Shown: piece after piece, positions 1 through 32,000 of the stretch
How positions within the stretch are numbered: the first letter of the stretch is position 1
Layout of the letters: every line of letters begins with the position of its first letter
Source: Candidatus Syntropharchaeum caldarium
Lineage (GTDB): Archaea > Halobacteriota > Syntropharchaeia > Syntropharchaeales > Syntropharchaeaceae
Direction of reading: 5' to 3'
Assembly (NCBI GenBank): GCA_001766815.1
Contig: LYOS01000001.1
Location: 150,001-182,000 of the forward strand
Length of the DNA: 32,000 nucleotides
Translations under genes and position numbers: made by a program
The notes under the pieces: generated by a model
Told to the model about the DNA's origin: nothing
Seen by the model: only the letters and a program-made list of their open reading frames with translations
Databases searched by the model: none

Positions 1-1127
1 TCGTTGAAGCGGATTCGGATGATGAGATTGCTGAAACCGACGAGCTTAACAATACGTTGAGTGCGACCGTGGACGTGGTTGAAGCAGCAGGACCAAGTGT
101 TACGGTTGATAGCCGTGATGTATCCCCTGGTGAGACGTTCACGATCAGTATAACCGTCGATCCGCAGGGTGAGGAGATTTACGGAGCACAGTATGACCTT
201 TACTTTGATCCAGCAATCTTGCAGGTTGTGAGCCAGACCGCGGGCGACTTCCTGACACAGGACGGTGCAAGCTCAATCGAAGTCGTGAACACGATCAACA
301 ACACCCTTGGAAAGCTTGAGTACGGTGAGACACGGATGGGAGTGGAGAATGGCGTGACTCGGGCAGGCGTTCTCGCCACGATCGAATTCGAGGCTGTTGG
401 AACCGGGTCAACCGGTCTCACGCTATCAAACGTGCTCTTAAGCGATCCAAGTGCACATGAGATTGGAGGAGTCGTGCTGAACGATGGAGCGGTCAACGTA
501 GCAGGGACGCCACCGCCGCCACCACCAGGTGGTGCGATCGTAACGATCCCTGACGTTGGAGCAACAGGAACGCTCACAGTCCCGATCAGAATCGAGAACG
601 TGACAGACGCAGGCGCAATCCATCTGACACTCACCTATGACCCTCGTGTTGTCATCGTATCAACTGCGTGCTGCAACTCAGACTTTGACACACTCTTTGC
701 AAACATCGAGGATGCAGCAAGAGGATCTATTACCATCATCGCATACCAGACCCAAAACCCAGGTCTGAACGGCAATGTGCTCGTTGCAGACGTGACTTTC
801 ATGGCACTCGGCCCCATCGGATCATCGAGCACCCTTAACCTAGAGGTCACAACACTCACCGACGCAACACCAGAGTGCAACCCGATCCCCTACTCAGTCA
901 GCAATGGAAGCTTCACGGTATTCTTAAACGGCGACGTGAACGGTGATGGCAGGGTCGATGCTGCAGACTGCATGTACCTTGCAAAACACCTGCTCGGGGT
1001 CTCAGGTTTTGAGACGATCGTTGAGGTTGCAGCAGATGTCAATGGTAACGGCGAGATCGAGGCATCAGACTGCATGTACCTTGCAAAGCATCTTGCAGGG
1101 ATTGACGGATTTGAGGAGTTGAAGTAG
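1..1127 (+). CDS. Surface protein, C-terminal part (5' end lies outside the window): CARDB end, cohesin, Pro linker, cohesin, dockerin
   Basis: The reading frame is open from nt 3 (VEADSDDEIAETDELNNTL, the end of a CARDB module), so the TTG at 57 in the ORF track is not the real start. Two cohesin-like modules are present (GETFTISITVDPQGEEIYGAQYDLYFDPAILQV...; TLTVPIRIENVTDAGAIHLTLTYDPRVV...), separated by PPPPPPGG. The C-terminus has two Ca-binding dockerin repeats, DVNGDGRVDAADCMYLAKHL and DVNGNGEIEASDCMYLAKHL. Stop TAG at 1125-1127. Confidence 0.85.
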   Translation, partial: VEADSDDEIAETDELNNTLSATVDVVEAAGPSVTVDSRDVSPGETFTISITVDPQGEEIYGAQYDLYFDPAILQVVSQTAGDFLTQDGASSIEVVNTINNTLGKLEYGETRMGVENGVTRAGVLATIEFEAVGTGSTGLTLSNVLLSDPSAHEIGGVVLNDGAVNVAGTPPPPPPGGAIVTIPDVGATGTLTVPIRIENVTDAGAIHLTLTYDPRVVIVSTACCNSDFDTLFANIEDAARGSITIIAYQTQNPGLNGNVLVADVTFMALGPIGSSSTLNLEVTTLTDATPECNPIPYSVSNGSFTVFLNGDVNGDGRVDAADCMYLAKHLLGVSGFETIVEVAADVNGNGEIEASDCMYLAKHLAGIDGFEELK

Positions 1128-1135
1128 AATAAGAA

Positions 1136-4100
1136 ATGGTGAAATGTGTGAGGCGATTGATAGCGGTATTTTTAATCTCGTTATTTATATTCCCGTTGGT
1201 ATCTGCAGATCTCAGAAAGGATCTCACAGATAACCTCCCTCTAAGTGTAAGATCTCCTTCTGGTACTGAGACCCTGATCTGCGGTTACCTGTTTGAGAGG
1301 GGATCTACAGGCAGTGTAAGGATCACAAACCTCAACACCAGTTTAAGCTGGGATGCAAGGCTACTTGAGTCAGAGCCAGACTTCTACTACCTCTATCTCG
1401 ATGAAATTGAGCTTAAAGCAGGAGATATGCTCAGGCTCAACGCAACCTCAGGTGATGAATCGGTCGTATTAATTCATACCGTAAACCAGAGTGAGATCGA
1501 TGAGCATCTGGTGTGGCTTGATATCATCGAGGATCTTGCGATAACAGAGATCACAATACCAAACAGAATTACAAAAGATATCAACACCACTATCCACGCC
1601 GTAATTGAGAATATTGGACTGATACCAGTCGTTGTACCCTTCAATATTACATTCAGCGTTGATGGAGAACTCATAACTACTACCTCTTTTACAGAAGTTC
1701 CTTTAAACGCCAGTGAGAACTTTACCGTAGAATTTTATTGGACTCCTCTGGAATCCGGGATACACAACATCACAATCACTGTGGATCCGAATCATGAAAT
1801 TATATCAGAGACGAATGAATCGAATAATCGAATGAAGAAAAGCGTGTCTGTTGCTGAACTACCTTCGTTTTATGTGCCACTGGACTTTCCCACGATTCAA
1901 GATGCGGTGGATAATGTAACAATTAACGGAACCACGATTTATGTCGCAAGCGGCACGTATAACGAGAATATAATGATTCAAAAGCAGATCACACTTCTGG
2001 GAGCGGATATGAATGATACAATCATAGACGGAGGTGGGAACGATACATTAAGGCTTTTTGCGAATAATTGTGTCATCAGAGGTTTTTCGATAATTAATGG
2101 GAGCACAGGTATAAAGATCGAATCCAATGGCAATAAAATCTTTGAAAATTGGATTTATAACAACTCCTGCGGCGTAAATATCACCGGATTAAATAATACC
2201 GTTTATCATAATAATCTGAATAATGTTCAGAACGGATTTGATACCGGTAATAGTTCGTGGGACGATGGAAGGGAAGGAAACTACTGGAGCGATTGTACCG
2301 GCGATGATTTCGATCTCAATGGGATTGTAGACACGCCTTATGAATGCGGGTGGGTAACGGATCGATATCCTTTAGTTTCTCCATATGTACTGCACAGAGA
2401 CCCGGCAATCGCGTATCTCACTGTCCCCACATCTATTTATGTGAATGAAACGAATACTATCTTTGTGGGCATTGCCAATTACGGCACTTCAGAAGTGGCA
2501 AGCAATCTCTCACTCAAACTCGGTGGCACTATTCTGAACATGACGATTTCTCTACCATATAAGAGCATAAACGCTGTTTATTTCTGCGTGACTCCGAACC
2601 AGATGGGGACAATAAACCTAACAGCGGAGATAGAGGCATGCAATGAAGATTCAAATAGAGCAAACAACCGGATGAGCGTGAATGTTACGGTAATTCCTTC
2701 GCCTTTTAAGCGCCTTTACAATTTTGATAACGAAACAACTATGGCGGAATATTATAAATATCAACTTCCTGAAAGCAGAACGAATGCTCTGGATTACTTA
2801 GCAATGCAGCAGAATTCTGACGGCGGCATCGGTCAGGGTGGCTATTCGACAGATCTGGCTATTATAGCGGTATCATCTGCTGGAGAGAATCCGCAGGAGT
2901 TTGCGAGACTGAATTCGTCGCTTACAGATTATTTAAAAGCGCATCCGCCTCAGCATGACCTGACTTTAATATCTCGCTATGTGCTTGCGATTATCGCTTC
3001 TGGTGAGAATCCGCGTGATTTTGGTGGTAAAAACTATCTTGCGATGATTCAATCATTCTTCGATGGAGAACAGTTTGGAATTGAGAAGAATATCGTGGAT
3101 GATGCGTGGGCTGTGCTTGCACTTACCGGAGCAGGATATGGCAATGACACAGAAATTATGCGAACTGAAAGGAATTATATTCTCAGGTGTCAGAATGAGA
3201 GTGATGGCGGATGGCCGTATTTTGAGAATGGAACGAGCTCAATCGATGTAACTGCGATAGCATTAGAAGCTCTGGTTGCTTCTGGTATAGCTGTGGATAA
3301 TAGTTCGATACAGAATGGCACGAAATATTTGGAAAAAAATCTTGTGAAGAATCAATGGGAAGAGGGGATGGGGCAGACAGACCCACTGCCAGAATCCAAT
3401 CTGAAAAATTATGCTCATTCAGTCCAGGCAATCGTTGCTGTTGGAGGGAATCCGATAGATGGAAGCTGGGATTATTCGCAGAGTGCAGCTACATACTACG
3501 GGATTGAAAACCCATACAACCCGCTACTTCTGCTCTTGGGACTCGAAGAGAAGTCGGGCGATTTTGAAGGTGGATTCGCGTTCACATTTAAAGATTCTTA
3601 TCCCGAACCTAAATGGACATCAATGGCACTCCCCTCGCTGTTCGCAAAGCCATATCCTTCGATGTGCACGTATAGCCGGGTGCTATCAGACATAAAGCCC
3701 ATTCATATAGGGACACGGGCTTGCTACACCAATGTTACAAATATTATCAATGCAACAATCAAGAACAACGGCGGGATATTCAACGTGAGTCTTCTTGTGG
3801 ATGGTGCCGAGGTTGACCGCGCGAGAATTGTGGAGACGAATTCAACTGCATTATCGCGGGTGGAATTCAGATGGCTGCCAGAGAAAGAAGGGGAATATAA
3901 CCTCACCGTTGTGGCAGATTCTGAGAATTCAATAGAAGAGAATAATGAGAGCAATAACTGCATCGGCCGCGTGGTCACTGTGACGAAGCCAGACCTGCAC
4001 CCCAGGACAGAACTGCCAGCATTCTATGTCAATGTGACAAACAGAATAGAAACAGAAGTTTTAGGATACGGCGAGGGATTCAACGTATCGCTTCTTATAA

Positions 4101-7036
4101 ATGGAAGCGTTGTAGATAAAGCCGAGAATATCAGCTCTTATGGCTTTAATAAAACAACGTTATACTGGAAGCCAAACCAAACGGGTAACTACACTCTTAG
4201 ACTCATCGCTGATTCGGAAAACGATGTATTTGAATCCGATGAGAAGAATAACACCATAGAAGAGAATGTCAGTGTAATACTGCCCGACCTATATCCTCAG
4301 AATATAAGCACTATGATACTGTACACCGATACCGAGAACATCATAGATGTCAGCATCAACGGCTCAGCAGAAGGATTTAACGCGACTTTATTTGCAAACG
4401 GAACGATTGCAGATAAAATCGAGAACATTTCATCTTATAACGTGGCGAATATCAGTTTTTCGTGGAACCCCCTGCTGGCAGGTGTTTACAACCTCACAGT
4501 GATGGTAGATGCTGATGATGAGATAGAAGAGACGAACGAAACGAACAACAATCTGAGTCGTATTGTAACCGTAGAGAATCGAGAAGCGCCATACATAAAA
4601 CTACTCGCTCCGATAGGTGGTGAATGCTGGAGCGGTGTGCAGACGATAAAGTGGAGTGCAACCGACCCGAACGGCGATGAACTAATAATAAACATCAGCT
4701 ACAGCCCGGATGCAGGAATAATGTGGCATCCAATTGCAAGCAATCTTGAGAACACAGGCTATTATAATTGGAGCACCGAGTACATGCTGGATGGATATGA
4801 TTATAAGGTAAAAGTAGAAGCATTTGATGGGAATTCTACCTCAGTGGATATCTCAAAAGATGTATTCACAATCTACAACAGGAGATCGTATGAGGGGGCA
4901 CCAAGCTTCCATTATAATGCGGGTTTCTCACTCTCGGAAGCGCCGAATACGAATAAAACTGCGTGGATAACCGAAGATATTGGTGCATGCCCTTCCACTT
5001 CTCTTATTGTTGCCGATGGTAAGGTCTTTGTCTACTGCTATGACAGTGTGAAGGCACTGGACGAATTAAATGGCAGCACAGACCTAAATGGCAGCACAAA
5101 ACCCATCTGGAGCACATCCATAGATAAGGCTGTTTATGGCTCGTGGGCGACTGCGGCATACTACGACGGATCGGTATTCATAGCTTCAGGAAATCATGTT
5201 TACCGAATTAGTGCTAAAGATGGAAAGATAGAATGGAGGTTCCAATTCCCTGATGGGGGGTGCAGTGTGAATAGTGGTCCGTGTGTTGCATACGGAAATG
5301 TATATGTGGGTTCATGGAACGGGGGGCACTATTACTGCTTGAATGACTCAACTGGAGAAATAAAATGGCAATTTCCTCCAAAAGGTGAAAAGAAACTGGA
5401 TCACGCACAATCAACACCAGCAGCACATAACGGAATGGTCTTCTTCGGTGATTTTACAGGCGGACCGAAATCAAAGGTTTTTGCCGTTGATGGACTTACA
5501 GGTGAAGAGATATGGAATCAAACAGTTTCGTGGAGTGTCTGCGGCTCCGTTACGATTGCGCACAATAAGGTATACCTCATGACATATAATTTCTATGGTT
5601 CAGGAGAGTTTTATGCACTCAATGAAAATAACGGAAGCATTGTCTGGCAACATACGATTGCAAGGTCCGATTCTACACCGGCGCATGCGTATGGAAACAT
5701 CTATGTCTGTGGTGGATGCCCAGGTTATGAGCGGTGTAGAACATACTGTCTGAATGATGCAGACGGAGGAAACGAGACCTGGAATGTGCCTGATTGGGGG
5801 ATATGGACATATTCACCGATGGTTGCAGATAAGAAAGTATTTATTGGTAAAGCAGAGGGACCGGGGATGGACAGTATGCTCCCAGCAGGGATGTCTGCTC
5901 GTAATGCCTTTACCGGAGAAGAGATATGGCGTTCAGATCTCGGCGGTGGTTCACCCGCGATTGTGCATGGGAGGGTATATACCGTGGGGGGTGTTAATGC
6001 AACGGGCAGAGTTATCTGTTTCGGCTCTACAAACCAACCAGACCTCGAACTGAGTAATCTCACTACGGTTCCAAAGTCAGATATCTATGTCGGTCAAAAT
6101 GTTTCAATCAATGTGACACTCAGAAATATTGGCTCTGGTAACGCTTCTGCATTTAACGTTTCTTTACGAGTTAATGGTGAGATAGAAGCGGAAAAAAGAA
6201 TTGATGATGGACTTAATGTAAACGTTAGCATGCCTGTGAATTTCTCGTGGACTCCAGTAGAAGCTGGGGAGTATCTTATCATCGTTGAAGCGGATTCGGA
6301 TCACGAAATTACCGAGCAGGTTTCAATGCCAGACAATAATAAGGTTAGTAGACCATTAACGGTAAAAGAGTGGCTGGACTTGGCAGTGGAGGATATTGAT
6401 TATTATCCAACGGAGGTTCACGTTGGGGATATTGTGAATATAACACCCTCTATTACGGCGGTAAACCTCGAAGGGGAAAGTGTTGGGGTTGAGTTTAAAG
6501 TTGATGATGAAAGTAAAGAGACAAAGAGAGGCGTAGTTAACGGAGAGCAGATAACTGTAAACTTCACATGGAATGCTTCGAGTCCTGGCGGGTATAACCT
6601 GACGATAGTCGCCGATCCGGGTGGTGGGATAGATGAAGTTAACGAGACGAATAACGAGACGACAATAGTGGTGGAAGTGATGCCAACGCCAACACCAACA
6701 TCCACTCCAACTCCCGGCTTACCCCACGGTTATGGCGGTGGTGGAGGTGGTGGCTCCGGGATATTTGACTGGGGCGAGTTCTTCGGATCGGGTACAGGCA
6801 GTGAGGGCAATGAAACAGGTGAATTTACGATCCCGATAAATGAGACAGAATCTGTGATTGAAGAAGATTCATCGCGTGTGAATGGCTATCCAATGGGTGA
6901 GGAGACCGGAGGAAGTGCGGGCGGTGGAGGAAAGATCTCTTATATCTGGATCCTCATCGTAACCCTGACGCTTGCCCTTGTGATCTATGGTTACTGGCGA
7001 GAGTCGAGGTTTATCGGTAGGAGGAGGAGAAGATGA
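1136..7036 (+). CDS. Giant (1966 aa) secreted, C-terminally membrane-anchored mosaic surface protein
   Basis: One uninterrupted ORF with an N-terminal signal peptide (MVKCVRRLIAVFLISLFIFPLVSA|DL). CARDB-like modules lie at nt ~1531-1857, ~2400-2700, 3695-4577 (x3) and ~6039-6680 (x2), most ending in a D..N.I.E.NE.NN-type motif. A NosD/PbH1-type right-handed beta-helix spans ~1866-2380 (IYVASGTYNENI, GFSIINGSTGIKIESNGNKIFENWIYNNSCGVNITG). Alpha/alpha-toroid prenyltransferase/terpene-cyclase-like repeats span ~2783-3480 (QQNSDGGIGQGG, CQNESDGGWPY). An Ig-like module spans ~4580-4880. PQQ/BamB-like propeller blades span ~4990-6030 (G.V[YF]......A.D..tGe..W repeated). The PT linker, Gly run, TM helix ISYIWILIVTLTLALVIYGYW and RRRRR tail occupy 6682-7033. 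Confidence 0.9.
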   Translation: MVKCVRRLIAVFLISLFIFPLVSADLRKDLTDNLPLSVRSPSGTETLICGYLFERGSTGSVRITNLNTSLSWDARLLESEPDFYYLYLDEIELKAGDMLRLNATSGDESVVLIHTVNQSEIDEHLVWLDIIEDLAITEITIPNRITKDINTTIHAVIENIGLIPVVVPFNITFSVDGELITTTSFTEVPLNASENFTVEFYWTPLESGIHNITITVDPNHEIISETNESNNRMKKSVSVAELPSFYVPLDFPTIQDAVDNVTINGTTIYVASGTYNENIMIQKQITLLGADMNDTIIDGGGNDTLRLFANNCVIRGFSIINGSTGIKIESNGNKIFENWIYNNSCGVNITGLNNTVYHNNLNNVQNGFDTGNSSWDDGREGNYWSDCTGDDFDLNGIVDTPYECGWVTDRYPLVSPYVLHRDPAIAYLTVPTSIYVNETNTIFVGIANYGTSEVASNLSLKLGGTILNMTISLPYKSINAVYFCVTPNQMGTINLTAEIEACNEDSNRANNRMSVNVTVIPSPFKRLYNFDNETTMAEYYKYQLPESRTNALDYLAMQQNSDGGIGQGGYSTDLAIIAVSSAGENPQEFARLNSSLTDYLKAHPPQHDLTLISRYVLAIIASGENPRDFGGKNYLAMIQSFFDGEQFGIEKNIVDDAWAVLALTGAGYGNDTEIMRTERNYILRCQNESDGGWPYFENGTSSIDVTAIALEALVASGIAVDNSSIQNGTKYLEKNLVKNQWEEGMGQTDPLPESNLKNYAHSVQAIVAVGGNPIDGSWDYSQSAATYYGIENPYNPLLLLLGLEEKSGDFEGGFAFTFKDSYPEPKWTSMALPSLFAKPYPSMCTYSRVLSDIKPIHIGTRACYTNVTNIINATIKNNGGIFNVSLLVDGAEVDRARIVETNSTALSRVEFRWLPEKEGEYNLTVVADSENSIEENNESNNCIGRVVTVTKPDLHPRTELPAFYVNVTNRIETEVLGYGEGFNVSLLINGSVVDKAENISSYGFNKTTLYWKPNQTGNYTLRLIADSENDVFESDEKNNTIEENVSVILPDLYPQNISTMILYTDTENIIDVSINGSAEGFNATLFANGTIADKIENISSYNVANISFSWNPLLAGVYNLTVMVDADDEIEETNETNNNLSRIVTVENREAPYIKLLAPIGGECWSGVQTIKWSATDPNGDELIINISYSPDAGIMWHPIASNLENTGYYNWSTEYMLDGYDYKVKVEAFDGNSTSVDISKDVFTIYNRRSYEGAPSFHYNAGFSLSEAPNTNKTAWITEDIGACPSTSLIVADGKVFVYCYDSVKALDELNGSTDLNGSTKPIWSTSIDKAVYGSWATAAYYDGSVFIASGNHVYRISAKDGKIEWRFQFPDGGCSVNSGPCVAYGNVYVGSWNGGHYYCLNDSTGEIKWQFPPKGEKKLDHAQSTPAAHNGMVFFGDFTGGPKSKVFAVDGLTGEEIWNQTVSWSVCGSVTIAHNKVYLMTYNFYGSGEFYALNENNGSIVWQHTIARSDSTPAHAYGNIYVCGGCPGYERCRTYCLNDADGGNETWNVPDWGIWTYSPMVADKKVFIGKAEGPGMDSMLPAGMSARNAFTGEEIWRSDLGGGSPAIVHGRVYTVGGVNATGRVICFGSTNQPDLELSNLTTVPKSDIYVGQNVSINVTLRNIGSGNASAFNVSLRVNGEIEAEKRIDDGLNVNVSMPVNFSWTPVEAGEYLIIVEADSDHEITEQVSMPDNNKVSRPLTVKEWLDLAVEDIDYYPTEVHVGDIVNITPSITAVNLEGESVGVEFKVDDESKETKRGVVNGEQITVNFTWNASSPGGYNLTIVADPGGGIDEVNETNNETTIVVEVMPTPTPTSTPTPGLPHGYGGGGGGGSGIFDWGEFFGSGTGSEGNETGEFTIPINETESVIEEDSSRVNGYPMGEETGGSAGGGGKISYIWILIVTLTLALVIYGYWRESRFIGRRRRR
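3695..4577 (+). repeat. Three tandem CARDB-coding modules, period 294 nt (98 aa), inside the giant gene
   Basis: Module boundaries PDLHP (nt 3989) and PDLYP (nt 4283) are exactly 294 nt apart. The modules align at protein level, for example GFNVSLLINGSVVDKAENISSY versus GFNATLFANGTIADKIENISSY. They are diverged and are not recent DNA copies. Confidence 0.8.
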
Positions 7037-7071
7037 TGAGTATCGACAGGGAAGAGAACACCTGTAGCTCA

Positions 7072-7263
7072 TCAGTAAGCCTCGTCGTGATGAACGAGCC
7101 TGTCGAAGATGAGAACCCTGAGATTCTTGAAACGATGGATCATCTCCTCGTCACAGGCAGAAATCTGGTTTATCTTCATTTGAACTCTTCTAAAAAATGC
7201 CATGTCTTTCTTTTTGATCTTTATCATCGTTCGTTTGAGTTCGTCGGAGATGCAGATCTTCAT
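7072..7263 (-). CDS. Small hypothetical protein (63 aa), N-terminus paralogous to the upstream RHH-like gene
   Basis: Its ATG overlaps the stop of the upstream gene in an ATGA arrangement (7260-7263). The N-terminus KICISDELKRTMIKI parallels KVVIPDKLKERMSRI of the neighbour. No family was recognised. Confidence 0.4.
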   Translation of the reverse strand: MKICISDELKRTMIKIKKKDMAFFRRVQMKINQISACDEEMIHRFKNLRVLIFDRLVHHDEAY

Positions 7264-7568
7264 AATTCATTGCACCATTTATCGAACTCTTCCAGGCTCA
7301 TGGGCTTTCTCTTACCGGATTCAAGTTCTTTCAATACCTCCTCTGTAGATCTAACGACTTCCTTAGCCAGAGAATCTTTGACCTCCTTCTCATCATCCGG
7401 TATTTCAGATATTTCAGCAATTTTCCTTCCCATCTCAAGTTCTTCTATATCATGTAATCTTTCAGAGATAGCTTTTAATGCTACTGCTGGCCAATCAACC
7501 CAATCTATTCTGGACATTCGCTCCTTCAGCTTGTCAGGTATCACAACCTTTATCTTTGCCATTCCCAT
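7260..7568 (-). CDS. Small charged protein (102 aa), putative ribbon-helix-helix DNA-binding or antitoxin-like protein
   Basis: The N-terminus has a beta-strand then helices pattern (KIKVVIPDKLKERMSRI..PAVALKAISERL), followed by an acidic coiled region. A TATA-like box lies ~26 nt upstream (7594-7603), which fits a leaderless mRNA. The antisense 208-aa ORF is Ser-rich low complexity and was rejected. Confidence 0.6.
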   Translation of the reverse strand: MGMAKIKVVIPDKLKERMSRIDWVDWPAVALKAISERLHDIEELEMGRKIAEISEIPDDEKEVKDSLAKEVVRSTEEVLKELESGKRKPMSLEEFDKWCNEL

Positions 7569-7593
7569 CGCCTATGGCTATATCGGTCATTCG

Positions 7594-7603
7594 TTTATAA
7601 ATA
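7594..7603. promoter_or_regulatory. Near-palindromic TATA box TTTATAAATA in the divergent intergenic region (RHH-like gene / ExbB-like operon)
   Basis: The box is centred ~30 nt from the minus-strand ATG (7568), consistent with a leaderless transcript. It is ~57 nt upstream of the plus-strand ATG (7656), which has its own GGAGG at 7646-7650. Confidence 0.45.
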
Positions 7604-7655
7604 GCTTCTCACAGATGGAGAACTCAACGTTTACTGTTAAACAAAGGAGGAAAAT

Positions 7656-8252
7656 ATGATAGATATATTTGCAACGCTCCAGTCATCGATATACTACATC
7701 TCAACATACCTTCTGTATCCAGTGATCATTGCACTGCTTATCTGTGTTGGCTTCATCCTCGTTGACACAGGGTCTTTTCTCTACGAGATATACAGAAGAA
7801 AGAGGTTACACTTTGAGTTTGAGGATGAAGTTATCTCAGGCAGGTTTGTTGCGCTATTCATGAAAGAGCTTGAGCACATGGATCATGAAGATAGATACTT
7901 TGATCTCAAGCTCCAGAAGCTCCTGAATGATATGGAGTATCTCATATCAAAGCGGCTTGAGCTGACGAAGCTCATATCAAGGATTGGTCCCATGTTCGGT
8001 CTTATGGGAACTTTAATCCCGATGGGACCTGCTTTGATAGGGCTTACTCACGGTGACATCGAGACCCTTGCAGATAACCTCATCATCGCATTCGGGACAA
8101 CAGTCGTGGGGCTTCTGGTCGGTGCGGTATCTTACTCGATCGCGATGGTCAGAACGCGCTGGTATGATCAGGAGATGGATGATATGGAGTTTGTATGTGA
8201 GATTGTGACGGGAGGTAGTCAGGATGAAATACATGAAGAAGAGAAGAGGTAA
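7656..8252 (+). CDS. MotA/TolQ/ExbB-family proton-channel protein (3 TM)
   Basis: There is an N-terminal TM helix (YLLYPVIIALLICVGFILV) and a cytoplasmic helical region. The C-terminal TM pair carries family motifs IGPMFGLMGTLIPMGPAL and AFGTTVVGLLVGAVSYSIA. A strong RBS (GGAGG) sits 5 nt upstream of the ATG. Confidence 0.85.
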   Translation: MIDIFATLQSSIYYISTYLLYPVIIALLICVGFILVDTGSFLYEIYRRKRLHFEFEDEVISGRFVALFMKELEHMDHEDRYFDLKLQKLLNDMEYLISKRLELTKLISRIGPMFGLMGTLIPMGPALIGLTHGDIETLADNLIIAFGTTVVGLLVGAVSYSIAMVRTRWYDQEMDDMEFVCEIVTGGSQDEIHEEEKR

Positions 8253-8568
8253 GAAGAAGCGATCCTTTGAGGAGGATCCGATGAGTGGTGTTGCAAATCT
8301 ATTCGATGTTGCGATGGTCTTTGCGGTTGCGCTTCTGATAGCGCTTGTATCTTCCTACCATATTCAGGAGCTTCTTGATCCGACCAGGGATATCACAATC
8401 GTCAAGAACCCTGGACAGCCTGATATGCAGGTCATCGTGAAGGAGGGGAAGGAGATAAAGACGCTGAATGTGACAGAGGAGATGAGTGAAGTTGAGATTG
8501 CAGGAACTGTTGGAACGATCTACAGGACACCGGATGGTGGAATGGTATATGTGCCTGAGGGTGGATGA
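8224..8568 (+). CDS. ExbD/TolR-like single-pass partner (DUF2149-type)
   Basis: It has a basic N-terminus, then the TM helix ANLFDVAMVFAVALLIALV with Asp28 (nt 8305-8307) in an ExbD-like 'xDV' context, then a short beta-rich C-terminal domain. GGAGGT at 8211-8216 lies 7 nt before the ATG at 8224. The gene overlaps the ExbB-like gene by 29 nt. Confidence 0.75.
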   Translation: MKYMKKRRGKKKRSFEEDPMSGVANLFDVAMVFAVALLIALVSSYHIQELLDPTRDITIVKNPGQPDMQVIVKEGKEIKTLNVTEEMSEVEIAGTVGTIYRTPDGGMVYVPEGG

Positions 8569-8751
8569 GATGAGATCATTATCCATAAAAATAAATTAAA
8601 AAAGTTCAAAATGTAGAATCCGCGACTGACAGATTTTCAAAAGCTTAAGGGTGTGGTAAGGAATAAGAGGTAAAAGATTGGCAGAAACAGCCTGGAAAAA
8701 CATATATACATTGACCGAGTACTGATGTTTTATTAATGAGAAGGTTACTTT

Positions 8752-10260
8752 ATGAAAGGGGGATTATCCATCCTTGCAGAGAAAAACAATGCAAATGGTT
8801 TAGAGCCTGTACAGAAGACGAAAGAAACGGGTAAACAGGCATATCTGATACTTGGGTGTGGAGCGATAGGACTTGCGACAGCGAAAGGTTTAAAAAAGCA
8901 AGATTATACAGTTCTGATCGTTGATATAAATGAAAAGGTTGTTGAGAGCCTTAGAGAGCAAAATATGGACGCCTGTCTGGGCGATATGAGCGATCCCAAA
9001 TTTTTAGAGACAGTACTTGCTAATAAGCAGTTCAATGCAATCCTGATTCTTGGAGATAATTCTGCATCAAATCAGCAGGCGCTCAGAACAATCAAAAAAA
9101 TCACTCCAGAGACGTACGTCGTTGTACGTGCAATCGATCCTGTTGAGCAAGAAGATCTGAAGGAACTGGGTGTGGATGCACTGGTTCTACCTGCTGAGAT
9201 TGTTGCAAAACATATCATCAGAACGCTTGAAGGTGTTGCACTCTCAAAGCGTACAGATAAACTCATAAAATTGCTGGCTGGTATGAAAGGTAGCAAGCTT
9301 GGCATCGTTCTTCACGACAGTCCTGATCCTGATGCGATCGCAAGTGGACTTGCGCTCAAGTATATCGCAGAAACGACAGGTACCGATGCAGAGATCCTTT
9401 ATCATGGGGAAGTCGGGCACCAGGTCAATCGCGCGTTTGTGAACCTCCTCAATATAAATATGCGGCGTATCGAGGAGGTTGACCTTGATGAGTTTGCAGG
9501 CTTTGCACTTGTTGACACATCACCCGGTGCAAATAACTCACTTCCACCAGAGATCGAACCCGACATCATCATAGACCATCACCCACCCATGAAAACCGAG
9601 TTTTCATCCTATTATGTCGATGTGCGTCCAGGAACTGGATCCTGTTCCACAATTCTTACAAAATATCTTCAGCAACTGGAACTACCAATCGAGAAGGAAC
9701 TTGCAACAGCTCTGATTCATGGAATAAGAACTGATACACAGGAATTTAAGCGAAACACCAGCCCCGCAGATCTCACCGCAGCAGCGTTCCTTTACCCACT
9801 CGTGGATCACACACTACTTGGTCAGATTGAGACACCTCCGATGTCCACCGAGACGCTGGACGTGCTTGGGGAGGCGATAAGGAGACGAACGGTGAAGGGG
9901 AGTTATCTCGTCTCAAACGTCGGTTTTATCATGGATCGAGATGCACTGGTACAGGCAGCAGATTATCTTCTCAACCTTGAGGGAATATCCACCGTACTTG
10001 TATTTGGGCTCAGTGAAGATAAAATTCACATAACCGGGCGTAACAAAGATGTCCGGATAAATATAGGGGCCGTTCTTCAGGAGGCGTTTGGTGATATCGG
10101 TACTGCTGGTGGACATTCAACAGCAGGGGCTGCACAGATACCACTGGGTGTATTCAGCGGTATGAAGGATAAAGAAAGCCTGCTGAAGCTGGTTGGTGAC
10201 GCGGTTACCATGCGTTTCTTCTCAAAGATCGGGATCGAAAACGGCGATAAAACAACCTGA
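8752..10260 (+). CDS. TrkA-N (NAD-binding Rossmann) / DHH / DHHA1 phosphoesterase fusion
   Basis: Rossmann motif ILGCGAIGLATAKGL. DHH motifs HDSPDPDAIAS, VDTS and IIDHH. DHHA1 motif GGHSTAGAAQ near the C-terminus. Confidence 0.85.
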   Translation: MKGGLSILAEKNNANGLEPVQKTKETGKQAYLILGCGAIGLATAKGLKKQDYTVLIVDINEKVVESLREQNMDACLGDMSDPKFLETVLANKQFNAILILGDNSASNQQALRTIKKITPETYVVVRAIDPVEQEDLKELGVDALVLPAEIVAKHIIRTLEGVALSKRTDKLIKLLAGMKGSKLGIVLHDSPDPDAIASGLALKYIAETTGTDAEILYHGEVGHQVNRAFVNLLNINMRRIEEVDLDEFAGFALVDTSPGANNSLPPEIEPDIIIDHHPPMKTEFSSYYVDVRPGTGSCSTILTKYLQQLELPIEKELATALIHGIRTDTQEFKRNTSPADLTAAAFLYPLVDHTLLGQIETPPMSTETLDVLGEAIRRRTVKGSYLVSNVGFIMDRDALVQAADYLLNLEGISTVLVFGLSEDKIHITGRNKDVRINIGAVLQEAFGDIGTAGGHSTAGAAQIPLGVFSGMKDKESLLKLVGDAVTMRFFSKIGIENGDKTT

Positions 10261-10270
10261 CCCAGATCGA

Positions 10271-11683
10271 TTAGCAAAACTTCAGCATATTCACATCAAG
10301 GCTCCTGAGATTGACAAGCGCAGCACATCCCGGCACAGGCGTTATATTAAGCTTTTTCTGGTATTCGGTTTGTCCCTGCCATGTACCAGCGTTTATGGTG
10401 GTCACACCCCTGTATCTACCAACTCCGACTGTGTGTGTGTGCCCACAGAGCAGGATATCGGGAATTCGTTCGATAACGCCTGAATCGATAACAGACGGGA
10501 CAATCGGTACTTTTCCACCATAAATCGGTGCTATATGCCGCCGTTTCAGCATCTCGATCATCGCACCTTCTGGATGATCGTATGAAAGACCAGGTATTGC
10601 CATTATCAGGTCATCAAACGACTGTCCGTGATAGATCAGAACAGAAACACCATCAAGCTCAACCATGGCAGGGTTGCTCACAAATATCGTATTCTTATGT
10701 TGCTTGAACAGAACCTGAATTCGTTCTGGGAGGCGGGGCTGGGGATCTGCCTGCCGCACTGCATCATGGTTTCCGGGTGCGATTATGATTGTGATCTCAT
10801 CTGGAATCTCTGCGAGTGATCTGGCAACCCTCCTGTATTGCTCGGTGAGATCAGGGATGAGAAGTTCCTTCTCCTGATCTGGATAGACCCCGATTCCATC
10901 GACCACGTCCCCTGCTATCACGAGATACTTCACCTTTCTGGAGAGTTCGATCTCTCGTTCACCACCAAGTTCCCCCCGCATCCATGCGATAAATCGCTCC
11001 CATGCATCGTCGATAAATGTGCAGTTCCCCATGTGAATATCAGAGATAAAAACCGCAAAACTCTCCACATCTGCATGATTCGGTGTGAAATTACTGAAAA
11101 TATCTGGGAAGAAAATCTTATCGGCTACAAAAAGTTCTCCCTTCTTTGTCAGTGATCCCTGGACTCCTATCACCTCATCGAGGACAATATTGACATTCAG
11201 TTTGTCTTTCATAAGGAGCACGGGAAATCTGCCAGTCATATCTTCAAGATCAAGAATTGTGTGGCCGTTTGGAGTCTTGTTGATCTCTGAGACGACCCCG
11301 ACAATCCCGATTTGATCCACGTCCAGTTTTTTAACCCGCTCGAGGCTTTTTATACTTCGTACATTCAACCTGCTCTGCAGAATGCGTGAGAGCCGTTCGT
11401 ATCTGTCCCGAAATCGCTTAACAAACCCCCATTCATCGACCGCATCGATCTGGACATCTGATAAATCCAGCAGAACATTAAATGTACCTCTATTTCTCTT
11501 TCCATTCGCTTCACAGAAGCAGGAGATGTCTGAAGGACAGATGACAATTGTGGATTCATCGATTGAACTAAGGATCTCTTTAATCTGTGAATCTTCGACC
11601 ATCTGCTCGCAGAGCATTCGCGCAGCATCAGGGTGTAACTGGTATCCATGCTTTGCAAACCGCTCAACTATCCCCTCTATCAT
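10271..11683 (-). CDS. polB: DNA polymerase II (PolD) small subunit DP1
   Basis: An OB-fold region is followed by calcineurin-like phosphoesterase motifs (FISDIHMGN, GDVVDGIGVYP, GNHD, GHTH). The ATG lies 1 nt after the cofC stop. Confidence 0.9.
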   Translation of the reverse strand: MIEGIVERFAKHGYQLHPDAARMLCEQMVEDSQIKEILSSIDESTIVICPSDISCFCEANGKRNRGTFNVLLDLSDVQIDAVDEWGFVKRFRDRYERLSRILQSRLNVRSIKSLERVKKLDVDQIGIVGVVSEINKTPNGHTILDLEDMTGRFPVLLMKDKLNVNIVLDEVIGVQGSLTKKGELFVADKIFFPDIFSNFTPNHADVESFAVFISDIHMGNCTFIDDAWERFIAWMRGELGGEREIELSRKVKYLVIAGDVVDGIGVYPDQEKELLIPDLTEQYRRVARSLAEIPDEITIIIAPGNHDAVRQADPQPRLPERIQVLFKQHKNTIFVSNPAMVELDGVSVLIYHGQSFDDLIMAIPGLSYDHPEGAMIEMLKRRHIAPIYGGKVPIVPSVIDSGVIERIPDILLCGHTHTVGVGRYRGVTTINAGTWQGQTEYQKKLNITPVPGCAALVNLRSLDVNMLKFC

Positions 11684-11684
11684 T

Positions 11685-12359
11685 CTAAACCTCTCGTTTT
11701 ACCGTAACTCTGCCCTGATTTACACTCAATGAAACCCCCAGCGTGCGAAGATATGATGCAGCAGCTGTACCATCGCCGTGTATCAAAAGTTCGACAAGAT
11801 CTGCCTCTTCATCAATATCAACCGCCGCAAGGAACGAATAGTAAATACGAAAACTTAATCCATGCTTTCTTGCGATATTAATGTGATCCTGCAGGCTATT
11901 TCCGTAATAATCAACTCTAAAATGCTCTGGGGATCTCACAACAAGAATATTTGTGCCCCCTCCAATTCCTGGTGCGATTACAAGATCCTCCCTGAAGTCA
12001 AGCATCTCATCTATCTCAGAAGAGCCAATGAGTGGCAGATCTGACATCACAACCATAACAGGATCTGTTTCGTTCTTTAAAATCGAGTTTATGGCGCTAT
12101 TGAGATCTCTATCATCTATAAGGCACTCAATTCCATGTGAGCTTTCAATTGCACCGATGCCTTCTTCTGATGTTGATAAAAGAATGATCTCATCGACAGC
12201 TGAGGATTTTAAAGACCGTATCACATCCTCCAGCATTAATGTTGCAAATAGCTGCCGCTCATCATCTTTTAAAATAGTTGAGAGGCGGGATTTGGCACCC
12301 CTGGCTTTGAAAGGGATATATACCCTGATGCAACCGCCTCCAGGCGAGGTTTTAATCAA
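11685..12359 (-). CDS. cofC: 2-phospho-L-lactate guanylyltransferase (F420 biosynthesis)
   Basis: N-terminal [16 protein letters not shown]...MLEDV signature and a size of ~220 aa. The only in-frame start candidate is a TTG that overlaps the rps10 TGA (TTGA), so the start is uncertain. Confidence 0.8.
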
Positions 12360-12667
12360 CTCCGCAGAACGATCTCGATGTTGATATCTTTTGGAACCTG
12401 AATTCTCATCAACTGCCGTAATGCCCGTTCATCTGCATCAAGATCGATCAATCGCTTGTGGATCCGCATCTGCCAGTGATCCCATGTCTCTGTACCCTCG
12501 CCATCCGGGCTTTTTCTGCATGGAACGGTGAGTTTCTTTGTTGGCAGGGGAACGGGTCCTTTGCAGATAACACCTGTCATCTCAGCGATGTGCTTGATCT
12601 GGGCGCAGATCTTGTCGAGTTGTGCAGGACTCCTTCCCGCAAGCCGTATCCGTGCTACCTGCCCCAT
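12356..12667 (-). CDS. rps10: 30S ribosomal protein S10 (uS10)
   Basis: Full-length match by eye (ARIRLAG...LDKICAQI...[11 protein letters not shown]...RIHKRLIDL). It lies directly downstream of tuf, as in archaeal str-type clusters. Confidence 0.95.
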
Positions 12668-12682
12668 TCTCTATCCTCGATA

Positions 12683-13951
12683 TTATTGTTTCTCGACAAG
12701 ATCGATAACCATCCCTGCAGCGATCGTCTGCCCCATATCTCGTATGGCAAACCTTCCAAGCTGTGGAATTTCCTTTGCCCTCTCGATCACAAGCGGCCTT
12801 GTTGGCCTTATCTTGACGATCGCAGCATCACCAGTCTTCAAAAATTGTGGGTTCTCCTCTGCGACCGCTCCTGTCTTTGGATCAAGCTTCTTCTGAAGTT
12901 CTATGAAGGTGCATGCGACCTGTGCGGTGTGACAGTGGAATACGGGCGTATATCCAACTGTTATTGCGCTCGGGTGTTGCAGGACAACGATCTGTGCTGT
13001 GAACTCTGCGGCTACCGATGGTGGGTTATCGACGTGCCCACAGACGTCACCTCTTCTGAGATCTCCTTTACCGATGCCTCGCACATTCCATCCGATATTG
13101 TCACCTGGAATTGCTTCAGGGACCTCCTCGTGGTGCATCTCGATGGATTTAACCTCACCAGACTTCATCGTTGGGCTGAAGATAACCTTATCGCCTTTCT
13201 TCATTACACCAGTCTCAACCCTGCCAACGGGGACGGTTCCAACGCCTGAAATCGTGTAGACATCCTGTACAGGTATTCTGAGTGGGAGGTCTATCGGTTT
13301 CTCAGGCTCTTTGAAGTTGTCGAGTGCTTCCAGGACAGTTGGTCCTTTGTACCACTTCAGGTTCTCGCTTGGCTCTGTTACATTGTCTCCCTTGAGTGCA
13401 GATACAGGCAGGAATGTAACCATATCCCCCTTGTATCCAACGATCTTCAGGAGATCTTCGATGTCCTTCTTGACCTCGTTGTAGCGCTCCTCGCTGTAGT
13501 CAACCATGTCCATCTTGTTCAGCGCAACGATGAGCTGGTTGATACCGAGTGTCCTGGAGAGGAAAACATGCTCCTTTGTCTGCGCCATCACACCGTCCTT
13601 TGCGTCAACGACAAGAATCGCGGCATCTGCCTGGGATGCGCCTGTGATCATGTTCTTGACAAAGTCACGATGCCCTGGACAATCTACAACCGTGAAGTAA
13701 TACTTGTCGGTATCGAATCGCTGATGAGCAATATCGATCGTGATACCACGCTCTCGTTCTTCCTTCAGTGAGTCCATTACCCATGCAAACTCAAATGTCG
13801 CTTTTCCCTTCGCTTCTGCCTCTTTTCGGTACTGCTCGATCAAATGTGGATCAATCGTCTTTGTCTCAAAGAGCAATCTTCCCACAAGTGTCGACTTACC
13901 GTGATCAATATGTCCGATCACAGCCAGATTCATGTGTGGTTTTTCTGCCAT
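12683..13951 (-). CDS. tuf: Translation elongation factor EF-1alpha
   Basis: [17 protein letters not shown] and NKMD GTPase motifs. I moved the start from the ORF-track TTG (13966) to the ATG at 13951 ([14 protein letters not shown]), which has a GGAGG ~8 nt upstream. Confidence 0.95.
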
Positions 13952-14029
13952 ATCAAATTCCTCCAAATATCGTGATTGTATTCATCGGATACTCTCGTAT
14001 TGATCTCACCCATTTATTAATCTAACCCC

Positions 14030-14743
14030 TTACTGTCCCAACTTCAATCGCCTGTGTGCACTTTTGAGCCATTCTGTAGCCTCTTCCATCGCATCAACCG
14101 CGTGTTCAAGGTCTGTTTTTAAATCAGACAGTCCAAGTGCATCAGCTTCGATCACAGCTTTTTCATAGCTCTCTATATGTCCCTCGCTGTGTTCAATCCA
14201 GTGTTCAAGTTTCTTTTTTAAGCGTTCTGCATCCATACAACGCCTCCTCAGAAGTTTTACCATCTTTTCGATGTTAATCCAGTGCCCCCCCTCCCAGAAT
14301 ACATGGCCACAACCTGTACACTGCCAGAACTCCAGGTCACCGAGGCTTGAAGCAGGTACATATTCATACCCTTCTTCTTCCTTTAGTTTTTTGACATCAT
14401 CCTTATTCAATCTTTTGATCGACTCGTTGCATAACGTGCAGCGGAGAACTCGGGTACATGGCTCAATACCAACCCCCAGCATCACCTCTGTGAGCTGCTC
14501 GGCTGTATTCACCGAGTGTATTCGCAGCGCATCTATTCCACGCTGCCTGCACCTCTCAATCAACTCACGATCACGGCTCAATACTATTCGATCTTCCTTT
14601 TTTGCCATCTCAAGAAGTTCCCCATCATCAGCCTCATCACTTGCATAGATCGTATCATACCCGAAGAGTCTGAGCCATGATTTCATGCGACCGAGCATAC
14701 AGTCAACAAGGAACCTCATTCTTTTAATCTCTGCATCACTCAT
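14030..14743 (-). CDS. Mut7-C (PIN-like plus zinc-ribbon) RNase-domain protein with a His/Glu-rich helical C-terminal extension
   Basis: MRFLVDCMLGRMKSWLRLFGYDT is the typical Mut7-C N-terminus. The zinc ribbon is CTLCN...CTGCGHVFWEGGHW. An extra ~70 aa follows (LEHWIEHSEGHIESYEKAV...LEHAVDAMEEATEWL). The start may instead be the internal ATG at 14719. Confidence 0.75.
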   Translation of the reverse strand: MSDAEIKRMRFLVDCMLGRMKSWLRLFGYDTIYASDEADDGELLEMAKKEDRIVLSRDRELIERCRQRGIDALRIHSVNTAEQLTEVMLGVGIEPCTRVLRCTLCNESIKRLNKDDVKKLKEEEGYEYVPASSLGDLEFWQCTGCGHVFWEGGHWINIEKMVKLLRRRCMDAERLKKKLEHWIEHSEGHIESYEKAVIEADALGLSDLKTDLEHAVDAMEEATEWLKSAHRRLKLGQ

Positions 14744-14753
14744 ATTAGATTTA

Positions 14754-16085
14754 ATGGTAGTTCATGTATCACCCGACTCACTTGATTGGATCACTGGTGT
14801 GCGGGTTTATCTCACAGATGGGCAGGGTATAGGTGGAATAATAAAAGCAGAGCCCGAGGATTTTATTGTCGAAGAGCTATCGGAGTCAGATACAGGAGAG
14901 GAGGGTAACTATCTCATCCTTGATCTCGAGAAGCGTGACTGGGAGATGCACAACCTTGTGAGGGTAATCTCTCGGATACTTGGGATCAGCAGAAGACGGA
15001 TCAACTGGGCAGGAACGAAGGACAAGCGAGCGGTCACGAAACAGCGAATCAGTATCTGGAAGATCGATGCAAGCGAGATCGAACGCATCAGGCTAAATGG
15101 TGTTAAACTCAATGTGGTCGGCAGATCACAGAAAAAAATTGCAATCGGGGATTTATATGCCAATCAATTTGAGATAATCGTGAGAGAGGTTAATTCAACA
15201 GGCAAAGAGGTTGAAAATAGCCTTATACAGATACAGAGTGAGATAAAAGCGCACGGGGGTGTCATAAACTACTTTGGTAATCAACGTTTCGGTGTACAGC
15301 GTCCGATAAACCACAGAATAGGGGAACTTCTCATAAAAGGTGAGTTTGAGGACGCGGCATATCTACTTCTCACAGCCACCTTTGGACGTGAGGACGAGGA
15401 GGTCGAAGAGGTGAGGCGGTTCATTTATACCACGGGCGACTTCAAACGGGCGGTTGAGCTTATGCCAAAGGGACTGCATCTCGAACGGACGATACTCCAT
15501 GCACTCATCAATAAACCTGATGACTATCTCGGTGCTTTCCTCACACTCCCAAAACAACTCTACAAGATTTTCATCCATGCTTACCAGTCATACATCTTCA
15601 ATCGGATTGTTTCTGCAAGGATGGAGGAAGGACTTGGGTTGAATGAGGCAGAAGAGGGAGATATAGTCTGCTTCAGAAATAAGCATGGTTTTGCTGATGT
15701 CAGGCACTGGCAGGTGGTGAGATCCCATGAGGTTGCGGGAATCAACGACCTTATAGCACGAGGACGTGCATTTGTAACTGCCCCACTCATTGGCTTTGAG
15801 ACCGAGATTGCCGGCGGCAGAGAGGGGGAGATAGAACACAAAATCCTTGAATCATGTAAAATTGAGCCCGAAGACTTCAGAATGGATGAAGTTGAAGCGC
15901 TTGCATCAGGGGGCATGAGACGGGAGATAAAACTTCCGGTGGATCCATCATTTGAGGTTCTTGGGGATCGGATGGTTAAGTTTGCATTCGTCCTGCCAAA
16001 AGGGGGGTATGCAACGATAGTGCTTCGAGAGTTTATGAAGACGTGTGATACGCCGGGAAAGGGATTTGAACCCTTGAGGGGATAA
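14754..16085 (+). CDS. truD: tRNA pseudouridine synthase D (TruD/Pus7 family)
   Basis: GGIIKAEPEDFIVEE and the catalytic GTKDKRAVT motif. I moved the start to the ATG at 14754, because the ORF-track start at 14685 would overlap the divergent gene. The last 35 nt overlap tRNA-Ser on the opposite strand. Confidence 0.88.
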   Translation: MVVHVSPDSLDWITGVRVYLTDGQGIGGIIKAEPEDFIVEELSESDTGEEGNYLILDLEKRDWEMHNLVRVISRILGISRRRINWAGTKDKRAVTKQRISIWKIDASEIERIRLNGVKLNVVGRSQKKIAIGDLYANQFEIIVREVNSTGKEVENSLIQIQSEIKAHGGVINYFGNQRFGVQRPINHRIGELLIKGEFEDAAYLLLTATFGREDEEVEEVRRFIYTTGDFKRAVELMPKGLHLERTILHALINKPDDYLGAFLTLPKQLYKIFIHAYQSYIFNRIVSARMEEGLGLNEAEEGDIVCFRNKHGFADVRHWQVVRSHEVAGINDLIARGRAFVTAPLIGFETEIAGGREGEIEHKILESCKIEPEDFRMDEVEALASGGMRREIKLPVDPSFEVLGDRMVKFAFVLPKGGYATIVLREFMKTCDTPGKGFEPLRG

Positions 16086-16168
16086 TCCCCACAGGCTAAC
16101 TGGATTTTAATTCCTATCAGAACAAAAGTACTCTCCAGGCCTGCGCCTTACCGCTCGACCATCCCGGC
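16051..16168 (-). tRNA. tRNA-Ser(GGA), type II, with a 35-nt intron at the canonical 37/38 position (intron 16098-16132)
   Basis: Folded by hand. Acceptor stem GCCGGGA/TCCCGGC with discriminator G. D arm GTC-GAGCGGTAA-GGC. Anticodon stem CAGGC/GCCTG with loop CTGGAG^A interrupted by AGTACTTTTGTTCTGATAGGAATTAAAATCCAGTT. Long variable arm GGGGA-TTA-TCCCC. T arm AAGGG-TTCAAAT-CCCTT. No encoded CCA. Confidence 0.88.
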
Positions 16169-16192
16169 ACACGGATGTATATCTGTCTCGTG

Positions 16193-16200
16193 GTATTTAA
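16193..16200 (-). promoter_or_regulatory. TATA box (TTAAATAC on the minus strand) for tRNA-Ser
   Basis: It is centred ~28 nt upstream of the tRNA 5' end and overlaps the carB stop codon (16197-16199). The same TTAAATACC motif precedes rps15. Confidence 0.45.
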
Positions 16201-19200
16201 GTTTGATTCGTGATCTCTTTATGGTATTCCCGCAACGATACCACGTCCATATCTGACGCCCGCTGGATTGCGGTTGCAGCTGCAATAGCGGCTCTTATCG
16301 TTGTGATATATGGCACACCAAAATCAACCGCAGCTCGTCTGATCTCATAGCCGTCCCGTCTGGACTGTTTGCTGCGAGGTGTGTTTATGATAAGATCAAC
16401 CTCGGAGCGTCTTATGAGATCGACGATATTCGGTGAACCTTCGCTGACCTTCTTTACTGTTTCTGCATCGATGCCGTGATCACGGAGGTATCTTGCGGTT
16501 CCTGAGGTTGCAATAAGCTTCAGGCCGGACTCTGCAATACTTTTTGCAACTTCAAGGATATCATCCTTGTCTTCATCCCTTATTGAGAGAAATACTGTAC
16601 CCTGCTTTGGAATCATATTCTCTGCTGCAAGTTCTGCCTTGTAGAATGCGGTTGCAAAGTCGTAATCGATCCCCATCACCTCCCCTGTGGATCGCATCTC
16701 GGGTCCAAGTAGTGGATCTGCTCCAGGTAGCTTATCAAACGGGAGAAGCACCTCTTTTACGGAAACACACCTGGGTTCAGGTTCATCTGTGTATCCAAGC
16801 TCTTTCAGGGTTTTTCCAGTAATCACCTTTGCTGCGATCTTTGCAAGCGGAATGCCGATCGCCTTTGATACAAACGGTATCGTGCGTGATGATCTTGGAT
16901 TTGCCTCAAGCACATAGACGATACCATCTTTTACAGCAAGCTGGAGGTTTAAAAGCCCTTTGACATTCATCGAAAGTGCAATCTTCTTCACATATTCACG
17001 CACGGTATCAAGTATATCTTCAGAGAGTGATTGTGCTGGTATCACACATGCCGAGTCACCCGAATGGATGCCTGCCTCCTCGATATGTTCCATGATCGCA
17101 CCGATCAGTACGTCCTCACCATCTGAAACTGCATCCACGTCGATCTCGACCGCATGCTCAAGAAAGTCATCGATCAGGACAGGATGATCTGGTGAGACCC
17201 TGACAGCTTCATCCATGTATCTATCAAGATCCTCTGCATCATAGACAATCTCCATCGCTCTGCCACCAAGGACATAGGACGGTCTCACGAGCACCGGATA
17301 CCCGATCTTTTCTGCAACCGCATGGGCCTCATCCCGTGATGTGGCGTATCCTGCATCAGGTTGTGGGATCTGAAGCTTCCGTAAGAGGAGATTGAAGCGT
17401 TTTCGATCCTCTGCAAGATCCATATCTTCAGGACTTGTTCCAAGAATCTTTGTATCAAGATCAGGTCTTCGTGAAAGCTCATTTGCAAGCGGGATCGCAA
17501 GGTTAACAGAGGTCTGCCCCCCAAACTGAACACATACACCGTATGGCTTCTCAGCCTCGATGATATTCATCACATCCTCGAGTGTGAGCGGCTCAAAGAA
17601 GAGCTTATCAGAGGTATCAAAATCTGTGGATACGGTCTCAGGATTGTTATTTACAATATGTGCCTCAATTCCCTCCTCTCTAAGAGCCATTACAGCATGC
17701 ACGGTGCAGTAATCAAACTCAATGCCCTGTCCGATCCTGATTGGTCCTGCACCGAGGATAAGAACCTTTTTTCTGTGAGATGGTTCTATCTCTGTCTCAT
17801 ATTCGTAAGATGAGTAGTAGTAGGGTGTCTTTGCCGCAAACTCAGCAGCACAGGTATCAACCATTTTATAGACTGGAAGAATCCCGAGATCATGGCGCAG
17901 GTCAGAGACCTCTTCCCGTTTCATTCCGGAAAGGGCTGCAATCCGCTCGTCTGTCAACCCAATCCGTTTTGCAGCTTTAAGAGTGTCCCTATCAAGCTTT
18001 TTAGCCTTTATTTTATCTTCAACCTCGATGATGTTCCTCAACTTCTTTATGAAGAAACGATCAAAACCTGTAAGTGCTGCAATCCGTTCATCACTAAATC
18101 CAATCCTTAACGCACGATATATCGCAAAGAGCCGCTTATCTGTTGGGGTTTCAAGAAGCCTTATCACTTCTTCCTCTTCCCATTCATCATTGCCGAAGCT
18201 GGTATCAATATCAAGCGATCTCACGGCTTTTAAGAGCGCTTCCTCGATTGTGCGTCCGATCGCCATCACCTCGCCTGTTGACTTCATCGAGGTGGTAAGT
18301 GTATTATCCGCAGTCACAAACTTATCAAATGGCCAGCGCGGTATCTTGACAACAACGTAATCGATCGCAGGCTCAAATGAGGCAGGTGTCTCGCCCGTGA
18401 CATTGTTCCTGATCTCATCAAGATGAAGCCCAATGGCGATCTTTGCGGCGACCCTTGCGATCGGATAGCCCGTTGCCTTTGATGCAAGTGCTGATGACCT
18501 TGAAACTCTCGGATTCACCTCAATGACCTTGTATTCTCCGTCTTTCACCGCAAACTGGATGTTACAGCCACCCTCAATACCAAGCGATCGTATGATATTT
18601 ATCGAAGCAGTTCTTAGCATCTGGTGCTCATTATCGCTAAGGGTCTGTGAGGGAGTTACAACGATCGATTCACCTGTGTGAATTCCCATTGGGTCAAGGT
18701 TTTCCATGTTACAGATCGTGATGCAGGTATCGTTTGAGTCACGCATTACCTCATACTCAAACTCTTTCCATCCAAGCACGCTCTCCTCGACAAGCACCTG
18801 ATTTATCCGTGACCGTTTGATCCCCAATTCACAGATCTTCCTGAGCTCATCCCGCGTGCGAGCGATGCCACCCCCTGAACCACCAAGCGTGTATGCAGGA
18901 CGGATTATAAGTGGCAAACCAAGCTCATCGATCATCGCCTCCGCTTCCTCGATCGATGTAACAGCACGGCTCTCTGGAACAGGTTCGCCTATCTCAATCA
19001 TCGCCTTCCTGAAAAGATCACGATCTTCAGCCTCATAAATCGCCTCAAGCGGCGTTCCGAGAATTTTAACCCCGTATTTTTCAAGTACGCCCTTCTCTGC
19101 AAGCTCTGCTGTTAGATTGAGTCCTGTCTGCCCCCCAACTCCAGCCATGATACCATCGGGGCGTTCTTTCTCGATGATCTTCTCGACGATCTCGGATTTC

Positions 19201-19406
19201 AATGGTTCGAGATACACAGCATCAGCAGTGTCAGGATCGGTCATGATCGTTGCGGGGTTTGAGTTTACAAGCACAACTGATACACCTTCCTCACGGAGCG
19301 ACCTGCATGCCTGACTTCCTGAAAAGTCGAATTCGGCAGCCTGTCCAATCAAAATTGGACCTGAACCGAGAATAAGCACTTTTTTTATTGTTTCATCTAC
19401 TGGCAT
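16197..19406 (-). CDS. carB: Carbamoyl-phosphate synthase large subunit
   Basis: 1069 aa with duplicated ATP-grasp halves ([19 protein letters not shown] and [17 protein letters not shown]) and a C-terminal MGS-like domain. Confidence 0.97.
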
Positions 19407-19416
19407 CCCTCTTCCC

Positions 19417-20493
19417 TCAATTCTCTATCACATCAACGATCTGATTAAAGAACCAGGCTTCAGTATCCCTTGGACCAGGGTGTGCTTCGGGGTGATACTG
19501 GACACAGAATATGTTAAGGTACGGGCATGCAATTCCTTCAACCGTCTCATCGTTTGTGTTGATCTGGGTAATTTTGATCTCTGTACCTTCAATCGAGTCC
19601 CCATCAACTGCAAATCCGTGATTCTGTGATGTGATATAGACTTTTCCGTCTCTCAGATTTTTTACAGGTTGATTTGCCCCTCTATGTCCGAACTTCAGCT
19701 TGTACGTATCCGCCCCAAGCGCCCTCGCGATCACCTGATGGCCAAGACAGATTCCTGCTATGGGTAGTGAGCCTGCAAGCTCTGATACAAGTCTGATTGC
19801 AGCTTTAGCCTGTTTTGGATCGCCCGGACCATTTGAGAGCAACAACAGGTCTGGATTTACTGATTCAAGATCTGATGCCTTTGAATCTGCTGGAAAGACA
19901 AAGATATCCAGTTTTCTTCGCATTAAACTCTTCAAAATATTATTTTTAATTCCAAGATCTATAACAGCGATTCTTTTACCATCCCCTTCAATATGATACA
20001 TACGTTTACATGTGACACGGCTGATGAGATCGAGTTCTGAGATCTCCTGCTCCCTGCATGCAAGCTCGACCGCCCTGCTGCCATCCACTGTTTTGCCTGT
20101 CATCAGACATGCCTTGAGTGTACCATGCTCACGGATTTTTATCGTGAGTGCTCGTGTATCGACACCTGCGATTCCAGGCTTTCTTTCGCTTTCCAGAAAG
20201 TCGTGGATCGAGTTTAGCGATCGATGGGAAGATGGGTGATCACATGCCTCCCTTACAACAAGTCCCTCTGCCTGCATCCTCTCTGACTGGAACGTATCTG
20301 GGTTCAGTCCATAATTTCCGATCAATGGGTATGCAAACATTAAAATTTGTCCACTGTAAGAAGGATCGGTCAGTGCCTCCTCGTAGCCTGTAAACTGGGT
20401 TGTGAATACAAGTTCGCCACAGACGACACCTTCTATACCAAAACCCTCGCCATAAACTGTTGTACCGTCCTCCAATCCGATAACAGCATCCAT
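19417..20493 (-). CDS. carA: Carbamoyl-phosphate synthase small (glutaminase) subunit
   Basis: N-terminus [19 protein letters not shown], GATase motif GICLGHQ, and C-terminal HPEA. The start is set at the ATG at 20493 rather than the GTG at 20505. Confidence 0.93.
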
Positions 20494-20598
20494 CAAAGGA
20501 CTCACGGCATCGGCGTTAAAATAGCTTATGGTTTCGGAAGTATTTTATACAGAAAGCTCAAGCCTACGTCAGCAACGGTAATGTAATTGGGATGTATT

Positions 20599-21243
20599 AT
20601 GCTGGCGGTTCTTGAGATCAGGCGAAGAATGTACTGGGCGATCTCACTTTTTTTCAGCGGTGAGCCACCACGTGCACTTGCAGATGCGTTTATGAGCCGT
20701 GGAATGGTATTTCCTCATGCCGATCCTACACGTTACCCTGAACTTGCAGAAGGGTTTGCAGAACTGGAGGCGTTCGTATCATCATATGAGGATGCAGAAA
20801 CACTCCACCATGCAATGGTCAATGATTACCAGAAATTGTTTCCAAAGGATTCAAAGAACGGCATCTCGCGGTGTGAGTCAGACTGGATAGATGGGGAATC
20901 GTCGTCCACACTTCAGGCGGTTGAACGCGCGTATCTGTGTGCAGGATATGAACCGAGTGGTAATAAAGTCCTCTTCTTCAAGGATGATATCGCCATCGAG
21001 TCTGAGTTTATGCACTGTCTCTGCAAACGCTCAATCGAGGATCGAGATAACCTCGAGTATTACATCGAGCAGGAGGTATCATTTCTCCGCGAACATCTTT
21101 TAAAATGGGTTCCGAGCTTCTGTGATGCAATAATTGAACTATCTGATTCTGACTACTTCGTTGCTGTTGCAAAGATCACAAAAGGGTTTATCATAATGGA
21201 TTTAGAGATTGCAGAGATGATTCTATCCGGTGAGATCCTGTAA
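20599..21243 (+). CDS. TorD/NarJ/DmsD-family redox-enzyme maturation chaperone-like protein
   Basis: Family pattern: N-terminal R..YW.IS.FF..PP, then DYQKLF, then the DDIAIESEFMHCL motif (compare PDHIA.ELEFM), then HLLKWVPSF. The start is set at the ATG at 20599. Confidence 0.7.
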   Translation: MLAVLEIRRRMYWAISLFFSGEPPRALADAFMSRGMVFPHADPTRYPELAEGFAELEAFVSSYEDAETLHHAMVNDYQKLFPKDSKNGISRCESDWIDGESSSTLQAVERAYLCAGYEPSGNKVLFFKDDIAIESEFMHCLCKRSIEDRDNLEYYIEQEVSFLREHLLKWVPSFCDAIIELSDSDYFVAVAKITKGFIIMDLEIAEMILSGEIL

Positions 21244-21254
21244 CAAACTTATGG

Positions 21255-22001
21255 TTAGAGTTCGCCACGCGCCTCTCTGAGAACCCTCAGAACATCCCTT
21301 CGAAGCTGTATACATTCGATCGACGTTCGATCTCTGGGGCGCGGTATTCTATTTTCAAAAATCTTTTTTATCTTCGATGGCCGCCGATCAAGAACAAGTA
21401 TCCGATCGCCAAGATATGTTGCTTCATCGATCGAGTGGGTCACAAAGAGTATCGTCCGTTTCCTGCGCTGCCAGATCTCAATGAGCTCCTCCTGGAGGAG
21501 GTTTCTCGTCTGTGCATCAACCGCTGCAAACGGCTCATCCATCAGGATCACCTCTGGACTGATGACAAATACCCTGGCAAGTGCTGCCCGCTGTTTCATC
21601 CCTCCCGAAAGTTCGTGGGGATAGGCGTTCTCAAAGCCTTCGAGTCCGACGATACGAATCGCTTTTTGCGCAATCTCTCGCCGCTTCTGCTTATCAACCC
21701 CCCTGACCTCAAGCCCAAACTCAACATTCTCAATTACAGTTCGCCACATGAAGAGTGCATGCTCCTGAAAAACAAATCCAATCCTCGAGTCTATTTCTGT
21801 AACCAGCTCCCCATCGATCCAGATTTCCCCCTCATATTCACGATCAAGCCCGACGATGGCCCTCAGGATCGTGCTTTTTCCGCAACCAGAGGGGCCAACC
21901 ATACACAGGATCTCACCATCCAGCACATCAAAGCTCAGATTATCAATGACTAAAAGATCGCCAAATCGTTTTGTAAGTCCTACAACCCTGATACCACTCA
22001 T
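21255..22001 (-). CDS. ABC transporter ATP-binding protein (NitT/TauT nitrate/sulfonate/bicarbonate-type)
   Basis: Walker A GPSGCGKST, signature LSGGMKQRAALAR, Walker B ILMDEPFAAVD. It overlaps the permease gene by 4 nt. Confidence 0.92.
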   Translation of the reverse strand: MSGIRVVGLTKRFGDLLVIDNLSFDVLDGEILCMVGPSGCGKSTILRAIVGLDREYEGEIWIDGELVTEIDSRIGFVFQEHALFMWRTVIENVEFGLEVRGVDKQKRREIAQKAIRIVGLEGFENAYPHELSGGMKQRAALARVFVISPEVILMDEPFAAVDAQTRNLLQEELIEIWQRRKRTILFVTHSIDEATYLGDRILVLDRRPSKIKKIFENRIPRPRDRTSIECIQLRRDVLRVLREARGEL

Positions 22002-22756
22002 GCAACGACACCTTTACGCCAACGAAGCACCTTTGACTCATACTTCCTGATGCCAATATCACTGGAGATCCCGATGATTCCAAGTACCAGCATATAGGCA
22101 AAGATTCGTGCCATATCCATATAGTTCCTTGATAGTGTAAGTTCCAGTCCAATTCCTCCACCTGCACCAAACATCTCCCCTGCAACAAGACACATCCATG
22201 CCGCAGCGTTACTCACCCTTATTCCTGTAAAGATACGCGGGAGTGATGCTGGAAATATGATCTTTCGTATCATCGTGAATTCATCCCTGACTCCGAGGGT
22301 CATCGCAGCCTCTATATCTGTCTTATTCACACTCTTTGCCCCGTCATAGGTATTAATCAATGTGGGAAAGAAGGCACCGATGAATATGATGAAACCTGCA
22401 GCCCATGGCGTAAATCCCAGCCAGATGATCGCAACAGGAATCCACGCAATTGGCGGAATGGGTCGCATCATCTCCTCTATGGGGTAGAGCAAATCCTCAA
22501 CCAGTCTGATTCTCCCCATTATAATACCAAGTGGTATTGCAAAAAGAAGTGCGCCACCAAATCCGATAAGATAATGAATGAAGCTATCCTTGATTGCTGC
22601 CTGGAGTGTTCCTTTTTCAATCTCTATCGGTATCTTCTCGATCGCTTCTGAAGGAGGGGGAAGATAATCGGGATTGACCACTCCTATCATCGGTAAGAGT
22701 TCCCATAAAAAGAAAAATATGAGAAGACCGAGGATGTTTACCGTTCTTCTATTCAC
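21998..22756 (-). CDS. ABC transporter permease (NitT/TauT-type)
   Basis: About 6 TM helices, with the EAA-like loop region TLGVRDEFTMIRKIIFPASLP. It overlaps both neighbouring genes by 4 nt. Confidence 0.9.
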   Translation of the reverse strand: MNRRTVNILGLLIFFFLWELLPMIGVVNPDYLPPPSEAIEKIPIEIEKGTLQAAIKDSFIHYLIGFGGALLFAIPLGIIMGRIRLVEDLLYPIEEMMRPIPPIAWIPVAIIWLGFTPWAAGFIIFIGAFFPTLINTYDGAKSVNKTDIEAAMTLGVRDEFTMIRKIIFPASLPRIFTGIRVSNAAAWMCLVAGEMFGAGGGIGLELTLSRNYMDMARIFAYMLVLGIIGISSDIGIRKYESKVLRWRKGVVA

Positions 22757-23790
22757 ATTCCTCGCTCCTCGATAACCTCATCATAGAAGCTGTAATCAAA
22801 GATATCAGATTCGCTCAGCTGCTCATCGATGTAACCACGCTTATAGTGAATACTGACAATATCCATCGTTGCATCGGTGATATTATGTGGATTGGAGTCA
22901 AATCCGATTGGAATCGGTCCTTCAGCTTTAAGCCCACGCAGGATTGCTTCTTTCGGGTAGCCATGTTCTTCCCATTCGAGGAAATTATTGACAATCTCTG
23001 CAGTCTCCTCCGGGTGGTTCATCACATACTCGGTTGCATTGATATGAATCTCAACGAGCTTCTTCACGATATCAGGATGGTTCTCGATGAGATCCTCTGA
23101 AACAAGAAGCACACAGCAGGGATGGTTTGGGTATGTCTCGTACGAGGTGAGATTTGTAAAAGCACCATATCCTGCAACAACCGGGATTTCTGTAAGCTCC
23201 TCAGAGAAGTAAATCGCATCAAGATTCTTTGTGGCAAGCCCGGACATCATGTCGCCCACACCCATATACTTAACCGTCACCTTGTTTTTATCAAGTCTGC
23301 CCTCGGCCGCCATCTTGTTCATCCAGTTATCAAAGATGACATCCTGGATAGATCCACTCGTCAGCGTTCCGATCGTCTTACCTTCAAGATCGCTTGGCCT
23401 GGTATATATCCAGTCAGGCGTGCCGTTTGTCGCAGCAACAACAAGTACCTGTGCCTCCTTCTGGGCTGCTGCAACGACCTTTGCATCAAGTCCGTGTCCT
23501 ATTGCATTGATGACCGGGGAGATGCCGACATAAGCCACATTCATCTCGCCAGCGCGCATTGCCTCCATCTCAGGCGAGCCGCCAGCCCAGTAAATACCAG
23601 CAACCTCTGCATCTATCCCCGCATCTTCGAACCATCCCTTCTCAAATGCGACCATCCCTGCGGCGTGATGTGCTGCGGGCTGAAAGCCGATTCTAAGTGT
23701 ACCTGTCGCCTTTTCTTCTGGTGTGATACAGCCTGAGACTGATAGAATAATAGTTACTACAGCTATACTAATCAATAACCTTTTATACAT
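22753..23790 (-). CDS. ABC transporter substrate-binding lipoprotein (NMT1/THI5- or SsuA-like)
   Basis: Signal peptide with a lipobox-like SVSGC. The GTLRIGFQPAAHH...AYVGISPVINA pattern is typical of NitT/TauT-family binding proteins. The substrate cannot be called from sequence. Confidence 0.85.
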   Translation of the reverse strand: MYKRLLISIAVVTIILSVSGCITPEEKATGTLRIGFQPAAHHAAGMVAFEKGWFEDAGIDAEVAGIYWAGGSPEMEAMRAGEMNVAYVGISPVINAIGHGLDAKVVAAAQKEAQVLVVAATNGTPDWIYTRPSDLEGKTIGTLTSGSIQDVIFDNWMNKMAAEGRLDKNKVTVKYMGVGDMMSGLATKNLDAIYFSEELTEIPVVAGYGAFTNLTSYETYPNHPCCVLLVSEDLIENHPDIVKKLVEIHINATEYVMNHPEETAEIVNNFLEWEEHGYPKEAILRGLKAEGPIPIGFDSNPHNITDATMDIVSIHYKRGYIDEQLSESDIFDYSFYDEVIEERGM

Positions 23791-23858
23791 AATTAGATTC
23801 TACCTCCACTCAATATTTATAATTTACGTTTGTTAACTCTGACCTGATTACCCAAAAG

Positions 23859-23866
23859 TATAAATA
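23859..23866 (+). promoter_or_regulatory. TATA box TATAAATA for the HTH regulator gene
   Basis: It is centred ~27 nt upstream of the ATG at 23890, implying a leaderless mRNA. A purine-rich (AAAAG) BRE-like stretch lies immediately upstream. Confidence 0.45.
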
Positions 23867-23889
23867 AATTGCTGTTTCATCCAATTATA

Positions 23890-24417
23890 ATGGGTGTTGC
23901 CGATGAACTTTTATCAGAGGTTTTTGGATCAAATGAAGAGATTTCAACACTTCTTGGAAGGACGATAAAGCAGAAACTCGGAATGACCGTGGGAGAGTTC
24001 AGCAAGCAATCGGGAATACCAGCGAGCACGCTGTATAAGATCCTTTCAGGTGAGCGAGATCCAAACCTGCGTACATTCAGAAAAATCATCTCAACGATCA
24101 GAGAAATCGAGAACATGGGTGCAGAAGAACGCGGGTTCATTGCTGTGATTGCCTCAAGAGGCATCCTGGACAATATCGAGATGAAAGAGATATTTGCCAA
24201 TGACATAAATATCGGTATAAAGGAGTATGCTGCGACAAATATCGAGGATACGATCGTTGCGGCGATTCAGGCAGAACGGGGAGGGGCATCGGCGATTGTC
24301 TGTGCCCCAATCTGTAGTCCGACGATCGAGAAGATAGTGGAGATACCTGTTGCTACGATAAAACCGAAATCGAGCGTGATCGAGGCGATAAAAGTTGCAA
24401 AAAAGAAAATCGAGTAA
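23890..24417 (+). CDS. XRE-type HTH transcriptional regulator with an uncharacterised C-terminal domain
   Basis: HTH segment TVGEFSKQSGIPASTLYKILSGERDPNLRTFRKI. It is divergent from the ABC operon. The start is set at the ATG at 23890, because the ORF-track start is a TTG. Confidence 0.75.
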   Translation: MGVADELLSEVFGSNEEISTLLGRTIKQKLGMTVGEFSKQSGIPASTLYKILSGERDPNLRTFRKIISTIREIENMGAEERGFIAVIASRGILDNIEMKEIFANDINIGIKEYAATNIEDTIVAAIQAERGGASAIVCAPICSPTIEKIVEIPVATIKPKSSVIEAIKVAKKKIE

Positions 24418-24450
24418 CGTTTTTATATCAAAACTTCCTTATTAAAACCT

Positions 24451-25347
24451 GTGACTGACCTCGGGAGGATATTAGGAGATGGTTTTGAGACGTGGAAACA
24501 AAACCTGAATCTTGCAGTGCCATTTATTCTTGAACAGATCCTGATCTGGGTTATGCTGGTTATCGCTATTCTGGTTGCATTTTTCACTGCATTCGCCTCA
24601 ATCATCCCATATTTAGAGAAGCTTGGACCAGAACCTGCTCCAGAAGCACTCTTTGAACTATGGACGGTGGTTGCACCTTTTATTGGTATATTCCTCATAG
24701 GCGTTCTCATTATCTCGATTCTTTTAATGCTGGTCGATGCGTTCATCTGGGCAGGCGCTGTAGGGATGGCAAAGCTTGCGATCGAGACGGGAGAGTGCAG
24801 GATTGGGGATATGTTTGATTACGGAAAGAAGCATTTTCTGGCGGTTTTTATCTCGAATATATTGGTCGGCATTGCCTTCCTTCTCGGTTTTTTGGCACTG
24901 GTACCAGGAGTAGTTGTTATGGCGACCTCTGTGGTGGGCGTTATGCTCCTCGTTCTTGGTGCGCTCATCATGATTTTATACCAGATCTTTGTCGCCCTAT
25001 CATTCTATCTTGCACGCTTTGCGATCGTTGTGGATGGAGTGGGCGCAATCGAAGGAATGAAAAGGTCATACAGGGTATTTAAATCAAACAAGCTTGATAT
25101 GTTACTCTTAGGTGTGATTCTTTTTGCAGCGGTATTTGTTGTTGAGATATCGTATGTGATCATCCTCATGTTAGCTTCGGTGATCCCTGTAATTGGGGGT
25201 GCCCTTCAGATGATACTGCAAATTGCCTTCTCGCTCATTGTGATACCCATGCTCATTGCGCTTATGGTGGTATGGCTGACAGAGTTCTATATCGATCGAT
25301 CTGCACATCTTCACTCACCTGAGACCATGATTACAGGTGACATTTAG
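24451..25347 (+). CDS. Polytopic membrane protein, function unknown
   Basis: At least 6 hydrophobic helices (for example ILIWVMLVIAILVAFFTAFASII and LLGFLALVPGVVVMATSVVGVMLLVLGALIMI). The GTG start is uncertain. Confidence 0.7.
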   Translation: MTDLGRILGDGFETWKQNLNLAVPFILEQILIWVMLVIAILVAFFTAFASIIPYLEKLGPEPAPEALFELWTVVAPFIGIFLIGVLIISILLMLVDAFIWAGAVGMAKLAIETGECRIGDMFDYGKKHFLAVFISNILVGIAFLLGFLALVPGVVVMATSVVGVMLLVLGALIMILYQIFVALSFYLARFAIVVDGVGAIEGMKRSYRVFKSNKLDMLLLGVILFAAVFVVEISYVIILMLASVIPVIGGALQMILQIAFSLIVIPMLIALMVVWLTEFYIDRSAHLHSPETMITGDI

Positions 25348-25389
25348 AAAGACTTTTATGCACCCGATATTGAGGAACAGGATGATAGA

Positions 25390-26814
25390 ATGGTGAATTT
25401 GCAGACGACTGATGTAGATGTTATGATCGGGCTTGAGTGTCACGTGCAGATCAACAAGCTCAATACCAAGCTATTTTGTGGGTGTTCTTCAGATTACCAC
25501 GATGACCCCCCAAACACCCATACATGTCCTGTTTGTCTTGGGCTCCCAGGTGCACTCCCTGTTATAAACAGGCGAGCTGTTGAGTGCGGGATAAAGGTTG
25601 CACTTGCTCTTGGCTGCAAGATTCAGGAGGAGACACTCTTCTATCGGAAAAACTACTACTATCCCGATCTTCCACGGGGCTTCCAGATTTCGCAGTACGA
25701 CTTCCCGCTTGCAACAGATGGAATCGTATATCTTGAAAAAGATATAAAGCGCGGGATTCGGATCAATCGTGTTCACATGGAGGAAGATCCAGGCAGACTT
25801 GTTCATAAGGGCGCGATCGAAGAGGCGAAGTACACAATGGTTGACTACAACCGTTCAGGAATGCCGCTTCTTGAAATTGTGACCGAGCCAGATCTGAGAT
25901 CACCTCGTGAAGCGAGACAGTTCCTGAATAAGATCAGAAACATCCTCGAGTACCTTGACGTCTTTGATGGCGATCTTGAAGGTTCATTGCGGGTCGATGC
26001 AAATATCTCGATCAATGGGGGCGACCGCACAGAGGTTAAGAACATATCTTCATACAAAGGAGTGGAGAAAGCCCTTCTTTTTGAGCTGAATCGTCAGAAG
26101 AATGTATTGCGAAGGGGGAAGAAGGTTGAACAGGAGACGCGTCATTTTGACGAGACGCGCGGTATCACGATCCCACTCAGAACAAAGGAAGCAGAGTATG
26201 ATTACAGATATTTTCCTGAACCAGATCTCGTTCTCATGCGGCTTGGAGGATGGATCGATGAAATAAAAGAAAGTTTGCCTGAACTCCCTGATGCAAAGCG
26301 GGAGCGATTTTTGCGTGAGTACAACATCTCAGAGATTCATGCAACCATTCTGACTTCTGATGTCCATCTTGCAGACTTTTTTGAAGCAGTTGCATCCAGG
26401 ATTGATCCAGGCATCTGCACATCATGGATTGCAGACGTACTGAAGGGGGAACTCAACTATCGCGGAATCAAAGTAAATCGTATCGCGAAAGAGGACTTCA
26501 TCGAGCTTATGCAGCTTCTTGTGGAGGACAAAATAACAGATCATGGTGCTATAGAGGTTATACGCACACTCCTTGATCATGGCGGAGACGTCAAGGAGAT
26601 TGTAAGCGAGAAAGGACTTTTAAAGGCTGAGATCGATGAAACCGAGAAAGCAGTCAACGAAGTCATCAAAGAGTTTCCAGCAGCAGTCAATGACTACCGG
26701 TCAGGAAAAAAGGAGGCGCTCAACTATCTTGTGGGCCAGGTGATGCGAAAGACGCGTGGGCGAGCTGACCCAGAACATGCAAATAGACTGCTTCTTGAAA
26801 GAATTGAGGAGTGA
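25390..26814 (+). CDS. gatB: Aspartyl/glutamyl-tRNA(Asn/Gln) amidotransferase subunit B
   Basis: IGLECHVQINKLNTKLFCGC, HMEEDPGRL, and a YqeY-like tail (NYLVGQVMRKTRGRADP). The 474-aa length fits GatB, not GatE. Confidence 0.93.
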   Translation: MVNLQTTDVDVMIGLECHVQINKLNTKLFCGCSSDYHDDPPNTHTCPVCLGLPGALPVINRRAVECGIKVALALGCKIQEETLFYRKNYYYPDLPRGFQISQYDFPLATDGIVYLEKDIKRGIRINRVHMEEDPGRLVHKGAIEEAKYTMVDYNRSGMPLLEIVTEPDLRSPREARQFLNKIRNILEYLDVFDGDLEGSLRVDANISINGGDRTEVKNISSYKGVEKALLFELNRQKNVLRRGKKVEQETRHFDETRGITIPLRTKEAEYDYRYFPEPDLVLMRLGGWIDEIKESLPELPDAKRERFLREYNISEIHATILTSDVHLADFFEAVASRIDPGICTSWIADVLKGELNYRGIKVNRIAKEDFIELMQLLVEDKITDHGAIEVIRTLLDHGGDVKEIVSEKGLLKAEIDETEKAVNEVIKEFPAAVNDYRSGKKEALNYLVGQVMRKTRGRADPEHANRLLLERIEE

Positions 26815-26815
26815 T

Positions 26816-27400
26816 ATGTCGAGATCACGCGTGGTTCAATGCGCAGAGGCGATCGTTGATATAAGGCAGGATAAGGTTTACAAACGGAGAATACCGAAAA
26901 GCTATCGTATAAAAGAGCTTGATGAGCGTATCAGGCGTGAGCGGACAAAATTTGAGGCAAAAATAATGAAAGAGGCGCGAAAACTCGGTGTACCAACTCC
27001 AATTGTGCTTGACTGCTGGCATACCACGATAACAATGGAGTACATCGACGGCACACCACTCAAAGATTGCATCTCTGAAGAATACTGCAAAAGGGCAGGC
27101 GAACTTGTTGGACGACTCCATTCAGGCGAGATTATACACGGAGACCTTACAACATCGAACATGATCGTTACAGAGGGTGACAGGTTATATTTAATCGACT
27201 TTGGGCTTTCATTTTATGAGCAAACGATCGAGGCAAGGGGTGTTGATCTCCACGTCTTTTTCCAGACACTCCGGGGCAGCCATGAGGGGTATGATGACCT
27301 GATCAGTGCATTTAAGAGAGGATACCAGGCAAGTTTCGATCAGGCTGAGTCTGTACTTGCACGTGTAGCCGAAATTGAGTTGAGAGGACGATATAAATAG
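26816..27400 (+). CDS. bud32: Bud32 (KEOPS complex) atypical kinase/ATPase
   Basis: IHGDLTTSNMIV and YLIDFGLS motifs. The size is ~194 aa from the ATG at 26816, 1 nt after the gatB stop. The ORF-track start at 26756 overlaps gatB. Confidence 0.88.
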   Translation: MSRSRVVQCAEAIVDIRQDKVYKRRIPKSYRIKELDERIRRERTKFEAKIMKEARKLGVPTPIVLDCWHTTITMEYIDGTPLKDCISEEYCKRAGELVGRLHSGEIIHGDLTTSNMIVTEGDRLYLIDFGLSFYEQTIEARGVDLHVFFQTLRGSHEGYDDLISAFKRGYQASFDQAESVLARVAEIELRGRYK

Positions 27401-27410
27401 AAACCTCTAT

Positions 27411-27869
27411 CTATCTTGTTATCAGCATCTCAGCAGTAGCAGGGCTGTATGACCAGTCCGCTGGCAGCACCTTCTCTCTTCGATAGTATTTTACCAGTCT
27501 TCGGATCTTTGACTCAATCAGATTCAGCGCCCTTTTATTATGGAGATCTTTTTTATTATTCTCTATATGCTTTCTGAGACGAAGTGCTTTTATAATAAGA
27601 TTTTCAAGGTCTTCAGGTACTTTTATTGGAGTTCCCTGCTCTTCAAGTATCTTTGAGATTTTTTTGCCTGTCACAAGCTTTGTTGAAGGAATTCCATACT
27701 TATCCCGCAGTATCATGCCGATTTCGCTCGTTGAGTAACCCTGGCTGTAGAGTTTGGCTACCTCTTCTTCAACGTTCTGCGAACTCATATTGACCCATTC
27801 AGGGATCTCCTTACGATATAGTTTTGTTGATCCTGATTTACCTTTTCGTCTGGCGTACATTCTTGCCAT
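27411..27869 (-). CDS. rps15: 30S ribosomal protein S15 (uS15, S13e-type)
   Basis: [16 protein letters not shown]...[18 protein letters not shown]...[21 protein letters not shown]. Confidence 0.95.
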
Positions 27870-27901
27870 TACGTTTCACCGTTCATTCTTAATAGCAGGG
27901 G

Positions 27902-27910
27902 GTATTTAAA
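27902..27910 (-). promoter_or_regulatory. TATA box (TTTAAATAC on the minus strand) upstream of rps15
   Basis: It is ~37 nt upstream of the rps15 ATG, with GGTGA close to the ATG. It shares the TTAAATACC core with the tRNA-Ser promoter. Confidence 0.4.
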
Positions 27911-27939
27911 GTTTGAGTTGCATCCAACCTTACCCCTGA

Positions 27940-28011
27940 TGCGCCGACCGGGATTCGAACCCGAGTTTGAGGCTTGGCAAGCCTCGGTGATAACCGCTAC
28001 ACTATCGGCGC
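27940..28011 (-). tRNA. tRNA-Gly(GCC)
   Basis: GCGCCGATAGTGTAGCGGTTATCACCGAGGCTTGCCAAGCCTCAAACTCGGGTTCGAATCCCGGTCGGCGCA. Acceptor stem GCGCCGA/TCGGCGC. Anticodon stem GAGGC/GCCTC with loop TTGCCAA. T loop TTCGAAT. 72 nt, no intron and no encoded CCA. Confidence 0.93.
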
Positions 28012-28034
28012 AGACGATCTTTAATACCATAGTG

Positions 28035-28044
28035 TAATATATAA
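28035..28044. promoter_or_regulatory. Bidirectional TATA element TAATATATAA between tRNA-Gly and pyrH
   Basis: It is centred ~28 nt from the tRNA-Gly 5' end (28011), the same spacing as at tRNA-Ser. It is ~32 nt from the pyrH ATG (28072). Confidence 0.5.
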
Positions 28045-28071
28045 CCCTAACGATTACATGCTGGGGAAGAT

Positions 28072-28746
28072 ATGAAGATTGTTGTATCAATCGGAGGTTC
28101 AGTGCTGATATCAGATAGCGACCCCGATCGAATAAAGGCCTTTGCGTCAGTTCTAAGGGAAATTGCCACCTCTAACCATGTTTTTGTTGTAACGGGTGGT
28201 GGAGAAACAGCAAGAAAATATATCAAACTTGGGAGAGGACTTGGCGCAAACGAAGGAATCTGTGATCGGATCGGGATAGATGTGACACGGCTCAACGCAT
28301 ACATTTTGATCCTTGCACTGGGAAGTTTCGCATATCCTGAGGTCATTACCACATACAGGGACGCCCTCGTCGCAGGTGAGCATGGGATTGTTGTGATGGG
28401 CGGTGTGAGTCCTGGTTATACGACTGATGCGGTATCTGCGATCCTTGCTGAGTATGTGGGCGCAGATCTTCTGATAAATGCGACATCGGTGGACGGTGTG
28501 TACAGCAGTGATCCAAAGATAAATCCTGATTCGAAACGATACGAGCAGATGAGCGCCTATGAGCTTGTGGAGGTTGTACTTTCCACGAAACTCCATGCAG
28601 GCTCAACATCTGTGATAGATCCTGTAGGGGCAAAGGTGATCGAGCGATCGGGGATCAGAACGATCGTCCTCAACGGCAGCGATCCATCAAACATCCTCAA
28701 AGCAGTGCGGGGCGAGAAGATCGGAACAGAGATTCTGAGTGATTAG
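28072..28746 (+). CDS. pyrH: UMP kinase (archaeal type)
   Basis: MKIVVSIGGSVL N-terminus, VVTGGGETARKYI, GGVSPGYTTDAVSA. 224 aa. Confidence 0.93.
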   Translation: MKIVVSIGGSVLISDSDPDRIKAFASVLREIATSNHVFVVTGGGETARKYIKLGRGLGANEGICDRIGIDVTRLNAYILILALGSFAYPEVITTYRDALVAGEHGIVVMGGVSPGYTTDAVSAILAEYVGADLLINATSVDGVYSSDPKINPDSKRYEQMSAYELVEVVLSTKLHAGSTSVIDPVGAKVIERSGIRTIVLNGSDPSNILKAVRGEKIGTEILSD

Positions 28747-30200
28747 ATCTGCTTTAAAACATCGCTGATTTTATCGATGATGTCAGTTGCCAGAAGTCCA
28801 TATCCCCGTTCCCTGAACGCAAGATCACCCGCTGCACCAGAGAGAAATGCGGCTGCAGATGCCACTGCGACCGGGTCATCGCAGATCGCATAGAAAGCAC
28901 CAGCAATTCCTGAAAGTACATCCCCGCTCCCACCAACCGTCATACCAGCGTTCCCGGTCCTGTTTATCCTTAAATTATTTCCATCACTGATCAGATCCTC
29001 AGCGCCTTTCATGAGCACTGTGAACCCGTTCTTCTTTGAAAACTCCATTACAAAAGTCTCGGGATCTCCTGTGATCTCAACCCCCATCTTGGCAAACTCA
29101 CCACGATGCGGAGTTATGATAAGATCCTCTTTTTGTGAAGGTAGATCAAGTGCGTAGAGACCATCTGCATCAAGAACAAGCTTTTTTGAGGTTTTAATAA
29201 CAGATCGCATAAGTTCAAGCGTCTCATCTGCATCGCCTGCGCCCATTCCAATCACAGTGACATCGTGACGCCCCATGAGGTTCTGTATGCATTCGAGGTC
29301 ATCTGGACAGAGAATATCAGAGGAAAGTGGTTCAACGATGAGGTTCGGCGAGAATGTGGCTGCCGTCGCTGCAGCAGATCTGGGAAGGGCAAGCGTTACC
29401 CAGTCAGCACCACTTCTGAGTGCGGCCATGGCAGATAAGACGGGTGCACCTGTAAACGGCCCCCCTCCAACGATCAAAACTCTGCCGTTATCTCCTTTGT
29501 GACTCGTCTTCTCCCGTTTTAGAAGTGCTTCAAGATCGCCTGGACCAGTTAAGATCTCAAAGAGCGAGGGGATTCCGATATCACCCACTTCTATCTCACC
29601 GGTATAAGCAGCCGCAGCATCAAGCAGCATCCCCGTCTTTGGGCGATGGAATGTAACGGTGAGGTCTGCACAAACCGCGAGATCGGCTTCAGCAGTTTCT
29701 GGATCTAAACCAGAGGGGATATCCACGGCAATTTTAAACGCATTTGATCTATTTATAAGCTCTATAAGCCCTCTTTCTGGTTCTTTTATACTACCAGTGA
29801 CGCCTGTACCGAAGATCGCATCAATAACAATCTCTGCATCATCCAGCGCATCACGCACAACTTTCATGGCTGAAGAATCTCTAATCTCTGTTAGTCTGAA
29901 GTTACTTGCTTTGAGTATCTCCCAGTTTGTACGCGCTTCTGCTGTTCTGATCTCCTCAAACCGTCCTGCAAGGAAGATCTCAACTTCGAACCCTTTGAGA
30001 TGTCGGGCCGCAACAAAAGCATCCCCACCGTTGTTTCCTCTACCAGCGATGATCACGATTTTACCGCGCTCAAATCTTGATCTTATCGCGTGGGCAATTG
30101 AAGCTCCTGCGTTCTCCATCAATTGAAGTGTTGAAAGTCCGTGATATGCAGCGTTCCTATCAATCCTTTTCATATCAAGCGGTCTCATTGGTGATCTCAT
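28743..30200 (-). CDS. nnr: Bifunctional NAD(P)H-hydrate repair enzyme (YjeF-N epimerase / YjeF-C dehydratase)
   Basis: N-domain motif AGRGNNGGDAFVAARHL. C-domain motifs HKGDNGRVLIVGG and GGSGDVLSG. It overlaps the pyrH 3' end by 4 nt in convergent orientation. Confidence 0.9.
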   Translation of the reverse strand: MRSPMRPLDMKRIDRNAAYHGLSTLQLMENAGASIAHAIRSRFERGKIVIIAGRGNNGGDAFVAARHLKGFEVEIFLAGRFEEIRTAEARTNWEILKASNFRLTEIRDSSAMKVVRDALDDAEIVIDAIFGTGVTGSIKEPERGLIELINRSNAFKIAVDIPSGLDPETAEADLAVCADLTVTFHRPKTGMLLDAAAAYTGEIEVGDIGIPSLFEILTGPGDLEALLKREKTSHKGDNGRVLIVGGGPFTGAPVLSAMAALRSGADWVTLALPRSAAATAATFSPNLIVEPLSSDILCPDDLECIQNLMGRHDVTVIGMGAGDADETLELMRSVIKTSKKLVLDADGLYALDLPSQKEDLIITPHRGEFAKMGVEITGDPETFVMEFSKKNGFTVLMKGAEDLISDGNNLRINRTGNAGMTVGGSGDVLSGIAGAFYAICDDPVAVASAAAFLSGAAGDLAFRERGYGLLATDIIDKISDVLKQI

Positions 30201-30294
30201 CTGAATCCCTCGGCAAAGATATGAGTTTATAATTTATATCGTTATAAGCGATTTAAGATAAAGATGTCGAGGGTACCATGACGCCCTGCTTGAT

Positions 30295-30675
30295 TTACAG
30301 AAGCTTCAATTTACCTGTGATCTTATCAAGAATCTCCTGTTTATCGGGACCAAGTCCAAGTGCCGTAACTGTGCCAGGTGGAATCTCTGTTAAACCTGCA
30401 TCCACGACAAGTGCCGAGGCAACCCCAAGCTTATCTGCCTGCTCCTTCAGTAAATAAAGCTCTTTTACGCCAGGCACAGCAAGCGCAACTTTTTTCTGCC
30501 CCTCTTGCATCCATTTCTTTCTTAAAGACTTTGGTGCACGCTCATAAGCAAGTATCGAAGCATGTGATGCCTGAACGGCAGTTTTACCCTTTGAGAGCTT
30601 GAGATCGGTGCGTATAACGAGGCACTGCTTGTAGTCAAAAGACCTTTTATCCCTGAATCTTTCGAAAAACGTCAT
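30295..30675 (-). CDS. pth: Peptidyl-tRNA hydrolase, archaeal Pth2 type
   Basis: KQCLVIRTDLKLSKGKTAVQASHAS...VVDAGLTEIPPGTVTALGLGP. Confidence 0.92.
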   Translation of the reverse strand: MTFFERFRDKRSFDYKQCLVIRTDLKLSKGKTAVQASHASILAYERAPKSLRKKWMQEGQKKVALAVPGVKELYLLKEQADKLGVASALVVDAGLTEIPPGTVTALGLGPDKQEILDKITGKLKLL

Positions 30676-30679
30676 CGTT

Positions 30680-31507
30680 TTACCCTTTGAGAATCCTCAA
30701 TATTTGATCATGAGTCTCCTCATCGCGTGCACCGACAAAAGATATCCCTTTGACATCAGCAAGCGCACGGATTGGCTCACCTGCTGTATCTGTCAGGATC
30801 CCGCCGGCTTCTTTCAGTATGAGCGATGACGCCATGATGTCATATCCATTCATGACATCACGCACCTCGATGATCCCGTCGAGCGCTCCCTGAGCGAGAA
30901 GACACATCTCGATCGCTATGCTCCCGAGTACCCGTATGATATTTCGTCCCCCAAACTCTAAAATCCCGTGGGGAAGCTGGTTTACCCCATAGCTGTAGAT
31001 GCAAAAGATCTGCTTTTTCCTTCGATCACGCTCGATATGCCCAACATCGATCTTCTTATCATCCAGAAACGCACCCTCTCCCCGCACAGCATGATACGTC
31101 CGCCCGTATGCAGTTTTTACAATCCCGATCGTGATATCATCAAACCCAACATCTTTGACCTTTGGTGCATAGGCGATCGATGTGCAGAAGAAAGGAATCC
31201 CACGAGATGCATTTGTAGAGCCATCAACAGGATCGAACACAAGCGTAAATGCTGGATCTTCTCCTGACGGAATAACTCTATCTCCAAGTTCTTCAGAGAT
31301 TATCCGCGCAGAAAGATCATGTTCAAGCAGATAAGCCTCAAGCGTATCCTCTGCGACCATATCGAGCTTTCTTGTAACGTCTCGACTCTTCTCCATAACG
31401 ATCTTATCGAAATCATCCGAGTGCAGAATACAATCAGTAACATTTGAAATGACCGCATCTGCAAGTTTGAGGAGGATTTCACGCATCTCACCTGCTGGTT
31501 TCATCAT
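30680..31507 (-). CDS. suhB: Inositol-monophosphatase family protein (archaeal IMPase/FBPase type)
   Basis: Metal-binding motifs EELG and DPVDGSTNA, plus the C-terminal GYDIMASSLILKEAGG motif. Confidence 0.85.
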   Translation of the reverse strand: MMKPAGEMREILLKLADAVISNVTDCILHSDDFDKIVMEKSRDVTRKLDMVAEDTLEAYLLEHDLSARIISEELGDRVIPSGEDPAFTLVFDPVDGSTNASRGIPFFCTSIAYAPKVKDVGFDDITIGIVKTAYGRTYHAVRGEGAFLDDKKIDVGHIERDRRKKQIFCIYSYGVNQLPHGILEFGGRNIIRVLGSIAIEMCLLAQGALDGIIEVRDVMNGYDIMASSLILKEAGGILTDTAGEPIRALADVKGISFVGARDEETHDQILRILKG

Positions 31508-32000
31508 TGAATCTCCTTAATCATAAAAGCGCCCCGTGTCTCATAACCTTTTCTTTTATAATATCCCCTGACTCCTATACCGCTCATCACAGCAATCCTT
31601 GAGAATCCGTGATCCGAAGCCACCTGTTCTGCTTTGGCAAGGAGCCACTCACCATAACCTCTGTGCTGCCATCCAGCCACCCCGGTATTCTCAAATGGTG
31701 CGATTGGACCATATACATGGAGTTCTCGGATGAGTGCTGCCCCATCAAGTTCGTTCATAAAAGGATCTTCAGGGAATCGCAGGCGCAGGAACGCAACAAG
31801 CGCATCATCCGCTACGGCATCGATCGATATGAAATTCTCAACTCCACCTGCACACGCATACTGTTCGATCTTGAGTGCAAGATCTCCTGTTTCAAATGCC
31901 ACCTCTTCGAGCATACGGTGACCGACCTCTCTGCAGCGGATACATCTGCATCGTTTCCCAGCTTTTTCCATCAGATTTCTTGCGATCTGCCTCAGGTTGC
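31504..32000 (-). CDS. elp3: Elp3-type radical-SAM/GNAT tRNA-modification enzyme, C-terminal part (5' end lies outside the window)
   Basis: The frame is open to the window edge (NLRQIARNLMEKAGKRCRCIRCREVG...). The C-terminal GNAT fold includes QHRGYGEWLLAKAE. The stop overlaps the suhB-like start (ATGATGA). Confidence 0.85.
   Translation of the reverse strand, partial: NLRQIARNLMEKAGKRCRCIRCREVGHRMLEEVAFETGDLALKIEQYACAGGVENFISIDAVADDALVAFLRLRFPEDPFMNELDGAALIRELHVYGPIAPFENTGVAGWQHRGYGEWLLAKAEQVASDHGFSRIAVMSGIGVRGYYKRKGYETRGAFMIKEIQ

Follow-up and report, generated by a model that had tools for sequence, protein, structure and literature searches.

Does an archaeal cell, which has no outer membrane, drive one of its own surface proteins with an ExbB/ExbD-type motor? 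The question is raised by a locus of Candidatus Syntropharchaeum caldarium, a butane-oxidising archaeon, in which the gene of a giant membrane-anchored surface protein adjoins genes of such a motor. Within the first 8,568 nt of the 32,000-nt stretch analysed here (the window), the initial annotation recognised a cohesin/dockerin protein, the giant, two RHH-like proteins and a divergently promoted motor, and proposed that all four belong to one energised assembly. The coordinates and order of the four elements are correct, but as an assembly the proposal holds only for the giant (1136-7036) and the pair of MotA/ExbB-like and DUF2149 genes (7656-8568), which form a conserved three-gene unit; the cohesin/dockerin gene and the two small minus-strand genes lie outside it. 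The conservation of this pairing in methane- and alkane-oxidising archaea suggests a putative TonB-free way of powering an extracellular protein.

The giant surface protein and its paralogue

The giant (1966 aa; 1136-7036, plus strand) was delineated by Pfam and domain matches and is colinear with the giants of relatives. As initially described, it is co-oriented with the upstream open reading frame 3-1127(+), starts 8 nt downstream of it, and carries one C-terminal transmembrane (TM) helix followed by the tail RESRFIGRRRRR. A Sec-type signal peptide precedes a CARDB domain, a NosD-like beta-helix, CARDB, an alpha/alpha toroid resembling squalene cyclase, CARDB repeats, an Ig-like domain, a PQQ-like beta-propeller (PQQ_2), further CARDB repeats (six CARDB matches in the protein) and a C-terminal region that we call the handle. 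Comparison of the toroid with a cobalamin-binding family gave no significant match (E 0.22). Over ~1600 aa the protein is colinear, at 28-39% identity, with the giants found next to motors in ANME-2c, Argoarchaeum and ANME-1. With the giant of Ca. S. butanivorans it shares 66% identity confined to the last ~150 aa, the remainder being similar at the level of CARDB repeats (27-38% in scattered pieces); by this comparison the anchor region appears constrained beyond mere anchoring.

The "cohesin/dockerin protein" of the initial annotation does contain these domains, but it represents just the last 374 aa of a second giant of 2090 aa, the gene of which starts 5.1 kb before the window (C1:144855) and ends within it (1-1127, plus strand). 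The part in the window comprises the end of a CARDB region, two cohesins (Pfam Cohesin, two matches, 1.9e-24), a poly-Pro linker and a dockerin (Dockerin_1, 1.8e-14). From residue 1 to ~1700 the paralogue is 100% identical to the 1966-aa giant and has the same architecture, and to judge from the alignment it is a chimera, in which the ectodomain of the giant sits on a cohesin/dockerin tail in place of the handle. Cohesin and dockerin domains were not found in the other giant-linked loci searched, and the cohesin/dockerin gene is a lineage-specific neighbour outside the conserved module.

The motor pair

The first motor gene (7656-8252, plus strand; 198 aa) is preceded by a GGAGG ribosome-binding site and encodes an ExbB/TolQ-like stator subunit with three TM helices, matched by MotA_ExbB (PF01618, 4e-12, 46.4 bits against a cut-off of 22.9). 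Its profile matches ExbB 5sv0 (E 0.001), Thr119 and Thr149 align with Thr148 and Thr181 of E. coli ExbB, and the best 45 PDB matches of its AF2 model (pLDDT 82) in Foldseek are all ExbB or TolQ chains. The second gene (8224-8568, plus strand; 114 aa), which overlaps the end of the first by 29 nt, was initially regarded as ExbD-like; it encodes a DUF2149 protein (PF09919, 2.6e-30, 105 bits) with a basic N-terminal tail, one TM helix and an external domain of ~70 aa. The TM segment ANLFDVAMVF holds Asp28 in the motif NLFDV, and N25, L26, F27 and D28 are invariant in our family alignment. By position and topology this protein is the counterpart of ExbD/TolR. It gave no match to the ExbD/TolR Pfam family, our sequence searches found no solved relative, and its AF2 model is of low confidence and matched no fold, so that likeness to ExbD is not demonstrable outside the TM segment.

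Conservation of the giant-motor unit

The synteny check proposed with the initial annotation linked the motor pair to giants in related genomes, and neither the cohesin/dockerin gene nor the small genes to either. The unit of giant, ExbB-like and DUF2149 genes recurs in Syntrophoarchaeum, ANME-1, ANME-2c and Argoarchaeum, and usually the stop codon of the giant abuts or overlaps the start of the motor. Orthologues of the motor pair directly follow a giant CARDB protein in Ca. S. butanivorans (2514 aa, 0-nt gap), on three further Syntrophoarchaeum-like contigs, in ANME-2c (2135 aa) and Argoarchaeum (2256 aa), both with a 4-nt overlap, in ANME-1 and in others, including one further lineage with a giant of 4119 aa and a gap of 55 nt. 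On two contigs (P0007 and P0009) a CARDB gene abuts the motor and the genes downstream differ each time. Because it is conserved across orders, the adjacency goes far beyond chance.

Among 74 motor loci from GTDB species, related genomes among which are not independent samples, 19 are giant-linked and 31 have a DUF2162 gene upstream. A quickly searched and moderately supported tree of the motors places the archaeal giant-linked ones in a single clade (19 rows, SH-aLRT 88) and the DUF2162/CobN-linked ones in another (SH-aLRT 90). Both kinds co-occur in the same genomes; that of Ca. S. caldarium itself has a paralogous motor pair in a CbiMQO-DUF2162-CobN-CobQ cluster (contig C3). Two members of the giant-linked clade have other neighbours, namely a divergent peptidase C39-like gene (L043) and a 433-aa NosD-like PGF-CTERM protein (L053).

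A cassette inserted between giant and motor

The junction between giant and motor is interrupted in the window by a 606-bp cassette (7038-7643), at whose two ends the RBS/start region is imperfectly repeated over ~17 nt (7021-7037 and 7644-7660). Two relatives of ~97% nucleotide identity (L129 and L130) lack the cassette and read ...GRRRKI*, with the TGA overlapping the motor ATG; the two sides of their junction both match the window and have 17 nt in common, and beyond the DUF2149 stop the homology to close relatives is lost. Ancestrally, giant and motor were translationally coupled. The two small genes, both taken initially for RHH-like proteins, are encoded on the minus strand of the insert. 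The 102-aa protein (7260-7568) is indeed an antitoxin-like member of the RHH_12 family: its 46 homologues, mostly from ANME-1 (~70% identity), carry the precomputed Pfam assignment PF26688, while its match to NCBIfam VapB is weak (2.7e-6) and below the cut-off. The 63-aa protein (7072-7263) is instead a remnant of a ParE/RelE-like toxin with an internal deletion; it is 52% identical, with a 23-aa gap, to the 86-aa protein that accompanies RHH_12 in ANME-1, itself weakly matched by ParE_toxin (6.6e-4, 20.6 bits; cut-off 23). The pair is a decayed RHH_12/ParE-like toxin-antitoxin cassette.

The small genes do diverge from the motor, as initially noted, but since they lie on an insert missing from 97%-identical relatives, the divergent-promoter layout is secondary. 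A TATA-box-like element, TTTATAAATA (7594-7603), lies in the insert, in the gap that separates the start of RHH_12 (7568) from that of the motor (7656); it is a candidate for a bidirectional archaeal promoter, from which the motor genes could now be transcribed. The cassette has recently split the giant/motor junction and is probably the source of the present promoter of the motor.

The C-terminal handle

The handle comprises the last 95 aa of the giant (6749-7033, plus strand): a Gly-rich linker, an IPINETES motif (PIN), an NGYPMGEE motif (GYPMG), a Gly run, a TM helix (~6935-6997) ending in YGYW, and then RE and an Arg-rich cytoplasmic tail. In the alignment of its homologues N31, G46, G59, G61 and G81 are invariant and E85 nearly so. 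The genome has a single copy, and among 1.84 billion proteins we found 36 representatives, nearly all at the extreme C-terminus. Within the class there are 27 matches in 21 of 79 genomes (12 of 22 genera); in a sample of 401 genomes of the phylum, the ~335 that belong to other families yielded no handle. An ExbB-like gene directly follows the handle gene, within ~210 nt, in 20 of the 27 matches, and does so in all 14 with E < 1e-25; the gap of 617 nt in the window is due to the insert. The anchor region is a conserved, rare module that occurs almost only in front of such motors, in keeping with an action of the motor on this anchor. The C-terminal tails of CobN/HmuS-like exoproteins encoded beside paralogous motors also match the handle profile (hhalign probability 93-94%, E 1e-7 to 4e-7), against ≤16% probability for the controls (PGF-CTERM tails, Thermoleophilia tails, and reversed or shuffled sequences).

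Could giant and motor be neighbours without being coupled? The motor would then serve another partner, for instance a transporter, a binding protein or the S-layer, and simply be co-transcribed with envelope genes, the tail being a lineage-specific membrane anchor. The contact between giant and motor is after all deduced, the other seven handle genes have no motor directly downstream, and the module in this genome has tolerated an insertion that breaks translational coupling. Nevertheless, the stop/start overlap is kept across two archaeal classes amid flanking genes that vary between almost all lineages, the handle equals the motor in conservation on an ectodomain that can be replaced, and a related tail is found on the unrelated CobN-like partners of paralogous motors, and we hold mere adjacency to be very improbable.

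The tripartite layout of the handle (motif, TM helix, basic tail) also recalls exosortase/archaeosortase signals, which would make it a C-terminal sorting signal, with the motor powering translocation, S-layer passage or covalent attachment, possibly with archaeosortase processing; PorLM/GldLM, which power the secretion of type IX C-terminal-domain proteins, would be the model. An Exosortase_EpsH-family gene directly follows DUF2149 in the ANME-2c locus, and the genome of Ca. S. caldarium has four archaeosortase-like genes. However, none is adjacent here or in the other labelled giant-linked loci, the handle has no match among known CTERM models, and its GYPMG motif, ~15 residues before the TM helix and behind the Gly run, sets it apart from PGF-CTERM. 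A dedicated motor for one signal per genome would moreover be an unusually costly way of sorting, and we regard a role in export or anchoring as quite improbable.

Proposed mechanism and cargo

We favour, on balance, a mechanism in which the giant is exported by means of its signal peptide and stays anchored by its single C-terminal TM helix in N-out/C-in orientation, while the two small proteins would form an ion-conducting stator, by analogy with ExbB5-ExbD2, with Asp28 of DUF2149 and Thr119/Thr149 of the ExbB-like subunit as the ion path. The handle would dock on this stator, so that the giant would carry its own TonB/TolA-like anchor in opposite orientation, and ion flow would exert force on the ectodomain of ~1900 residues or alter its conformation. 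Gene order and its conservation, the motifs and the folds are what the analysis shows; the physical contact, the energy coupling and the cargo are what we infer here. The purpose, which is less certain, may be to spend this energy on capturing and releasing a scarce chelate, such as an iron chelate, a corrinoid or another metallo-tetrapyrrole, to be passed to a BtuF/FhuD-type binding protein and on to an ABC importer. Hints of such cargo come from the genes that follow DUF2149 or lie downstream elsewhere: Peripla_BP_2 with PGF-CTERM in three ANME-1-type loci, FecCD in one locus (L067), a truncated Peripla_BP_2 in the closest relatives and a CbiA/CobQ-like gene in Argoarchaeum. The CbiMQO-DUF2162-CobN-CobQ cluster around the paralogous pair is a further hint. 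In the genome of Ca. S. caldarium the motor is followed by neither a binding-protein nor a permease gene, and here, as at the ANME-2c locus, there are no transporter genes beside the module.

The latter loci would suit a different role, in which the giant, with its CARDB repeats and propeller, is an adhesin for cell-cell contact in syntrophic consortia and the motor holds, tensions, releases or moves it with no import of cargo, as SiiA/SiiB hold and release SiiE and GldLM move SprB. Every named lineage that bears the handle is a syntrophic methane or alkane oxidiser, and an exchangeable ectodomain on a preserved handle is what one expects of a variable adhesin on a constant base. On the other hand, the binding-protein and permease genes recur beside the module, the sister motors work with CobN/HmuS-like enzymes and not with adhesins, and the conservation of ectodomain architecture across orders is atypical for fast-evolving adhesins; adhesion control seems to us unlikely, and chelate capture the preferred purpose.

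Comparison with known systems

One parallel is the Ton system of diderm bacteria (ExbB-ExbD-TonB), with which the locus shares an ExbB-family subunit with three TM helices and two pore threonines, a small single-pass partner whose N-terminal tail is basic and whose helix holds an essential-type Asp, and a third single-pass, largely extracytoplasmic protein encoded alongside as candidate force receiver. Unlike in the Ton system, there is here neither TonB nor a TonB-dependent receptor, and the cell lacks an outer membrane; the small partner belongs to DUF2149 and not to the ExbD Pfam family, its external domain shows no ExbD-like fold, and the third protein is a giant of ~2000 aa anchored C-terminally (N-out/C-in), the reverse of TonB. 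Because its helix runs the opposite way, the handle cannot be homologous to the TonB/TolA anchors. The resemblance to Tol-Pal (TolQ-TolR-TolA) lies in the TolQ chains, which are among the structures that best match the ExbB-like model; the Foldseek matches 9ddn and 9ddo are TolQRA/TonB-ExbBD entries with a partner protein on the pentamer, one title placing TonB on a single ExbB chain. TolA, however, is anchored N-terminally and acts on the outer membrane and Pal, both missing here. The type IX motor PorLM/GldLM belongs to the same broad class and likewise works with very large surface proteins (the SprB adhesin) that share a conserved C-terminal module, but the sequences of the proteins are unrelated, and type IX secretion depends on a translocon in the outer membrane.

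SiiA/SiiB of Salmonella SPI-4 resemble the present pair as a MotAB/ExbBD-like proton channel encoded together with a giant repetitive surface protein, and are described as controlling the retention of the 595-kDa SiiE (PMC6272769). They are not orthologous to the proteins of the window and their host is a diderm bacterium; SiiE, unlike the giant, is secreted by a type I system, in the channel of which it is held, and has no TM anchor of its own. A further parallel is the haem operon hmuYRSTUV of Bacteroidota, whose HmuU/HmuV-type proteins belong to the same families, MotA_ExbB and DUF2149, and are merely assumed in the literature to energise the HmuR receptor (PMC12583661). The archaeal counterpart of its HmuS-HmuT-HmuU-HmuV part is DUF2162-ExbB-DUF2149-CobN, one such cluster being that on contig C3. 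The motor pair of the window falls in a separate clade, and its locus has the CARDB/propeller giant in place of the DUF2162 (HmuT-like) and CobN genes; yet the CobN/HmuS-like proteins of these systems resemble the giant in having a signal peptide and, at the C-terminus, a tail akin to the handle.

Domain architecture of the giant surface protein and its neighbors

The coordinates and gene order at 1-8568 were correct in outline in the initial annotation, which had proposed a four-element cell-surface assembly consisting of a cohesin/dockerin protein, a large anchored surface protein, two small, putative RHH-like regulators and an ExbB/ExbD-like motor. Of this assembly, the linkage of the surface protein and the motor is upheld by synteny in related genomes, but the cohesin/dockerin and RHH elements are not parts of it. 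The 1966-codon gene at 1136-7036 (plus strand; hereafter the giant) indeed starts 8 nt past the preceding co-oriented frame. It encodes a protein that starts with a Sec-type signal peptide and in which Pfam/NCBIfam identify six CARDB matches, a NosD-like region, an alpha/alpha toroid resembling squalene cyclases and a PQQ_2 beta-propeller; its translated C-terminus, ...GGGGKISYIWILIVTLTLALVIYGYWRESRFIGRRRRR, comprises the single TM helix and cationic tail described previously. The closest solved relatives of the toroid are squalene-hopene cyclases; we considered it as a cobalamin binder and rejected this assignment, as the match to Cobalamin_bind is non-significant (E 0.22).

The preceding open frame enters from the left edge of the window and ends at 1127 (3..1127, plus strand). 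Its two cohesin matches and dockerin (Pfam, NCBIfam) are genuine, with Cohesin (86.8 bits) and Dockerin_1 (54.1 bits) scoring above the Pfam family cut-offs, but the frame does not represent a separate protein: it is the end of a 2090-aa gene that starts 5.1 kb to the left of the window. The first ~1700 residues of this paralog and of the giant are 100% identical, past which the 2090-aa copy continues into cohesin-cohesin-dockerin and the giant into two CARDB units and the membrane anchor; a Pfam search found neither cohesin nor dockerin modules in the giant itself. We also rejected the cohesin/dockerin element as part of a conserved module, since, in tblastn searches of 91 related loci with the two cohesins and the dockerin as queries, just one type-1 and one unclassified locus were matched. 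Five more genes with cohesin and/or dockerin modules lie upstream of the window. The two giant genes are arranged in tandem on the source contig (C1:144855-151127 versus window 1136-~6240), with 5.1 kb (~1700 codons) of identity followed by divergence. This layout fits an unequal crossover between the CARDB units of the giant and a 639-aa cohesin/dockerin gene upstream; alternatively, the identical copies could be an assembly artefact or joined strain variants. The contigs of the relatives end within the region of the tandem giants.

The genes downstream of 8568 are housekeeping genes: a TrkA_N-DHH-DHHA1 protein (translation, Pfam/NCBIfam) is followed by what we take, judging from translations alone, to be the small subunit of DNA polymerase II, a CofC-like protein and ribosomal protein S10.

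The motor pair

The 198-codon gene at 7656-8252 (plus strand) belongs to the MotA_ExbB family (Pfam/NCBIfam; PF01618: 46.4 bits against a cut-off of 22.9, E 4e-12), and its product was also recovered by the family profile in a whole-genome search. An AF2 model (pLDDT 82) contains long helices at residues 4-54, 82-131 and 135-185, and the top 45 matches of this model in a Foldseek search of the PDB are all ExbB or TolQ chains (TM-scores 0.35-0.55). The profile of the ExbB-like proteins matches E. coli ExbB (5sv0) with E 0.001. Thr148 and Thr181 of the E. coli protein are polar ion-path residues of TM2 and TM3; aligned to them are Thr119 and Thr149, which are invariant across 19 sequences. The position of ExbB Glu176 is not conserved and carries Ile in this alignment. 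ExbB-like proteins of the Syntrophoarchaeum clade lack ~29 cytoplasmic-loop residues that all other members possess (columns ~60-88 of our alignment).

The second motor gene (114 codons, 8224-8568, plus strand) follows directly, its start overlapping the ExbB-like gene by 29 nt. The earlier designation as ExbD-like did not hold at the level of Pfam families: the sole family match of the protein is DUF2149 (PF09919; Pfam/NCBIfam), and no match to the ExbD/TolR profile PF02472 was found. The protein has a basic N-terminal tail and a single N-in TM helix with invariant N25, L26, F27 and D28, and this NLFD motif resembles the essential Asp of ExbD, TolR and MotB. DUF2149 was nevertheless not adopted as an ExbD homolog, as neither the profile search of the PDB nor Foldseek with a poor AF2 model lent support to this. 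A 12-sequence DUF2149 profile retrieved no ExbD or TolR chain from the PDB, just a non-significant match to ComEA, and the AF2 model (low pLDDT of 63; external domain predicted to be all-beta) gave no Foldseek match below E 1 (best E 1.0), with no ExbD or TolR among the matches. Thus, these profile and Foldseek searches of the PDB detected no solved relative of the external domain.

Conserved linkage of giant and motor

In the window, a giant that ends in a conserved C-terminal segment (the "handle", the last ~95 residues) precedes the ExbB-like and DUF2149 genes in the same orientation. The same linkage recurs in relatives across Syntrophoarchaeum, ANME-2c, Argoarchaeum and others, in agreement with the proposed association. 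Ca. S. butanivorans BOX1, of the same genus, has a motor pair of 73% identity, and there the end of a 2514-aa giant immediately adjoins the start of the ExbB-like gene (0 nt between). A CARDB gene also abuts the motor in three metagenome contigs that are Syntrophoarchaeum-like and in a fourth lineage, with different genes downstream each time. Giants of 2135 aa and 2256 aa precede the pair with a 4-nt overlap in ANME-2c (Methanogaster) and Argoarchaeum, and one of 4119 aa precedes it with a 55-nt gap in one further lineage. One exception is a 79%-identical motor with a divergent peptidase-like neighbor.

For a broader survey, 80 loci of GTDB species representatives were retrieved by the motor profile and their upstream genes classified; the motor sequence was usable in 74. 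Upstream of 19 of these 74, a giant or a giant-like protein with a TM tail is encoded; 31 have DUF2162 there, usually with a CobN-like gene adjoining the pair. A maximum-likelihood tree from a quick search places the archaeal giant-linked motors in one clade (19 rows, the few non-giant ones being mostly contig edges or ORF-calling glitches; SH-aLRT 88) and the DUF2162/CobN-linked motors on the other side (SH-aLRT 90); the label "giant" requires 5 changes on the tree versus 17 expected with shuffled labels. Both kinds of motor occur together in single genomes. The second pair of this genome belongs to a CbiM-CbiQ-CbiO-DUF2162-ExbB-DUF2149-CobN-CobQ cluster on another contig (C3), whereas the window contains neither a DUF2162 nor a CobN-like gene, and its motor falls in a different clade from the Hmu-type pairs. 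The C3 cluster (C3:~43000-54400; L005:4259-15368, minus strand) is an archaeal counterpart of HmuS/T/U/V and has a DsbD_2-like gene between CbiO and DUF2162. In the Methanosarcinales MAG AUK006, the gene in front of a giant-linked-clade motor overlaps it by 4 nt and encodes a NosD-like beta-helix PGF-CTERM protein of 433 aa without the handle (L053:1893-3194); members of this clade can therefore pair with other anchored surface proteins.

From this comparison of sequences we define a conserved module of a handle-bearing giant, an ExbB-like and a DUF2149 gene, in which the motor families are known and the conserved coupling to a C-terminally anchored giant of single-membrane archaea is, as far as we could find, undescribed. 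In the open-access literature we found no paper describing such a module and none linking ExbB-type proteins with CARDB giants or archaeal surface proteins.

A decayed toxin-antitoxin cassette between giant and motor

In the window, a recent insert of 606 bp (7038-7643) places the motor start 617 nt past the giant. An imperfect 17-nt repeat of the RBS/start region flanks the insert, which is absent from relatives with ~97% nucleotide identity (L129, L130). In these, the giant ends with ...IGRRRKI-TGA, and the stop codon overlaps the ATG of the motor. The insert carries two minus-strand genes of 102 codons (7260-7568) and 63 codons (7072-7263) that overlap by 4 nt. Of the two putative "RHH-like" regulators noted previously, only the first has homologs with an RHH domain: the 102-aa protein has 46 homologs, mostly from ANME-1 at ~70% identity, in which Pfam RHH_12 is present and whose 86-aa partner protein shows a weak match to ParE, below the cut-off. 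The 63-aa protein is this 86-aa partner minus 23 core residues, and an RHH antitoxin gene followed by an intact toxin gene is not what is found here. We therefore regard the two genes as a decayed toxin-antitoxin cassette, not a pair of locus regulators; as integral regulators they were rejected because they reside on an insert absent from close relatives and because the second is a deleted ParE-like remnant. The sequence TTTATAAATA at 7594-7603 of the insert, between the two divergent starts, may now serve as the motor promoter. Intact RHH_12 and 86-aa ParE-like pairs in ANME-1 (L134:3001-3563, L135:3001-3563) are divergent from and adjoin genes for PQQ-propeller surface proteins, one of these proteins containing a Peripla_BP_2 domain as well. 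The cohesin/dockerin cluster of this genome includes an incomplete copy of the RHH_12 N-terminus (C1:140006-140243).

The C-terminal handle

Across lineages, the last ~95 residues of the motor-adjacent giants show the same order of elements: a Gly-rich linker, the motifs P-[IV]-N-x-[ST] and G-[YFH]-P-[MF]-G, a stretch of Gly, a TM helix that has an invariant Gly close to its cytoplasmic end, and finally [KR]-E with a basic tail. A search of 1.84 billion representative proteins with the handle profile gave 36 matches at E <= 1e-3. Nearly all of them, and without exception the single-stretch matches in long proteins, are located at the extreme C-terminus, in proteins of up to 4597 aa. A motor-independent search of all 79 genomes of the class identified 27 matches in 21 genomes and 12 of the 22 genera. 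The ExbB-like gene follows the handle directly in 20 of these 27, including all 14 matches with E < 1e-25. No handle was matched outside the class in a 401-genome sample of the phylum, the carriers from Methanosarcinales having been found by other routes. The handle of the window scores E 9.8e-34 against a profile of 14 sequences that includes it.

The giant of the window is colinear with those of ANME-2c, Argoarchaeum and ANME-1 over ~1600 residues (28-39% identity). The giant of S. butanivorans has in common with it just the last CARDB unit and the handle (66%), so the anchor stays with the motor even when the ectodomain is replaced. We rejected the handle as a common sorting signal, since it is present in a single copy in this genome and is unlike PGF-CTERM tails. 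Archaeosortase/exosortase CTERM models (Pfam, NCBIfam) have no match in the giant, and PGF-CTERM tails fail the handle profile.

A related tail was found on the partners of the paralogous motors. The CobN/HmuS-like proteins encoded beside DUF2162-type motors likewise possess a signal peptide, and their C-terminus consists of G-x-x-M-E, a TM helix in which a Gly close to the end is conserved, and RRR. Profile-profile comparison of these tails with the handle gave a probability of 93-94% (E 1e-7 to 4e-7, 45 columns), compared to at most 16% for the controls (PGF-CTERM, Thermoleophilia tails, reversed and column-shuffled profiles); as profiles with TM helices can inflate such scores, we take this similarity as supportive, not conclusive. 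Two unrelated ectodomains thus each combine this tail with an adjacent paralogous motor, which is the strongest argument from comparison for recognition of the tail by the motor. CobN/HmuS-like proteins with a signal peptide, a G-x-x-M-E-type motif and a C-terminal TM anchor are encoded next to such motors in Brocadiaceae (L117:129-4322) and in six further loci (L064, L069, L111, L126-L128), and the same is true of Bacteroidales; in the Brocadiaceae locus DUF2162 is absent from between the anchored CobN and the ExbB-like gene, which follows it directly. In the monoderm Thermoleophilia and other Actinomycetota (L062, L076, L094, L095, L100, L108, L112, L121), longer ExbB-like (~335 aa) and DUF2149 (~195 aa) proteins are encoded after a 600-720-aa exported protein, in which a prenyltransferase/squalene-cyclase-like alpha/alpha toroid is followed by a linker rich in Pro/Thr and by a single C-terminal TM helix with a cytoplasmic tail of ~45 aa. 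It has the toroid in common with the archaeal giants, and its tail does not match the handle profile.

Possible function and relation to known systems

The neighboring genes point, weakly, to acquisition of chelates or tetrapyrroles, one of which may be the cargo of the module. In loci of the ANME-1 type, the gene after DUF2149 encodes a Peripla_BP_2 binding protein that bears PGF-CTERM; in one case (L067) a FecCD permease comes next, and a radical-SAM gene lies downstream in two (L080, L087). A CbiA/CobQ-like gene is located downstream in Argoarchaeum, and the sister system is associated with CobN and with cobalt transport. The closest relatives of the window have a truncated Peripla_BP_2 gene (140-149 aa; L129:973-1422, L130:1120-1542) right after DUF2149, whereas in the window (compared over 8565-8751) nucleotide homology stops at the DUF2149 stop codon and the TrkA_N-DHH-DHHA1 gene follows; there is therefore a rearrangement breakpoint directly behind the module. 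Aid in export or anchoring of the giant is a real alternative to uptake: an Exosortase_EpsH-family (archaeosortase-like) gene directly follows DUF2149 in the ANME-2c Methanogaster (L045:9109-10281), and four sortase-like genes are present elsewhere in the genome studied here; among the loci of the upstream-gene screen, the ANME-2c locus is the only one with a sortase gene beside the module. Control of adhesion is another real alternative, for which SiiAB-SiiE is the cited precedent (PMC6272769).

With regard to the coupling itself, we put forward, as a tentative idea that we consider possible and rather doubtful, that the handle is a general docking element through which ExbB/DUF2149 (HmuU/HmuV-type) motors would be the direct power source of C-terminally anchored proteins beyond the cytoplasmic membrane, namely CARDB/propeller giants in methane- and alkane-oxidizing archaea and CobN/HmuS-type (de)chelatases in other archaea and Bacteroidota. 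Publications mention DUF2149 only as HmuV of the hmu operon of Bacteroidota and as arCOG03208 "linked to TolQ", and energization of the HmuR receptor by HmuU/HmuV has been assumed, not shown (PMC12583661). If our idea is true, HmuU/HmuV of gut bacteria would act on HmuS, instead of or besides HmuR. Confirmation of the coupling of motor and giant would provide a function for DUF2149, perhaps also for HmuU/HmuV of gut Bacteroidota, explain how archaea energize processes beyond the membrane, and point to a surface machine common to anaerobic consumers of methane, ethane and butane, organisms with a heavy dependence on tight consortia as well as on nickel and cobalt tetrapyrroles.

Ion-driven 5:2 motors (Mot, Ton, Tol, Gld) are understood to transmit energy, in bacteria, from the inner membrane to outer structures. 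In the module defined here, a motor of this kind is linked with a giant surface protein of single-membrane archaea, and the coupling element is apparently located in the giant's own C-terminus. The resemblance to TonB/TolA-type force transducers suggested in the initial annotation can be retained as a functional analogy, and does not extend to the orientation of the anchor or to the domains: TonB and TolA have an N-terminal, N-in anchor, an SHLS-type motif and a C-terminal domain, whereas the anchor of the giant is C-terminal (N-out/C-in), and no TonB or TolA domain is among its Pfam/NCBIfam matches. If the handle is indeed a general docking element, these systems would constitute a TonB-independent class of energized surface machines that work also without an outer membrane.

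Follow-up and report, generated by a model that had tools for sequence, protein, structure and literature searches.

Introduction

What does a MotA/ExbB-type motor do in a cell that has no outer membrane, no flagellum and no peptidoglycan? This question is raised by two archaeal genes in the 32-kb stretch of DNA that was analysed here as a whole (hereafter the window), which the original prediction had described as an ExbB/ExbD-type motor pair. Two further questions meet at the same locus: the roles of HmuT, HmuU and HmuV in the widespread haem operon of gut and oral Bacteroidota, where accounts of HmuV still find it homologous to no known family, and the ATP-free extracytoplasmic class I chelatase homologues, which, together with their abundance in archaea, have been raised as unexplained (PMC12583661). 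We suggest that the three questions merge into one testable question.

The family of the smaller protein, DUF2149 (arCOG03208; COG4744), was annotated as 'linked to TolQ' and listed among the conserved uncharacterised families of methanogens (PMC9425974). DUF2149/HmuV is also described as uncharacterised throughout the literature from 2022 to 2026 (PMC9425974, PMC12094164, PMC13227078), and our literature searches on DUF2162, on archaeal ExbB motors and on ANME together with TolQ/ExbB found nothing on function. The earlier statement that the archaeal MotA/ExbB and DUF2149 pairs have no experimentally established function thus agrees with the literature, which has none on record.

Results

The host and the A subunit

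The window encodes PolD DP1, aEF-1alpha and CofC, and the smaller protein of the pair is identical (100%) to SCAL_000183 of Ca. Syntrophoarchaeum caldarius, confirming the archaeal, monoderm host without an outer membrane that had been predicted. Pfam and other family searches of the 32-kb window retrieved no TonB/TolA, OmpA-like or archaellum families, in line with the predicted absence of TonB/TolA and archaellum genes, and neither CobN (PF02514) nor DUF2162 (PF09930) matched anywhere in it. The two genes lie exactly where they had been predicted, overlap each other by 29 nt and are each preceded by a GGAGG ribosome-binding site (Table 1).

Table 1. Features of the motor locus and their positions in the window.
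Feature	Position	Strand	Basis
Giant surface protein, secreted, 1,966 aa; putative output partner of the motor	1136..7036	+	Pfam, NCBIfam, homologues upstream of MotA-DUF2149
GYPM juxtamembrane motif of the giant, aa 1917-1920	6884..6895	+	motif count near the C-terminal TM
C-terminal TM helix ISYIWILIVTLTLALVIYGYW (6935-6997) and basic cytoplasmic tail RESRFIGRRRRR of the giant	6935..7033	+	hydrophobicity scan
623-bp insertion splitting the ancestral giant/MotA overlap	7038..7660	.	repeat search; junction comparison with related locus L007
RBS GGAGG of the MotA/ExbB-like gene	7646-7650	+	read from the sequence; 5 nt before ATG
MotA/TolQ/ExbB-family A subunit, 198 aa, 3 TM	7656..8252	+	Pfam PF01618, PDB profile, hhalign, invariant columns
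RBS GGAGG of the DUF2149 gene, within the 3' end of the MotA gene	8211-8215	+	read from the sequence; 8 nt before ATG
DUF2149 (HmuV-family) B subunit, 114 aa	8224..8568	+	PF09919, D28 conservation, AlphaFold2 model

The first gene encodes what is, judged by its sequence, a true MotA/TolQ/ExbB protein, as had been proposed. It matches PF01618 (MotA_ExbB) at 4e-12, with 46.4 bits against a cutoff of 22.9. A profile of its family searched against the PDB found ExbB (5sv0, 1.1e-4), TolQ (4e-3) and MotA (0.015), with the 5sv0 alignment covering TM1 through TM3, and hhalign aligned it to E. coli ExbB at 88.8% (E 2.5e-6). Moreover, T119 (8010-8012) in the invariant TM2 GLMGTLIPMGPAL and T149 (8100-8102) in the invariant TM3 AFGTTVxGL align with the pore threonines T148 and T181 of ExbB and are present in all of 21 orthologues.

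A B subunit with its own ectodomain

The second protein matches DUF2149 (PF09919) over the full profile (positions 1-92 of 92; 2.6e-30, Pfam). A basic N-terminus is followed by a TM helix (aa 22-44, nt 8287-8355) and an ectodomain (aa 55-114). Asp28 (codon 8305-8307) sits near the cytoplasmic end of the TM segment VANLFDVAMVFAVALLIAL, after the basic N-terminus and within an N-L-F-D motif. It is kept in 34/34 archaeal orthologues and in 140 of the 146 DUF2149 representatives of 50%-identity clusters, bearing out the conservation expected of it. The original prediction placed this residue in the context of Asp25 of ExbD. The single-pass, N-in arrangement with a near-invariant Asp is indeed present and, when DUF2149 was aligned with E. 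coli ExbD and TolR by hhalign, D28 fell on ExbD D25. That alignment was not significant, with a probability of 0.9% over 19 TM columns only, and it used a shallow ExbD/TolR profile of 8 sequences, the ExbD search having given only near-identical enterobacterial sequences.

The designation of the small protein as ExbD-type has to be dropped. PF02472 (ExbD/TolR) matched none of 34 DUF2149 members even at E<=10 in Pfam, and ExbD, TolR and MotB were absent among the PDB sequence matches of the DUF2149 profile at E<=10. The periplasmic domain of ExbD/TolR is an alpha/beta fold, a five-stranded sheet packed by two helices. The AlphaFold2 model of the DUF2149 ectodomain (pLDDT about 80-92; an earlier monomer model from 34 sequences was weak, with pLDDT 62) is predicted to be all-beta, with five strands and no packing helices. 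Foldseek of the model against the PDB gave a best E of 0.43, with no ExbD, TolR or MotB and no solved-structure match, and neither the PDB profile search nor Foldseek linked the protein to GldM or ZorB by sequence or fold.

Homology of the small protein to ExbD/TolR was therefore rejected, Pfam, PDB profile, hhalign and Foldseek all being negative except for the TM segment. In the absence of a profile match to these folds the claim of ExbD membership falls and the motor analogy stands, resting on the A subunit, the gene order and the Asp since homology between DUF2149 and ExbD/TolR is not demonstrable. The MotA gene directly precedes DUF2149 in the window, as it does in about 70 of 80 related loci; in two divergent bacterial DUF2149 contexts, a recognisable MotA neighbour was not found. 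We propose that DUF2149 takes the ExbD/TolR role with a small, predicted all-beta ectodomain of its own.

A giant surface protein in the ancestral operon

The giant protein encoded upstream of the pair was not linked to it in the original prediction. Its architecture (Pfam, NCBIfam) comprises, besides a signal peptide (aa 1-24), 7 CARDB repeats, a NosD/pectinesterase-like beta-helix, an alpha/alpha toroid of prenyltransferase-like type and a PQQ-type beta-propeller; a Thr/Pro linker and a conserved module at the C-terminus are further parts.

The survey of gene neighbourhoods across archaea that had been suggested as a check found this giant to be a recurrent partner. The order giant-MotA-DUF2149 on one strand is conserved in 18 non-redundant loci from Syntrophoarchaeum, GoM-Arc1/Ethanoperedens/Argoarchaeum, ANME-2c and ANME-1/Methanophagales, which, being related in sequence within a partner class, do not count as independent events; the giants in these loci are secreted CARDB/beta-propeller proteins of 1,500-3,100 aa. 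In most of the 18 loci, the stop codon of the giant overlaps the start of MotA by 4 nt, and the gap in the relatives ranges from -4 to 0 nt. The neighbourhood is thus strongly conserved, not randomly placed. The version with a giant is confined, within our sample, to ANME-1, ANME-2c, GoM-Arc1 and Syntrophoarchaeum. The two closest species (96% and 87% identity) retain the motor genes, and the genes downstream of the motor differ in every relative. Two other neighbours were considered as components and rejected: the cohesin/dockerin protein upstream of the giant occurs in only 3 of ~12 loci, and the downstream TrkA_N-DHH gene is not conserved.

In the window itself, an insertion separates the giant gene from the motor genes. 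It is flanked by a 16-nt direct repeat comprising the RBS and ATGAT (7022-7037 and 7645-7660, spacing 623 nt) and holds two antisense ORFs, 7260-7568, which is VapB-like (NCBIfam 2.7e-6, below the curated cutoff), and 7072-7263. The ancestral ATGATGA is still present at the giant/MotA junction, and the RBS and start codon of the MotA gene were regenerated by the insertion. The giant, MotA and DUF2149 genes make up one ancestral operon, which was split here by the insertion. Since the operon is interrupted in the window, coupling of expression is no longer guaranteed.

The motor had also been predicted to have no known partner and an unexplained output. This part does not hold, as the HmuU/HmuV family, to which the pair belongs, adjoins CobN/HmuS-like proteins in bacteria and methanogens, and in the lineage of the host the pair is operonic with the giant.

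Sister motors and a common C-terminal module

Sister motors in methanogens adjoin secreted CobN-like chelatases. About 40 loci are arranged as DUF2162-MotA-DUF2149-CobN, with signal peptides in the CobN proteins, and the HMMs of CobN and DUF2162 had no match in any giant-type locus. Motor and partner class have co-diversified: in the MotA+DUF2149 tree, the motors of the two partner classes separate cleanly, and several paralogous motors occur per genome, each beside its own partner.

Giants and CobN-like partners have a common tail, in which GY[E/P]M is followed, after 17-25 residues, by a C-terminal TM helix and then a basic stretch. The pattern G[YH]x[MF] at 17-25 aa before the C-terminal TM was found in 42/60 motor-adjacent anchored proteins versus 4/41 others. 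In the CobN-type partners this position is occupied by YVEGYEM, with the TM and the basic tail after it; some CobN tails have GQVM or GKIM instead, and two GoM-Arc1 giants (L008 and L009) carry a degenerate GRPFVKM. The GYPM of the window giant lies 13 residues before the TM helix as annotated and at -17 in the hydrophobicity scan, which shifts the TM window towards the C-terminus by a few residues. An HMM built from the tails of CobN partners only retrieved the giant tails; the tail of the window giant ranked 2nd of 797 non-CobN tails (E=0.006), the E-values of this HMM being marginal (0.006-0.05) and partly driven by TM and basic residues. The giants differ in the composition of their ectodomains and keep the C-terminal module. 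Many other giant CARDB proteins encoded in the same loci have other anchors and no motor.

Known sorting signals carry their motif immediately next to the TM helix. The last 140 aa of the window giant and of the giant of locus L015 had no NCBIfam match at E<=1, sorting-signal models (PGF-CTERM, PEF-CTERM, VPXXXP-CTERM and others) included, and for the CobN tails of L004 and L005 NCBIfam gave the CobN model alone and no sorting-signal model. An archaeosortase/exosortase-type signal in the giant tail was rejected, with no model match and with the motif 17-25 residues before the TM.

We also modelled the giant tail fused to DUF2149 as a single chain in AlphaFold2, using 115 DUF2149 homologues. 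The DUF2149 model improved, and the juxtamembrane segment (pLDDT 50-58) did not dock confidently, the segment lacking alignment depth and the context of MotA5:DUF2149(2) being absent.

Discussion

We consider it probable that the MotA/ExbB and DUF2149 proteins constitute an ion-driven motor that acts on the giant through its C-terminal anchor in a Ton-like manner. In a complex of presumed 5:2 stoichiometry, the protonatable Asp28 on the N-in helix of DUF2149 would face T119 and T149 of the A subunit, and the flow of ions through the A/B channel could be converted into movement of the DUF2149 dimer. DUF2149 might then engage the C-terminal module of the partner, comprising GYPM, a Gly-rich spacer, the TM helix and the basic tail, and pass force or a conformational change to the partner outside the cell, where ATP is not available. 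The target protein would thus carry the 'TonB' element in its own C-terminus. In methanogens, some bacteria and the hmu operon, which make up the sister clade, a similar motor would be wired to secreted, C-terminally anchored chelatases or de-chelatases of the CobN/HmuS type. For bacterial HmuS, anchoring helices are predicted at both the N- and C-terminus, and its activity needs the membrane fraction, not ATP (PMC12583661).

Such a system suggests that archaea use ion gradients for mechanical work on extracellular proteins. More tentatively, and with rather less than even confidence, we can imagine a distinct class of motors in archaea and, through hmuSTUV, in Bacteroidota, which energises large extracellular proteins via a GYxM-TM-basic 'handle' without a TonB-like adaptor. 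In methanogens, it might drive ATP-independent insertion or removal of metals by CobN-type chelatases, replacing the AAA+ engine of the ChlI/ChlD type. In syntrophic oxidisers of methane and alkanes, it might power giant CARDB/beta-propeller proteins, possibly for cell-cell or cell-matrix contacts in consortia.

The same genes could be read in other ways. The pair might be part of a transporter for small molecules or metals, in which the channel would move a ligand captured by the surface protein inward and exert no force on a partner. Reviews assign HmuT, HmuU and HmuV a presumed role in 'haem or iron transport across the inner membrane' (PMC12094164, PMC13227078). DUF2162, the third gene of the CobN-linked clusters, is a 'predicted transporter' in Pfam, and CobN and the beta-propeller/NosD-like domains are capable of binding metals or cofactors. 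However, giant-type loci do without DUF2162, leaving only the 3-TM and 1-TM proteins, and the partner classes have in common a membrane anchor and a juxtamembrane motif rather than a ligand-binding domain. Furthermore, every A5B2 pore of the superfamily studied so far (ExbBD, TolQR, MotAB) conducts, to our knowledge, ions only and not substrates. We regard transport as an unlikely function of the pair. It seems improbable, too, that the motor serves the biogenesis of the giant, be it export, insertion, anchoring, release or quality control, with GYxM-TM-basic as a recognition signal. The tripartite C-terminal module does formally resemble a sorting signal, the partners are secreted proteins of unusual size (1,400-3,100 aa), translational coupling would fit a dedicated chaperone or usher, and GldLM/PorLM energise type IX secretion of cargo with a C-terminal signal. 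Yet no archaeosortase/exosortase-type model matched the tails, the spacing between motif and TM differs from that of known sorting signals, the N-termini of the partners bear ordinary Sec signal peptides, and many giant CARDB proteins in the same loci are anchored otherwise without any motor.

Finally, the adjacency could be meaningless in this genome, the pair being an ion channel that works on its own or a remnant in decay. The insertion with its antisense genes does break the operon, and the downstream neighbours vary in every relative. Both ORFs are nevertheless intact with strong RBSs, one of which the insertion itself restored together with the start codon; all invariant residues are retained, the closest species have kept the genes, and the linkage of giant and motor extends across at least four lineages. 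We give this last reading very little credence, and the motor acting on the giant remains the explanation we favour.

Known systems resemble the locus to different degrees. HmuU/HmuV of the Bacteroidota hmuYRSTUV operon (P. gingivalis PG1555/PG1556; B. thetaiotaomicron BT_0491/0492) match the window pair in both Pfam families and in gene order and likewise lie next to a very large extracytoplasmic protein, HmuS, which has a membrane helix at its C-terminus. The window locus differs in lacking any homologue of CobN/HmuS, a DUF2162 gene (which presumably corresponds to HmuT), HmuY and the TonB-dependent receptor HmuR, and its host has no outer membrane. The gene of its partner, an unrelated CARDB/beta-propeller giant, lies upstream, not downstream. 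The DUF2162-MotA-DUF2149-CobN clusters of Methanoculleus, Methanolobus, Methanococcoides, Methanosalsum and others encode orthologous motor subunits with the same invariant residues (50-61% identity in DUF2149), and their partner likewise has a signal peptide and the GYxM-TM-basic tail. These motors, however, form a separate clade in the motor tree and are accompanied by an extra membrane protein, DUF2162, and their partner is a class I chelatase homologue located downstream after a 50-190-nt gap, as opposed to an upstream giant with a 4-nt overlap.

The Ton (ExbB-ExbD-TonB) and Tol (TolQ-TolR-TolA) systems have a homologous A subunit with the pore threonines kept and a single-pass, N-in B subunit with an equivalent TM Asp. 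The B gene follows the A gene in both, and energy is proposed to reach an extracytoplasmic protein via a membrane-anchored element. In contrast to Ton and Tol, the B subunit of the window has no detectable homology to ExbD/TolR beyond the TM and is predicted to be all-beta rather than alpha/beta. There is also no separate TonB/TolA, the anchor being C-terminal and within the target itself, nor an outer membrane, peptidoglycan or TonB box. GldLM/PorLM of type IX secretion and gliding and ZorAB of Zorya are precedents for a B subunit whose extracytoplasmic part is not that of ExbD and for an output that is neither a flagellum nor a TonB-dependent transporter, but their partners and cellular context are entirely different.

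The common C-terminal handle provides a concrete element to mutate, and the giant-linked version points to an energised giant surface protein in consortia oxidising methane and short alkanes. A second paralogue is encoded in S. caldarius as SCAL_001014.

Motor genes and their host

Two overlapping ORFs with GGAGG RBSs had been predicted from the sequence, and our annotation placed them at exactly the same coordinates (see the table). The genes of the A and B subunits overlap by 29 nt, and the RBS of the B subunit sits within the 3' end of the A gene. The archaeal host was confirmed by the markers PolD small subunit, aEF-1alpha, and CofC in the window and by 100% identity of the B subunit to SCAL_000183 of the butane-oxidising archaeon Candidatus Syntrophoarchaeum caldarius. 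A TrkA_N-DHH/DHHA1 fusion follows the motor genes, a position not kept in relatives.

Features of the window at and around the motor genes
Feature	Position	Strand	Remarks
Cohesin + dockerin protein	3-1127	+	truncated by the window's left edge; 8 nt separate it from giant gene
Giant gene	1136-7036	+	signal peptide, seven CARDB repeats, NosD/pectinesterase-like beta-helix, prenyltransferase-like toroid, PQQ-type beta-propeller, Thr/Pro linker, C-terminal TM anchor
Serine-rich ORF spanning insert	7033-7659	+	208 aa; overlaps giant stop (ATGA) and MotA start (ATGA); antisense to VapB-like gene
Insertion	7038-7660		623 bp between giant end (7036) and MotA start (7656); flanked by 16-nt direct repeat
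Antisense ORF in insert	7072-7263	-	63 aa, no family
Antisense ORF in insert	7260-7568	-	weakly VapB-like; NCBIfam 2.7e-6, below curated cutoff
A subunit, MotA_ExbB PF01618	7656-8252	+	198 aa; GGAGG 5 nt before ATG; Pfam 4e-12, above threshold
B subunit, DUF2149 PF09919	8224-8568	+	114 aa; GGAGG 8 nt upstream; Pfam 2.6e-30, full length
TrkA_N (RCK/NAD-binding) + DHH/DHHA1 phosphoesterase fusion	8752-10260	+	184 nt downstream of motor genes

Relationship of the two subunits to ExbB and ExbD

A profile of 21 A-subunit orthologues, searched against PDB sequences, matched E. coli ExbB (5sv0, 1.1e-4), TolQ (4e-3), and MotA (0.015), while hhalign aligned the A subunit with E. coli ExbB over 167 columns, TM1 through TM3, at 88.8% probability. 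Two motifs are invariant in the orthologues, GLMGTLIPMGPAL in TM2 and AFxTTVxGL in TM3. T119 and T149 align with T148 and T181 of ExbB, the threonines facing Asp25 of ExbD. Together with the Pfam match, the profile and hhalign results bear out the predicted MotA/TolQ/ExbB membership of the first ORF; judged by its sequence, this subunit is a genuine relative of ExbB, TolQ, and MotA with intact pore residues. The Syntrophoarchaeum/GoM-Arc1 MotA proteins lack ~20-40 cytoplasmic-domain residues present in all other orthologues (window MotA residues ~48-60; alignment columns ~100-150) and carry an acidic C-terminal extension, DEIHEEE, encoded in the stretch overlapping the DUF2149 gene. The MotA-like proteins of two other loci are longer, at 455-487 aa, and have about 250 additional residues (L080, ORF ending near 10000; L082, ORF ending near 2120).

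For the small protein, the claim of a conserved TM aspartate stood. Asp28 lies in the DUF2149 motif VANLFD(V/I/A)AMVF and is conserved in 34/34 archaeal orthologues and 140/146 diverse representatives of the family, which comprises 841 clusters at 50% identity (E<=0.001). The label 'ExbD-type' had to be given up. By hhalign, D28 falls exactly on D25 of ExbD (VANLFDVAMVF vs VTPFIDVMLVL), with just 19 TM columns aligned at 0.9% probability; no DUF2149 member matched PF02472 even at E<=10, and the PDB profile search with DUF2149 returned no ExbD, TolR, or MotB. AlphaFold2, run on a 116-sequence alignment, modelled the DUF2149 part (pLDDT about 80-92) as a TM helix and then five beta-strands; the helices that the periplasmic domain of ExbD/TolR has are all missing, and Foldseek gave no significant match of this model in the PDB (best E 0.43). 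The pair would work similarly to ExbBD/TolQR, but its B subunit lacks two of three testable ExbD features; it would work like ExbD yet cannot be classed as ExbD.

Two divergent DUF2149 proteins of 209-217 aa on bacterial-looking contigs (L088, 9001-9654; L089, 525-1154) have no recognisable adjoining MotA/ExbB gene, and one also matches YicC-like_C; DUF2149 may also occur in settings other than the motor pair.

Gene neighbourhoods and the partner protein

With a DUF2149 profile, we drew 80 loci from species-representative genomes, a biased sample as they are the best matches to the window's DUF2149, annotated with our own ORF calls and HMMs and, for five relatives, with Pfam-annotated contexts. 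The neighbourhoods are not random, as the original prediction required of a functional pair, and two main architectures recur. In Type A (about 40 of the 80 loci), the order is DUF2162-MotA-DUF2149 followed by a CobN-like protein of 1,400-2,500 aa, which amounts to the hmuSTUV cluster without its outer-membrane components; the hosts are Methanoculleus, Methanolobus, Methanococcoides, Methanohalophilus, Methanosalsum, ANME-3, and one Desulfobacterium genome. In Type B (18 non-redundant loci and the window), a giant protein of 1,500-3,100 aa directly precedes MotA-DUF2149, in most loci with a 4-nt overlap of giant stop and MotA start (ATGA), and neither DUF2162 nor CobN occurs. Type B hosts are Ca. 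Syntrophoarchaeum butanivorans, GoM-Arc1 (Ethanoperedens, Argoarchaeum), ANME-2c (Methanogaster), Methanophagales (ANME-1), and related MAGs. CARDB is common to all giants of these relatives and the propeller is usual, while the remaining domains vary.

The motor is tightly operon-linked to a giant, C-terminally anchored ectoprotein. The pair had been described as having no known partner; the giant in the window, whose counterparts are operonic with the motor in 18 related loci, replaces that description. Type B loci contain the DUF2149 proteins most closely related to that of the window (57-96% identity), and a neighbour-joining tree of concatenated MotA and DUF2149 places all Type B motors in one clade apart from Type A. 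Several genomes have two motors of different type, each adjoining its own partner. The motor has co-diversified with the partner class. The strand 3-4 loop of DUF2149 reads E-x-E-I/V-x-G in Type B and GG-x-G in Type A, and one might speculate that it determines specificity.

All giant-linked loci with a named lineage (L006-L035 and the window) belong to syntrophic methane/alkane oxidisers (ANME-1, ANME-2c, GoM-Arc1, Syntrophoarchaeum), and none of the named ones comes from a methanogen in this biased sample of 80 best matches. In L010 and L015, too, a cohesin-type protein is encoded upstream of the giant, but most other Type B loci lack one there. A third architecture, at about 6000-10300 in each of six loci of Methanolobus and relatives (L066, L070, L072, L076, L085, L054), has a secreted protein of ~870 aa before MotA-DUF2149, with a weak ArlF-like match (4e-4) and a tail of 'IPAPGI', TM, and basic residues without GYxM. 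Putative glycogen-debranching and glycosyltransferase genes, judged by their sequences, lie upstream, and these motors nest inside the CobN-linked clade.

A shared C-terminal module

Both partner classes, CobN and giants, are secreted, and each protein has one TM helix at its C-terminus, followed by a basic tail. About 22-25 residues ahead of the helix, CobN partners have YVEGYEM (variants GHVM, GQVM, GKIM, GRVM; KGYEM in the bacterial CobN of L083), and giants carry KGYPMG 17-22 residues before it (variants GYQM, GYPF, GYKF; degenerate in GoM-Arc1). In both classes, G(F/Y)(W/R)R often follows the helix. We counted G[YH]x[MF] at this position in the non-redundant proteins of all loci that have a C-terminal anchor and at least 200 aa: it stood in 42/60 motor-adjacent proteins vs 4/41 others, and these four include the window's giant and two CobN genes of the opposite strand. 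An HMM built from CobN tails only ranked the tail of the window's giant 2nd of 797 non-CobN tails (E 0.006), and the best-ranked tails were mostly those of Type B. The tail motif is common to the giants and the CobN partners of sister motors.

In L081 (11881-18030), the order is a 257-aa protein, DUF2149, a 508-aa protein, and a 2,049-aa giant, whose tail reads NVEGYLMKG followed by a Gly-rich stretch and TM; thus, the motif recurs in a different gene order.

Possible mechanism and alternatives

By sequence, the window's pair is assigned to the MotA/ExbB and DUF2149/HmuV families. Lacking CobN and DUF2162, it cannot be counted as an hmuSTUV cluster, nor is it a Ton or Tol system, since there is neither TonB/TolA nor an outer membrane. 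We propose that the A and B subunits would form a 5:2-type complex, in which ion flow (H+ or Na+) through D28/T119/T149 would drive movement of the DUF2149 dimer. The DUF2149 ectodomain or TM could then engage the GYPM-TM module of the partner, and work would be transmitted to an extracellular partner, at a site without ATP.

HmuTUV is usually assumed to be a transporter. Two points weaken such a role: Type B has no DUF2162, and the pores of MotA/ExbB-type relatives are, to our knowledge, ion-only in all that have been studied. That the C-terminal module serves biogenesis or sorting instead is improbable in our estimate; in NCBIfam, the tails of the giants of the window and L015 and of the CobN proteins of L004 and L005 matched no curated sorting-signal model. 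A meaningless adjacency of giant and motor is contradicted by the conservation of the neighbourhood.

In the Bacteroidota hmuYRSTUV operon, DUF2149 goes by the name HmuV and adjoins the MotA/ExbB protein HmuU. This operon was already known, as was the association between DUF2149 and TolQ-like genes at the level of genes; in a 2022 survey, arCOG03208/DUF2149 appears among the conserved methanogen families that are uncharacterised, with the remark 'linked to TolQ' (PMC9425974). The literature still treats DUF2149/HmuV as uncharacterised, in line with the original prediction. The characterised HmuS of B. thetaiotaomicron has predicted N- and C-terminal anchoring helices, and its de-chelatase activity requires the membrane fraction and not ATP (PMC12583661). 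In the searchable literature, we found neither the giant-linked motor clade in ANME and alkane oxidisers, nor the shared C-terminal module, nor a motor acting on its neighbour instead of a TonB-dependent receptor. Our analysis is computational throughout, but it yields a sharp, testable hypothesis that concerns the cell-surface biology of archaea and the half of the hmu operon that is still unexplained.

An insertion between the giant and motor genes

The 16-nt repeat copies flanking the insertion, AGGAGGAGAAGATGAT (7022-7037) and AGGAGGAAAATATGAT (7645-7660), are the RBS and start-codon junction itself, and the end of the giant gene retains ...AGATGATGA, the overlapping start of relatives whose MotA begins MM(D/N)IF. 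The duplicated junction and the retained start point to an ancestral overlapping giant-MotA-DUF2149 operon, a link that the insertion makes harder to see in the window. The insert has the look of a small toxin-antitoxin-like cassette, with the giant/MotA overlap as its exact landing site. The 208-aa ORF spanning it matched no family; it is probably a shadow ORF, with a start codon inherited from the ancestral MotA gene. The insertion left the motor genes with a regenerated RBS.
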